55,756 nucleotides of DNA from the IMG/VR virus record IMGVR_UViG_3300021519_000002, positions 1 to 55,756 of that record; one strand, 5' to 3'. Made by a program: the position numbers and the translations under genes. Source of the DNA: a virus (taxonomy: Duplodnaviria; Caudoviricetes). The notes below the pieces were generated by a model, which worked only from the letters and a program-made list of their open reading frames with translations, was not told where the DNA came from and made no database searches. Shown piece after piece: positions 1-55,756 of this stretch. How positions within the stretch are numbered: the stretch's first letter is position 1; each line of letters starts with the position of its first letter.

Positions 1-22
1 CCTCCACCACCACCTCCACCAC
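1..22. repeat. Terminal direct repeat (assembly overlap of a circular contig), left copy
   Basis: cctccaccaccacctccaccac at 1-22 is identical to 55735-55756; it lies in a poly-Gly coding tract on the minus strand. Confidence 0.85.
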
Positions 23-1364
23 CTCCTCCTCCACCACTTCCAAACATGTCAAATTGCTTGCCAAGCATATTGGTAAGCATTTTTATCAAACTTGGAGATG
101 CAGGGAATCCATTGGATTCCAAAAGATTACTAATGGTAGAGCCAATAGCACCCAACTCAGCACCAGTCAGGAAACTACCCCCCATCAACTTGCTCAACAC
201 ACCACCCTTCAGAGAACTATTAATGACTGAAGGCAATGCTTGAACAATTTGCCACGGCACACCAGCATCCGTAAGCGTTTGCAATACTGGTTGGTAGATG
301 TTGTTGTTGAAAGATAATTTAGGGCCAGTAGCTGATTGCGCTCCAGCAGGAGGTACGTCATACATGTCGCCATACGCAGATTGCGTTGTTAATGGGTTCA
401 TCCCACTAGTGGTTGCTGCCGGTAATGCACCACTAGCATCCGGTGAAACATAAGGGTCATTTGGAACGTCATATCCAGCATTTGAATAATCAATAGAGCC
501 TTGACCAGCACCAGTTGGGTTGGCATTGATATCGTTTAATAACGATGTGTCTCCACCGTCGAATGCCCCTGCTGACCCTGCTGCCCCTGCTGCACTGAGT
601 GCGGCATTAAGATAATTACCTTGACTAGCTTGATATGCAGCATTTGCCCCAGCTAAATAAGGGGTAAAAACTTGCCCTCCGGGAATTATTGCTGAAGCCA
701 ATGTTGCAATCGGCAAAAAATCACCCGCTTGCTCTAAAAAGCTGGGATCTTTTTGCTGATTATTCCACCTGTCAGTTTGTGATTGATTAAAGGCTTGAAC
801 TGATGGAGACTGATCAATCTGCGCCGCACCGCTGACAGCATAATCTGGTGCGCCAGCGGCCTGTACTGCCTTATTCATAAGGTCAGTCAAGTTTTCAGTT
901 GTTCCGTAGTTGTTAAACCTAGCCATCTGAGTTTGATTCATTCGATCAAACGTCTCTGGCGTAAATAGGGTGTCGTTTGGGTTGGCGTTCTCTAACGCTT
1001 GAAGCATTGGGCCAAGTTGATCGGCGTAGCCACTCGGCCCACGCGCCCGTATCATGTCTGCTATAGAGGCGTCGGGGGCTAGGTAAGGTGTGTACGCGTA
1101 AGTTGCCCCCCCCAAATCGTAATCATAGCCGTTCACCGCGCCCTGCTGTGTCCATCTGTCTGGTCCCAGTGGTTCTCCAGCGCCGTACCCGTTTTCATCG
1201 CCACTAGACACGGCAGCGGGGGTATAGGAGACCGGATTCCCACTTTGGTCTGTGTAGGTATAGGTTTCTGGGGTGGTTTGTTGAGCGTTATCCTCATCGT
1301 AGTATGTTCGCCCCGGCACCGTGGTGACGTTTACTCCTTTTGGAATGTTTGTAGGAAGAGCCAT
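1..1364 (-). CDS. 5' part of a ~729-aa putative internal virion/ejection protein that continues across the circular join into 55734..54909
   Basis: ATG at 1364 downstream of AAGGA; open frame MALPTNIPKGVNVTTVPGR...KQFDMFGSGGGG; same frame as ORF 54909..55652 after removing the 22-nt overlap; absent from the ORF track because it runs off the edge. Confidence 0.8.
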   Translation of the reverse strand, partial: MALPTNIPKGVNVTTVPGRTYYDEDNAQQTTPETYTYTDQSGNPVSYTPAAVSSGDENGYGAGEPLGPDRWTQQGAVNGYDYDLGGATYAYTPYLAPDASIADMIRARGPSGYADQLGPMLQALENANPNDTLFTPETFDRMNQTQMARFNNYGTTENLTDLMNKAVQAAGAPDYAVSGAAQIDQSPSVQAFNQSQTDRWNNQQKDPSFLEQAGDFLPIATLASAIIPGGQVFTPYLAGANAAYQASQGNYLNAALSAAGAAGSAGAFDGGDTSLLNDINANPTGAGQGSIDYSNAGYDVPNDPYVSPDASGALPAATTSGMNPLTTQSAYGDMYDVPPAGAQSATGPKLSFNNNIYQPVLQTLTDAGVPWQIVQALPSVINSSLKGGVLSKLMGGSFLTGAELGAIGSTISNLLESNGFPASPSLIKMLTNMLGKQFDMFGSGGGGGGGGGGG

Positions 1365-1373
1365 TGTTATTCC

Positions 1374-1607
1374 TTAAGACTGTAAGTTCATAATGCCGCA
1401 CATGGCTTGCGCCCAATCTCTCCAGTCTTCATAGACCCTGTGATCTGGAATACCGGACTGACCAAAGATTCCTATGCCACTCATTCCATCAACCCAGTTT
1501 CTCCAATTCTCCTCTTCAACACCACCTATTTGATTTGCAGAAAATAACTCCTGCATAAGCTTGCAATAGCCATCCCACTCCATTCCTCTTGGATCGTAGG
1601 TGATCAC
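1374..1607 (-). CDS. Small Trp-rich tail-region hypothetical protein (77 aa)
   Basis: Overlaps the stop of the upstream nozzle gene (GTGA); sits in the structural operon. Confidence 0.7.
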   Translation of the reverse strand: MITYDPRGMEWDGYCKLMQELFSANQIGGVEEENWRNWVDGMSGIGIFGQSGIPDHRVYEDWRDWAQAMCGIMNLQS

Positions 1608-3625
1608 GGGTTACCCGTTCCACGAACATCACCAGTCTCTACACTCAGAAGCACTCTACCCATGAAGTAATCTCCATTCTGGGTATTGCTCCTGAATTTG
1701 AGCCTCATCTCTCGACGCTGCTCCTTCATGTCAATCTTCAAAGTATCGGCATTGAAAACATAAGGATCGGAAGGATCGTCAGCATCATCAGCATATGACT
1801 TTCCAGTGATGATCACTTCCATATCACCAGTTTGGACAAAGTCAGGCTCTACTCTCTCTATACGAGTCCACAGGTTGTCTCCGGGTTGCTGCACAGACCC
1901 AACCAACCCTGTCCACGATCCAACCACATTGGTCTCCACATACGAATCAATTGCATTAACCGTGTTCGTATAGATAGAATTGGTTCCTACTTCATGCTGC
2001 CACAATGTATATTTGCCAGTCGTGTTCTGCTCAGTACCTCCCCAAATTGGCCTGCGGAACACCTCAGAGAAGACCCCAGCAGACCTACGAGCGCCCAATG
2101 CTTGACCCGCGTCATACCAGCACTTTTCACGGATGTTGTAAATGATTGCATCGTTGCACTCCGTAGAAGTCCCGCTTGGGAAGAACCACCAGATTTCACC
2201 AAAACGAGGAACCTTGCTCACCCATACTTTTTGCCGTTGCGCGTAGTTCAGGTTGTCAAAGAAATAATTGAAGTTCTGGGTATTTGGTACTTCTTGAACA
2301 ACACCGTTGTACATCAGGAATCGATCACTACCAGCCCAATAGAACAATCCATCATATTCAATCACGCACTGCGAAGACATGATCGATGACTGCTGTGTGA
2401 TCAGGTCATACTTCCAATAAAAGGTCTGGTTCCCAACGCTAGTAGGTGCGTATGTGACCCGCACAACAGAATCTAGTGTCCAAAACAATCCAGCAGGAGA
2501 AGTCGTACCTCCCCGCAAAGGCAATCCCTTGATGACCTTTGTAGAAGATACGTTGTTTTCGTTTGAATCAGACGATGTCCAGTTGTTGAAATCACCAGCA
2601 GAACAATTCTTGATCAGCCCATTGTTCCCATACACAAACAAATAAGGGAAGAGCATTACAACTCCACCTGATACTTGAACATTGTTGTCAAACGTCAGAG
2701 TAACCGTTCCACTTGCAGTAGCTGCTGCGCTAATGACAGCAGTCCATACAGTAGCCACCAAAGAGGCTGATACGACAGTCGTCCCAGAAGGAATGCCAAC
2801 ACCTGAAATAGAAACACCAGCACCTATAGCCGCTATAGTCGTAGCAAAAGTTACGCTGGTCGATGCATTCGTAGTTGTTCCTGTTGCTGTAAAAAGACCA
2901 ACAGGACTCATTGATGTCCCAGTAAATGGGCCATACATAACATTTGTATTTACGGTGGATGAAATGTCATTTAGGTTCTGACCCGGATGCGCTATCAGGT
3001 TGTTCTGACCATTCCCAAGAGCGTCATAACCAATGTCCATCTGCCACAAGGTATTTGCATTAGGATTGTAGGTTGACAAAGACGCTACATACCCAGCAAA
3101 TCCTGCACCAGCACCACCACCTATATCAGCAGTTAGTATAGTGACCGCTTTATTGTGGACATATGCAGAACCACCGGAGGTTATGGTAACGCTACTCACC
3201 AGATTGCTGAGTACGACAACCGTAGCCAAACATCCAGTTCCTGAAGTAGAATTAATCGGCACCGATGTATAGGTTGCATTGACATAACCAGAACCCTGAT
3301 TGGTAATGGTGACTGAAGCAACAGCACCATTTGGTTCAATGTCTGTAGGCCCAGAACCTATGGCATCATCATCATCAGTAGTCCACTGCTGGAGACCATC
3401 ACTGTAGCCAGAGATGACATAATTAATGCCATTGTCTGAACTCATAATCATGCCACGGCTTATCCCAGCCGCATTCAGGAATGCACCGTTGTACCCAGCA
3501 ATCTTCCTAGGACGACCATATTGGAAACGCACCCATTTGCCATCTACATAAGAAGTGGATGACAGTTGAGTGCTATCCCGTTGAATCCCCGGCCCTACTT
3601 GTAGCGTGACGACTTTAGCTGTCAA
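1604..3625 (-). CDS. Tail nozzle / DNA stabilisation protein (P22 gp10 / tail tubular B-like) with a Gly/Thr-rich inserted beta domain
   Basis: 673 aa; N-terminal PGIQRD...WVRF..GRPRKI and C-terminal EIWWFFP..CNDAIIYN..WY motifs typical of podovirus nozzle proteins; precedes the ejection genes. Confidence 0.7.
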   Translation of the reverse strand: MTAKVVTLQVGPGIQRDSTQLSSTSYVDGKWVRFQYGRPRKIAGYNGAFLNAAGISRGMIMSSDNGINYVISGYSDGLQQWTTDDDDAIGSGPTDIEPNGAVASVTITNQGSGYVNATYTSVPINSTSGTGCLATVVVLSNLVSSVTITSGGSAYVHNKAVTILTADIGGGAGAGFAGYVASLSTYNPNANTLWQMDIGYDALGNGQNNLIAHPGQNLNDISSTVNTNVMYGPFTGTSMSPVGLFTATGTTTNASTSVTFATTIAAIGAGVSISGVGIPSGTTVVSASLVATVWTAVISAAATASGTVTLTFDNNVQVSGGVVMLFPYLFVYGNNGLIKNCSAGDFNNWTSSDSNENNVSSTKVIKGLPLRGGTTSPAGLFWTLDSVVRVTYAPTSVGNQTFYWKYDLITQQSSIMSSQCVIEYDGLFYWAGSDRFLMYNGVVQEVPNTQNFNYFFDNLNYAQRQKVWVSKVPRFGEIWWFFPSGTSTECNDAIIYNIREKCWYDAGQALGARRSAGVFSEVFRRPIWGGTEQNTTGKYTLWQHEVGTNSIYTNTVNAIDSYVETNVVGSWTGLVGSVQQPGDNLWTRIERVEPDFVQTGDMEVIITGKSYADDADDPSDPYVFNADTLKIDMKEQRREMRLKFRSNTQNGDYFMGRVLLSVETGDVRGTGNP

Positions 3626-3637
3626 AGCAACACCCCA

Positions 3638-4852
3638 TCAAAATGAGCCACCACTAATACCAGCAGGAACAGCCAATCCACTAGATGTAAGAGTTGCCCT
3701 GTTCACACCACTAACAGTGAACCCTAGCTGACCACTAGCAGGTAGGTATAGACCAGTTGTGGCATCCCCAGAAAATGACAGTGATGGAGCAGCAGCAGAG
3801 CCATTCCCAATCGTCAGTGCAGAGATAAAAGATGACGTTGCTGTCTGAGCGTTATAGACGTTGGTGCCATCGCAAATGGCAATGATCGTCTGACCTTGAG
3901 CCAAGACAACAGTCGTACCAATACCAGCAGTTTTAAACGTCAGAGAGAAAGCGCCAGTTGTGTTGTTTTGCAAAGAATATAACTGCACAGTCGATGGAAG
4001 AACAACAATACAGTTGGATGTTAAAACACCCTGATAAGCTTGAATCGTATTGGCAGCTTCGACAGAGGTGAGGGTAACCGTTCCACCAGTGACGTTCTTG
4101 GTCAGTTGGGTATAAAAGAACGTAGCCGAACGACCATACGCATAGCTGTACCAATTGGTTCCATTTGACACAACAACAAATGATTCAGCAAGCTGAAGCT
4201 GTGCGCTGGCATTACCATCAATAGTGTCTGTTCCAGTCAAAGCAATACTTAAAATTCCAGTACCGTTATTCTTGAGAACAATATAGAAGCCTGAACCAAC
4301 ACCAACCGCTGACGGCAATATCGCAGTGCCTGCACCACCAGTCCATGCATACATTGACGATCTGTCATTGCTCGTAAATGTATAGTTGGAAGAAAATGTG
4401 GATACCAGAGTGTTGGTATTAAGCGTCGTGCTGATGGCTTTAAGACCAAAACCAGCAAGGGTTGCAGCGTTTGCAGCAGAAGTACCCGCTCCAAACTGGA
4501 CTACATCCCAAGTCCCATTGACTGTAGCGTTGCTGGTAACATAAACATATTGGGATATGCCAGATGAAATGCTGACAATGGTATTCCCACCACTATCGGT
4601 AACCGTAAATGCATTGGCCCCAATATTGTTGATCAAAGTTGATTGACCAACTGATACTTGTGTTGCCGGTGGCATAACCAAGTTAAGACTAGCAACCGAA
4701 GCAATTACCTCAATGATGTTGGCTACAACACTTGTCGTGTTGCCATTTATAGGCCACTCAAGAGTTGTATTGGCACTGATGGTCAGCTTTATATACCCAA
4801 CTTGCGATGGGCTGATTGTCTGTCCGGTGTAGGGATTTACATATGAAGTCAT
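3638..4852 (-). CDS. Tail structural protein (404 aa, repeated beta-sandwich modules)
   Basis: Three repeated LP(P/S)x...N..N modules; C-terminal GSAAAPSLSFSGDATTGLY fibre-like segment. Confidence 0.6.
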   Translation of the reverse strand: MTSYVNPYTGQTISPSQVGYIKLTISANTTLEWPINGNTTSVVANIIEVIASVASLNLVMPPATQVSVGQSTLINNIGANAFTVTDSGGNTIVSISSGISQYVYVTSNATVNGTWDVVQFGAGTSAANAATLAGFGLKAISTTLNTNTLVSTFSSNYTFTSNDRSSMYAWTGGAGTAILPSAVGVGSGFYIVLKNNGTGILSIALTGTDTIDGNASAQLQLAESFVVVSNGTNWYSYAYGRSATFFYTQLTKNVTGGTVTLTSVEAANTIQAYQGVLTSNCIVVLPSTVQLYSLQNNTTGAFSLTFKTAGIGTTVVLAQGQTIIAICDGTNVYNAQTATSSFISALTIGNGSAAAPSLSFSGDATTGLYLPASGQLGFTVSGVNRATLTSSGLAVPAGISGGSF

Positions 4853-4854
4853 GA

Positions 4855-5493
4855 TTAGGAATCCACAGCGACGGCTTGACGGTCACCAACACGCGCCACA
4901 TCCTCTGCCTTCAGGGACTGGAGAGCCTCGGTGTACTTTTGTTGGAAAATCTGACGCTGGTCATTCTTCAAGAATGGCATTGCCTGCAACAATGTTCCAA
5001 ATAACATGGCATTTGGTGCATTCTGAGTGAGCCAATTGGTCTGGTTGGTAGAACTCAATGGAGCAATCCGCTCATAGTAAAGAACACCAAAGTTGTACGC
5101 CGCATCAGGAGTAGGAGCCAAATACCAATGCTCCCAGTCAGTATCCGCGTAATATTGCGGAACGTCCTTTTTGGTGTTGTCAGGCCAGTAATTAATTAAG
5201 TATTCGTACTTTCTCAACAGCACTGGTCTTGCTTCACCGTTGACAGTAATGTTCATGCTTACCGTCTTCCTCCACCGTGCAGGCTTTTCTAGTATCGGAT
5301 TGCCAATTGTGGTAGTAGCATTCACAATCTGAAGCTGTCCAAGTGTCTTGATTTCTTGGGCTATTTCAAACTCAGCCAAAGAAATAAAGGTTGGAATAGC
5401 ATTGACGACAGACATATCTTTGCGCTCCAAATACTGAAGCGTCATAGACGTTAGGCTGTCATAGGTCAAAACCCATGATGGAATCGTTGACAT
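4855..5493 (-). CDS. Head-tail adaptor / tail tubular protein A-like
   Basis: 212 aa; FISLAE, LAPTPDAAY, TNWL...P..MLFGTL motifs typical of podovirus adaptors. Confidence 0.65.
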   Translation of the reverse strand: MSTIPSWVLTYDSLTSMTLQYLERKDMSVVNAIPTFISLAEFEIAQEIKTLGQLQIVNATTTIGNPILEKPARWRKTVSMNITVNGEARPVLLRKYEYLINYWPDNTKKDVPQYYADTDWEHWYLAPTPDAAYNFGVLYYERIAPLSSTNQTNWLTQNAPNAMLFGTLLQAMPFLKNDQRQIFQQKYTEALQSLKAEDVARVGDRQAVAVDS

Positions 5494-5503
5494 TAATCAA
5501 GTC

Positions 5504-5932
5504 CTAAGCAAAGGGTCTGGTGCCAGTTTTGTCAATAATAAGTGCTTGTTTTCTAGGAGAAGTATATTCCAATGTTGGAATTGATATATGCGTCCAGCTA
5601 TTGAACTCCCGTATTACCTGATCGTATTTAAGCTGCGATTCAACAATCTTGCGTACCACCTCATCGGGGGTCATGCCGGGGACTCTGAAGTCAGCCGCGC
5701 ACCCAACCACATGCTGGCTCATTGAACTCCCGCCAACCGACGCATTTACAGCCACAGACCGATACCCAGAACTCACCAGTATTGGCTTAAATCCCAGCAT
5801 TGCTTTAACGCTTTCAAGGAATTTAGCCAAGCGAGTCAGGTTGGCAATAACCGCATCGTCTGGAGTGTTGTCCAGCAAACGATGCTCAGTTATTGTCAAC
5901 TCTGCAAGGGTGAAGTGTGGGCTGAGTTGCAT
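5504..5932 (-). CDS. Endolysin, peptidase M15A family Zn metallopeptidase
   Basis: LSPHFTLAEL, SSGYRS..N..VGG...SQH..G.AAD and WTHIS motifs. Confidence 0.9.
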   Translation of the reverse strand: MQLSPHFTLAELTITEHRLLDNTPDDAVIANLTRLAKFLESVKAMLGFKPILVSSGYRSVAVNASVGGSSMSQHVVGCAADFRVPGMTPDEVVRKIVESQLKYDQVIREFNSWTHISIPTLEYTSPRKQALIIDKTGTRPFA

Positions 5933-6135
5933 CAGATTTTATTCTCGTCCAGTTTGTGATCCCCGCACCAATCATTTACAAATACCGTTGGGTAGCCATT
6001 CATGGTTGGGGCGTGTCGGCGGCATCTACCAAGATCGTAAACAGGGTTTTCAGCGTCTGTTTTTATCTTTGGCACAAACCACATGCAAGTTTTACATTTC
6101 ATTCCCTCGCTACGATGCTTCCACGGATCACTCAT
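5932..6135 (-). CDS. Small 4-Cys metal-binding protein (67 aa) inside the lysis cassette
   Basis: CKTCMWF...GRCRRHAP...WCG; 1-nt stop/start overlaps with both neighbours. Confidence 0.7.
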   Translation of the reverse strand: MSDPWKHRSEGMKCKTCMWFVPKIKTDAENPVYDLGRCRRHAPTMNGYPTVFVNDWCGDHKLDENKI

Positions 6136-6305
6136 TATTTATTTCCCGGATCAGCCTTGACCGCACCACCAAGACCCAGCGCAGCAGCTACACCTTGAGC
6201 AAGCAGTTGGTACTGAGGGGGTATGAAGGGTGTTGCAACCATGAAGATCACGCCCAGCCCTGCCATCGTAGAAGGTTCTCCAAAACGTTTTTTAAGCCAA
6301 CCCAT
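6135..6305 (-). CDS. Putative holin (56 aa; alternative start 6311, 58 aa)
   Basis: Own translation: MGWLKKRFGEPSTMAGLGVIFMVATPFIPPQYQLLAQGVAAALGLGGAVKADPGNK; two hydrophobic segments, AAGGAG RBS, upstream of the endolysin; below the ORF-track cutoff. Confidence 0.7.
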   Translation of the reverse strand: MGWLKKRFGEPSTMAGLGVIFMVATPFIPPQYQLLAQGVAAALGLGGAVKADPGNK

Positions 6306-6317
6306 AATCATTCTCCT

Positions 6318-6524
6318 TTAAACTTTTACAACGATTTGAATTAACAGCATGATGATTGCTAGGCCCGTGGTAAATGCACCGCCAGCAACTGCAAGGCCAG
6401 TTTGTTCAATCCTCTTCAAGCGAGCATTAACTGACCTCATCTCTACTTGAATGGCTTGATACCGAACCTCGCACTTGTCAACGTGTGCGTCAATTTTTAG
6501 GTCAACTTCATTTACTGTCGCCAA
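6318..6524 (-). CDS. Coiled-coil protein with C-terminal transmembrane helix (lysis-associated, XhlA-like architecture)
   Basis: H...CEVRY...ARLKRIEQ followed by a hydrophobic C-terminus. Confidence 0.6.
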   Translation of the reverse strand: MATVNEVDLKIDAHVDKCEVRYQAIQVEMRSVNARLKRIEQTGLAVAGGAFTTGLAIIMLLIQIVVKV

Positions 6525-6526
6525 AA

Positions 6527-6670
6527 TTACACCTTGTTTTCTTCTTGCACTTGAGGCGTGGCCTGACCTTGAATCTTCATAATCAATGCTTGCACCTGTA
6601 CAAAAGGCATCTGGCCTAAAGCGTTAAGCATTACGTTCACTTCGTTGACATCAAGTTCCAGTTTGATCAC
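6527..6670 (-). CDS. Small hypothetical protein (47 aa) after the fibre genes
   Basis: Own translation: MIKLELDVNEVNVMLNALGQMPFVQVQALIMKIQGQATPQVQEENKV; GTG start with GGAGG RBS. Confidence 0.7.
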   Translation of the reverse strand: MIKLELDVNEVNVMLNALGQMPFVQVQALIMKIQGQATPQVQEENKV

Positions 6671-6730
6671 TTTGCCTCCAGTGCGGCGTTCTTGGTGAGG
6701 AATGCAATGAGCCAGATCATTTTGGTTTCC

Positions 6731-7294
6731 CTATGCAATTCTTGTTGCAATTATTCTGTGTGGCTGGTATGTGCCAGCCAATAAAACGTCTTGTGTAACG
6801 CTGGATGATCCACTGTTGTCAAACCAACCAAATCTGGTCTTGTAGGTTGTTGTTGTAGATACAACCAAAATAAGATTAATTGAGGTAGAAGCAAAGATAT
6901 TTGGTGTTGTTGCGTTTGCAAAGCCAGCATAATTTCCACCAAAACTCGTATTGGAAGAATCTGTAAATAGCAATGTAGGTATAGCACCCACTGGATAAGT
7001 ACCCGTCGCGCCGCCAATAAGAATAGTTGCGCTACACTGAACAATATAAGTGCCAGCCACCAAAGAAAGCGAAGCACCTGTGTCAGTGAACGTGGTTGTA
7101 GCATTTGATCCAGTAACTGTTGCTGTGATGACGTTACTATAAACAACCGTCCCAACACCAAAAGTTGGAGCAACAATACCGTTTGCGGTTACCCCAAATA
7201 CCGTAACTCCGTTACTCTGAATGTTAAGGTTGCCGGATGTGTCGGCAGTTGTTACGACCCCAGCAGAGGTCGATGCGTTGATTGTTGAGGCCAT
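6731..7294 (-). CDS. Short tail fibre / receptor-binding subunit (187 aa)
   Basis: N-terminal anchor-like MASTINA...TTADTSGNLNIQ; beta-rich C-terminal domain ending IATRIA. Confidence 0.6.
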   Translation of the reverse strand: MASTINASTSAGVVTTADTSGNLNIQSNGVTVFGVTANGIVAPTFGVGTVVYSNVITATVTGSNATTTFTDTGASLSLVAGTYIVQCSATILIGGATGTYPVGAIPTLLFTDSSNTSFGGNYAGFANATTPNIFASTSINLILVVSTTTTYKTRFGWFDNSGSSSVTQDVLLAGTYQPHRIIATRIA

Positions 7295-7794
7295 TATCTA
7301 ACCCTCCTTGCTGTAATCCGTCCGAATGCTGTTGCTGTAGATATTGAAAACGAAGCGTATCCAATCAGGTAGTAGGTGGTAGTAGACGCAATTGACACTC
7401 TTGTCGTTGGGAACGTAAATGAGATTACATTGGCTGGAACTAACCCAGCCGCCCCATATGAAAATCGGGTTTCTTCTTCATATAGTGAGTTTAAGGTGTC
7501 GGTTACTGTATTTATACCACCAGCAATAGCGGTAAATTTGGTTGTTGGCGCCATGTTAATTCCAACTATTCCGTATACGTCCCAATCACCGGCAGTAAGA
7601 GAAATGCTGGTAATTGTTTTTCCTGTAAACGCGCCTGTGGCATCAGTAAGCGAAACCGCACTGCCAACCACAACCGAGGAAGTAATAACTTCCCCCACAT
7701 ACCCAGCCGTAGCAGAGTCGTTCGTCGTTGTGCCTACAATGACCTTTGTTGCTGGCCCAGTTACCCCAGCCGTACCATCAAGAGTGAGTGACAT
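7294..7794 (-). CDS. Short tail fibre / receptor-binding subunit (166 aa)
   Basis: GTTTNDSATAGYVGE, SISLTAGDWDV, ITARRVR fibre-tip motifs. Confidence 0.6.
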   Translation of the reverse strand: MSLTLDGTAGVTGPATKVIVGTTTNDSATAGYVGEVITSSVVVGSAVSLTDATGAFTGKTITSISLTAGDWDVYGIVGINMAPTTKFTAIAGGINTVTDTLNSLYEEETRFSYGAAGLVPANVISFTFPTTRVSIASTTTYYLIGYASFSISTATAFGRITARRVR

Positions 7795-7805
7795 GTGGGG
7801 GGCTC

Positions 7806-8354
7806 CTACTTGACTATGTAACTAAAGGTAAAACCAACGCCGTGATTGTTACTATTAAAACCCAAGCCACTAAAACTAGCGGTATCGTTTGTTGTTTCGG
7901 CTAACGCCCTATATGTCTCTGATGCCGCTCCTGATGGGTAAGCAGCCCCAACCCCTGATAAATCCTCATTTGCATTTGTTAGGTTAGACGAGACGGGCAA
8001 ACTAACTTCAAAACTAACTCCTGATCCAATGACATTTACCGCTAGGTTTAACATCCCATAAACGGTGACTATATTTCCAACCCTTGTGTAACGACAAAGA
8101 ACAGCGGTTGTCTGTGTTGTGTTAGCCGCATTGGTAATTGATGGGGTGTAAGTGCTGGAGTAACAAGTCCCCAATGCACTCGTGGGCACATCAATACCAG
8201 CGGCGGTAGCTGTTATCTTCCCGGTAAAAGTGTTCGCCCCCAGCGTAGCCAAAGTCGCCGTAGCACTCGGCAGCGTGATCGTCGCCGTGACTGCATCCGT
8301 TGGCGTGAGCGTGGTCGATCCGCTTGTTGCTCCTGCTAGAACTACTGATCCCAT
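7806..8354 (-). CDS. Short tail fibre / receptor-binding subunit (182 aa)
   Basis: Anchor-like VLAGATSGSTTLT..ITLPSATATLAT; tip motif TYTP...YTRVGNIVTV...SLPV. Confidence 0.65.
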   Translation of the reverse strand: MGSVVLAGATSGSTTLTPTDAVTATITLPSATATLATLGANTFTGKITATAAGIDVPTSALGTCYSSTYTPSITNAANTTQTTAVLCRYTRVGNIVTVYGMLNLAVNVIGSGVSFEVSLPVSSNLTNANEDLSGVGAAYPSGAASETYRALAETTNDTASFSGLGFNSNNHGVGFTFSYIVK

Positions 8355-8366
8355 ATCTATGTTCCT

Positions 8367-8696
8367 TTACAAGATGACCCAGCGGTAGCCGCCGGGGACT
8401 GTCACTACCACACCACTGTTGATCGTAATCGGCCCAACTGAAGCGGCTGAGAACCCAGTAGGTAAGGTATAGCTGGTGGTCACAATCAATTTATTCTGCA
8501 CAAACACCTGATCACCACCACCACCCGTTGCGCCTCCGCTTATTGCTACAACAACTCCACTGTTGTTCTTAGTATAGAGAATCTTGTCAGTGACATTGAC
8601 CGCTATCTCACCAAGCAACATATTCCCAGCAGAAGGCGCAGCCCCCGACGTTATTGAGTTATATGGAACAAGTGGCGTGAAATTAGACTGAGCCAT
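8367..8696 (-). CDS. Tail fibre adaptor (109 aa)
   Basis: GEIAVN.TD..LYTK plus C-terminal [15 protein letters not shown]...RWV segment shared with the long fibre. Confidence 0.6.
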   Translation of the reverse strand: MAQSNFTPLVPYNSITSGAAPSAGNMLLGEIAVNVTDKILYTKNNSGVVVAISGGATGGGGDQVFVQNKLIVTTSYTLPTGFSAASVGPITINSGVVVTVPGGYRWVIL

Positions 8697-8705
8697 ATTT
8701 AATCC

Positions 8706-11009
8706 TTAAGAAACCACCCATCTGGCAGTACCAGACAGGGTGACAACAACTCCACCAGATATTGTGATCGGCCCCACACTCGCCGCTGAATTACCCGTAG
8801 CAACCGTGTAGCTTGTCGCAACCGTCTGGCTATTCACAACCAATCCATTGGATGCGTTCAATACCGTTGCTGCCAACTCACCCGTGGATGGCTTGTACAG
8901 AAGCTTGGCGTTTGACGTATAGACAGTGGTCGCAGTACCGCTGGTGGCGCTTGCAAACAACGGGTACAGGTTGGTTGCGGTAGCCGTATCGTTTGAAAGA
9001 GTTGCCCCACCAACAGGATTCCAAGCAGGACTTGCTCCGCTATATCCCTCAAACTGGCTGATACTTGTGTTGTAACGAAGCATCCCAGTCACGGGAGTTG
9101 GCTGCTGGGCAGTCGTCCCCTTGCTGATCGTCAATGCACCAGTCGATGAGAACGTCGAGTCTAGAGTAGCCGTCAGGGTCGTGAACGCACCTGTATTGGC
9201 TGTCGTTGCTCCTACCGTACCGTTGATGTTGATCGAGGCGGTGCCGGTAAGGTTAGTGACTACACCAGCAGAGGGCGTTCCTAGGTTTGGAGTTGTCAGA
9301 ACAGGCGAAGTTGAAAATACAACAACTCCAGTTCCAGTCTCATCTGTCAACGCCGTTGCTAAGTTGGCTGAACTAAATGATCCAAGTGAAGCAACCTGAC
9401 TGCCATTACCCGGCCCAGCAGTAACCATTCCGGTCAGTTGGGTGATGCCGGTGTCCACATCAGGTGGGGTAGCCCAAGTTGCATCTCCACGCCAAAAGGT
9501 TGTAGCAGACGCATTTGTGCCAGAGTTTAAGTTGGTGGCTGGCAGATTTCCTGTCACCCCGGTTGTAAGAGGCAAGCCAGTAGCATTTGTCAATACACCA
9601 GCAGAAGGTGTACCAATATTTGGCGTGGTCAACGTAGGGCTGGCCTGCATCACAAACGTGCTGCCTGTTCCAGTCTGGGCAGCTACCGAAGTTGCATTCC
9701 CAACTGATGTAATCGGACCTGTTAGGTTGGCGTTGGTAGCATCATTACCATTTAGCTTTTGAATTGCTTGAAGGATTGAATCTGTAGCCGCTACGGTTCC
9801 AGCGCCAGAGGTATAACCAGTCAGAACCTTCCCGATAACCGTAGCGTTTGGTACGGTTGCAGCATTGCCAACTGAGGTTACTTCGCCCGTCAGATTGGCG
9901 TTCGTTACTACCGTAGCAACTTGGCTACCGTTCCCCGGCCCAGCGGTCACACCACCCGTCAGTTGCGTAATGCCAGTATCGACATCAGGGGGCGTAGCCC
10001 AAGTTCCATCACCCCGCCAGAAAGTAGTTGCTGAAGCAGATGTCCCGCTATTCAGATTGGTTACAGGAAGATTCCCAGTAACTCCAGTCGTCAAAGGAAG
10101 ACCCGTTACGTTGGTCATCACTCCAGATGCTGGAGTCCCCAAAGCCGGAGTCGTTAAAACTGGGCTGGTTAGGGTCTTGTTGGTCAGCGTCTGCGTACCA
10201 GTCAGGGTGACAACAGTGCTGTCAATGGATATGGTGCCGCTGGAGGTTATTGGCCCACCCGTAAGACCCGTGCCGGTATTTATAAGCGTTACAGCAGAAC
10301 CCGCAACAATCGTTCCCCAGCCAGATACCGTGTAGCCCTCAAAGTTTGCAAGCGAGGTGCTGTAACGAATAGTCCCAATCGCTGGAGAAACAGACCTGTC
10401 GCCAGTAGTGCCAACCGGAAGAACCATCCCAGCAACACCGGGGATTATTGGGTTATTGGATATAGCCAGCGTGACATCCCCAGCACCATTCCCATTGGTA
10501 ACATTAATTTGGTTGGCAGTAGGTAGAATATTGACCTTGGCAACAGACCCGCTTTGGATCGCCAACATGCCAGTGCCTGTAAGCGACACGAACTGCTGTA
10601 GGAACGATCCTAGGCTTACAGTTGGGTTTCCTGTTGTACCGTCTGCATTGGCAACACTTAATCCCGCTCCCACCCCCACAGACACGTTGCTGAGAGTATT
10701 TAAGCCTGTTTTGACCTGAATCCCATTGCCACTTGAGTTCAGGGACTGGGCAGCACCCGTCAGGTTGATTTGCAGCGTACTGCCAGCCCCATTATCGGTC
10801 AGCGACAATCCAGACCCAGCAGCCATGTATCTGGCTTGCGTCAAGCCTGCTGCCGAACTAACCGTCACAAACGGGTAATTGAGCGCACCAGCACCTGATA
10901 TAGCCCCTGTGGTGGTCTGTACAGTCACACCATTCTGAACAATAGGGACAGATTCCGTACCCGTTATTGCCTGCGCCTGCGGTAGCTGGGTAATTGATAC
11001 TTGCGTCAT
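8706..11009 (-). CDS. Long tail fibre protein (767 aa) with internal duplication
   Basis: Thr/Gly-rich; [12 protein letters not shown] and [12 protein letters not shown] fibre repeats; GTT..R....G.IRY..FEGY modules. Confidence 0.8.
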
Positions 11010-11347
11010 GGCTGCAATCCAATAATTTGTTGATTGCCGTTTTGCGACGGGGTCTGACCGCTCTGTTCTGTACTCAAAACCTCGCCACCATAAGGCTGCG
11101 TAAGGATATCGTTTGGATCAACAGCAACACTGACATCAGGTCTTGGAAATTGCAAAGTAATCCTTTCCGTCTGCCTCGCAGGCAAACGATATGGGTCTTT
11201 TTGATCCGCACATCCTTGCTGACACACCTTCAGACCCGGAAAGTTTGGGTCTGGCATAGCTTCAATAATTGCCCTTTTCATCTTGCACCTGTCGCAGATG
11301 AAGATCGCAATTACTGCATTGCCTTCTGTATTTAAAAAACGAGGCAT
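11006..11347 (-). CDS. Virion-associated Zn-finger protein (113 aa)
   Basis: ICDRC...VC..GC; located in the structural operon. Confidence 0.65.
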
Positions 11348-11349
11348 TC

Positions 11350-12411
11350 TTACCTTGTGTATACAGAAATATTTGGAGCAAAGTAAATAGGGCTTTTATC
11401 CCTATTTTCATTCTCAGCCATTGTAAAGTACTTATCAGCCTGCAATTCCAAATACTGAATCCTCGGAAGATCAACTCCCGGCAATATCAAAGCCATCTGA
11501 TGCGCCAGCATGCACTGGATCGCTTGGTAGAAATATTGCGGTATCTCCAGTTCGCCATACAGGTCACCAACATCCATTACCTGCCGCGAGTACCACACCA
11601 CCATCTGCACAAAAGGATCGGATGGAGTAGGCCAAAGGGTAATGGTTGCTTGCGGAATAGTCCTGTTGAACCAAAACTGGAATGGTTGATTTGCAGTAAA
11701 GTTCTTGTTTGGCAAGTTTGTGTAGTCGTCACGATTCAACCTTGCCATCGTGATTTCAGTTGAATTGTTTCCAACATAGAACTCAGCAACATTCAACGTA
11801 TTACCGCCAGTCTCTCTCATGCGGTAATACTGGCAGCTTTGACCCGGATCAATGTCGTACCACAGCCACTGACCAGATACCCATGTGGTTACGCCAGTGT
11901 CCTGCAATAAATTCCATGTCGTACCGTCATTTGACCACTCCAAAAGGATATGGAACGATCCAGAGGTCGCTGGGAGAATGCCTATTGAGCCTGCGTATAT
12001 CGGATTGCTGGTTCCGTAATTGACTCCAATATATCCATTGGGTGCTGTTTGCGTGTCAGATGTCAGAATATTGTTGTCAAACGCCAGACCAACATTGCCA
12101 GAAGACCCAATATAACCAGTCGAAGTTGGCCTGTTAAGCGTCCGATACAACGCATTCAGAACATCATTCCCGCCAACCGGCAACAAGTATTGAAACTGAT
12201 TGGCATTCATGCCGTACACCTTCTTACTGATACACCAGTAATTGATGCCTTGATTAATTAAGTTGCTGAGAATGAAAAACAGAGATTGTTTCGCTGATTG
12301 AACCTGTTCAACAGTCAATTCTTCAGCCAACTTGCCAGCCATACGAGCGCCTTGATCGATGAATTTCTGCACCGATACAACTGTTTGCCCAACGGTTCCG
12401 CTGTATGACAT
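11350..12411 (-). CDS. Head-tail adaptor with inserted discoidin/F5-8C-like beta domain (353 aa)
   Basis: Helical N-terminus (AKQSL...NQGINYW), RLNRDDY.NLPNK and LWPTP motifs; central LEWSNDGTTW...QYYRM insert. Confidence 0.65.
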   Translation of the reverse strand: MSYSGTVGQTVVSVQKFIDQGARMAGKLAEELTVEQVQSAKQSLFFILSNLINQGINYWCISKKVYGMNANQFQYLLPVGGNDVLNALYRTLNRPTSTGYIGSSGNVGLAFDNNILTSDTQTAPNGYIGVNYGTSNPIYAGSIGILPATSGSFHILLEWSNDGTTWNLLQDTGVTTWVSGQWLWYDIDPGQSCQYYRMRETGGNTLNVAEFYVGNNSTEITMARLNRDDYTNLPNKNFTANQPFQFWFNRTIPQATITLWPTPSDPFVQMVVWYSRQVMDVGDLYGELEIPQYFYQAIQCMLAHQMALILPGVDLPRIQYLELQADKYFTMAENENRDKSPIYFAPNISVYTR

Positions 12412-12420
12412 TTTTATCCC

Positions 12421-12798
12421 TTACCAGCCCGGACAGTTCCAGCGTTTGAGGGAAGCCTTCGCCCTTGGAGCGTCACCAGACGCATGCTTAACCACACCAG
12501 ACATCCTCGCGCAGAAGCTGTCTTTACGAGGCCCACCCTGCGGCTGTGGAGCCTTCAGGTTGCTGCCAGTCTCGCGGTTGTACTTATCCCTGCCTTTTTG
12601 CGTGAGTCCTGCTCCGCGATCCACAGACAGCTTCTCACCCCTACCAATGGCAAGAGATACTCCACCCTTGGCAAGCTTTTTACCCTCGTCAGCCTTTGCA
12701 AACTCTTTGCCAACCTTTTGCGGTACGCCACCAAACCCACCTTTAGTATGGGCAGCAGCTTCCATCAAACGATGTTGTGCCGGTGATTTGCTAGGCAT
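12421..12798 (-). CDS. Basic hypothetical protein with DUF6321-like C-terminal domain
   Basis: RKDSFCARM...SLKRWNC motif; the two halves are joined by LAKGG. Confidence 0.55.
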   Translation of the reverse strand: MPSKSPAQHRLMEAAAHTKGGFGGVPQKVGKEFAKADEGKKLAKGGVSLAIGRGEKLSVDRGAGLTQKGRDKYNRETGSNLKAPQPQGGPRKDSFCARMSGVVKHASGDAPRAKASLKRWNCPGW

Positions 12799-12800
12799 TA

Positions 12801-13220
12801 TTAACCCAACGGGTTGACGTAATGTTTTACCATCTCCAACACAACCGTGTATGCATCACCAGCACTACCATCAAGCGTAGTAAAAGAAATGACTCCAGTC
12901 TTTCCTGAGCCTGAATTGTTTGTCAAACCACCAATAGCAGAATAATCTTGCGTGTAAGAATTGTTTGGAGGTATTGTCTGAATAACAACTGGAGTTGTTG
13001 CCACCCAGTTCATTTGCACCTCAAGACCGTGCGTTAAAGCGGTGACCTTGGTAATGCTCACAGCATCGCAAGCGCCGCCTGCATTTGATGGCAACAGAGA
13101 AGATGGGGTTACCTTAGCAACAGCAGACTCATTCTCAGTCGTACTCATTGACGCATAAAACTTCATGATGGCAACTCTTTCACCATCAAACAATGTTTGT
13201 GATGTAGCCGTAATAGTCAT
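12801..13220 (-). CDS. Putative virion structural protein (139 aa)
   Basis: GGLTNNSGSGKTG.I.FTT...GDAYTVVLEM; GGAGAG RBS; head-tail region. Confidence 0.6.
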   Translation of the reverse strand: MTITATSQTLFDGERVAIMKFYASMSTTENESAVAKVTPSSLLPSNAGGACDAVSITKVTALTHGLEVQMNWVATTPVVIQTIPPNNSYTQDYSAIGGLTNNSGSGKTGVISFTTLDGSAGDAYTVVLEMVKHYVNPLG

Positions 13221-13230
13221 AAATCTCTCC

Positions 13231-13253
13231 TAAAAAGCAGGGGCCGAAGCCCC
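13231..13253 (-). terminator. Intrinsic terminator with UUCG tetraloop
   Basis: Minus strand GGGGC-TTCG-GCCCC followed by TGCTTTTTA, just after the 475-aa gene. Confidence 0.75.
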
Positions 13254-13267
13254 CACCTTGTCTACAC

Positions 13268-14695
13268 TTATGAGCGCCCTTTTAGGAGCCTGTGGATGCT
13301 GCTTGCCTCAGATGAACCAATCTTACGACCAGAACGATTGGACGAATCAATGGATTTGTCTACAGCAGAAGAAGAATAAGCAGGTTCATTGACCCTGTTA
13401 TATTTATCTTTCAACGTAGGATTCAGTTTAGTCCAATTGACATCACCACCCTTGGCATACTTTGCACTACCACCATTACGTTTTGGGCTTACCGTGACCG
13501 ATTCTTTGGTCTTGGTTACAGCCCCAGCAGCAGGTTTAGATGGGAAAAATTTATCAATAACGGGCTGAATAATTCGCATCGGATTGGTATATTCCCGCAG
13601 CGATTTATTGTCGGATGTTTCAAATTTCTTAGTTGCATCCACACCCTTTTGATTCATTTGGGCTTGTTTGTCGCTCCCACCATCCTCAAACCGTTTTACA
13701 TTCCCACCCTTTGCAAAGGTTCCAGACTGCATGCTGTTCGCCACGGGCTTGCTGACGGAATGACTAGGCATTTTTACTGCCTTACCATCATCGACAACAT
13801 TACCGCCCGTGGCGTAGGCTTTTTTTGCGGCACCACCCATCTTGTATCCACCCGCACCAAGCTTTACATTGCCAGTGCTGGTATTTGACTTGCCGCGAGG
13901 AGTGGTATTGGCAGGGCGGTTTTCCCAATCAGAAACATTGCCACCCTTCTTGAAGCCACCAGCATTGCCCATGCGAACACCACCAGTACCACTGGCAGAA
14001 TCATGGCGTTCACCATCAACCACTTTGGTGTTGGCATACTTGCCTGCATTGCCTTCAATGGTTCCACCAAGCTTGTAACCCGCTGGCTTACCATTTTGCA
14101 CACTACCCGTACCTTTGGCACTGTCATGCTTATCACCGTCATCAACCTTGGTATTTGCAAATTTATTTGCGTTACCTTTAATTGTTCCACCAGAGGCTTT
14201 GTTGTGCGCCTTTGAAGCAGGCATGGATTCATGATGCTTCAGTTCCCGCTCAAGAGCAGCGCACTTAGAATCAGCACTTCCACCCTTCTTCATGCCGCTA
14301 ATCGCCTTACGCAGTGCCATCATCCGCGCAGCACGGGCATCAGCAGGCATCCCCATAGCAGCTTGACGACCCATAGGGGCCATAGGTTGAGGCATACGGG
14401 CAGGCATAGCAGGAGGCATAGCAGGAGGCATACCCATTCCACCTCCACCCATCTTATGGGCAACATTGCCACCCTTGGCATACATCTGCGGGTTCATAGC
14501 TTTACGACGAGCAGACATGGAAGGCTTTTTAGGAGCCATACCTTGTTCTGATGCCGAAAAGATATTTTTCCCAGCCATTGCCTTGTGACCGCTAGTCATT
14601 GAAACCATGCGGTTTACTTTCCCACCTTTTTTAAGCTTCAGAATAACTGAAGGCTCGGTGGTCTCCATTTTCACCATCGGTTTAAACTGTCCCAT
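13268..14695 (-). CDS. Basic low-complexity head-region protein with 13 [YFMLHK]-[AKER]-x-GG repeats (475 aa)
   Basis: LKKGG, YAKGG, HKMGG, MKKGG, KASGG, YKLGG, FKKGG, YKMGG, YATGG, FAKGG, FEDGG, KRNGG, YAKGG; AAGGAG RBS. Confidence 0.8.
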   Translation of the reverse strand: MGQFKPMVKMETTEPSVILKLKKGGKVNRMVSMTSGHKAMAGKNIFSASEQGMAPKKPSMSARRKAMNPQMYAKGGNVAHKMGGGGMGMPPAMPPAMPARMPQPMAPMGRQAAMGMPADARAARMMALRKAISGMKKGGSADSKCAALERELKHHESMPASKAHNKASGGTIKGNANKFANTKVDDGDKHDSAKGTGSVQNGKPAGYKLGGTIEGNAGKYANTKVVDGERHDSASGTGGVRMGNAGGFKKGGNVSDWENRPANTTPRGKSNTSTGNVKLGAGGYKMGGAAKKAYATGGNVVDDGKAVKMPSHSVSKPVANSMQSGTFAKGGNVKRFEDGGSDKQAQMNQKGVDATKKFETSDNKSLREYTNPMRIIQPVIDKFFPSKPAAGAVTKTKESVTVSPKRNGGSAKYAKGGDVNWTKLNPTLKDKYNRVNEPAYSSSAVDKSIDSSNRSGRKIGSSEASSIHRLLKGRS

Positions 14696-14706
14696 GTCTG
14701 GCTCCT

Positions 14707-15684
14707 TTAAGCTTGCGTTACGCCAAGCGCACCAACGCGGGTTGCGTTCGGGCCTGCTGCAATTGCTGGCAGGGCTATTCCCATCACAAGACGTTTGGTA
14801 CCATCCGCCGCCGATGAGGGCAGATAAGTGCCCCGCACATCACCAGTTGTGGTGGTTGCTGTAGCAGTGGCGGCAACAGTCATAGTGCCAGCATCTTCAG
14901 CCAAGGTGTTATCCCAACCAGCACGGGCAACGTAACCTCGATCAGTAATACGCAACGGTGCACCCAAGATGTCTGTCGTACCAACTGCAACAGTTACGAC
15001 GCTTGCACCAGAAGAAACAACACTGGAAATTTGATAAAAGGCTTTCTTTCCATTGACGGTAGTAGATGCCACCGTTCCTGTTGCAATTACCTCGCTCATG
15101 GCTTGACCGTAGTAGTCGTAACCAGAAACAGTAATGTTCACAGAGGTTGGAGTACCAGCACCTGTGGTAGTAGAAACAGCGCGAGGGCAATCAAGCTGCA
15201 ACCCTGTTACGCCGCCTACAATCGTAGCGGATGTAACACCAGCGCCTGCGGCAAGCGTAAGCGTGGTAGCAGTAGTGATTACAGCGGCAACAATGTTGGT
15301 GGTCAGTTTTGCTTGAGGAACAGCGTCCCAAACATAAAGACGACCCAACGGTCCAACACCTACGCTCATTGGCGACGGGTTTTGCAACAACGCATTACCA
15401 GAACCAATAATTGTGGCGCTTGCTACAGTTTGTGAGGCGCTTACAGTGTAAGTGCCTATACCACCAGAACCAGTGCCAAAAGCGGTAATGTAAGTTCCAT
15501 TGGTGAGGGACGTTGAACTGTCAATAAACATACCCACAACAATATTGTCACCAGAAAGCATTGCGGTGACAGTCAACGTGGTGGTAGCAATTGAACCAGT
15601 AAAAGTTGAAACAGCAGGGTATGCATCCATACCTTGAACGGTAAGGGCAGCACCTAAAAACAGATCATCACTAAATTGAGGCAT
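14707..15684 (-). CDS. Virion structural / capsid decoration-like protein (325 aa)
   Basis: Immediately after the major capsid gene; Thr/Ala/Gly beta-rich; [20 protein letters not shown]. Confidence 0.6.
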
Positions 15685-15718
15685 TTCGTCTTCTCCTTGA
15701 AAAGCTTGACGAATACAT

Positions 15719-15804
15719 TAAAAAAGGGTGGGAGCCAAGATGCGTGGCAACGGGCTTATCGTTCCTGTCCACGCTCACCTTGATTGCCGGATTCTTGGCT
15801 CCCA
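15719..15804 (-). terminator. Terminator-like structure after the major capsid gene, with a large structured loop
   Basis: 12-bp inverted repeat tgggagccaaga (15729-15740) / tcttggctccca (15793-15804) followed on the minus strand by CCCTTTTTTAA. Confidence 0.55.
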
Positions 15805-15812
15805 GTTACTTA

Positions 15813-16727
15813 CTAGACTCCCGGCGTACCGTAAGCAGCGCGAGGGTCAGTAAAGCCCACATCGTACCGCTCGGTTGCCTTATAGCGCATGCTGTCGGTC
15901 TCAAAATCACCTTCCATTGTCTTCTCAAGACGACGACGCATCAGAAGCTTGAAGCCTTCCGGTGCATCAGTCTGTACCCAAAAAGCGGTCGAGGAAGTCA
16001 GACGCGACAGAACAGCAGCACCCTCATCCAGCAAGCCAATCGACTTGACAGGGTTGATGTCGTTGTTTGCGTTGCCTGCGCGGAGAACACTCTTCAGCAG
16101 CACTTCAGCTTGGAAGATGTTGCCCGGAGCCACGATCAACTGACGCGGAACCAAACGAATCCTCTTGCCGTTGTTGTCCACCGCTTGACGCACTTGAATA
16201 AGCATCTGTTCAAGCGACGTTTGCGACAGGTTAGCCGCAGTGGTCAACTGGTTGCTGAACGTGCCATTCACGATGGGGTGTGCAGTGCTGATCAACGGCA
16301 CTCCATCTCCACCGGGGTAGGCACTGTTAAAAGCCGTGTTCAGCACGTTGGCACTCAGCAGTTCTTTGGTTTCCACCAAAGATTGAGCCAGATGTCGTGC
16401 ATAAACTTGACCAATTCGGATATGGTCTCCGTCTTCCACCAGCACTTTGGTCAAGGCAAAAGCCAGACCATATACCTTGTACAGGTAACGCTTGAGGAAG
16501 AGAACACCACCTTGTTGGTACGTTACCGGAGTGCCGTCAGGCAGTTGCGGTGCAGCACCAAATCCGTACAGGACAGGCTCTTCGTGATAGTTGCGGGGAA
16601 TGCCGTCTTCTTCGCGGAACACTCGGCTCCACTCATCGGCACGTTGGTCGTAAACTCCGTCAAAACATTCGTTAAGAATGGGTTCAACAATTGAACGGAA
16701 GTCTGTACTTCTCATCGGCGCAGCCAT
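15813..16727 (-). CDS. Major capsid protein (HK97 fold inferred, Mu gpT-like family)
   Basis: 304 aa; GDGVPL.S.AHP, PRQLIVAP, EGDFETDSMRYKATERY..GFTDPR..YG; position after scaffold; followed by a terminator. Confidence 0.9.
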   Translation of the reverse strand: MAAPMRSTDFRSIVEPILNECFDGVYDQRADEWSRVFREEDGIPRNYHEEPVLYGFGAAPQLPDGTPVTYQQGGVLFLKRYLYKVYGLAFALTKVLVEDGDHIRIGQVYARHLAQSLVETKELLSANVLNTAFNSAYPGGDGVPLISTAHPIVNGTFSNQLTTAANLSQTSLEQMLIQVRQAVDNNGKRIRLVPRQLIVAPGNIFQAEVLLKSVLRAGNANNDINPVKSIGLLDEGAAVLSRLTSSTAFWVQTDAPEGFKLLMRRRLEKTMEGDFETDSMRYKATERYDVGFTDPRAAYGTPGV

Positions 16728-16742
16728 TTTCAGCCCCCTTTA

Positions 16743-17339
16743 TTAAGCAATAGCGGTGACAGCACCGAAGAATTGCGAGTTAGCACATACGACGCGAACG
16801 ATTGTGTACGCATCACCCCAAGCATTGTCCACATAGGGAGCAATATCAACTACACGCATCTGACCTTGAACACCGCTACCAACAGCAGTCGATGCACCAA
16901 GAGTGCAAGACGACAAGCCAGTAGTAGTAGAGCCACCAGTCACGGCGCTAAAGTTGTACTCATTCCCAATAGTGGTTTGAGCCATCGTGGCATCTGCTTG
17001 AATTTCATAAACGATGTTTTGATCGTTGTAGAAGTAAGCAACGCACGTTCCTGCGGTATACGCAGTGTTTGCAGGCCAGTAGTTAGATACACGCGCACGA
17101 CCCGTGGTATCCGTCCACTGCACACCAGCAAAGCCACCAACCCAAGCACCAGAGGTGGTCGCCGGGAGAATCGTTCCCAGAGTGCCGCCAATAGCAGTGG
17201 TTTGATAACGAACCGGCTGATTCTTAAAGATATCGGTGTTGTAAGCCGAAGGTATGCCGCCAGCAAGCGCCTGAGCGCGATCCAGACCAGAGGGATGGAA
17301 CGCAGGGCGCAAGCCAAACGGAGCATTTGTTGCAGACAT
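16743..17339 (-). CDS. Minor capsid / cement-like structural protein (198 aa)
   Basis: NAPFGLRP N-terminus, GSTTTGLS motif; directly upstream of the major capsid gene. Confidence 0.65.
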   Translation of the reverse strand: MSATNAPFGLRPAFHPSGLDRAQALAGGIPSAYNTDIFKNQPVRYQTTAIGGTLGTILPATTSGAWVGGFAGVQWTDTTGRARVSNYWPANTAYTAGTCVAYFYNDQNIVYEIQADATMAQTTIGNEYNFSAVTGGSTTTGLSSCTLGASTAVGSGVQGQMRVVDIAPYVDNAWGDAYTIVRVVCANSQFFGAVTAIA

Positions 17340-17354
17340 ATCAAATCTCCTTGG

Positions 17355-17900
17355 TTATCCCGCAAATACGGGGGTACGGTTTGGTTGCTTTTCAATACTG
17401 CCAATACCTTCGCCCTCAACATTTACAAGCGATTTGCCATTGCTGTCTCGCTGACCTTGTAGATTCTCGACCTGAACCCTGATCTTCTCAGCCTCTTCAC
17501 GCGGCTTATCGTGATGCTGATAGGTCATGATTTCTTGGAAGATGTCCATAGGCAACTTGAACAACAACATCTCATTGCATGAAACATAGCCAACATGTTC
17601 TCCGGCCTTCACGCGATAATCTTCATATCCGGGTAACTCTTCAGACTTAACTGGAACGTACCCTAGGCGAATCCGCTTATCGATGCTGTCGTAGCTGTTG
17701 GTTGTTGAAAGCCAGCAAAGGTGCCACCCATTCATATCGGGCAGTTTCGGCAATGCTGATTGCGTCCATTCCTCGCTCCACATCCTGCGACGTTCCTGCG
17801 TAGAAATGAACTTTTCTTCCGGTGCTGAACGGCTTGCATCCTCGCTTGCGCGATCTTCGCGTCCACCAGCACTGAGAGATTTCTTGAGACGAGATTCCAT
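17355..17900 (-). CDS. Head-region hypothetical protein (181 aa)
   Basis: GWHLCWLS...RIRLGYVPVK...EMLLFKLP; between scaffold and capsid genes. Confidence 0.7.
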   Translation of the reverse strand: MESRLKKSLSAGGREDRASEDASRSAPEEKFISTQERRRMWSEEWTQSALPKLPDMNGWHLCWLSTTNSYDSIDKRIRLGYVPVKSEELPGYEDYRVKAGEHVGYVSCNEMLLFKLPMDIFQEIMTYQHHDKPREEAEKIRVQVENLQGQRDSNGKSLVNVEGEGIGSIEKQPNRTPVFAG

Positions 17901-17917
17901 AATGTTTTCCCCTTAGA

Positions 17918-18907
17918 TTAATTGTGACGACCGTTTTCACGGTCATATTTTATGTACGCTTCAATCTGCTTCTGCTTACGAACGGGATTTTCCCAAGCCC
18001 CAGATTCCTTCATCATCCGAACTCTTTCGGGTGACAAAATCACCTGACGATTAGAACCGCCATAAGATGTAGAAGATTCGCGTCCAGCACTTCCCACAAT
18101 ATTCCTCGGTCGTCTTTCACTACGGACATCTTTCTCACTACCATCATTGTAGCGATGTGGCAACTCTTTTTGCAAGCGGCTATCCAATTCCTCCCAATAA
18201 TCAGAATCGGAGGGGTTCCAGCCCTGAGTCGTCATCAACTCATCAACCTTCTTGGCGATCCTGCTGTCCTTGTCAGTTCCAGAAGGGTCGTACCATTTAT
18301 GGGTATTTACCCACTTGGAAGCCATCCGCTGGACTTCAGGATCAACCGTTGAGGATTCTTCCTGCGGCTTCTTTAAGTCTTGATTGGCCTGATTGTGCTG
18401 ATAGTTCAGGTTCCGCACATCCTCATGGGCGCTCTGCCACAGAGTCTGAGCCTCAACCATAGCCTGACCATCATTGTTGTCAGTGGCCTCCGCAAGCTTC
18501 ATTTTTGCGTATTCAAGGCGTACTTGAGCATCTTCTATGTTCTTTTCGATGCGAGTAACGTGTTCTGCCTTGGTATTACGCTCAACTTGACCCAATCGCC
18601 GCCTAAAATCCTCGTTTTCACGCTGAAGAGCCGTCAAACGAGCATCTTTTTCCTGATTTGTGGTGCGAATCAGGTCTTTTTTGGCCCTGCGACGATTCCT
18701 CTTGGCTTGCCTCAGTTCGTCATTGTCATTGGGATGGTCGTTATCTTCTTCCGCAACCGTCCCACCCTCCGCTTGTTCTGTTACCTCGACATTTTCATCG
18801 CCTTCTTCAGAACCAAGCAGCATATCTTCCGGCAAAGTCACCGTGGCAGACCCATCTTGGGACTCCTTGACGGCAATCTCTGGTTTTTTCTCTATTGTTT
18901 CAGCCAT
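17918..18907 (-). CDS. Capsid scaffolding protein (329 aa)
   Basis: Acidic N-terminus, long coiled coil, W...HKWY and YWEELD.RL motifs, C-terminal LSPE...M helix; position. Confidence 0.7.
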   Translation of the reverse strand: MAETIEKKPEIAVKESQDGSATVTLPEDMLLGSEEGDENVEVTEQAEGGTVAEEDNDHPNDNDELRQAKRNRRRAKKDLIRTTNQEKDARLTALQRENEDFRRRLGQVERNTKAEHVTRIEKNIEDAQVRLEYAKMKLAEATDNNDGQAMVEAQTLWQSAHEDVRNLNYQHNQANQDLKKPQEESSTVDPEVQRMASKWVNTHKWYDPSGTDKDSRIAKKVDELMTTQGWNPSDSDYWEELDSRLQKELPHRYNDGSEKDVRSERRPRNIVGSAGRESSTSYGGSNRQVILSPERVRMMKESGAWENPVRKQKQIEAYIKYDRENGRHN

Positions 18908-18916
18908 TGTTATCTC

Positions 18917-19372
18917 CTAGACGTAAGCTTTAAAGGCAAGCGGATTGCCAGAAACCCTTGCGATCAGTTCGTGATCGTTCAGAGTCATAAACAACACGGA
19001 TTCTTCGTCCCTGTCACTGCCGGGAACCCTTATCTCCCAGCGATCACCGCCCCACTTGGGAACGCGAACGTAATCACCAACCTGCGCCCATGAACCTTCG
19101 GGCCATGATTGCATCGTGTCTCGGTTCTTGTAAGCCAGTGGCCCAACACATACAACTTTGCCGATCATGTTGTTCCACTTCTCGTTCTCCTTGGTTTCTT
19201 CAACCAGAACGATGAACCCAGTCTTCCGCTTAATACGTCGTAGCTGAACAATTACCCTTCCACCAAATGGCTCCATCCCCGGTTCAACATTGGGGAAGGC
19301 CCATTCCATATCCTTGGGATCAGGGATATCGTTTGATGCCTCATATGTCACGATCTTAGGTATTGCACTCAT
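18917..19372 (-). CDS. groES: GroES-like co-chaperonin
   Basis: PFGGRVIV, GKVVCVGPLAY, W.QVGDYV...KWGG, LNDHELIA motifs. Confidence 0.85.
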   Translation of the reverse strand: MSAIPKIVTYEASNDIPDPKDMEWAFPNVEPGMEPFGGRVIVQLRRIKRKTGFIVLVEETKENEKWNNMIGKVVCVGPLAYKNRDTMQSWPEGSWAQVGDYVRVPKWGGDRWEIRVPGSDRDEESVLFMTLNDHELIARVSGNPLAFKAYV

Positions 19373-19448
19373 TTACCTCTCCTTTAACACCATATTTCAG
19401 GTGCATCGTTATGCGCTTTGCAGCGCGGTCTCACCCCGGAGTGGGGCG

Positions 19449-19628
19449 TTATTCTTTATTTTTTTCCTCATCCAACATAAAGTCGATCATGTCCATCGTC
19501 TTTTGGAGGCCAATGTTTTCACCCACCATGCGCTGGTACACATCCCAACTCCCCGCAGAACCAAGAGCCAAAGCCATAGCAATTTCTGCTTGCCTCAACT
19601 TGATCCTGTGGATTAATTGTTCAATCAT
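19449..19628 (-). CDS. Small helical head-region protein (59 aa)
   Basis: Own translation: MIEQLIHRIKLRQAEIAMALALGSAGSWDVYQRMVGENIGLQKTMDMIDFMLDEEKNKE; ATGA overlap with the upstream ORF. Confidence 0.7.
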   Translation of the reverse strand: MIEQLIHRIKLRQAEIAMALALGSAGSWDVYQRMVGENIGLQKTMDMIDFMLDEEKNKE

Positions 19629-19780
19629 TTTTGTTTTTTGACATTCGACAATCCACCTTTGGGCTTGCTCGATTGTCCACCCTTGGGTTGGAGCGATGTT
19701 CCATTAAGCTTCTCACCCATAGCCAACCGCTTGTGCATAGGGACGTTGATGCTCTTTTGTTCCTGTTCTGATACAGCCAT
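19625..19780 (-). CDS. Small basic protein (51 aa) with two PKGG motifs
   Basis: Own translation: MAVSEQEQKSINVPMHKRLAMGEKLNGTSLQPKGGQSSKPKGGLSNVKKQK; AAGGAG RBS. Confidence 0.7.
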   Translation of the reverse strand: MAVSEQEQKSINVPMHKRLAMGEKLNGTSLQPKGGQSSKPKGGLSNVKKQK

Positions 19781-19790
19781 GTCTATCTCC

Positions 19791-22187
19791 TTATTGTGGT
19801 GCAGGTTCTGCCTGCGTTTGTGCTACTTGTTGAATTGTTTCATGCGTTAGCTTTGCGTTCTCAATGGCAATCCTTGCTTGATTGTCAACCACATGCTCCT
19901 GCATCTCATTCTGCATCTTTGCTTGTGCCAGTTGATTGTCAGCAGCATCCTTCTGAGTCTTGCGCTGGGTCTCAGCCATGCTAGTGTCTTTAACCACTTG
20001 GGCATCAGGAGGCAGTTGTTGCTGTTGCCCTTTGCGTTGTTGCGCCATCTGCATGATGGATTGTAAAGCTTGCTGAAACTGTCCAAATACTTGCTGGCTG
20101 TCCAACATTACATGAGCGCCAACAGTCGTGTACACCTTATCAATGATTGCCGTCAACTTGGGATCGTCATAGTCGTCTATAGGCTTGCCCATAGAATTCT
20201 CAACGTACCCATTGGAACGATTCAAATACCAGAGTGTCATGTGCTGCTTTACATGCTCAATCAGGTTGTTGAGATAGTTGGGATCGACAAACGGGGACTG
20301 CCCCAAGAAAGGATTCATGGCAAACTGCAAGTGATCCTGAATGTGCGCGATGTGATCTTGCTGTAGATAAGCATAAGCAGGCTGTCCAATCATCATTGCA
20401 GCATTCTCATCTGCTGATGTTCGCTGTTCAGGAGAAGGAGTGTCCTTCAACAACTCATTGATGTTGGGAACCTTCATCTGTTTCAATACACGACTCAGAA
20501 CATTGCTTATGTTAAATTGTTGAGGGTGCTTGTCTGCCAGAGCCAGTACAGCTTGGTTCTGTGCCATCCGCTGTGTCTCAGAGAAGATGTGCGGATCGCT
20601 GACAGGCACCACATCCGTGTTCTTCTCAAAGTCCTCACGGGTGATCTCCAGATCAACCATTACATCGCTTTTGATCATCTCGTCAAAATGCCAACGATTC
20701 AAGCGACACAGAACCTTAAGCACCCGTGCTTGAGAGTCATGCAACCGTGCATGAATAGCACTGAACACAGCAGCACCTTGCTCAATCAAAGCTTGCGTTG
20801 TGCCTACAGGAGTGTTGGCAGTTACATCAGCAATCTTCTCTTCGCTGGTAGTAATCACACCCTTAGCAGCAGCGTCCAACCATCCCAGCAATTGGAACAG
20901 CACATCACTAGGAGGATTGAAAGGCATCGGCATAGCAATCTGCCGGATGTCCTGTACTCCCGGTGCGCCTTCAATCTCAATCACCTGAGTCACATCAACT
21001 TGGGCGCTTTGACCACTGATCTTTGCACCCTTCAACTTCAGCATGGTTGCCGTGTTGTTGATATGCGCTGTGTCCAGCAAAGCCCTCAATGCGCCTGTCA
21101 ATGCAGCAGACAGACCACCAATCAGTTGTGGCAGTCCAATTGCATATGCACCCCTCCACGGGATAAACTTGAACTCAACCACCCAATCAAGCTTGGTGCG
21201 AGTGTCATCTTTCTCTTCCCAGTTCCTGTACAGACCAACAACCTCATTGCTGAGTTCGTCAATCATCAATATGTACGGAGCGTATTCACCTTTTGTTTTG
21301 TTGTCGTCTTCCAGTTCAAGAAAACAATAGATGTGGTAAACCTTGCGGATACCATCCTTGTTTGATTCAAACTGCTTGCCTTCAATCTTGTTGTTGGCCT
21401 GCTCAACCTTGTTCTGATCCAGAGTCCCACTGGCTTTAGCCGCATTGATATCACGGTACATACCAGTGCGGATACGCCGGTCAAACTCATACTGGGTCAG
21501 TTCATGGACTTCGGCAGCGCGAGGTGACGTATAGAAATTGGTTGCAGCAAACGGCAAGATCACCCTGTCAATAGGTAGAAACTCTACCGTGGGCCTCCTC
21601 TTTTGCTCATCAAACCACAGCTTGAAGTATTGCGATCCACCCAGAGGAAGCTGGGTAAGTAATTGCTCTTCCTCATCCCTGAACTCTTCAATCTGTTCCT
21701 GAATCTGCCAGTTAAGGAAATCACGTTTTCGTTCTGACTTAGCAGCCTTGACATCATCAATCTTGCCAATCACCTTGGTCTTGACAGGACCATCCGGCGG
21801 GAACAATTCCTTGATAGCACGGGCAGCAAAGTCTACACAGCCTTCTGCCATAGCAGGATGGACTACCTTGCTGGCACCCATAAAGGTAGCACCACCGGGG
21901 GCATCATTGCCCAGCCCAGTACGCTTCAATCCTTCTTCGTATTGCTTGTCCCTCTGTTCTCGCGCAGCTTTGTCAGTTTCCAGAAGATCAAGGTAACGTG
22001 ACGATAGTTCCCTTATATCTGGGCCACTAATAGTGTCAGCCAGATTGTCATAGAACTCCGGGTTAAACTCAGGGCCATCATCCATTGTGATAATGGCAGA
22101 ACCATCAGGTTGCTCCTCAGTTTGCATGTCAGGAAGATCAACAATGGCACTGCCGTCGTCCTGCTCTTCCATATCATAGTCAGCCAT
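19791..22187 (-). CDS. Portal protein (P22-like podovirus type)
   Basis: 798 aa; GASKVVHP.MAE, LPLGGS.YFK, TPVGTTQALIEQG...SAIHARLH, VVPVSDP; Gln-rich helical C-terminus. Confidence 0.9.
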   Translation of the reverse strand: MADYDMEEQDDGSAIVDLPDMQTEEQPDGSAIITMDDGPEFNPEFYDNLADTISGPDIRELSSRYLDLLETDKAAREQRDKQYEEGLKRTGLGNDAPGGATFMGASKVVHPAMAEGCVDFAARAIKELFPPDGPVKTKVIGKIDDVKAAKSERKRDFLNWQIQEQIEEFRDEEEQLLTQLPLGGSQYFKLWFDEQKRRPTVEFLPIDRVILPFAATNFYTSPRAAEVHELTQYEFDRRIRTGMYRDINAAKASGTLDQNKVEQANNKIEGKQFESNKDGIRKVYHIYCFLELEDDNKTKGEYAPYILMIDELSNEVVGLYRNWEEKDDTRTKLDWVVEFKFIPWRGAYAIGLPQLIGGLSAALTGALRALLDTAHINNTATMLKLKGAKISGQSAQVDVTQVIEIEGAPGVQDIRQIAMPMPFNPPSDVLFQLLGWLDAAAKGVITTSEEKIADVTANTPVGTTQALIEQGAAVFSAIHARLHDSQARVLKVLCRLNRWHFDEMIKSDVMVDLEITREDFEKNTDVVPVSDPHIFSETQRMAQNQAVLALADKHPQQFNISNVLSRVLKQMKVPNINELLKDTPSPEQRTSADENAAMMIGQPAYAYLQQDHIAHIQDHLQFAMNPFLGQSPFVDPNYLNNLIEHVKQHMTLWYLNRSNGYVENSMGKPIDDYDDPKLTAIIDKVYTTVGAHVMLDSQQVFGQFQQALQSIMQMAQQRKGQQQQLPPDAQVVKDTSMAETQRKTQKDAADNQLAQAKMQNEMQEHVVDNQARIAIENAKLTHETIQQVAQTQAEPAPQ

Positions 22188-24502
22188 TATTTAGCCTTCT
22201 TCCGCATTGTGAGTTCCAGCAGCATGGTGTTGGGATTCTTGTGAAATGATACGGGAGTTTTGTTGGAACGACTAATTGCACGATCTTCGTCATCACCCCT
22301 ACGCATAGCCAAGTGACGTTGTGCAGCGTAATTTCTTTCGGGGAATGCGTGGAAATCATCATCGCTCAAACCAAAGTGACGACCATCACCAATGCTTCCA
22401 CCTTCAGCATGGAACTTGATCTTCTGCGGTACAGCATATTCTTTACCCTTAGCCGCTATCTGATCTTCTGGCTTATCAATTTCATATTCACCATTGTTCT
22501 TCTTGGCATGCTCAATACTTTCATCGTTTACATGATGAGTAAGATTGGTTTGATGATCAATATTGCTAGTCGATTCTGTTGGCGTAGTCATCAAAAGGTG
22601 ACCAGCATCTTTTCCGTTTTTAGATTTAAAGCGTTTTTTAGGCAAGAAATCCGTATCCTTGAATCTGGAATCTGTAGGGATCATATGATCTACGTCTTCC
22701 ATCTGCCCTGTTTTCTTGTTTTTCTTTCTTTCCGGCACATTAACCAGACGAGGATGCAAGATGTGCTGGCGCTGATAGTCATAACGCATTCCATCGACAG
22801 TACGGTGACCGTAGTGAGCCTCACCTTCCTCTGCCTTCTTGCCATTGCCGCCAAAGTGTCCTTCCGGTCCCTCTGACTTTTCTTCTGGAGTCAACTCACC
22901 TTCACGACGACCCGTTGACCAATACTTGGCATGGGTAATTGATTTCTCCATGTTCTGCGCCATTGGTGAGCCACGCTTAACGTCAGTCACCATGTACGAG
23001 CCTTTGGCTGGCGTAAGGTTGCCCTGCTCATTCTTGAAGTCACCCTTGTTGTCAGCAGCCATCACGGTGTTCCGCACACGCGCTTTGTCGCGTCCAATGT
23101 TCTCTGTAATCTCTTTACCCTTTTTGACTTTCGGCCCCACATTGGAATGGGTAACGTAATAACCGTTCTCAGGGTCATGCAACTCATTAGTCTTGCCATA
23201 AGAGTTGGCAATGATTGGCGGCTTGTCTTCTTTTTTACGCTGATCATTCAAGTGACGAATGATATGGCGCGAAGAAGTATCAGTCTCATCAACCACATTG
23301 GGACGGAACAAAAGACGTTGATTTCCATTATCAGCAAGTCGTGCAGCATTACGCAATGACCCAGTGTGCGCCAAAACCCAATCTCTGGTCATAGCGGGGT
23401 CATGCTTGGCTTGTTCATGGCAAGCACGACGGACAGCAGCATTCACATATTGCTGTTCAGCATTAGGAGCAAAACAAGAACCCTTGCTGGTATCAACAAT
23501 TCCTTTAGAATCTGTGCCACCACCACAGCCTTCAGTTTGTCCGGGACATGTATTGACTACACGTTTCTTTTCGTTTTCTCCATGACCGGATACATACAAA
23601 GCATGACCAGCTACACCCTTTGCCGCAAAGCCAATGTGTGATCGACCTTGATCATCATGCTCATGGCGTACCGTATCAAGCTTTTCACTTTCATCAAGCG
23701 TGTCAGCGTTCTGCTTGATGTGCATTGAATCACGAAGCCTTTTCAGAGCGTCTTGTTCCCGCTGCTTTTGTTCTGCTTCAGGCAATGAAAAGTGATGCTC
23801 CAATTCTTCTTTGTGTACTCTTCCAATTTGCCCAACATTTAATGGGTCACGATTCTCAGCACCATAAACTTTTGCCCTAGCTTCGTTGATGTGCTTCATG
23901 CCGGGGTTGAAGAACTTCTGTCCTTTGCGTTCACCCTTTGCATACACGCCACGCGATCCATGCCACATGTGGAATGGGACAACAATACCCTTCACACCTC
24001 CAGCACCTTCTGCATCAATCTGCAAACGGGTTGGCCCCTTGTCAGCAATATCTTTCTTCATCTGACCAGTAGACTTTGCTACCCCACCCTTCGCCATTCC
24101 TTGCGGAGGTTGCTGCGGTGGTTTCATAGCACCCAGAGCCTGCCCCTGTGGGGTCATCTGGAGCATGTTACCCATAGGTGCTGGGGATGTGGCTTGGTTC
24201 CCCAATTCATTCTCAGCCGGTGCTTGAGGCAGTCCACCCTGTGGCCCCTGTGGCATTTGTGGCTGTTGCCCCATAGGCATTATCTGTTGACCCTGCTGTT
24301 GCTGGTTCATATCAATGCCGCCAATAGGCATCCCACTCTTCATAGCCACTCCACCCGGAGGAGGTGAGTTTGCACCACCCTGATCAGGAGACATAAACAT
24401 TTTAGGATTCATGCTGGGCGCTTCATTAGCACCAACAGTCTTCATGTCGATGGGATTGCCCATCCTTCCCAAAGCCATACGCATCTGAGCCATCGTAGCC
24501 AT
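22187..24502 (-). CDS. Large protein with Pro/Gln-rich N-terminus and GP88/radical-SAM-like central domain (771 aa)
   Basis: Start chosen at 24502 (AAAGGGA RBS); NTCPGQTEGC...GSCFA, FRPNVVDE and NSYGK resemble GP88-family motifs; core bracketed by MAKGG and HAEGG. Confidence 0.65.
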   Translation of the reverse strand: MATMAQMRMALGRMGNPIDMKTVGANEAPSMNPKMFMSPDQGGANSPPPGGVAMKSGMPIGGIDMNQQQQGQQIMPMGQQPQMPQGPQGGLPQAPAENELGNQATSPAPMGNMLQMTPQGQALGAMKPPQQPPQGMAKGGVAKSTGQMKKDIADKGPTRLQIDAEGAGGVKGIVVPFHMWHGSRGVYAKGERKGQKFFNPGMKHINEARAKVYGAENRDPLNVGQIGRVHKEELEHHFSLPEAEQKQREQDALKRLRDSMHIKQNADTLDESEKLDTVRHEHDDQGRSHIGFAAKGVAGHALYVSGHGENEKKRVVNTCPGQTEGCGGGTDSKGIVDTSKGSCFAPNAEQQYVNAAVRRACHEQAKHDPAMTRDWVLAHTGSLRNAARLADNGNQRLLFRPNVVDETDTSSRHIIRHLNDQRKKEDKPPIIANSYGKTNELHDPENGYYVTHSNVGPKVKKGKEITENIGRDKARVRNTVMAADNKGDFKNEQGNLTPAKGSYMVTDVKRGSPMAQNMEKSITHAKYWSTGRREGELTPEEKSEGPEGHFGGNGKKAEEGEAHYGHRTVDGMRYDYQRQHILHPRLVNVPERKKNKKTGQMEDVDHMIPTDSRFKDTDFLPKKRFKSKNGKDAGHLLMTTPTESTSNIDHQTNLTHHVNDESIEHAKKNNGEYEIDKPEDQIAAKGKEYAVPQKIKFHAEGGSIGDGRHFGLSDDDFHAFPERNYAAQRHLAMRRGDDEDRAISRSNKTPVSFHKNPNTMLLELTMRKKAK

Positions 24503-24504
24503 GT

Positions 24505-27500
24505 CTATCCCTTTTTCTTTCGCATCAGTTCCCACTGCATTTGGGCTTTACCCACTCGACCACCTTTGGCCTTAGTTATATCGTAGTCTTCAGTATCATA
24601 AGTGCCGCGATTACCAATGGCTGACTTTATATAACGTGGATCAAACACTCCAAGATTCTTGACGTTCTTCCCAAAGCCCTCATGGATTTCTTGCATGTAC
24701 ATCGCATCATGCCCCAGTTTCTTGGCAGTCTGAATAACTTGCGGGTCTTCTATCCACGACCAGTCACCAGTTGCCAGCTTCTCCCTTATCTGAGCAGGAG
24801 TCTTCTTGTGGTGTATTGACCAGATGCTATCGGCCTTTGGCAAGTGTTTCGCCAGCCTCTCAACATGCTCTGGGTTCTCATAGTCAAAAGGATTCTTTAC
24901 CTGTACATGAACAGGGTACACAGCACCAGAGGATTCATCTCTCAGCTTGTTACCGCCAGCATACTCATTGGCGAACCCCTTGCTGGGAGTCAGGAACGTC
25001 ATGCCTCTGTTGCCAGTGCTGAACTCCCTGATCCCGCCCTCTGAGCGAAGCTTTTCATTGACTCCGTTCTTTCCATAGTGCCTTGAGCCATGATACAACC
25101 GGCGCTTCTCCGTACTCTCAGCAAGATACTTCTTCTTGTTTGCAGCGGCCTGCTCTTTGGTAGGATGGACATCTCCACCACCATTGAATCCATAGTCCTT
25201 CAGATTGATCGGCTTCTCTCGCGGTAGGTCAGAGGCACCAGCCTTATTGTTAATCCTCTGCACCTCCTCATCAGGCAACACCTTCTTCACCTTCATCGCA
25301 CCACCAATCAACCAGTTCCCAGTCATGTTGGGATTGGTCTTGTAGCGGTAATGACCACCCTTGGGAACCTGATCAGTAATGTGCGCTTTGACTGCTACAA
25401 GCTTTCCCTTCGCATTCGTTCCACGCTTGTTGGCCTCTGACTGCCAGTCCACATCGTTTGGCATGTCCACTTCAGCCCACACTTGATTGCTTGGACGACG
25501 GTCAGGCTTATTCATGCTTGGATCGGACTTCTCACCAATGTGAGTAGCTACAGGTAGATCACCAGCATGCCAGCCCGGACGGTTAGCAAGAGGCCCAATC
25601 TTTGACTTGACCTTATCACCAGTCTTCTCACCAGCCTTTGCCTCAACCCACTTGTCCTTCTCAACAGGAGTTTTGGAGTCCACAAACAGTGGGAACAACT
25701 TGCCGGGATGGTTCTTGTCTACTCGGAATAGCTTATAGGCAGGCACCGTGCTTTTGGGTTCCTTGACGCTGCCACCCTTTGAAAACTCTGGTTCTTGCTT
25801 TAATAAATTTGCAGCATCTTTATGTCCAAATTTATTAAGCCATTTAATTTGATTGCCTAATTCCATAAATCCTAAATCATGGATGGATTTATCATCTTCA
25901 TCAATATGATCTCCTGCATTTTCTATTCTGTGTATTGGAATTTTAATATTTGTATTTTTAGCCGCATGTATTCTATGTGAACCAGTCAGTGCCTCATCAC
26001 CTCTTCCTACATCGTATGTAAGTATTGGCCTTCCTTTCCATCCTAATTTTTTCATTGAATTAATTAATAAAGATAATTTTTTCTTGTCTCTTATTCCATG
26101 TGGGGGTTCTATGCTACTAGCAGATACATAATGAGTTGCTTCCTTGACGCTGCCACCACCAGCTTTATTCACGCCATACTTAGCCTTGATGTATTTCACA
26201 GCTTTGCCAGTATCACCATCTAGCTTGTCGTGCTTGCCAGACAATGTATTTTCCAAAGCCTGCTTGTTGTCTTTATCTTCCAGATATCGTGCATGCCTAT
26301 GCCACGGGTAATGAGCAGCAATGATGTCCTTCGGCATGACATCACTCAATACAAACGGTGACTGCCAATGCTCTTTAGGAACTTGGAACTCCAGCGTAGG
26401 TTTTTCTTCTGCCTTCCCATAGAACGGAGTCTCGCCAGCATAGATAGCCTTTGGCCCTTCAATGCCCTTGGCATGCTTGAACAGCAAGCCCTCCTTCTCA
26501 ATCTTGCGAAGGTTGTCTCCATCAGTTTGGTGATACAGGCGAACGTGACCTTCCTTAATAGGAGTACTCCCCGGCTCATCAGGGATTGACTTGATGCTGC
26601 CGCCACTAGCCTTGTCAAAAGCTGACTTGACCTCAGTCCCTTTGTTCCATGCGTAGATGTCGCTTGGGTAACTCCATAACTTTTTTGGGTCTGTCTCATT
26701 CGACGCTCTTGGCCCAATGTCATACACTTGACGAGCAACTAAAGCATGACCCGGAGCCAATGTTCTGGCATGCCGATCAAAAGCAAACATATCAAAATCA
26801 CGATGACCTCTTTTATCAACAGTGACTGGGAATTCATGCAGCATCTTTGCCTTGATGTGCATAGGCACAACAGCCCCAACCTCGCCTTCCATTCCTTTAT
26901 GTCCACCTTGTGCAGCATAGCTTGATGCAACATACGGGGAGGTTGATGCAAACGTGGCGTAATTAGGACGGGCCTCACCTTTCATAAAACCTTCAGGCAT
27001 TTCTTGATAACCATGACCGCCACGGTAAAGAACGTCTTTAACTTTGCTCTTCTCAAGGAACTTAGCTTTATCTTCTTTCTGGCTACCACCCCTAGCCTTA
27101 TGCTGGATCACATGCACTGAGTTGCCCTCATGCACCAGTCCACCCTTGGCTTCCCTGTGGACAATCTTCATCATGTGTTCGTTGCCGGGGAAGACTACAA
27201 AGTTGCGAGTTCCTTCTCCATCTTTTCTTGAGCCAGCGTCCAAGTACTTGATGCCGGGGATGCCTGCATTTTTAAGCCAATCACTTGCCGCATTGCGTGA
27301 GCCACCCAATCCCTCCCCAATCGCACTGTATAGAGATTCGCCTCTTAACTTATTAGAAGCCACTTTCTCTCCATTCGGCAGAACAGTTTGACCTAACTTG
27401 TCTTGCTTGAACAACGCCTGCACATCAGGATGTTGCTCACTCAGCGGCTTGTCCCAATCCAGCATCTTCTCAACATGCTCATGCGGTATGCGGATGTGGT

Positions 27501-28491
27501 AGAGGTGACCCCTCTTCCCGCTGACTTCTCCCCATTTTTCTTTTGACAATTTCATTGAGACACGCATCTCTGGAATCAAATTGTCTTCTACCAATTTGTT
27601 GAAAGAATCTATATCAAGTGTCTTTCTTCTATTTGATACAACCTTTGCCATTGACCTTCCATCAGGGTGATGCTTGGTGAGCGCATCCTCAAGAGACATG
27701 TCTCCTTCTGGTGTTTTAATGCGATCAATAAATTTGCCAAGTGTATTGGCATATCCCTGAGCAGTATTAGGTTTTTCAGCAAGGTAATGCCCATAGCCAA
27801 ACGCTTGCGCTCCCTCACCACTGCCAATCTTCGTAGGGTCAAACTCACCCAGCGGGTTATTGGCAGTGGGCTGCATAAGATGCGGGGAGCCATGATAAGC
27901 CTCAAGTTCCCGCTTCATCTGGTCAGTGGATGGACGGACATTGCCACCTTTGGATTTAGTAATATCTTTTTCTTTCGTATCGTATGTTCCACGATTACCA
28001 ATAGCTGACTTAATCTGGTTGCCCTTGAACATAACCACCTCATGAGGGTCACCTCGACCATGAGGGTCAGCATGCACAACACTGTCATAGCCCATAGCTT
28101 GAACTTTCTTTGCCCATTTCTTGTCCATCAGCAATGGGAACGATTTATCTCCATCAGCAAATATCTTTTGCGATCTATCTAAGATTCCGGGGTTGTCCAA
28201 CACCAATGGGTGCTTTGCCTGTACATGAACAGGCATCACATTCGTTCCCTGTTTGTATTCTTCTTTGTCACCGCCAATGTTGTGCATCGCCGGTTGATAC
28301 TGTGGGTTATTAGACAACCAAATAGCATGACCACTGAGTTCTGAATTAAAACCTCCGGGCTTGAATTCTTTAAAGTTGCGCGGAGTAGCGTGATACAAAC
28401 GCTCCTTAATCTTGCTGAGTTCCAAGAACTTTTTCTTGTTCTCTTCACTTTGCTTTTTTGGCAATACATCATTTGGTAATGACTTGGGCAT
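24505..28491 (-). CDS. Polyvalent multi-module protein (1328 aa): several ADP-ribosyltransferase-like domains plus a ParB/Srx domain
   Basis: Start chosen at 28491 (AAAGGA RBS); modules open with LYHAT, AYHGS, LYRGG, LYHQT, LYHGS; two end IKSAIGNRGTYD (ART-PolyVal-like); LTGSHR ParB motif; xxxGG linkers between modules. Confidence 0.75.
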   Translation of the reverse strand: MPKSLPNDVLPKKQSEENKKKFLELSKIKERLYHATPRNFKEFKPGGFNSELSGHAIWLSNNPQYQPAMHNIGGDKEEYKQGTNVMPVHVQAKHPLVLDNPGILDRSQKIFADGDKSFPLLMDKKWAKKVQAMGYDSVVHADPHGRGDPHEVVMFKGNQIKSAIGNRGTYDTKEKDITKSKGGNVRPSTDQMKRELEAYHGSPHLMQPTANNPLGEFDPTKIGSGEGAQAFGYGHYLAEKPNTAQGYANTLGKFIDRIKTPEGDMSLEDALTKHHPDGRSMAKVVSNRRKTLDIDSFNKLVEDNLIPEMRVSMKLSKEKWGEVSGKRGHLYHIRIPHEHVEKMLDWDKPLSEQHPDVQALFKQDKLGQTVLPNGEKVASNKLRGESLYSAIGEGLGGSRNAASDWLKNAGIPGIKYLDAGSRKDGEGTRNFVVFPGNEHMMKIVHREAKGGLVHEGNSVHVIQHKARGGSQKEDKAKFLEKSKVKDVLYRGGHGYQEMPEGFMKGEARPNYATFASTSPYVASSYAAQGGHKGMEGEVGAVVPMHIKAKMLHEFPVTVDKRGHRDFDMFAFDRHARTLAPGHALVARQVYDIGPRASNETDPKKLWSYPSDIYAWNKGTEVKSAFDKASGGSIKSIPDEPGSTPIKEGHVRLYHQTDGDNLRKIEKEGLLFKHAKGIEGPKAIYAGETPFYGKAEEKPTLEFQVPKEHWQSPFVLSDVMPKDIIAAHYPWHRHARYLEDKDNKQALENTLSGKHDKLDGDTGKAVKYIKAKYGVNKAGGGSVKEATHYVSASSIEPPHGIRDKKKLSLLINSMKKLGWKGRPILTYDVGRGDEALTGSHRIHAAKNTNIKIPIHRIENAGDHIDEDDKSIHDLGFMELGNQIKWLNKFGHKDAANLLKQEPEFSKGGSVKEPKSTVPAYKLFRVDKNHPGKLFPLFVDSKTPVEKDKWVEAKAGEKTGDKVKSKIGPLANRPGWHAGDLPVATHIGEKSDPSMNKPDRRPSNQVWAEVDMPNDVDWQSEANKRGTNAKGKLVAVKAHITDQVPKGGHYRYKTNPNMTGNWLIGGAMKVKKVLPDEEVQRINNKAGASDLPREKPINLKDYGFNGGGDVHPTKEQAAANKKKYLAESTEKRRLYHGSRHYGKNGVNEKLRSEGGIREFSTGNRGMTFLTPSKGFANEYAGGNKLRDESSGAVYPVHVQVKNPFDYENPEHVERLAKHLPKADSIWSIHHKKTPAQIREKLATGDWSWIEDPQVIQTAKKLGHDAMYMQEIHEGFGKNVKNLGVFDPRYIKSAIGNRGTYDTEDYDITKAKGGRVGKAQMQWELMRKKKG
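25759..26157. repeat. 18-bp direct repeat flanking the AT-rich ParB/Srx module
   Basis: ttccttgacgctgccacc at 25759-25776 and 26140-26157, 381 bp (127 codons) apart; encodes GGSVKE. Confidence 0.9.
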
Positions 28492-28541
28492 CGTCAGTCC
28501 TTTGGATGCGGCATTATGCCCCCATACCACATATTGGGCAA

Positions 28542-29972
28542 TCACGCAGCATAGGGGTTGGTCCTCGACCTCTTGTTGTATATCTCAGCATCACTGATAT
28601 CACTCTGGTCAAAGTCCTGTCGCTCTGGTGCATCAATCGATATCCATCCACCATCCCTCAAGTATCTCAAGCCCTGACTGATGCAGTCCACGAACTCATC
28701 ATGCACAGTCTCGGGGAAGGAGCATATCTGACTCACCATCCCTTCAGCCCAGTCCCTCACATAACCTTTGCGGTTGCTGCTCTCAGGCACCCACACTCGA
28801 CCAGCCTTGATGATGTTCGCCACAATGCTCAGGCGCTGTAGCTTGTCAGCCTTGCCGGGGTTGTAAGCGTGGACCGGAAGGTGAGCGCGTTGCAAATCCT
28901 GTATCAAGCTGATCCCTGCGCTCTTGTCCTCCACCAGTATCAAGTCGATCAGTTTCTTGTTCTTTCCATCCCCGTAGACCATCTCGTATTCCTTGATCAC
29001 CTTGGGGCGCAGATCAGGGTACTGAAGATGCTCCTGCCAGCAGTCCAAGACCATTACGCACATGCCACCGTCCAATGGCTGGAAGACTCCCAACGTGATC
29101 GATCCTGTCGGGTCATTAATTGTTTTGTCACTGGTGGCGCAGTCGTAGGACTGGATGATGAACTCCAGTTTTGGGAAGGGTTTCCCATCAGGCCACAGCC
29201 GGAACCAATCCCTCTTGACGATGCCACCCTCTTCAGGGTCGATGATCTCGGCATGTATCTCCTGCCTGCCCAGATTCGTCCCCTCATATTGGAGTATCTG
29301 CTTCTGAAAAGATGGCGCAAGGTTCTTGATGTTGGAGTAAGTCGAGGCGCGAGTAATGACAACGTCGTCGTCCTCCCTACCAATCAGATCAAGGATCACA
29401 TCCTTCGGCTTCGGGGTGGTCGAACAGATCAGCTTCGTGCGAGTTCCCAGCCTGATCCCGAACTGGATCATGTCCCATGACTCTTTGAGGTACTCCCATG
29501 CAGCCAACTCGTCAAGCCAGCCACCGTGAAACTGTGGCCCCCGGAACCGCTCAGGCTCTGATGCTGGTATCCCCTTGATCAGCGATCCATTGGTCAGGTA
29601 TATCTCATGCAGGCTGCTGTTGTACTTTGCCACCAGAAGGCTTGGGATGACCTTTAGCAGACCGCTGTCGCCTTCAAAGCAAACCCCTTTGAGGTCTCCC
29701 GAAGTTGGAGCAGAAACCAGCCAGCGGGTCTGTGGTTGGGTCCAAGCCCACCATGAAAGTGTTTCAGCCGCTGCTCTCGATTTTCCCGCACCCCTACCCG
29801 CCAAAATTAACCAACAATTCCACCAGTCCCCCGGTGGCTCGATCTGGTGCTTGTGGGCCTGCTCCTGCAACCACTTGTACTGCCAGTTGAAGATAGCCTG
29901 AGCATGCGGGGTCAGCTTGCCATACTGCTCCACCATCCCTTGATCCAACAAGATATCGTCAACGGCGCTCAT
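28542..29972 (-). CDS. terL: Terminase large subunit
   Basis: Walker A LAGRGAGKS, Walker B WLDE, TTPKP, and nuclease motifs QSYD, VEDKSAG, HDEFVD. Confidence 0.95.
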   Translation of the reverse strand: MSAVDDILLDQGMVEQYGKLTPHAQAIFNWQYKWLQEQAHKHQIEPPGDWWNCWLILAGRGAGKSRAAAETLSWWAWTQPQTRWLVSAPTSGDLKGVCFEGDSGLLKVIPSLLVAKYNSSLHEIYLTNGSLIKGIPASEPERFRGPQFHGGWLDELAAWEYLKESWDMIQFGIRLGTRTKLICSTTPKPKDVILDLIGREDDDVVITRASTYSNIKNLAPSFQKQILQYEGTNLGRQEIHAEIIDPEEGGIVKRDWFRLWPDGKPFPKLEFIIQSYDCATSDKTINDPTGSITLGVFQPLDGGMCVMVLDCWQEHLQYPDLRPKVIKEYEMVYGDGKNKKLIDLILVEDKSAGISLIQDLQRAHLPVHAYNPGKADKLQRLSIVANIIKAGRVWVPESSNRKGYVRDWAEGMVSQICSFPETVHDEFVDCISQGLRYLRDGGWISIDAPERQDFDQSDISDAEIYNKRSRTNPYAA

Positions 29973-29983
29973 GTGATTGTGCC

Positions 29984-30097
29984 TATTAATTAATTAGTAG
30001 CGTACTAATTAATTAGTAGCGTACTAATTAATTAGTAGCGTACTAATTAATTAGTAGCGTATTAATTAATTATGCTTGGGTATTAATTAATTAATAC
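29984..30097. repeat. Tandem array of 19-bp AT-rich palindromic units between terS and terL
   Basis: tactaattaattagtagcg x3 perfect (30003-30059), one variant (29984-30002), one partial, then perfect palindrome gtattaattaattaatac (30080-30097). Confidence 0.9.
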
Positions 30098-30453
30098 TAT
30101 TCGGACTGACGACGCAGCTTGATGTTCTTGAGTAGTTCCCCGAACACATTTAGGTTCTGCTCCACCACAATAGGATGTTCGTCGTTGCCTGATACCTCCA
30201 TCCTAGCCAGCTTGGGAACGTGATACTCCACCACACTCTGAAACATATCAAAAGCTTTGGCTGGGTTGGGAGGGACAATGAACTCACCGTCACCATCTCT
30301 TACACCATCAGCAACCCTGTCAAGCCATCCCGTTAGCCTAGAGGCATTCTGATCGACAAACAATGCTATAGCCTGCCTCGCCTCATTTGTAGCCTTGTTG
30401 GGCGTACCCATTTGCCTACCGCCAGTCTTTTCTTTTTTACCTTCCATGATCAC
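30097..30453 (-). CDS. terS: Terminase small subunit
   Basis: KTGGRQMGTPNKAT N-terminus and EYHVPKLAR.EVSG C-terminus; directly upstream of terL. Confidence 0.75.
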   Translation of the reverse strand: MIMEGKKEKTGGRQMGTPNKATNEARQAIALFVDQNASRLTGWLDRVADGVRDGDGEFIVPPNPAKAFDMFQSVVEYHVPKLARMEVSGNDEHPIVVEQNLNVFGELLKNIKLRRQSE

Positions 30454-30545
30454 CCCTAAATATTTCTAGTTTAGATTTGGTGACATACATCTTTGCAAAT
30501 GTCTTCTCGGTCATGTTTCAGCCCTGTGGCGCACATATCTCAGTG

Positions 30546-30740
30546 CTATGGGGATGGATGATACTCTACTTTTTTATTTAGCTTGTTTGTTGTTTTTTCG
30601 TGCTTTTCAATTGCTTTGAAAAGGTTTCTATCGGAATGTGATTGGGCCTCTTCCATTCCTTGCAAGTAAGTTGGCCCTGTTCTTACCCTATACCAATCAC
30701 TTAGGGCAATAAACAATTCTTTTTCAGATGTTTTACTCAT
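30546..30740 (-). CDS. Hypothetical protein (64 aa)
   Basis: ORF co-oriented with its neighbours. Confidence 0.45.
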   Translation of the reverse strand: MSKTSEKELFIALSDWYRVRTGPTYLQGMEEAQSHSDRNLFKAIEKHEKTTNKLNKKVEYHPSP

Positions 30741-30916
30741 TTTTGTGCCACTCGCTCATTTATTTTCTCCTCCCGCTCTACGAACTCTAGGATGACTGCC
30801 TCTGCAATTGCCTCCCACTCGATCTTTTGCCTGTCGCCCATGTCCTCCCACTTGCGTTGCCAGCCCCCGATTTTGGCCCCCATGTCGTGCGCGATCTGTC
30901 CGTAGGTTTTCATCTC

Positions 30917-31285
30917 TTAAAACAGTCCTAGTTGGGGTGATGGCTCTAATTGTTTATCACCTAGTATTTTTGATCGCCACAGGGTTACTGTGTCCATGTG
31001 GTTGTGGCTTTGTTCCGGCGCTACCTTTGTGATCGGCTCAATCCATCCCATGATGTTTAACGCTCTCACGCCAGACACCCATGTGTTGTGATGCAGACTT
31101 TTTGGTAGGAATATCATTCTCCTCCTACAATGCTCCCTGAATTCATCTCCCATGACTATTGGGCGATTGATTAGGAGTTCTTCCGCGCTGGCAAGGTATT
31201 GCTCCACGAATTCAGGCTCTGACCTGTTGGCTTTGCCCCAACACTGGTCAGCAAGCATGATTGCCTGTTGCATCCTGTCGTCCAT
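30917..31285 (-). CDS. Hypothetical protein (122 aa)
   Basis: TAATG coupling to the upstream gene; ends QLGLF, resembling a beta-clamp-binding motif. Confidence 0.65.
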   Translation of the reverse strand: MDDRMQQAIMLADQCWGKANRSEPEFVEQYLASAEELLINRPIVMGDEFREHCRRRMIFLPKSLHHNTWVSGVRALNIMGWIEPITKVAPEQSHNHMDTVTLWRSKILGDKQLEPSPQLGLF

Positions 31286-31608
31286 TACCTGCTCACCGAG
31301 ACTTCAGCGTCTGGAGTGGCTTTACATGCCTCCAGATATTTTTCGACGAACGGGATGAAGTGTTCATACATGCCCCAGCCGTTGGATGAGTTGAACTTCT
31401 CAAACTTTTTAGGATCAGACTTCAGCAAAGCAAGCCCCACCTGTAGCGGCTCGATCAGTTGATTTGCATGCGTTATGCCTGTTTCTTCCGGCCTCCACAA
31501 AGCATCATAAATACCCGCTGCCGCCGCCATTCCCCCAAGGTTATGAGTAATGTTTGAACTGAACACCGTCGTTGGCATGACCTTTGTAAGGGTAACGTCG
31601 AGACTCAT
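31285..31608 (-). CDS. Phage hypothetical protein (107 aa)
   Basis: MSLDV.L...NITHNLG.MA...LWRP...NGWG.YE motif; ATGA overlap. Confidence 0.75.
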   Translation of the reverse strand: MSLDVTLTKVMPTTVFSSNITHNLGGMAAAAGIYDALWRPEETGITHANQLIEPLQVGLALLKSDPKKFEKFNSSNGWGMYEHFIPFVEKYLEACKATPDAEVSVSR

Positions 31609-32283
31609 TTTTCGTCTTTCAGAGCAAAGTTCAGATAATCCCTCAATGTCTTTGCCATTTCCAATGTAAGTTTATATTTTAAACAATCTTGATCCTCTGC
31701 CGTAGGCGCAAAATTTTCAAACTCAAAATCTACAAAATCAGCATCTTCGTAAATACCAACGCTCAAAATAGCAGAATCCATTTCGTCGTCTTCAACAAAT
31801 TTGTGCAGGCTATTCATCATTCCCCCTCACTGCGGAGGATGCGATGTTCAGCCCATTTCTTGTACGCCTTCATGTCGCTGTTCTCCTGCTTTAAGCGTTC
31901 GTTTTCACCCTTGAGATGAGCCATGATGCTGCTGGCCCTTGCGATCCAGTCCTTCACATCCTGAGACATCATGTGCATTTCAGGTGCTTGTTTCGGCTGC
32001 ATGACGATCTTGGTCGTCTTTTTTGCCGCGCTCACTTTTTTCTTGGTAGCCATCATTCCCCCTCAAAGAAATCGCTGATTTGGTCTTCCAGTTTGTTGCT
32101 AATCTGGTCATTCATCTTGCGCTCCAGCCACGTTGCTTTGTAGCCTTTGCGATCCAGCAGTTCCCAATCGGTCTCAGTGCTGCTGGGTTCGTTGTACGAT
32201 CCCCTGACCTTGTTGTAGCTGATTACACCGATAAGGCAGGGTATGCCTGCTACTTTCGTTTCAATTGTTGCGATGTGGCTCAC
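31605..32283 (-). CDS. Three translationally coupled small hypothetical proteins (31605-31820, 31817-32056, 32053-32283)
   Basis: Successive 4-nt stop/start overlaps. Confidence 0.65.
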
Positions 32284-32920
32284 AGTTCACCCCCGTCATA
32301 GACATCGTCGAAATGCTGCGTAGCTGCCTGCAAGAGTTCATTTTGCGCGTCCATGACCGCTTCCCGCAGTTGTAGGATGAATTCCTCCGGCATGTGGCAG
32401 GATGCCGCTCCCTCAAGGGCCGATACGGCTGCGCCGTAGTCGTATGCGGCCTGCTCCAAAACCGTCATGTCGTTGGTATCCATTACGCCACCAGTTTCTG
32501 CAAAGCTGCAATCAATTCCAACGCCTGTTCGCGGCTCAACACCGTGGACGCTAACCCCCTGCGAAGATGGATCGCAATCCAAACGCTGTTGTCATCGTAA
32601 TCATCGACGAACACGCATTCATTGTCGCTCAGTGAATCTATTCTTTGTGATCTGTCCATTTTTTTGCTCCTTTTGACCTGCATCGATTGCAGTGATAAGA
32701 ATATAACTGATTATTAGACTTTGTGCAACATTTAATTTGTTTCTTCGATCCATTCCAAAGCTATTCTTTTAGCCTCCGGTAAGGTATCGGCACAGCCCAA
32801 ATAGCTGTCGCAGTCCTTATCTGCGAAGACCTCAAAGACCTTCGCGGTCTCGTCAAATACCGCAACCGTCAGATTGCGTCCATCACGCGGGAATAAGCGA
32901 TTCATGATCAGACCTTTCAA
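32280..32920 (-). CDS. Three small early hypothetical proteins (32280-~32483, 32483-32659, 32732-~32905)
   Basis: Co-oriented ORFs; the ATG at 32659 follows AAGGAG within the repeated promoter leader. Confidence 0.55.
32666..32728 (-). promoter_or_regulatory. Repeated early sigma70 promoter and leader, copy 1
   Basis: TTGCAC-17nt-TATATT, then CACTGCA..TGCAG hairpin and AAGGAG. Confidence 0.75.
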
Positions 32921-32935
32921 TATTTGCGGTAGGTT

Positions 32936-32949
32936 GGGGCCGAAGCCCC
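32936..32949 (-). other. UUCG-tetraloop hairpin without a U tract
   Basis: Same 14-mer GGGGCTTCGGCCCC as at 13240-13253 and 41673-41686. Confidence 0.6.
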
Positions 32950-32956
32950 GATTCAG

Positions 32957-33142
32957 TTAATTAAGGAACGAAACGCCTTCATCAACGTACATATTGAAAG
33001 TCGATTTCGCGCATTGCAATTGGTCTTCAGCGTCAAATGCGTTGTCAAGGGAGTTCATCATTGCTTCAACGCGGTCAAAGCCAACTGGGACAGTTTTTTG
33101 TTCTGCCCATTTGTAAAATTCGTTACGTTCTTGATTTGTCAT
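32957..33142 (-). CDS. Small early protein (MTNQER..., 61 aa)
   Basis: GAGGAG RBS directly behind promoter copy 2. Confidence 0.7.
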   Translation of the reverse strand: MTNQERNEFYKWAEQKTVPVGFDRVEAMMNSLDNAFDAEDQLQCAKSTFNMYVDEGVSFLN

Positions 33143-33147
33143 TTTGT

Positions 33148-33199
33148 TGCTCCTCGGTTGCAGTGACAAGACTATAACTCAAAATTAGACTTTGTGCAA
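33148..33199 (-). promoter_or_regulatory. Repeated early sigma70 promoter and leader, copy 2
   Basis: TTGCAC-17nt-TATAGT-CTTGTCACTGCA. Confidence 0.75.
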
Positions 33200-33200
33200 A

Positions 33201-34050
33201 CTATTTTGCAAGCAACGCATCAATTGCTTCGATTTGGGCCACAAGCTTGGCCCGTTCTGAGACAAGTTCATCTTCTTTCGCAAAACAGGAGCGCACTTCA
33301 ACAACCTCACAATCCGAATAGCCTCCCCCCATTCCAAGCTTTTTAAGCCATGCCACTTTTGCATCTGCTGGGGCGCGTGTCATCCAAACCTTTGCCCGAT
33401 ACTTTGCTCTCCGATTACCCTCTCCAGAACCACCGTACGGGCCGTAATACTTGTTGCTTGAAAACTTGATTGCGTATGCCATGATCAACCTACCTTTTTT
33501 TCGTGAGCCACTTCGTCAGCCTGACCGTACTGCACATAAGCCACTGAGCCATACGCAGGACGGTCTTCACGCCAGAAATCAAAGTCCACCTCTCCTACCA
33601 TGTACATGCGGTTCAAAAGGCGCTGTGCGGCTGCTTTGGCCCCTTCACGGGCATCCATGAAGTACGGCTCACCAGTCTCTTCATCCACTCCGGCTTTGGC
33701 ACCCTTCCAACCGCCATTTGACCAGCGGTTTCCCAGATCGTCCTCTGCCGAAATGAAATAAACCTCGGCAATGTACTCATCACCGTCCACCGTGTACCCC
33801 GCCAAGTACAGGTCTGAAGCAATTCCGAGTTGAAGCGTGTTTACTGAGGTTTTCATATTGACCTTTAAACGATGAAATTTGGATGCGATACGACGTTCCA
33901 CGCATGGGCATAGTCCATCAACTCGTTGCGGCTTTTTTTGCTTCGGCAAGAACGGATGAGAGAGGAAAGAGCCAAAGCAACATTAGTATCCAGACCCGCC
34001 AAATACAAGCGGTTGATGGTGGTTATTTCACGGTCTTCTGATTTAGTCAT
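33201..34050 (-). CDS. Three early hypothetical proteins (33201-33488, 33485-33856, 33865-34050)
   Basis: Operon behind promoter copy 3; the middle gene probably starts at MKTSVN (33856). Confidence 0.65.
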
Positions 34051-34056
34051 TTTGTT

Positions 34057-34120
34057 GCTCCGGGTTGACCTGCTGTTTGCAGTGACAAGACTATAACAGG
34101 AAGTTAGACTGTTGTGTCAA
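34057..34120 (-). promoter_or_regulatory. Repeated early sigma70 promoter and leader, copy 3
   Basis: TTGACA-19nt-TATAGT with extended -10 TG; CTTGTCACTGCA leader. Confidence 0.75.
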
Positions 34121-34673
34121 CTATTTTGGGGCGTTGGATGATTGTTTGTTTAACGCCATTACGCACCCCGTGATCCTTGACAGTGGCCTTCACCGTCATG
34201 GTTTCCCCCTTGTTGGGGAAGTTGCGGCTTGTCCCTTTGTAGATCACCACATTTTTATCTGCGTCTTCGCAGATGTAGATGTAGCTGACGCCATATATGC
34301 CATCCATTTCAACGATATGGCGCGTCGTCAGGGTCAACTCAATCTTTTCGCCAACCGTTCCCAAATGGACGCGGGTTGCGTTCAGTGCGGCTTCCTTGTC
34401 AGCCCATTCGACTTTACGGGCTGCGCGTTGAGCAATTATTTTGCGAACTGCCTCAACCTGCTTTTCGCTCAGTTTGCCAAAACGATCAAAAGCAGAAATC
34501 AACGAACCAAGGAAATTGGGTTCGTAACCACCATCTTCACTACGCCCAGAACAAATAAAAGTTTCAATCGCGCCAGCATCTGGGAAAGTCTTGTAAAACG
34601 TCGTCCTTGCATTTGCAAGTATTTTTGCCGTCCTACCTGCTTGCCAAGCTGCTTCGTTTTGGATGGGGCGCAT
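34104..34673 (-). CDS. Early protein with C-terminal OB-fold-like domain (189 aa)
   Basis: GKLSEKQV helix; GTVGEKIE...KATVKDH..RNGVKQTIIQRPK. Confidence 0.65.
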   Translation of the reverse strand: MRPIQNEAAWQAGRTAKILANARTTFYKTFPDAGAIETFICSGRSEDGGYEPNFLGSLISAFDRFGKLSEKQVEAVRKIIAQRAARKVEWADKEAALNATRVHLGTVGEKIELTLTTRHIVEMDGIYGVSYIYICEDADKNVVIYKGTSRNFPNKGETMTVKATVKDHGVRNGVKQTIIQRPKIVDTTV

Positions 34674-34693
34674 CTAAATCTCCTCAGTGCGTT

Positions 34694-34735
34694 GAACTGA
34701 AGAGACTATAACAGGAAGTTAGAGTCTTGTGTCAA
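34694..34735 (-). promoter_or_regulatory. Repeated early sigma70 promoter, copy 4
   Basis: TTGACA-19nt-TATAGT with extended -10 TG. Confidence 0.75.
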
Positions 34736-34897
34736 GGATTAGTCTTTTGTTCGCAAAACAATTTCACTTCTGCCGCTGCAAGTATAATTTTGTCAGCATA
34801 TTCAATGGCTTGCTTCCAGTCTCTTTTCAGCAAATATTCATGACATTTCTTTTTGTTTCGCATGATCTTGATCAGACCCTCTGAATAATCAAATATT

Positions 34898-35516
34898 TCA
34901 CTCATTTACCGCTCCTTTTTTTGGTATGTATCCTTCAACCCAACCGTCTTCATCTTCTCTGAACCGGATTTCGGGATGTTCACATCGATCTTGTTCAATC
35001 ATTGCCACTTGAAATTTACGAGAGCAGTCTGAACAAAATCCAGCTATCAATGTCGTGGAGTTGCAAGTCCTTGATGCATCCCTCCACCGCTCATATCCAT
35101 CTTGATTTGCACAGAGCGGTACTCCTTCAAACCGGATGTACGTTATCGGACGCATTGCTACCCTCCTTGATCGAATACAGCCATGTCTTTTGCGCCCTGC
35201 CATCCCTTGATGGGGCTGACTCTCGGGTGACAAGATTATTCTTCAGCATCTTTGCAAGCACAATGTTTGTGATATCTAAACTGAATCCACAAGCCTTGCG
35301 TATGTCACCAGTCTTCATTGGCTTTTCTGCAAGTTCAATCAGTATTTTTTCTCTGTTCACAATGTAGTCACTCAGACCAGCACTCTGCACAGGAGTCTTT
35401 CCTTTTATATTCCTGACATTGATCCAAGACTCATTAAGGGTTGGCTTGTAGATCGGGTACTGCTTCTGGGGCAGCTTGTACTTCCAATCAGGACTCCGTG
35501 CTTGTGCCAAGTTCAT
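34898..35516 (-). CDS. Two hypothetical proteins: Cys-rich (34898-~35155) and winged-HTH-like (35127-35516)
   Basis: C...CSDC...C pattern; EKILIELAEKPMKTGDIRKACGFS...LAKMLKNNLV resembles a winged helix. Confidence 0.5.
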
Positions 35517-35784
35517 TCTTCTTCCCTCTTGAGTTTGCTTTGAATCGTTGGATTGCGTTACTTACCTTCTCAATCACAGCACCATCCTCTGTGTCGGCAG
35601 GAACGTGCCGCTCCAGTACGTCTAATGCTTCTTGAAGAATCTCACTTGCTGTCATTTTGGTTTCTTTCTAGATGCGTCAATGCAGTGCTGGCATTTCCAG
35701 CGTTTAACGCCAGAGGGGACGGTCACAAGCTTTACTGCAAAGCTATGCCAGCATGTGTTGCACATTGGATTTACTGGTGCTGGT

Positions 35785-36870
35785 CTACCCATTACGCCTC
35801 CTGAGTGATACTGAAAACCTTGCTCTTGCCACCCAATCTGTTGTGTCTGTCTCGAACTGTCTGTCCATAGCAATCTGCGGTTCAACCCGTATATATACAT
35901 CATGGGTTGCCTGTAGTGTGCTAATCATTGTTTTCCACAAATCAACAAATGCAAGAGCGTCTTCTTCTTTATGACATTTTTCTACAAAATTGCAGTGTGA
36001 GTAGATAATTGTTGGCGACTCATCCACAGTTCTTCTCCTTGAGCAATGCTGCCACTGCTTGCATCATGCGTTCTGGGTATCCAACATTCGCCGCAAATAT
36101 GTGATTGATTTCTGTACCCGTCAGACCTACCCACTGCTTTACTTCACAGTAGCAGTAGCGGCATACAGCACTACCCTCTTTGAGCGGCTGGGCATCTCCG
36201 AATTTATCCACCATTTCTGCTCCTCAGTTTGGCTTCAAGGGCTTCATAAAGTGTGAACGGAAACATCAACTTTGTCCCGCCATTTTCCCAATGTTCACCA
36301 ACCACTTTTTCAACTACTTTGTATATTGAATTAACTTCTTCCTCCGTCAGACTTACCCACTTACTTTTATTCAAGTACCTGCCTATCGCGGCAATAACTG
36401 CTTCAGCAGCGTCGTCAGTTGATACGTTGTTGTTCACAGAAATGCAATCTTGCGTGATACGCATGACCCAATCACCACCTTCTTTAGTAAAAACAATTGC
36501 GTTTTCTTTAACCCTGTTTTCGTAATGCGCCCCTTCGTTCTTATCCACTGTTGTCTTCAGTCTGCCTTCCATTGCTTCGCGGTCAATCTTTGCCGCGTAT
36601 TCCATTGCAGTTTTTACGTTAGCCACAGTTCTTCTCCTTGAGCAATGCTTCCACTGCTTGCATCATGCGTTTTGGGTATCCAACATTCGCCGTACATATG
36701 TGATTGATTTCTGTACCTGTCAGACCTACCCAATCTTTTGGCGCACGATGCGTCATGGTGTATGCGTCTAACAGAGTGATTACAAGAATAACCCTGCCTT
36801 CACCGTCGTCATAGATTGTTTCGTAATTGCATTTGTCCCTAATGTAATCATTAAAATTATTGAAAGTCAT
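35785..36870 (-). CDS. Four coupled small proteins (35785-36027, 36020-36214, 36204-36626, 36619-36870); three share a WV[GS]LTxxE C-terminal domain
   Basis: Overlapping stops/starts; shared C-terminal peptide. Confidence 0.7.
36024..36732. repeat. 110-bp direct repeat encoding a shared C-terminal domain
   Basis: 36024-36133 vs 36623-36732, 5 mismatches by my count. Confidence 0.9.
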
Positions 36871-37006
36871 GAGCAGGTCACCCCCACAACTTTAAATACC
36901 ACCACACCTACAACCACAACACAAACCCACAGAAATGAGCAGTAAAAGTACGCTTGCATCCCCGCTGCTTCCCTGTGTCGTTTTACCAGTTCAATTGTTT
37001 CGTCGT

Positions 37007-37189
37007 TCATTTCTCCTCCTTCTTGCACTCGTACATTACATCGCCAATCTTTGCCTTGCCATAGGCATCACACTTATTTTGTACGCTTGCTGCTCCTTGA
37101 TTCAACCCAACGCAAAAGATCAACACTAACAAAGCAACGACAACTAATCCGGCAACAAACCCTTCTACCAAAGAATTATCAGCCATCAC
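37007..37189 (-). CDS. Small membrane protein (60 aa)
   Basis: N-terminal hydrophobic helix and C-terminal Cys pair. Confidence 0.6.
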   Translation of the reverse strand: MMADNSLVEGFVAGLVVVALLVLIFCVGLNQGAASVQNKCDAYGKAKIGDVMYECKKEEK

Positions 37190-37198
37190 TTGCTCCTT

Positions 37199-38337
37199 TT
37201 AAAATAAACCAAAATACGGTATACGATTTCCAAAATAGGATTGCCCCTGCATACCAAGATTGTCATAGTACGAATTCCTTAATCTTTCCATTGCAAACAT
37301 CTCCGCGTATGGGGTTTTCGGCATAGCCTCGATTGCCATCCGGTGTATCTCATCAATCGCAGCCTTTGCACTACGCTCTATGTCAGCCTCCCATGATGGG
37401 TACTTACCTTCAAACCAGTTGATGTCTTCGTCGGTCATTTCGACTCCTCTATCCGTGCGAGTGCTTCACTTGCAATCGGTGCTGACTCATAGCAGTCGTC
37501 GTTAATTTCAATTCTTCTTAGCGCAGCCACCGCAATGGCAAGCCTCAGCATTGCTTCATCTCGTTCTTGCATAATCACAAAAAACGATGGGGCAGTAGTC
37601 ATTTCTTCTCCTCTATCTGCGCGAGTGCTTCTAGTATCAAGTCAACCATTGACGGGGGTGTCATTGGATAGTCACGGACTCCTTTCAGCGCATCCACCGC
37701 GATGGAAAGGTGACGTAATGTTTCGTTGTGAACGTCCATCCTGATGTACGCGGTATCATCGTCGCCAACTGGATCACCGCACCATGTAATGCCCTCGGTG
37801 TCCTCATGCCATTTGCATTCGCTATCTTGCAAGTACAGGAGTTTGGGTGCTCCGACATCCTCAAGTTTCATTTCTGCCTCCTGTCATTGCCGCTGCGAAG
37901 TACACTCCAGCATTCATCCCGCCATTTGTTGTCCTTCGCTACCCTCCGCTCACCCTTCCTGCGCTCTGCGTTCTCGCCGCTGTAACATTCCTTTAACGCC
38001 GCTACCATGAGACCAAGACGCTGTTCAAGCATCCTAGCGTGAGCCGCCGTAACAACATCTCCAATTGATTTAATTGGATTACGTGAAGCAAGTGCATAGG
38101 GGAGGATGTCCCTGCACCGCTTCGCGCAAGCGTCCGTTTCTGGTGTCGGCATATCCGAGAGTTTCATTTTCTCTCCTTCAATCTGTTTGCGGCTTCAGCC
38201 CATGCTTGCTTTGCTGTGCTGGCGGTGATTAACTTGTCGTTTAAAAAAATACGGTACTCCCACCCAAACAGAGGATGTAACCCGCGTTGGCATACCGCAT
38301 CCGGATAATTTTTAAGCACCTGTTCCTTTGCAGTCAT
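37199..38337 (-). CDS. Five coupled small hypothetical proteins (37199-37438, 37435-37602, 37599-37871, 37868-38167, 38164-38337)
   Basis: Successive ATGA overlaps; 37435-37602 (55 aa) translated by hand. Confidence 0.6.
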
Positions 38338-38729
38338 TTCCCCTCCCCGACAATACGTAAAAACTCTTCTGTTTGAGCATCCCTCGCAACAGCTTTCGCA
38401 GCAGCCCACGCAGCAGATAATTCTTCTTCCGTCGCCAACCCGTAAACAAAACGTTCTGCTACATCGAGAGCGTCAATAATTCTCTGATCTTTCATCAAGT
38501 GCTGCACCTGACGAGCGCACCACACGGCAAATAACCTCCATTGTTTATCGTACTCAGGCGCAGCACGACAACACCACAGCGCGTCATCCAGCCCATTACT
38601 TTTAAGAATGACAGAAAAGGGCAGCGGTTCATCATCTGCCTCGGTCTTACCAAGGTGGGCCAGAAGTTTCTTCCAACCCTCGGCGCAAGGATGACGCTCA
38701 CGGATTTTATTAAGTGTGGTGGTAATCAT
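38334..38729 (-). CDS. Phage hypothetical protein (131 aa)
   Basis: TTLNKIR..HPC..GWKKLL...SNGLDDALW...FAVWCARQVQHLM.D.R pattern familiar from phage early regions. Confidence 0.75.
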   Translation of the reverse strand: MITTTLNKIRERHPCAEGWKKLLAHLGKTEADDEPLPFSVILKSNGLDDALWCCRAAPEYDKQWRLFAVWCARQVQHLMKDQRIIDALDVAERFVYGLATEEELSAAWAAAKAVARDAQTEEFLRIVGEGK

Positions 38730-40779
38730 TTCCCCTCCCTTGCTGCTTTGATTCGTTGTTCAAGCGTAGCGGCAGCGGTACGTGTCCTCTCGCTACAGTT
38801 TTTATCAATGGATATTGCGTAAAGTATTTCTTCCAAAATTCCTATAAGACCAATACCAGATTTTCGCAACGCCCTGACCTCGGCTTCCAACGCCTTCACT
38901 GTCTCGTCACGCAGCTTTTGTGCGCCGCATGTTGTACAGACAAACGGCTGCAAGAATTCATTACCGCAGGATGAACAAATCATTTCCCCTTCCTTGCTGC
39001 GTCGATGGCAGCGTCGATTTCATCTGCAAAAACTAAATTAACCCAGTCATATCCTTTGTTTTGCGTAATGGAAAAGTCAAAGTTATCTCGTAGACACAAA
39101 TACCTTTCCGCGCCAACCCGCAACGTCTTGATCTCGGCCTCTCGCGTGTACGCCTCGGTGGTCAGCCGCGCAATGTCTGCGTGTAAATCCTTTACGTCGC
39201 CTTCCAGTTCCGCGATGCGTCTATCTGTTTTGATCGACTCAACAACAAAATCAGCATTCTCGTCGCACACCCTGTTGAAAGCGTCAGCCAGTTCCGCGAT
39301 GCGCTCCTTGTCATTCATCACACACCTCCATCTTCCATTCAGGCACAACCCTTTGCCTTACAGAATCAGCAAAGTATTTCGCAGCCTCATCTTCTGTGAA
39401 TGGTTCTGAGACATAAATTGATGAGGGTTGAATCGGTGCTGGGTAAAAAAACATCCACCGCCACTTCTTGACCTTCTGCTTGTAGATGCGGTAGTGGGTG
39501 ATGTCGCCATCAGACGCCTTATAGCTCCACGACAACCTTTCAGAGAGGGTATTAGAATATGTTGCAGTGATGCATTTGTAATCCACCATCTTCCCCGGTA
39601 CAGGGTTCTCCTCGCCAAACCACGGTATCCACCCCTCCTCATCGGCGGGTTGGTTGGGGGCGATGCGGAATTCACTTCCCGTAATATCAAAATCCGGGAA
39701 GTACGCTTGAACCCAAGACCAAGATGGCCCGTTAAAAATAATCTTTTCAATCCGCACCCCGTCTGCCATCAACTTAATAAACTCCGCGTGTTTGTGTTTC
39801 ATTTTTCCTCCTTGAAATGTTCTCTAATCGTTGTCTTGCAAAGAGAAGCAGCATCTTCCCTGCCGTGAAAATAATCAAAATCATCATCCCTTGCCGTATC
39901 ACGGGCCTCTATCGCAGCCAACGCCACCAGCGCACAAAGGCCCATACAGTCTTGAATGATGAGTTCAGCAAACTTTTCCACGAATAGGTCATCACCCGAT
40001 TTACCCGTAGGTAAAGCCGCTGTCGCTGCGTAGTTTGCCGCTTGGTCAGCCAATTCCTTTATGCGCTCGTTCATTTCAACCCCTCTAGTATCTCAACCTC
40101 ATCACCTAAAATTGAAGCAACGTAGCAGCGCATTCCGGCAAGGAGGTACGTAGCCCCGTATTGTGTGGTTGTGTCATTCCACCATTTTGGACCGCCGTGT
40201 CTAAAGTCACCCCTAAACGAGTCCATGTACGGCCCCAAAACCATGTATGTGACGCTGATCTTGTTTTCCTCAAGGATTGGGCCACCGTGCTCCCAACTGG
40301 TGGAGTACGGTGCCAACTTACTTAAGTAATAACGTCCTGATAACATTGCCACTACCACCAGCCAGTTGATCTGAGTGGGGGTGGCCTCGCTTACTTTGAT
40401 TTTCATTTCACATCCCTCCCTCGTGATTGGAGCCACTCGGTCAGGAGCGGAACTGACCGGGGTTTCCACGTTGCCCCTGACTCAAAGGCAAACGGCTTGC
40501 CGTGTCTCTCCCGTGCTTGGCACAACTTCTCTTGTCGTATAGCTTCCTTTACGTGATCCTTTTCCATTACTTCGCCTCCTTCTGGTATGGTCTCCACGCA
40601 TGTAAAGGACATGTAACTACTTTGCATCGGGTGATTTCATCTTGATCAAAATTTGAACACGCCAGACACTTTGCTTTGATGGCTCCTCTGGGGGAACCTT
40701 CTTTCAGAAACGCCCGTTCAATAATTCCTTTTTTTGATACAGGAACGGTAGACAAATACTTTTGGATTCTTTCGTTCAT
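38726..40779 (-). CDS. Run of coupled small hypothetical proteins (38726-38983, 38980-~39318, 39311-39802, 39799-40074, 40071-~40406, 40403-~40567, 40567-40779)
   Basis: Overlapping stops/starts; 40071-40406 has YSTSWEHGGPILE (NinX/DUF2591-like); 40567-40779 has AIKAKCLACS...C...CPL. Confidence 0.6.
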
Positions 40780-41030
40780 TTCTCAATCCGAGTATTTATC
40801 TCAATCAACTTGTCGATGTAGTGCCTCGCCTTTCGCAAGTCCTCAACACCACCTTTCGACTTGTACCGTGCGATGTACTTCACGGCGTTGCCTGCAAAAA
40901 AACACAGGTTCCACGAATGGATGGCATCCCAAGGTTGGATTTCCTGACCCTTGTAGTGATTGCCACCTATCTGGATATCGTTGCTGCTTGTAGTGGTGAC
41001 TTCTGTTTTCATGATGCTGCTTTCAAGCAA
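40776..41030 (-). CDS. DUF3310 (SaV-like) protein
   Basis: QIGGNHYK...IQPWD...GNAVKYIARY..KGGVEDLRKARHYI. Confidence 0.85.
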   Translation of the reverse strand: MLESSIMKTEVTTTSSNDIQIGGNHYKGQEIQPWDAIHSWNLCFFAGNAVKYIARYKSKGGVEDLRKARHYIDKLIEINTRIEK

Positions 41031-41656
41031 GAATCAAGCTTTTGATTTTCTTTCTCAAAATACTCACCCATCGGTCTGGCAAACTTTTCTGGATGACGAC
41101 CCTTCTCAAATCCCAGTTGATACACTGCGTCATCCCTTGTTTTTGCAAATTCCGATTCACCCAGTTGACCAATGTCGTCAGTGTAAAAAGCAACCCAGCA
41201 CCGATAACTTTTTTCGTAATAAACATTCAACATAGTGGTTCCTTTAGAAGTTTAGAAGTTGTAGTCGTAAAACTTGACGGGTTTCTGGCTCAAGGAGAAC
41301 TTGCGCCCATGACGGTCTTGCCATCCTTTTTTTAGGCTCTTGCGAATGCGGATTACCGGACGCTGTTCATTGCTGACGATGTTCCACTTTTGATCACGTT
41401 GATTAACGCAGTGACCGGCAAAACCACCAGCCACGAATTCCATCTTCACCGATTCATCCCGGGTAGCGTCCATTTGCCGAATCTCAATTGTTTGGGCGCT
41501 GATCCAGCGGATCACCTCAAACGGTTCGATATCGCTGTAGCCACCGTGATTTGCAAACTTCAGTTGGTCTTCACGGTGGCTCTGGCAAGAACTGTAGCCA
41601 TGATCGCCGGGGCCAAAATCATTACCGCACTGGCTGCAAGAAACATTTTTAAACAT
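41009..41656 (-). CDS. Two hypothetical proteins (41009-41233, 41252-41656)
   Basis: AAGGA(G) RBS; the second has an N-terminal CSQCG Zn-ribbon-like segment and ends YDYNF. Confidence 0.65.
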
Positions 41657-41671
41657 GTCAGTCTCCTTAAC

Positions 41672-41687
41672 AGGGGCCGAAGCCCCT
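41672..41687 (-). other. UUCG-tetraloop hairpin between early genes
   Basis: AGGGGC-TTCG-GCCCCT. Confidence 0.6.
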
Positions 41688-41694
41688 TAATTAA

Positions 41695-42015
41695 TTAAAC
41701 AGTGGGGGTAACTTTGATGACGGCGGCTGCTTCGCCACGGAATGAATCAAGATCAGCTTCAGTGATCCCGAACTTGGCGCAGAGGGCTTCCATATCTACC
41801 GATCCTTTGCGCTGCTCAATGGTCACGCGCACACCGTACTTCTCGCCTCGAAACTTGCCTTCGCCGTATGCGTTGGCGATGGAATCTTTGAGGGACTTTG
41901 TTTGCTTGGTAAGGTCTTTTACTTGACGATCCAACACAGCCAGCGTGTCGATCTCGTTTGCAAGCGAAACCACCGTTGCGGTGGCTTGGATTTCGATCTG
42001 GGTTGCTGTAGTCAT
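41695..42015 (-). CDS. Early hypothetical protein (106 aa)
   Basis: First gene behind promoter copy 5; AAGGAG RBS. Confidence 0.75.
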   Translation of the reverse strand: MTTATQIEIQATATVVSLANEIDTLAVLDRQVKDLTKQTKSLKDSIANAYGEGKFRGEKYGVRVTIEQRKGSVDMEALCAKFGITEADLDSFRGEAAAVIKVTPTV

Positions 42016-42021
42016 TTTGTT

Positions 42022-42085
42022 TCTCCTTTTTGACCTGCATCAGTTGCAGTGAGGAGACTATAACTACAGGTTAGATACCTGTCAA
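42022..42085 (-). promoter_or_regulatory. Repeated early sigma70 promoter and leader, copy 5
   Basis: TTGACA-17nt-TATAGT, CTGCA..TGCAG hairpin, AAGGAG. Confidence 0.8.
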
Positions 42086-42357
42086 CGCTTTTTTTGATTA
42101 TTTTTAAAGATATTTTTAACTGTTTGATTTAATGCATCTATTTCCTCCATTTTTGCTATTGCCCATGCTCTCTTCTGACCATGCAATCCCATTACCGATC
42201 CTTGATGGCAGCTTTTACAGAGGGCCACACAGGTGAAATGCAGCCCCTGCTTTATGTGATGTGCATCAGATGGAGCAGCAGCATCACACACTGAGCATGG
42301 CTGCTCTTTCACAAGAGTCAGCCACTTCCGGTCTTGATCATTCAACTTGCTGTTCAT
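42082..42357 (-). CDS. HNH-like Zn-binding nuclease (Ref/DUF968-like)
   Basis: PCSVC....DAHHI...VALCKSCHQG. Confidence 0.7.
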   Translation of the reverse strand: MNSKLNDQDRKWLTLVKEQPCSVCDAAAPSDAHHIKQGLHFTCVALCKSCHQGSVMGLHGQKRAWAIAKMEEIDALNQTVKNIFKNNQKKR

Positions 42358-42701
42358 GTCACAACTTTATCAAAAGCACGATTAGAAGCCTCCTGAGACC
42401 GCCATACGTCGATCCTAGCTTGTGCAGAGATTAATCCCCACCTCAAGGTCTCCTCATCCTGTTGAGTATTTCTGGTGGTCTGTAAATGCGTCTTATAGGA
42501 CTCATCTGCATAAGCTTCCATCTCTGCGGCTGCACTAGACTTTGCAATACCTTTTTCAATAGCTTCCTTCATCAATCTAGCTTTGATTGTCTTTCTGAAT
42601 TCTTCTAAATAATATCTGTGCGCTTTAGCTTCTGCATATATTGCTCCATGCTTAAACAGATAGTCCACCGCATCATTGATGTCTTTTTCTTTTTCAATCA
42701 T
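42354..42701 (-). CDS. Helical hypothetical protein (115 aa)
   Basis: AEMEAYAD..Y...IDVWRSQEASNR; coupled to the resolvase gene. Confidence 0.7.
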   Translation of the reverse strand: MIEKEKDINDAVDYLFKHGAIYAEAKAHRYYLEEFRKTIKARLMKEAIEKGIAKSSAAAEMEAYADESYKTHLQTTRNTQQDEETLRWGLISAQARIDVWRSQEASNRAFDKVVT

Positions 42702-43171
42702 TCTCCGAACCTCGCTATCAGTGCTGCATCTGCCATCGCCTGTCCTTCACCCTTTTTGTCCAGCACCCTCCACTTAGGCCACAACTGCAAAGCCTTTGAC
42801 CGTGCAGCGTCCTTGTCCTTCCCAATCAGCCCAGCGCGTTTCTTCCACTGTTGTGGGGTCACAGTACCCACTGTGATTTCAAATGCCGCCAGCACCCCCA
42901 TAACCGTTCCTGTGGCATGTCCAAAGGTGAACATGGATGTCACGCCCTGCCCCGGCATTGCTCCTACCTGCTCGACAATTGCCAGATGGATTTCCCAGTC
43001 ACTCAAGAACGACGCAACCGCCGCTCCATTGACCCGTTTGCTTTTCAATCCAACCGTATAAGTGGGCATTCTCATCCACTCAATCGGTACGCCATCCTCC
43101 AGCAGGACTATCGCCCCACCCAGACCCGGATCAATTCCAACTATGCGCCGCATGCTCATCTCCTTCACCAA
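42698..43171 (-). CDS. RuvC-like Holliday junction resolvase
   Basis: GIDPG, IVEQVGAMPGQGVTSMFTFG, VTPQQWKK, ADAALIA. Confidence 0.88.
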   Translation of the reverse strand: MVKEMSMRRIVGIDPGLGGAIVLLEDGVPIEWMRMPTYTVGLKSKRVNGAAVASFLSDWEIHLAIVEQVGAMPGQGVTSMFTFGHATGTVMGVLAAFEITVGTVTPQQWKKRAGLIGKDKDAARSKALQLWPKWRVLDKKGEGQAMADAALIARFGE

Positions 43172-43938
43172 TCATGCGTTCAATCTGAAATTCCTTGATC
43201 AACAACGTCAAAGCATCCAGAGCCTGTTTGCCTTCTGCGTAGTACATCACCACAATCAAGTCTGCCGGTTCCAGTCTGTCCATTGCGTGAACGACTGACT
43301 TGACTTGATTAGGCAACAACCCCGGTTGAGGTTGCCTCTCCAGCCACAATGCAAAATGCGAAGCTTCTGACCACATTATTTTTTCCCCTTCAGATTGAAC
43401 TTCTCACAGCGTTGCAAAAGAAATTGTGTTGGCAAAGTGGGTCTTTTAAATTTGTCCAGAATGCCCATGCATTTCCTGCCGACATAATTCGTACACTCAA
43501 AACAAAGCTTCCTGTCGTCCCAGTCAATGTCCCTGTCCCTATTCCACATCTGGTCTGCCAGAGCAGTAGCCTCTTTCTCCGACAAGCCCTCACTCAAAAA
43601 CACACCCTTCCTCCTCAGATACTTTGCATCTTCTCCTTGCCGTACCTCTTTGCTCTGAAGCGTAAAGCCCGGAAAGTACTGGCTAATGTCGTCATACTCT
43701 TTTTCCGAATTCACAATATGTGTACCGTCGATGTGTCTCTATCAATCTGAATTTCACCCTCTGCAACAATATTCCAGTCGTTCGTTAGCATCTCCTTCTC
43801 CCCTTGTGATGGAACATGAATATTGATGTTCTTGCACAACCATTCCTTCCCAGTCTCATCAAATACCCTCCAGACATGATCTGGAGTCCCTCTACCCATC
43901 TGACCGCGCTTCAAGTTAAACCTGATTCTGTATTTCAT
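43131..43938 (-). CDS. Three hypothetical proteins (43131-43376, 43376-43714, 43711-43938)
   Basis: Coupled ORFs; the middle one has DDRKLCFEC...C...C. Confidence 0.6.
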
Positions 43939-44549
43939 ACGATTTCCACAATTTTCTTTTCGTCATTGATCGCCACAGACAAATTCATGTGAACGAATCG
44001 GAAAGGAGAGAAGCTTCCATTTTTGGTGAAGGAATGCGGTAGCCAGCTATTCATCAGGATCAAAAGCCCCGGCTCTGGCGTGAACACCACATGCGAAGAC
44101 CCACCACTCACTATCGTGTCAGTTGTCACCGGCAGGCTGATAATCACCTTCGCCGGTCTGGGGTCATGGATCACTAGTTGGCTTCCATCGGCAGGAGTGT
44201 CCAGAAAATAGAACGCCGATATCTGCGCTCCATTGTTGTGGATGTGAGTGTCCATCGACGACAAATAATTATGTTCCTGCGTCCACATCTCCGAGAACCA
44301 TGTCGCCATCTCCTCCATAGCGTACCCTTGAGCAGACAGAATGTTCCACGCAGTCTGGCTCACATACTGGCAAAACTCCTTCAGCACCGGCTCATGAGAA
44401 TAGTTATGGGTCATCGTGATCACCGAACCATCTTTCCTGACAGCATCCAGATATCGACTGGAAACAGCACTCACATCCTCAAGGAACTCATCCTTTTTAA
44501 CCATGTAAACAGGTGAGGAGAAATAATTGGTTTCGTTGAAAGTGTCCAT
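43935..44549 (-). CDS. Putative 2OG-Fe(II) oxygenase (TIGR02466-like)
   Basis: HxH (THIH), ISAFYFL, DPRP, PEPG.L...SWLPH and distal R motif. Confidence 0.8.
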   Translation of the reverse strand: MDTFNETNYFSSPVYMVKKDEFLEDVSAVSSRYLDAVRKDGSVITMTHNYSHEPVLKEFCQYVSQTAWNILSAQGYAMEEMATWFSEMWTQEHNYLSSMDTHIHNNGAQISAFYFLDTPADGSQLVIHDPRPAKVIISLPVTTDTIVSGGSSHVVFTPEPGLLILMNSWLPHSFTKNGSFSPFRFVHMNLSVAINDEKKIVEIV

Positions 44550-44888
44550 GTTGATCCTTGTGATGATCTTTTGAGTCTAACATTTAATTAGAGTGTACAG
44601 GTAAAAAAACAGGTCACTGAAGACCACTTAATGCTTTTAATACCTATCACCCAAAGACCCCCCTACCCCAAGAGAAAAGGTAGGAAGGGAAGGTGCTTCA
44701 CCCCACAGAGTGGATCGTCATGCTACGGATTGGATACCGTATGCCCCTCGACTTGACGATGAGACCAGTCGTCGTGCTTTTTTAGGTTCTGCCCCCGGTG
44801 ACCTAACTTCGGCCCCTAACACGATATCGGTAGTCTTGGCAGCAACCCCGAATGGGTTCATTGCTAACGCGGCCAGTACGGCCCAATA

Positions 44889-45030
44889 GAAAAAACCCCT
44901 ACGGCTGGGTTTCAGGTTGCGGTGGAATGAGCGCCATCACTTCGCTCACGCTACCGAAACCCATGCGTAGGGGTTTTTAGCGTGATGGTTTTTTGCCATT
45001 CCACTGGCAACCTGATTTTTCTCTCAGGCA
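44889..45030 (-). ncRNA. Candidate structured leader RNA / sRNA ending in a long hairpin plus U tract
   Basis: Imperfect 88-nt hairpin 44891-44978; upstream segments complementary to its arm and loop; promoter directly upstream. Confidence 0.5.
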
Positions 45031-45035
45031 AAAAT

Positions 45036-45064
45036 ACTTTATTCCACTTTTTTCTAGTTGTCAA
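45036..45064 (-). promoter_or_regulatory. Sigma70 promoter reading into the structured non-coding region
   Basis: TTGACA-17nt-TAAAGT. Confidence 0.65.
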
Positions 45065-45116
45065 ACGATTATAGTCTGTAATCGTCCGATACCGTCCACT
45101 ACGTTCTGTTGTGTTC

Positions 45117-45320
45117 TCACAAATCTATTTTGGGTTTGTATTTCTTGCCTTCATCTTCCGTCCCCCAACGCGCAAGGTGATCGTTGTAGACCTTTATTGC
45201 GTCAGCAGCAATGTCTTGCAGAGCATCTAATTGGATTATGTAAGGCAACTCCCAAAACTCCTTGGAAAGGTTGATGGAGGTTTTGTCGGAATCCAAAAAA
45301 TTATATGTACAAATTTTCAT
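45117..45320 (-). CDS. Hypothetical protein (67 aa)
   Basis: ORF after primase with AAGGGG RBS. Confidence 0.55.
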   Translation of the reverse strand: MKICTYNFLDSDKTSINLSKEFWELPYIIQLDALQDIAADAIKVYNDHLARWGTEDEGKKYKPKIDL

Positions 45321-45361
45321 TTCATGCCCCTTGATTGATAGCAGTTATCACGGTCACCTCT

Positions 45362-46213
45362 TTATTTTAAAATACGAAGCTTCATAATCTTTCCCACCAC
45401 TGCAAAAAGTCCACTAACTTTCTGTAAATCATTGGCATCTTCTCCGACAATGTCAGACATCGTCCACGGCAAGCCAGTCTCGGCAGCAGCCTTCTGACCC
45501 GTGCCTGAGTCATCATTGTCAGCAAAAATGAACCTTTTACCGGATAGCTGGTCAGCCACCTGAGCCATGTTGCTGGCGCTGAAGCAGACGACCACAGCAG
45601 CAGTGATCCCAACGCTTTTCAGGGCTGCGCGTACCGTGAGACCTGTCGCAAACCCCTCGACCAGCCACTTCTCCTTCGCAGTACGCTCCCCCAGAAAAAA
45701 CACAGCATTTCTGGATCGCATGCCAAACAACATCTTTTTCTCATACTTCCGCTCAGAAGCGTCCCAGCGGATCGACTGGTATCCCTGAAGTTTGTTGTTA
45801 CTAACATTACGCATTGGAATCAGCAATTTGTCGTCAATCACCAAACCCTTTTCTTCGGGGAACCCTTTAATCGAAAAATAGGGGTGTAGGAGGGCCGTAG
45901 CGGCCTTCAGGGAGGTTTCCGCACGTTCAGCTACGCGCAGGTACTCCTTATCCCTATTAGCCCCCTCAGAGGCTCTCCTGAGAGCGTTGCGGTGCCTTTC
46001 CTCGTCACTCCAAGGCTTGGCATCAGGGTTGTCAAACCAAACCGGCCTAGCATCACCAGCCCAGTCCATCGCCCAGCCCTTCTCGCCATCCCAGAAGTAC
46101 GCCCCATTGGTCGATCTCGGATGATCAATTGTCCCAGTCCTCTGGATTTTTTCAGAAGCGTGGAGGTGCTGGATTTCGATCCCTTGAATCCTTGCAAAGT
46201 CGATGAAGTTCAT
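45362..46213 (-). CDS. TOPRIM-domain primase
   Basis: LLIPM, LVEGFATG, VVCFSASN, IFADND and DAND motifs. Confidence 0.88.
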   Translation of the reverse strand: MNFIDFARIQGIEIQHLHASEKIQRTGTIDHPRSTNGAYFWDGEKGWAMDWAGDARPVWFDNPDAKPWSDEERHRNALRRASEGANRDKEYLRVAERAETSLKAATALLHPYFSIKGFPEEKGLVIDDKLLIPMRNVSNNKLQGYQSIRWDASERKYEKKMLFGMRSRNAVFFLGERTAKEKWLVEGFATGLTVRAALKSVGITAAVVVCFSASNMAQVADQLSGKRFIFADNDDSGTGQKAAAETGLPWTMSDIVGEDANDLQKVSGLFAVVGKIMKLRILK

Positions 46214-47730
46214 GCGCGTGACTTTTTGATGTAAGCCATGTTCAAGCTACGAATTTTGTTTTGCAAAGATTGAGTGATCGGGACCACCGGAGCGGTCGAA
46301 AATGACCACTGGGTATCTGCTCCAGCAATCTGTCGGAACAAGTGCCAAGCCCTAGCCGATTGTTTTGCCGGAACGCTGTGGTGCTTCGCATACGCCACCA
46401 CCTGATGCCACAGGTTCTCGGCATTATCGGCAAGCTTTCGTTTGTTTTTTCCGGTTCCAATGAATATCTCCTCCATTTGACCCACCTCGGCTTGGCTGAT
46501 CTGAGTCGAAACCTTCTCAAATCCACATGCCATGCATTTACGGTGGAAAGGTTTATAGCCGCAACGTGGACATCCCTTTGACTCAAATTCCTCGTCCTTA
46601 CGGATCGCCTTGTCCAGCTTCTCACCGTCATCCATCTTCTCCAGACCTTCAAAGTAGATGTCGCTGAAATCCTCAAAGAATCTAACTATGTTGCCAGAAA
46701 AGTCCAGCAGATGGCAATCAGTTTTTCCAGTCTCAGGAGAAGACCGCAGTCCTCGACCCCACATCTGAATGGCAGTGGACAAAGACTTCCTCAGTGGTCT
46801 GGCATCGCAGATACATCCCACATCAGGCACATCAAAACCTTTTGCCAGAGCCTCAACAGATATCAGCACCTTCAAAACAGAATCAGGCTTGCGGTACTCA
46901 TGCAACAAAGCCTCCCTCTCTTTTGCAGTGGTCTCTGAGGTGTACAGAGCAGCCATGATCCCAGCATTGATAAATTGTTTCGCCAGTTCCTCACAGTGCT
47001 TAATCGTTGCCCCGAAAACAATAGTCTTCCGGTTGTCGCCAAACCGTTGCCAATCAGCGACTACGTCCCCAACAATTTTGAGTTCCCGCTCTTCAGCAGC
47101 CTTGTCTGTCCACTCTCCTCCCGCTGTAGCAGCACCCGTCATGTCAGGACGCTGGCAACTAAATATCCGCATCGGAACCAACACGCCTGATTGGGTCAGT
47201 TCATGCATTGTCGTGGCGTTGATCAGGTTCGTAAATATATTGCCCAGACCTACAGTGAACGGAGTAGCCGATAGGCCAATCACAGCAGCGTCAGTCTGCT
47301 TGGCAAACTCAGTCCACGCTTTGTAGGTCGTATGGGCCTCATCAACAATCAGCACATCCATCTGAGGCCAGTAATCACGCTTGGCAATGGTCTGAACACT
47401 GGCAATCTGCAACATCAGATTGGGCTTCCTCCTCCAGTGTTTGGCCTGAATAATTCCATGCTCATGCAGACCATACCGATCAGCCACTTCAGAGGTCTGG
47501 TTGATCAGCGTCGTGCGATCACAGAGGAACACAGCGCGTTTGCAACGCTGCATCGCTTCATAGCAGATACGCAGACCCAGATAGGTCTTACCAGCCCCCG
47601 TAGGAGCCATGATCATCTGGTTCTTGTGACCTTCCTTGAAACCCTTCCGCAGGGCTTCATGGGCAATCACTTGGAAAGGTCTTGCTTCTGGGAACCCTTT
47701 ATCACGCATCGGTTGCGCTAGGCTGTCCAT
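46210..47730 (-). CDS. SF2 DEAH-box helicase with C-terminal Zn ribbon
   Basis: APTGAGKT, DEAH, GLSATP, GFDVP, QMWGRGLR, CPRC...CMACG. Confidence 0.93.
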   Translation of the reverse strand: MDSLAQPMRDKGFPEARPFQVIAHEALRKGFKEGHKNQMIMAPTGAGKTYLGLRICYEAMQRCKRAVFLCDRTTLINQTSEVADRYGLHEHGIIQAKHWRRKPNLMLQIASVQTIAKRDYWPQMDVLIVDEAHTTYKAWTEFAKQTDAAVIGLSATPFTVGLGNIFTNLINATTMHELTQSGVLVPMRIFSCQRPDMTGAATAGGEWTDKAAEERELKIVGDVVADWQRFGDNRKTIVFGATIKHCEELAKQFINAGIMAALYTSETTAKEREALLHEYRKPDSVLKVLISVEALAKGFDVPDVGCICDARPLRKSLSTAIQMWGRGLRSSPETGKTDCHLLDFSGNIVRFFEDFSDIYFEGLEKMDDGEKLDKAIRKDEEFESKGCPRCGYKPFHRKCMACGFEKVSTQISQAEVGQMEEIFIGTGKNKRKLADNAENLWHQVVAYAKHHSVPAKQSARAWHLFRQIAGADTQWSFSTAPVVPITQSLQNKIRSLNMAYIKKSRA

Positions 47731-47731
47731 G

Positions 47732-48502
47732 TTATTTGTTCTTTTCTATTTGTTTTTGGAGTTTCTTGACCATATCAATCGCTTCGTTCTTTTCGTTCAT
47801 CAGACCATTCATCCTCAACTCAAGCTGGGCAAGGAGAAGGTTCAAACGATGGTTCTCTTCAACAGCCGTCTTCAGAGCATCATCTGACTCCATCATCTTG
47901 TACATCGTGGCAATGTCTTTTTCCCGCGCCAGTTCGCCAGCCTTCAATTCCGCATCATCTGGGCCAACCTGATCACCACCAGAAAAGTTATCCACAGGCT
48001 TGCCAGCATAATTAATTAACTCATCGCTTTTGCTTTGATGATGTTTTTGCGAATTCTCGGCTTGCTTCTTTTTCTTTTCTGGATTACGCAGACCAGCCAC
48101 AAAAGGCGAAGAAACTTCACATTTTGCAGCAACAGCGTAATCGCTCAAGTCTTTTGTATGAGGATGCTCAAAAGCAGCAAGGACAGCTTTTCTTTTATCT
48201 TCATGCGAACGCGGCCTACCGTGCTTGCCATTCGCGCCAAAAGACAGAACCTGCGCCTCCTCCTGCGTTCCGGGCTTGTAGTCAATGCTGACGACCTTGT
48301 CACCCCTTTGCAGGTAGCATTGATAACGGTGGAAACCATCTACCAACCAATACTTTGTTCCATCGAACACACAAAACAGCGGCGGGAATATCGCCCCATC
48401 TTCCATGCATTCCAAGTACTCATCAATAGTGGCTTGGTCTATCGACACACGGTTCTGAGTACCGCCATCCAACTTGATATCACTCAACTTTACTTCGCGC
48501 AT
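47732..48502 (-). CDS. ParB N-terminal domain protein with HTH and coiled-coil tail
   Basis: FPPL...WLVDGFHR...ANGKHGRPRSHEDKRKAV. Confidence 0.8.
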   Translation of the reverse strand: MREVKLSDIKLDGGTQNRVSIDQATIDEYLECMEDGAIFPPLFCVFDGTKYWLVDGFHRYQCYLQRGDKVVSIDYKPGTQEEAQVLSFGANGKHGRPRSHEDKRKAVLAAFEHPHTKDLSDYAVAAKCEVSSPFVAGLRNPEKKKKQAENSQKHHQSKSDELINYAGKPVDNFSGGDQVGPDDAELKAGELAREKDIATMYKMMESDDALKTAVEENHRLNLLLAQLELRMNGLMNEKNEAIDMVKKLQKQIEKNK

Positions 48503-48513
48503 ATTTCCCCCTG

Positions 48514-48729
48514 TTAATCAAATAAATCTGGACGTAGTTCTTTGGCAGTCACCAGCTTCTGCGTTGCCTTTTCAATCCTCTTAGCCAACTCAGGTGATGG
48601 ACGACGAGCCTTCCTCAACAACAGCCCCAGCCACGTTGGGGTGATCCCTAAATAGTCTGCCATTTCCTTCTTGGCTCCATATGGCTCACTCTTGAAATAT
48701 TGTTTTAACTGCATCATTTTTCCTTTCAT
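48514..48729 (-). CDS. Cro/YdaS-like HTH regulator
   Basis: EMADYLGIT......RRPSPELAKRIEKAT..VTAKELRPDLF; divergent from the plus-strand operon. Confidence 0.85.
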   Translation of the reverse strand: MKGKMMQLKQYFKSEPYGAKKEMADYLGITPTWLGLLLRKARRPSPELAKRIEKATQKLVTAKELRPDLFD

Positions 48730-48753
48730 GAGACATCCTCATGCATCGAATTC

Positions 48754-48782
48754 TAGCACAGACTCAAATTCTATGTTATAGT
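48754..48782 (+). promoter_or_regulatory. Promoter of the same class driving the plus-strand operon
   Basis: TAGCAC-17nt-TATAGT-CTT with extended -10 TG; overlaps a possible divergent TG-C-TAGAAT for the HTH gene. Confidence 0.6.
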
Positions 48783-48825
48783 CTTACTACGGTCTTGAGA
48801 CCGGAACATTTAAAAAGGAAAACAC

Positions 48826-49473
48826 ATGTCATTTTTTGTTGAGAACAATTTCAAGGAATTTGAGCGTTGCCCACCGGGGTCACATCTTGCACGGTGCTAC
48901 CGCATCATTGACGTAGGTACTCAAAAAAGCGAATTCAAAGGGGTCGTAAAAAATCTCAGGAAAATTCGTTTCTCTTGGGAGATTCACGGCACTAATGATG
49001 AGGATATGCCCATCTTGATGGAAGACGGTCGTCCCTTCTCGGTGATGAAGGAATACACCTTGTCATGGGCATCTATGTCCAATCTTCGCATTGACCTCCA
49101 GTCGTGGAGAGGCAAAGCGTTCACAGATGACGAGATGGAGAAGTTTGATCTGGAAACCGTTCTTGGCGCATGGTGCATGCTCAACATCATCGAAAGTAAA
49201 GGCAAGAACGGAAATACTTATTCCAACGTGGATGGGGTATCTCCAATCCCTTCAATGTTGAAAAACAAGAAGCCTGCTGCGGTAAACAAAAATGAGATTT
49301 TTAATATCGCAGACCATGACATGGAAATGTTTGAAACATTTTCCGATAACCTCAAAAAGAAAATTGAGGCATCTCCTGAGTGGAATCCACAAACCAAAGC
49401 AAGTCCAAAATCCACTCCTAAGTCTCAGCCACCCCAAAGGATGGATGAGCCTGACGATGATATTCCTTTCTGA
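48826..49473 (+). CDS. SSB-like phage replication protein (NGO0469-like)
   Basis: G.HLARCYRIIDVGTQ, YTLS....SNLRIDLQSWRGKAFT; acidic DDDIPF C-terminus. Confidence 0.8.
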   Translation: MSFFVENNFKEFERCPPGSHLARCYRIIDVGTQKSEFKGVVKNLRKIRFSWEIHGTNDEDMPILMEDGRPFSVMKEYTLSWASMSNLRIDLQSWRGKAFTDDEMEKFDLETVLGAWCMLNIIESKGKNGNTYSNVDGVSPIPSMLKNKKPAAVNKNEIFNIADHDMEMFETFSDNLKKKIEASPEWNPQTKASPKSTPKSQPPQRMDEPDDDIPF

Positions 49474-50261
49474 TGGCAACCATAATCGCCAGATCAGCGG
49501 AATCTGTTCATTGGTACAGGCAGGACGGTAAGCCACAGTACACTGTGGCGGCAAAGGACGGATCACAACGTCCTACAACCCTCCGCGATGCCCGTAAGAT
49601 GGATTTGGTTCCATCTGTGACCACTATAACCAAGGTGGTCAACAAGCCTGCCCTCATTGCTTGGCAGCTTGAACAGATGATGCTTGCAGCCATGACCCTG
49701 CCAAGGGTCGAAGGAGAAAGCGGGGAAAGTTTCATCCAGCGCGTTGACTATGACTCCAAAGCAACAGGGCGCATGGCAGCAGAAAAGGGAACCAGAATCC
49801 ATGAGTCGATTGAGCGGCACTACAAAGGCGAGGCAAATGTTGAACACGAAGAAACCGCCAAAGCCTTTGCCGGTGCTGTATCAACCTACTTCGGGATTCC
49901 TCCTTACGATGGGTGGAAGACTGAGCAATCATTTTCCACCAATCTTGGCTACGGTGGAAAGATCGACCTTTCCTACCACCCATCCGAGAAGATGCCTCAC
50001 GGGATCGTGCTGGATGCCAAGTCAAAGGAATTTGGTCCTGACGATAAAGTCATTGCATACGATGAGAATCTGATGCAACTGTCAGCTTATCGATACGGTA
50101 TCGGAATACCTATGGCACGGTGTGCAAACGTGTTCGCTTCACGCACCCATCCGGGGCTGATCAAAATCTTGGAATGGACTGAAGAAGACCTACAAAGGGG
50201 CTGGAAGATGTTCAATCATCTTTTGGGATATTGGAAAGACAAAAACAAATTTGGAGCATGA
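49473..50261 (+). CDS. PD-(D/E)xK exonuclease (RecB/Cas4-like)
   Basis: PSVTTI, GTRIH, GGKIDL, LDAKSK, QLSAY. Confidence 0.85.
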   Translation: MATIIARSAESVHWYRQDGKPQYTVAAKDGSQRPTTLRDARKMDLVPSVTTITKVVNKPALIAWQLEQMMLAAMTLPRVEGESGESFIQRVDYDSKATGRMAAEKGTRIHESIERHYKGEANVEHEETAKAFAGAVSTYFGIPPYDGWKTEQSFSTNLGYGGKIDLSYHPSEKMPHGIVLDAKSKEFGPDDKVIAYDENLMQLSAYRYGIGIPMARCANVFASRTHPGLIKILEWTEEDLQRGWKMFNHLLGYWKDKNKFGA

Positions 50262-50481
50262 AATGCTTACTCCGCAAGAAATAAACGAGGTCTTTATCAA
50301 CACCAAGCTGGAGGAGGATTACAACTTCCTTCAGGATGATCTGGTAAAGCTTGCCAAAGCCTTTGTAGACGCAGCAGCACCCAAGATAGCATTCGCAGAA
50401 CGTACCGAATGCATCATGTTCGTCAGCAGCCTCAATAGCTTGGTTGGCGAGGCTTTGATGGAAAAGAGGGGAAGATCGTGA
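50251..50481 (+). CDS. Hypothetical protein (~72-76 aa)
   Basis: Last long ORF of the plus-strand operon; GGAG before ATG 50263. Confidence 0.65.
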   Translation: MEHEMLTPQEINEVFINTKLEEDYNFLQDDLVKLAKAFVDAAAPKIAFAERTECIMFVSSLNSLVGEALMEKRGRS

Positions 50482-50544
50482 TTTTTGTTCGATCTATGTT
50501 GATTTTTTTAGTAATGATTTTTATCTTAATTCTAGTCGTCAATT

Positions 50545-50580
50545 AAAAAAACCCCCTCTCTGGGGGAAACAGAGGGGGGC
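50545..50580 (-). terminator. Intrinsic terminator ending the late operon
   Basis: Minus strand CCCCCCTCTG-loop-CAGAGAGGGGG followed by T7, at the convergence of the two transcription units. Confidence 0.75.
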
Positions 50581-50623
50581 TAAGAGGGCGCAATGCCCTC
50601 ACGCTAGTGAGACAACCAGCGTT

Positions 50624-52087
50624 CTATTGTTTTGGTTCTTCTTTTAAATAATCTTTTGTAGTGTCGTATGCAGCCAAACCCAAGGATGGTATTTGCATCA
50701 AATCACCAGCACCCATCAATGGTGCGATATTTGTAGCCTGCAATAAAGCGCCATAACCACCAAGTTGATGAATTGGCGATCTAATATAATTACCTGCTTC
50801 CCTTTCTTTTTTAGCCTGCTCAAATTCTAATGGCGCAAAAGCCGCTCCAACAGTAGGAAGAAATCTTGCTCCTTGTTTTCCCAGCCACTCTAAAGGGCGA
50901 AGATATTTAGATTTTGTTTTCCAAACTTTTTCCTCTGCCAATCTTTTTGCATCTTCAAGTTCTCTTTGTCTTTGAACAGGAGTGGTTGGAGATTTTTCAG
51001 CATGACTTTGCATTTCTTTAGCCATGTTTGGAATGGCTTTAACATGTTCTTTTAAAGCTTTTTTATGCTCCTTTAAAGCTTCTGCGGCTTTTTGTTCTTC
51101 TCTTTTTGCTGCGGATAAATTGACTGTGGAATGGGCTTTATGCTCTCTTATTTCACGTTTAAGTTCTTCCAATCTTTTTTCTTCTTGTTTCACTCTAAGT
51201 TCTTCCGCAGAAACAATTTTTTGTTCTTTATCAAGTGTTTTTCTAACAGCATCCAACCCTGATTCGGTTAAAGACAAAATAGATTCTTTGACATTTCTAA
51301 ATTCTGGCGCAATATTTCTTGTTGTTTGCGCTCCAGAAACATTTTTTGGGATAACCTTTTTTTGAACATTACTCATGCTCTCCGCTTCAAGTGCCTGACC
51401 CGGAGATGTTCCAAACTCTAAAGCATATTTTTCAACTGCTGGCCCACCTGTTGGGCGCGGAGTCAACTCTATTTGTTTTGGAGTAGTTGTTGCTGGCCCT
51501 TTTCCTTGTGCCAGTTTTTCAGCTTCCAATTCATAAGCAGCATCTCTAGCATGAGCAAAAGCATGTTCAGATTCTGCTTGAGCCACATTACTAGAGTGAT
51601 AATCATGTGTATCTTTAGCACTTTGCAAATTATTTTCTAAATTTCTAGTGGTTTGTGCATGAGCGGCATTCGCTTCAGCTAATTCACTTTGCAATTGAGC
51701 GCCACGTTCAGCATGAACTTGACGTTGGGCTTCTAAATCTTCAGGAATTCTTCCAAGTCTGGTATTTGCTTCTCTGATTGTTTCCATTCCTGTTGCGTTA
51801 GCTTCAGGATTAAATTGAATACTTTGAGGGATTATTTTTCTAGCAACCATGCCAGCGCCAACACCTAATGCTGGCGCTATAAACGGACTCAATGCTTCTG
51901 GAATAAAAGAATCTAATTTGTCTTTTGCATTTTTTGCCAATTCAATTACTGGTTTTGCACTTGTGCTTGGCGCTTCTGGAGCAGCAGGAGGCTTAGGCGC
52001 TGCTTCTGGACTGCTTTGGTAATTCAATCCATTGGGATGATTTTTTTGAAAATACTCATCCACTGATTTTTGAGTTTCCTCATCCAT
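50624..52087 (-). CDS. Putative internal virion / ejection protein (487 aa, coiled coil)
   Basis: Last gene of the late operon; helical with a hydrophobic C-terminal segment. Confidence 0.6.
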   Translation of the reverse strand: MDEETQKSVDEYFQKNHPNGLNYQSSPEAAPKPPAAPEAPSTSAKPVIELAKNAKDKLDSFIPEALSPFIAPALGVGAGMVARKIIPQSIQFNPEANATGMETIREANTRLGRIPEDLEAQRQVHAERGAQLQSELAEANAAHAQTTRNLENNLQSAKDTHDYHSSNVAQAESEHAFAHARDAAYELEAEKLAQGKGPATTTPKQIELTPRPTGGPAVEKYALEFGTSPGQALEAESMSNVQKKVIPKNVSGAQTTRNIAPEFRNVKESILSLTESGLDAVRKTLDKEQKIVSAEELRVKQEEKRLEELKREIREHKAHSTVNLSAAKREEQKAAEALKEHKKALKEHVKAIPNMAKEMQSHAEKSPTTPVQRQRELEDAKRLAEEKVWKTKSKYLRPLEWLGKQGARFLPTVGAAFAPLEFEQAKKEREAGNYIRSPIHQLGGYGALLQATNIAPLMGAGDLMQIPSLGLAAYDTTKDYLKEEPKQ

Positions 52088-53679
52088 TATTTTTCTCCCC
52101 GAAGTTTTTTCTCATAATTGTCGTCATATATTTTTTTAATGCCGTAATATTTATCATTTAAAGAATTTAAAGCTTTAGAATTTTGATGAATATCAGCTAA
52201 AGGGGTGGCGCTTTTAGGGTCTACATTTTCTCTGCGTTCTTTCATTACCGTATCGTAGTATTCTTTGTTGTGATTAAAATCTGCACGACCATGATTCAAA
52301 ATATTTATTGCTGCATCAGGTGTTTGATCAGGACTGGCAAAAGCTGACATTGCTTTCATGTATTCAGCTTGCGCTGTTTGTCTGTTCATTGATACACCTT
52401 GTTGCTTCAACGATGCCATCGTAATGGTCATTAAAGCACTGAATAATTTATCCGCAAAGTTTTTTGCTTTATCATCAAGACCGGCATCTTTAAAAGCCCT
52501 TATTGGCAAGCTTACGTTTGCATTAAACGATCCGGCGTGAATCCCAAATCCTTCTGCCATCGCTGCTTCAAAAGGGTTGTTACGAAGCATCGCAAAAACT
52601 TTTCTTGCTAACTCTTTATTATTTTCCATAAGGCTAATAGCAGAATCGAAAGACGATGCAATTCTGGTGTAATTATTTCCAGTAACTGTTGGCTGTAAAT
52701 TTGCCATTGTTACTGCGTAAGGTTCCTCTGCTGCTTTTGCGTTTTCTTTATAAGAATTTAAGTAAACAATCCTATCTTCAGGCCCAATTCCTTCCGTTGA
52801 TGGGAATGGTACTGAATGAGGATATTTGACGTTGCTTTTGGGTGCGGTAGTTGCTGTTGGTTCAGTTGGAGTTTCACTACGACTATTTTTTTCTAAATAA
52901 TCTCGCGCATCATTAAACCTTTTTTTCAAAAAAGGATTATTAGGGTCGTTTTTAAGTTCATCAGCAAAAATAGCCAGTTGGTTTTCTGCTGCACCAATAG
53001 TTCTTCCATCAGGAAGTTTTTTCATCCGATCAACAATAGTTTTAGAAGCTGGAGGTTCCACGGCAGAAGGTTTACTTGGTTCTGGCGCTGGATTGACAAC
53101 TGAGTTTTTATTTCCATAAGTAGATTTATTTAAATACTCTTTTTCTTCACTTGTGAGTGGCATATTAGAGTTTAGTTTTGTTTGGATTCTGGTTAGTTCA
53201 ATAGTCTGTTGTTCTTTTTCATATCTCATTTGCGCCTCAAGAGATTTAACAACAGGAGAATCTGGGGATGTTGCAGACCACTCTGAAATCAACTCTTTTG
53301 AAGGAGTTTCATTAGGGTGATCTTTTCTCCATTGCTCTATGGCTGAAGCAACTTTTTTGTTTTGACCAACCGCAATATCAGACTGAGCCAGTTGAGCCTT
53401 CATCTGGGCTATTGGCAACATCTGTGCTCGTTGATTTTCTACGTTCTCACCCATTGCCTCGGATGCACTACCCAAAGAGGCAAGGAAGCCACCTAGTTGA
53501 GGCTTGGCAAATCCTGCGGCAACTTTGAAATAATTTGGCTGGGCATATCTTTGCTCCAGAGCATGGATGCTATCTTCAAGTGTCTGATGAAGTTTTGTCG
53601 CCCTATCTTCATCAACACCATACATATTGGTTTTTGCAGGATCGATTCCAAATCCAATAGCGCCTTTTTCATCAGCCAT
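52087..53679 (-). CDS. Putative internal virion / ejection protein (530 aa)
   Basis: N-terminal AAGFAKPQLGGFLASLGSA segment; helical; position. Confidence 0.6.
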   Translation of the reverse strand: MADEKGAIGFGIDPAKTNMYGVDEDRATKLHQTLEDSIHALEQRYAQPNYFKVAAGFAKPQLGGFLASLGSASEAMGENVENQRAQMLPIAQMKAQLAQSDIAVGQNKKVASAIEQWRKDHPNETPSKELISEWSATSPDSPVVKSLEAQMRYEKEQQTIELTRIQTKLNSNMPLTSEEKEYLNKSTYGNKNSVVNPAPEPSKPSAVEPPASKTIVDRMKKLPDGRTIGAAENQLAIFADELKNDPNNPFLKKRFNDARDYLEKNSRSETPTEPTATTAPKSNVKYPHSVPFPSTEGIGPEDRIVYLNSYKENAKAAEEPYAVTMANLQPTVTGNNYTRIASSFDSAISLMENNKELARKVFAMLRNNPFEAAMAEGFGIHAGSFNANVSLPIRAFKDAGLDDKAKNFADKLFSALMTITMASLKQQGVSMNRQTAQAEYMKAMSAFASPDQTPDAAINILNHGRADFNHNKEYYDTVMKERRENVDPKSATPLADIHQNSKALNSLNDKYYGIKKIYDDNYEKKLRGEK

Positions 53680-53682
53680 GAT

Positions 53683-54906
53683 TTAACCTTTCCGATATGG
53701 CAGTGCGCCACGGGATTGAGTAGACGCGCAACCTTTGTATTTCTTTGCCTTTATTAAGCCGCCTTTGGCTACATACTGGGCATCAGAATTTCCACCGTAA
53801 TCAATATTTGCTGGGGTAAAAGGTGTTGAATTTGAAGTAATGTTTCCATAAATATCCTTCACAGTGTTATACATGTTGTATAGCTGCGAAGAGTTTTGAA
53901 TAGGCTGACCAGTTACCGGATTAATTTGATTTTGCAACATCCCCATCGTCCCAGAACCAATTGCAGCAGCAGCAGACAGCGGCGACATGTTGAGAGAGGT
54001 CTGAGAACCAACAGGCACGTTGTAACCTTGTAGAAGGCTCGACAGAGAAGACAGTGTCGTCAGAGGATAGTTCTGCTTGTTCTGTGCAATTGTCTGCTGT
54101 TGACCACCAAGACTAGACAGAGCATTCACGCATGCCAGATTCATGCAGGCACCCGTCTTTGCAAGCTGACCCAAATTAGTACCGGCAGTGTTCAGCAATT
54201 GACCCTGATTGGATGCAGCTTGAGCAGCATACTGACCGGCAGTCAGGTTGGCTGTGTTCTGGGCCTGTTGTGCAGAAGAAGTCGTATTGGCAAGATTCGT
54301 CAATGCCGATTCTTTTGCTCCAGCAGCCTGCAACGCGCTTCCATAGGCTGTATTGGACATGTCAGCAATTTGCTTATTCAGGCACTGTTCTGCTTGCGCC
54401 TGAACCTGTCCCAGCACTTGAGCGCCACGCTGTGATCCATACTGACCCGAACCTACCGCAGCAGCCGTAGCCTGCGGTGAGAGGTTCTGAATAATGTTTC
54501 GATGACCAACATCCGACAGATTCTGAACCGCAGTCTTGAGGTACGGACTCATGTATTGAGTTGCCACACAACCCAGATTCAGGTTGGCAGCAGAACAAAT
54601 CATGGGTCTGGCAGCACACAGTGGGCTGGCACTTGTACCGGCTTGGAGGTAAGGAGCAGCAGCACCAGTCACATTCTGGTTTGCAGCCTGCCCTACAAGG
54701 TTCTGACCAGCAGTGACTCCGGGCTGGAAAGCACCATAGTTCTGGCAAGCCTGAGCAAATGCCTTCGTCTGGAGCGGTTGAGCGCAAACAAATTGAGCAT
54801 TCTGCTGCGCCGTCTGCCCAGCGTTCGCCAGATTACTAAGGTAATTGGTGTAATACTGCGGAGCAGTCGTTACCTTGCACTGGGTCGAAGTCAGTAAATT
54901 TGCCAT
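53683..54906 (-). CDS. Putative DNA pilot / ejection protein (407 aa, Gln/Ala/Asn-rich)
   Basis: YMSPY, GQYGSQRG, LGGQQQ motifs typical of podovirus transfer proteins; VAKGG near the C-terminus. Confidence 0.65.
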   Translation of the reverse strand: MANLLTSTQCKVTTAPQYYTNYLSNLANAGQTAQQNAQFVCAQPLQTKAFAQACQNYGAFQPGVTAGQNLVGQAANQNVTGAAAPYLQAGTSASPLCAARPMICSAANLNLGCVATQYMSPYLKTAVQNLSDVGHRNIIQNLSPQATAAAVGSGQYGSQRGAQVLGQVQAQAEQCLNKQIADMSNTAYGSALQAAGAKESALTNLANTTSSAQQAQNTANLTAGQYAAQAASNQGQLLNTAGTNLGQLAKTGACMNLACVNALSSLGGQQQTIAQNKQNYPLTTLSSLSSLLQGYNVPVGSQTSLNMSPLSAAAAIGSGTMGMLQNQINPVTGQPIQNSSQLYNMYNTVKDIYGNITSNSTPFTPANIDYGGNSDAQYVAKGGLIKAKKYKGCASTQSRGALPYRKG

Positions 54907-54908
54907 TT

Positions 54909-55756
54909 TTAGCCTTTAGCAATGTAGTCAAGCGGTGATTTCGCCTTTGGGGGTATTTTACCCGTAGGAGCAGACCGCTTATGCATTCTCAACTTCTCGC
55001 GCAGACCGTCCAGAATCTTCGCACCCTTTTTATTATCACCGCCACCCAAAGCATTTACAAATCCGGCTGGGAACACATATTCCCCATCCGCTATCTTGGC
55101 TGCAACAGCCTTCCCACCAGACTCTTCCTTGTGGGGGACTTGTTTACGAAAACCCTCCAGAATGCCCATTCCGGCCTTGCTAGAGCCATCGCCAAGAGCC
55201 GACACAACATCTGCGTCCATGACATAGTCCCCGTCGTGCAGCATGGCTGGGATGTCGTCTGACTGCCCCGTGCCGCCTCCGCAGGCATAATATCCAGTCA
55301 GCCCAGTAATGAACTCAGGATCATGACCTTTTGGGGCTGCTTCAGCATATTTCTTGGGGAGTCCACCTTCAGCCAGTCCACCCATCTCACCATAAGGCGA
55401 TATCTGCTGACGCAGTTGCTTCAGCTTGGACATGGTCAAAGCCTGCCTTTTGGGGGTGGCTACCGAGTTAGGAAGCACATCAGGCCCAGAACAGACAAAT
55501 TGAGGCATATAAGCTGGGTTCTGATTCAGGCAAGAAATTGCACCAAGTCCACCAGAAGCGTATTTCTTCATGATCAAACCACCATTTTTTGCTGTTAAAG
55601 GTTCAAGCTTAACTTCGTCTTTTTCTTTGGCACCCAAAGGTGATCCACCCAAAAACTCTGCTTTTGAATCTAGCCAAGGAATCCTTGAGTCTCCAGAACG
55701 AACGCTGGAAAGAGGGCTTTGGGATGTACCACCACCTCCACCACCACCTCCACCAC
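54909..55756 (-). CDS. 3' part of the junction-spanning internal virion protein, with tandem G[DE]YV domains
   Basis: Open in frame from the join (GGTSQSPLSSVRSGDSRIPWL...); GTGQSDDIPAMLHDGDYV and KIADGEYVFPA. Confidence 0.8.
   Translation of the reverse strand, partial: GGGGGGGGGTSQSPLSSVRSGDSRIPWLDSKAEFLGGSPLGAKEKDEVKLEPLTAKNGGLIMKKYASGGLGAISCLNQNPAYMPQFVCSGPDVLPNSVATPKRQALTMSKLKQLRQQISPYGEMGGLAEGGLPKKYAEAAPKGHDPEFITGLTGYYACGGGTGQSDDIPAMLHDGDYVMDADVVSALGDGSSKAGMGILEGFRKQVPHKEESGGKAVAAKIADGEYVFPAGFVNALGGGDNKKGAKILDGLREKLRMHKRSAPTGKIPPKAKSPLDYIAKG
55735..55756. repeat. Terminal direct repeat, right copy
   Basis: Identical to 1-22. Confidence 0.85.

Follow-up and report, generated by a model that had tools for sequence, protein, structure and literature searches.

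Gene content of the locus

The window, the 55,756-nucleotide stretch of phage DNA analysed here, carries a block of genes in the order terminase, P0001, GP88-like P0121 and portal (Table 1). The reading frame of P0001 runs uninterrupted from an ATG at 28491 to a stop codon at 24505-24507, and a GTG at 28545 is an alternative start that would add 18 residues. An earlier note on this DNA had placed P0001 between terminase and portal, which is correct for the block but not as direct contact with the portal gene, because P0121 intervenes. The packaging/head block to which the gene was assigned is indeed its location, and there packaged polyvalent proteins are predicted (Iyer 2017, PMC5512222). The portal protein shares 82% identity with a protein of MW202545.1 annotated as "head to tail connecting protein", and the capsid protein of the window matches Phage_capsid_4 and Mu gpT. 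The GP88-like protein, whose N-terminus in P0121 reads MATMAQMRMAL, is conserved, His/Cys-rich and translationally coupled to the portal. Relatives show two arrangements, either TerL, a polyvalent protein with its own tail, a GP88-like protein with tail A and the portal, or a fusion of the polyvalent and GP88-like proteins in one ORF that has only one tail (30 of 120 homologues). Caulobacter phage RW has a portal 43.5% identical to that of the window, yet lacks a polyvalent gene.

Profile searches (Pfam/PHROGs) found neither MuF nor another known head-anchoring domain in P0001. Together with the lack of any known signal, this would suit a late cytoplasmic multi-enzyme protein, never packaged and acting in the producing cell. 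We consider this very unlikely, given the conserved position in the packaging/head block, the fusions to a protein coupled to the portal, and the related domains in an internal virion protein, Bp-AMP1 gp40.

Table 1. Features of P0001 and associated genes, in window coordinates.
Feature	Residues of P0001	Coordinates	Strand	Remarks
Terminase large subunit		28542-29972	-	Terminase_6N, E 2.2e-25
P0001, polyvalent protein ORF		24505-28491	-	1328 aa, pI 9.4, no Cys
Module 1	1-183	27943-28491	-	ART-PolyVal; PF18760 53.1 bits, E 7.6e-14
Joint KSKGGNV	179-185	27937-27957	-
Module 2	184-451	27139-27942	-	ART-like N-terminal part; closing NFVVF strand
Joint EAKGGLV	447-453	27133-27153	-
Stub	452-469	27085-27138	-	LVHEGNSVHVIQHKARGG, flanked by two joints
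Joint KARGGSQ	465-471	27079-27099	-
Module 4	470-631	26599-27084	-	divergent ART-PolyVal relative, LYRGG and FASTSP
Joint KASGGSI	627-633	26593-26613	-
Module 5	632-780	26152-26598	-	compact alpha/beta domain, invariant RLYHQT
Joint KAGGGSV	776-782	26146-26166	-
18-nt perfect direct repeat, copy 2		26140-26157		joint before module 6
Module 6	781-907	25771-26151	-	ParB_N/Srx-like, motif ALTGSHRIHAA
Joint FSKGGSV	903-909	25765-25785	-
18-nt perfect direct repeat, copy 1		25759-25776		joint after module 6; repeat family D4
Module 7	908-1106	25174-25770	-	phrog_30118, E 4.1e-65
Joint FNGGGDV	1102-1108	25168-25188	-
Module 8	1107-1311	24559-25173	-	ART-PolyVal; PF18760 48.8 bits, E 1.6e-12
Joint KAKGGRV	1307-1313	24553-24573	-
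Class A tail		24508-24558	-	RVGKAQMQWELMRKKKG, after last joint
P0121, GP88-like ORF		22187-24502 (ATG) or 22187-24535 (GTG)	-	771 aa or 782 aa
Portal protein		19791-22187	-	phrog_1216, E 1.2e-21
P0386		13268-14695	-	basic, pI 10.3, low-complexity; at least 10 joint motifs

Joints and modules of P0001

P0001 carries eight joints of the form [K/F/E]-[A/S/N]-[K/R/S/G]-G-G-x-[V/I/Q], with the consensus K-A-K-G-G-x-V; all eight linkers listed in the earlier note are present where it had placed them. The pattern [ASGN][KRSG]GG.[VIQ] is found eight times in the protein, compared to a mean of 0.146 and a maximum of three in 20,000 protein shuffles, and nine of the 17 GG dipeptides lie within modules and off the pattern. 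A similar pattern occurs 355 times in 120 long homologues (19.7 expected, at most 35 in 200 shuffles). The joints bound seven globular modules and one 18-residue stub, which is similar to a recurrent stub of the relatives, PEEWxAEEHVNHKAKGG.

Modules 1 and 8, described earlier as ART-PolyVal domains, both exceed the PF18760 gathering threshold of 31.2 bits, and module 8 is a paralogue of module 1 (hhalign 100%). Module 1 ends in IKSAIGNRGTYD..DITKSKGG. The active site of ART-PolyVal domains consists of a His in strand 1, a Tyr in strand 2 and an Asp in strand 5 (Iyer 2017, PMC5512222). Modules 1 and 8 keep LYH and G-x-D, as do their relatives; fixing the Tyr column requires the family alignment. 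Singly, modules 2, 4, 5 and 7 are below the PF18760 threshold, and the window's own modules 2, 5 and 6 are below every Pfam threshold.

The ART relationship of modules 2 and 4, also proposed from the sequence, was borne out by profile alignment and by matches of family members. Module 2 aligns with module 1 (hhalign 97.5%, E 6e-12, 46 columns); its own copy reaches only a sub-threshold E of 0.15 against PF18760, and in its family ART-PolyVal is matched by 10 of the 13 members and DUF3990 by nine. It opens with a post-joint helix, PSTDQMKRELE, and has variable inserts between the AYHGSPH..GEGAQAFGYGHY part and the NFVVF strand; gene 5 of phiGT1 is a relative. Module 4, which has Arg at the family's His position (LYRGG), aligns with modules 1 (99.2%) and 8 (99.4%) in hhalign. 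PF18760 is matched by 12 of 14 members of its family, whose invariant residues include Y20, R21, G22 and E84.

Module 5 has neither a Pfam nor a PDB match by sequence. Its AF2 model (pLDDT 92.3) retrieved nothing from the PDB at E ≤ 0.001 with Foldseek, the best match being KptA (E 0.098, prob 0.80, TM 0.33; non-significant). This non-significant fold match weakly suggests that module 5 is ART-like, with a possible KptA/Tpt1-like ART fold.

A conserved loop of the G-x-x-R type is a defining feature of the ParB_N/sulfiredoxin fold, and in the module 6 family G57, S58, H59 and R60 are invariant in 19 sequences. PF02195 is matched by 11 of these 19 members (best E 1.9e-5; none at E ≤ 0.1 for the window's copy) and the family profile matches ParB 7o0n in the PDB (E 0.0058), in accordance with the ParB/Srx-like nature initially ascribed to the module. 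Module 7, of unassigned fold, is the commonest module among the relatives. In its AF2 model (pLDDT 81.4) both joints score below 50; searches at E ≤ 0.001 found nothing in the PDB, and in BFVD uncharacterised proteins alone.

Module borders and shuffling

In BLAST alignments with the 120 homologues, 417 of 712 alignment ends fall within 12 residues of a joint (15% expected). A search with residues 470-907 against 1.84 billion representatives gave 856 matches at E ≤ 0.001, which begin and end at module borders and range from single-module proteins of 127-169 aa to giants of up to 4035 aa. Every module of P0001 is found elsewhere, solo or in a different order. The alignment ends, the solo occurrences and the low pLDDT of the joints support the original suggestion that the linkers delimit autonomous modules. 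It had also been expected that the architecture differs among relatives, and indeed, when the 1047 joints of 385 related proteins are sorted by the segment families that they connect, 363 distinct ordered pairs result, with 179 families to the left of a joint and 158 to the right. Cutting these proteins at the joints yields 279 segment families.

The DNA at the joints also bears possible marks of exchange. The spacing of the 18-nt perfect direct repeats (381 nt) is exactly the length of module 6, and a 71-nt repeat, 80% identical, is located at the ends of modules 1 and 8. In 27 distinct joints, which come from related phages and are non-independent, the Ala codon is GCC in 56% (22% background) and the first Gly codon is GGT in 70% (33% background). 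Recombination joints are indicated by the repeat around module 6 and the biased codons, and both would also be left if the joints were neutral scars of recombination at a short common sequence, with the peptide merely a tolerated flexible linker. Neutrality seems distinctly unlikely, as the synonymous sites of the eight P0001 joints vary while the residues stay constant, the flanking residues are conserved, stubs and tails follow positional rules, and P0386, although no cassette array, carries the motif too.

C-terminal tails

Most of the long homologues (100 of 120) terminate in one of four tail classes. Tails B (87), C (14) and strict A (39) are exclusively terminal, with zero internal copies. 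In the window's genome an M..EL..KK.. ending is found in P0001 and P0121 only, the C-terminus of the latter being NTMLLELTMRKKAK, a class A tail. Tails B and C owe part of their conservation to the downstream gene, whose ribosome-binding site or start codon overlaps the final residues of these tails. A single receptor for all tails is unlikely, since B and C are unlike A despite the homologous GP88-like proteins in those phages. Because P0001 shares the class A tail with the GP88-like P0121, this tail is the most likely candidate for a head-entry signal. Encapsulin cargo-loading peptides and the C-terminal coat-binding helices of scaffold proteins are short C-terminal peptides that bring cargo into an HK97-fold shell. 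By analogy, the P0001 tail, short, C-terminal and behind a flexible Gly-rich linker, may be regarded as a candidate signal, although it has no sequence similarity to them.

Other carriers of the motif and the question of cleavage

The joint motif is also present in P0386 (four copies by the strict pattern, at least ten by eye), with no globular or enzyme modules between its copies; therefore, "connector between domains" is not the whole meaning of the motif. Four or five proteins carry it, all of them basic (pI 9.1-10.3) and including P0001, P0121, P0386 and a 51-aa ORF, whereas the head proteins of the window are acidic (pI 4.6-5.7), and a pattern scan found no joint motif in the portal, scaffold-like and capsid proteins. 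M/P/Q-rich low-complexity runs recur in P0121, in P0386 and at the C-termini of the relatives' portals.

This distribution, the lysine-rich motif and the M/P/Q-rich runs suggest that KGGxV could be a binding motif of basic internal head proteins, directed to DNA or to the inner surface of capsid or portal. Phage RW, without a polyvalent gene, points the same way, having only single and scattered motif matches in the stretch examined. Such a motif would be at module borders merely because exposure is required. We find this unlikely, however: among known DNA- and capsid-binding motifs, none of this form was found in the libraries searched, the exact border placement and the flanking DNA repeats would go unexplained, and P0386 as a head protein is an assumption.

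The earlier note had P0001 cut at, or addressed by, its GG linkers. The data do not support cutting, as a scan of 81 ORFs (34 + 47; Pfam and/or PHROGs) yielded no peptidase family, the motif occurs in the module-less P0386 and is missing from the head proteins, and the joints bear signs of recombination; the joints may be cleaved, yet the data can be explained without it. Core polyproteins of adenovirus and African swine fever virus undergo GG-X processing by a dedicated cysteine protease, a precedent for a true polyprotein, in which a packaged chain would be cut by a phage or host protease at or near each KAKGGxV, after the second Gly, to release the enzymes. In accordance with it, the seven-residue motif is more specific than a hinge requires, joints both precede and succeed the module of single-module proteins, where there is nothing to connect, and one phage has the motif in several basic proteins, as for substrates of one enzyme. 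Like the two viruses, P0001 has a conserved Gly-Gly motif at segment borders, though it is a putative virion protein; unlike them, its phage has no recognisable cognate protease gene among the 81 ORFs. P0001 itself has neither cysteine nor HExxH, and distant polyvalent proteins keep the same modules without the joint, which follows the module in only 8 of 47, 6 of 80 and 1 of 19 representatives. The fused and split polyvalent/GP88-like forms, with the tail at true C-termini only, also fit whole-chain handling. With the motif missing from capsid, scaffold-like and portal proteins as well, a true polyprotein appears rather unlikely. In that case, the enzyme acting on P0001 would also cleave P0386 to small basic peptides.

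Another reading, also unlikely, is that of a lineage-specific processing-and-packaging code consisting of joints, PSxxQMRxxL helices and terminal tails. A protease that the libraries do not yet recognise would read it, and P0001, P0121 and P0386, once taken into the head, would be split at Gly-Gly into a number of enzymes and small basic peptides. The portal-coupled GP88-like protein would be one candidate protease. If true, this would be the phage counterpart of the GG-X processing of adenovirus and African swine fever virus.

P0001 as a shuffled polyvalent protein

Phages and conjugative elements encode polyvalent proteins, which are predicted to be packaged and injected; ART-PolyVal is their commonest enzyme domain, sometimes in multiple copies (Iyer 2017, PMC5512222). 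By its modules, their borders and their shuffling, P0001 belongs to a type already described (Iyer 2017), the shuffled polyvalent proteins of phages. Such proteins combine 2-15 effector-type domains, unrelated or repeated, and P0001 has seven modules of at least four families; it is encoded among the virion genes of a portal-terminase phage, and its architecture is mosaic and fast-varying. A multi-effector chain with repeated ART-PolyVal, a ParB-like domain and a portal/terminase-adjacent gene are features shared with the proteins of that report (PMC5512222), whereas MuF, zincin peptidase and the other anchoring or processing domains named there are lacking from P0001. New in the P0001 lineage are the standard joint, the short stubs and the strictly C-terminal tails, one of them common to the next ORF. 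The words "linker" and "glycine" do not occur in the main text of PMC5512222, which does not describe the KAKGGxV joint, stubs, terminal tails or GP88-like partner. ARTs adjoining terminase or portal genes are likely packaged, as also stated by Iyer 2022.

We favour, as the probable reading, that P0001 is a polyvalent effector with the joint as connector and swap point, packaged and delivered, and with the tail as head signal. The protein would be a beads-on-a-string chain of modules that fold and evolve independently, probably comprising at least four ART-related modules, one ParB/Srx-like and two unassigned. It would be produced alongside the head genes, most likely be borne in the capsid and enter the host with the DNA. 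The disordered KAKGGxV joint may serve as a lineage-specific connector at every module border, retained in the protein and partly in the DNA, where cassettes could be exchanged in frame between phages. The tail would be the most likely signal for taking each separate polypeptide into the head.

Delivery of this kind would resemble T4 Alt by analogy only. In Alt, the targeting sequence is N-terminal, and the T4 head protease removes it; in contrast, the candidate signal of P0001 is C-terminal, and no protease gene was found in its phage. Alt is a late ART, carried in the head and injected with the DNA (PMC5512222, PMC9503650). Another comparison is offered by gp40 of Burkholderia phage Bp-AMP1, a T7 gp16-type internal virion protein of 1665 aa, whose residues 739-842 share 30% identity (E 9e-15) with the second half of module 2 (LYxV..IEKMLDWDKPLSEQ..GIPGIKY..NFVVF). 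In gp40, however, the common domain is not followed by a KGGxV joint, and its gene is part of the tail/core block in another family of phages.

In an infected cell, polyvalent proteins are presumably the earliest phage proteins at work, yet hardly any of them has been characterised experimentally. The grammar of the P0001 family is readable, and the joint permits automatic splitting of hundreds of its proteins into modules; the joints also reveal the cassette-by-cassette rebuilding of such arsenals. The 279 segment families, mostly unannotated, represent a catalogue of candidate host-takeover and anti-defence domains. The tails, if true head-targeting signals, could be used for loading foreign cargo into capsids, and the joints, if truly cut, would represent a new phage processing system. 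The protein collection holds 1884 long and 668 short relatives of P0001, apparently from freshwater phages of ~55 kb.

Genomic context of the polyvalent protein P0001

The 55,756-bp window is a complete virus record with direct terminal repeats, and almost all of its genes lie on the minus strand. The polyvalent protein P0001 had been placed between terminase and portal in the earlier note. This holds for the gene block but skips one gene, since the GP88-like protein P0121 lies downstream of P0001 and the portal comes only after it. The closest named relatives of the portal are the uncultured MW202545.1 (82%), followed by the Caulobacter phages RW, KcrB, RLK and GB2A (43.5%). An alternative start of P0001 would overlap the terminase stop. 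The head block also contains a GroES-like gene, which is kept in MW202545.1 and Caulobacter phage RW. As DNA, the P0001 ORF had no match in phage records, and the protein search of these records returned only partial, single-module matches (15 records).

Features of the window discussed in the text
Feature	Position	Strand	Size	Family match
Large terminase	upstream of P0001			Terminase_6N, E 2.2e-25
Alternative start of P0001 (GTG 28545)	28491-28545	-	+18 aa	
P0001, polyvalent protein	ATG 28491 to stop 24505-24507	-	1328 aa	
G AAA AAG heptamer region	24508-24522	-		
P0121, GP88-like	22187-24502	-	771/782 aa	PF17338, weak, E 4.2e-4, below threshold
Portal	downstream of P0121			phrog_1216, E 1.2e-21
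Basic ORF directly after the portal	19625-19780	-	51 aa	
GroES-like gene	18917-19372	-		Cpn10, E 3.2e-4
Scaffold-like protein	17918-18907	-	329 aa	
P0386, basic protein	13268-14695	-	475 aa	none in Pfam and PHROG
P0387, early region	53683-54906	-	407 aa	none

A standard joint delimits shuffled modules

P0001 (147 kDa at full length) is a shuffled polyvalent protein with several ADP-ribosyltransferase (ART) modules, a standard joint and terminal tails. All eight GG linkers reported for it were found where the earlier note had placed them. The pattern [ASGN][KRSG]GG.[VIQ] occurs eight times in P0001, whereas 20,000 shuffles gave 0.146 on average and never more than 3, and a similar pattern is present in 355 copies in the best 120 of 1884 long homologues (19.7 expected). 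The residues enriched at the joints are K-A-K-G-G-x-V.

The proposal that these linkers delimit modules withstood a check for domains straddling them. The ends of P0001 alignments with 120 homologues cluster at the joints, with 417 of 712 falling within 12 residues (15% expected). When residues 470-907 were compared with 1.84 billion representatives, 856 matches were obtained; the matched regions coincide at both ends with borders of module 4, 5 or 6, and the proteins concerned extend from single modules (127, 151 and 169 aa) up to giants with a length of 4035 aa. In an AlphaFold model of module 7 with both its joints, the regions with pLDDT below 50 are the joints. The sole apparent case of homology spanning joints (at residues 447-471; match 447-482) involves gp40 of phage Bp-AMP1 and was rejected, because pairwise similarity stops at the last conserved strand (NFVVF) and is followed by a low-identity extension.

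For the analysis of module order, 385 related proteins were split at the joints and segments of at least 60 aa were clustered. This produced 279 segment families and 1047 joints, with 363 distinct ordered pairs of neighbouring families, and 95 proteins were free of joints. ARTs can either precede or follow module 7, and module 2 can open the chain or lie within it. Thus, the architecture of the homologues is not fixed. Joints followed the module in 8 of 47 representatives for module 4, 6 of 80 for module 5 and 1 of 19 for module 6 among distant polyvalent proteins. Since these proteins have the same modules without the KAKGG joint, the joint is a property of the phage lineage and not of the domains. 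The words "linker" and "glycine" are absent from the main text on polyvalent proteins (Iyer 2017), whereas P0001 has a standard joint.

An 18-nt perfect direct repeat is present on both sides of module 6, and its spacing equals the module exactly. Codon use was compared over 27 distinct joints of the window and of related loci: GCC encodes Ala in 56% of them (22% in the background) and GGT encodes the first Gly in 70% (33% in the background), while synonymous sites differ among the eight joints of P0001. The joints resemble in-frame recombination sites that can be used repeatedly and whose peptides are retained as well.

Identities of the modules

The assignment of modules 1 and 8 to ART-PolyVal (PF18760) was borne out by matches above the Pfam threshold, and the two are paralogues (hhalign 100%). 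Module 4 aligned to both over its full length (hhalign 99.2% and 99.4%), and PF18760 was matched by 12 of the 14 members of its family. It has Arg at the strand-1 His position of the family and a FASTSP stretch, and from these residues it may be an R-S-E-like ART variant. The ART-PolyVal site is given as H-Y-D, with many copies per protein possible, in the section "ARTs" of Iyer 2017; chains with several ARTs are thus of a type already described.

The first ~50 residues of module 2 are common to the ARTs (hhalign 97.5%, E 6e-12). Its family (n = 13) matched ART-PolyVal (10 members), DUF3990 (9), the Exotoxin A catalytic domain (2) and PARP (1); the window copy alone reached only E 0.15. The second half of this module also occurs in gp40, an internal virion protein of Burkholderia phage Bp-AMP1.

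Module 5 had no match by sequence comparison. Its model (pLDDT 92.3) produced no PDB match at E ≤ 0.001, and 14 of the first 18 PDB entries listed were KptA/Tpt1 RNA 2'-phosphotransferases (12) or diphtheria toxin (2), the best entry having E 0.098, probability 0.80 and TM 0.33. This predicted likeness is a lead and not an assignment. At the level of its family, module 6 (proposed as ParB/Srx) resembles ParB_N/Srx: 11 of 19 members matched, and the profile found ParB in the PDB at E 0.0058. An alignment that combined modules 5 and 6 and their single-module relatives was misaligned, with module-6 rows at 14-21% identity, and was left out of the analysis. Searches of viral contigs found just five close relatives each for modules 4 and 5 and none for module 6.

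Module 7 corresponds to phrog_30118 and is the commonest module of the relatives (668 short relatives). DarT was at the top of its PDB entries, but with E 0.39-0.63 and probability ≤0.10, and an ART identity was rejected. The BFVD matches of this module were uncharacterised proteins and, weakly, DUF7666/rIIB-like proteins; in the Atlas, the closest named clusters were ART families (0.78-0.79, under the counting level). Comparison of the P0001 and P0121 sequences with the PDB gave nothing usable, and the profiles of modules 2, 4 and 5 had no PDB matches.

C-terminal tails and the GP88-like partner

The C-termini of 120 long homologues fall into class A (61 proteins, ..M..E[LM]..KKAK), B (20, THAHHLEIEERPL), C (16, GGS.SLL..FKD) and D (3), with 20 others, several of which appear A-like. 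Tails B (87 copies), C (14) and strict A (39) were exclusively terminal in the 385 proteins, with no internal copies. Conversely, the 87 copies of the helix PSxxQMRxxL were all internal or N-terminal and none was at the C-terminus. The stub PEEWxAEEHVNH was flanked by two joints 57 times, and the 18-aa module 3 of P0001 is similar to it.

In the window genome, the class A tail ends P0001 and P0121 and no other ORF. The relatives have the layout TerL, polyvalent protein (tail B or C), GP88-like protein (tail A) and portal, or one fused ORF; the whole GP88-like part lies within 30 of the 120 homologues. At the junction of the fused MW202545.1 protein, KAEGGNVQPSIAQMRMAL, a joint is followed by the counterpart of the P0121 N-terminus. 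Every separate polypeptide therefore carries its own tail, which may be an incorporation signal. Tails B and C overlap the start signals of the next gene, which accounts for part of their conservation. The C-terminus of the scaffold-like protein, a charged, helical protein, is LSPERVRMMKESGAWENP; it is kept in MW202545.1 and RW and is faintly similar to tail A, a likeness (SPERVRMMKE) too weak to be accepted.

The core of P0121 is highly conserved, with invariant Cys residues C330, C337 and C354 (motif NTCPGQTEGCGGG) and many invariant His. Searches for its fold or function gave a weak match in Pfam and none in PHROGs or the PDB, and the Atlas had no usable match to the GP88-like core. A slippery-looking G AAA AAG precedes the P0001 stop by two codons, and the -1 frame is open into P0121. 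A programmed -1 frameshift was rejected, because the second ORF of six relatives is in differing frames and has a start and a ribosome-binding site of its own, while the alternative frames contain stops; the G AAA AAG of the window is not kept in relatives. The MAG contigs that carry relatives of the GP88-like protein (L046-L049) bear the labels Rubrivivax, Betaproteobacteria, Burkholderiaceae and Paceibacterota, and one is 54,419 bp long; they are probably co-binned phage contigs and, for the host, a lead only. Burkholderiales are the probable hosts of this phage group.

Possible processing and probable packaging

Autoprocessing of polyvalent proteins is predicted by Iyer 2017 where a peptidase domain is present. 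No peptidase family was found in 81 ORFs of the window (34 plus 47 small ones; Pfam and/or PHROGs, some ORFs with one library only), and P0001 contains no cysteine. The joint motif is absent from the capsid protein (Phage_capsid_4), the scaffold-like protein and the portal. It also occurs away from enzyme borders. In P0386, a Gly/Lys/Met-rich protein of pI 10.3, [YFK]x[KST]GGx[VI] recurs at least 10 times with low-complexity sequence in between, and two TIEGN..K.ANTKV....HDSA.GTG repeats are present as well; the MW202545.1 homologue of P0386 has 7 motif copies. The 51-aa ORF contains PMHKRLAM, two PKGG and a KKQK end (PMHKKLAV in the Caulobacter phage RW homologue), and the Q/A/N/S-rich P0387 ends in YVAKGGLIKAKKYKG, which is the joint motif (VAKGGLI). 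These motif-bearing proteins would fit as substrates of one protease; a common binding motif of basic internal proteins would fit equally. At present we regard cleavage at the joints as the less probable reading, with a low likelihood. The earlier note was confirmed in its observation and supported in part in its interpretation, for modules and shuffling but not for cleavage at the GG linkers.

Polyvalent proteins with their ARTs and ParB-like domains have been described and their packaging predicted in Iyer 2017, and ARTs adjoining terminase and portal genes are considered probably packaged in Iyer 2022. P0001 is probably capsid-borne. We found no literature on the P0001 family or on the PF17338/GP88 domain, and a search for polyvalent ADP-ribosyltransferase proteins with phage virion mass spectrometry found no study of this family. 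A relative of module 2 is encoded by gene 5 of phiGT1, for which virion mass spectrometry has been published (PMC10386132). Low-complexity runs rich in M, P and Q are present in the GP88-like protein (aa ~50-145), in P0386 (aa ~85-125) and at the portal C-termini of relatives (L003, 11786-14236; L009, 7857-10388), and may represent a common disordered "internal" region.
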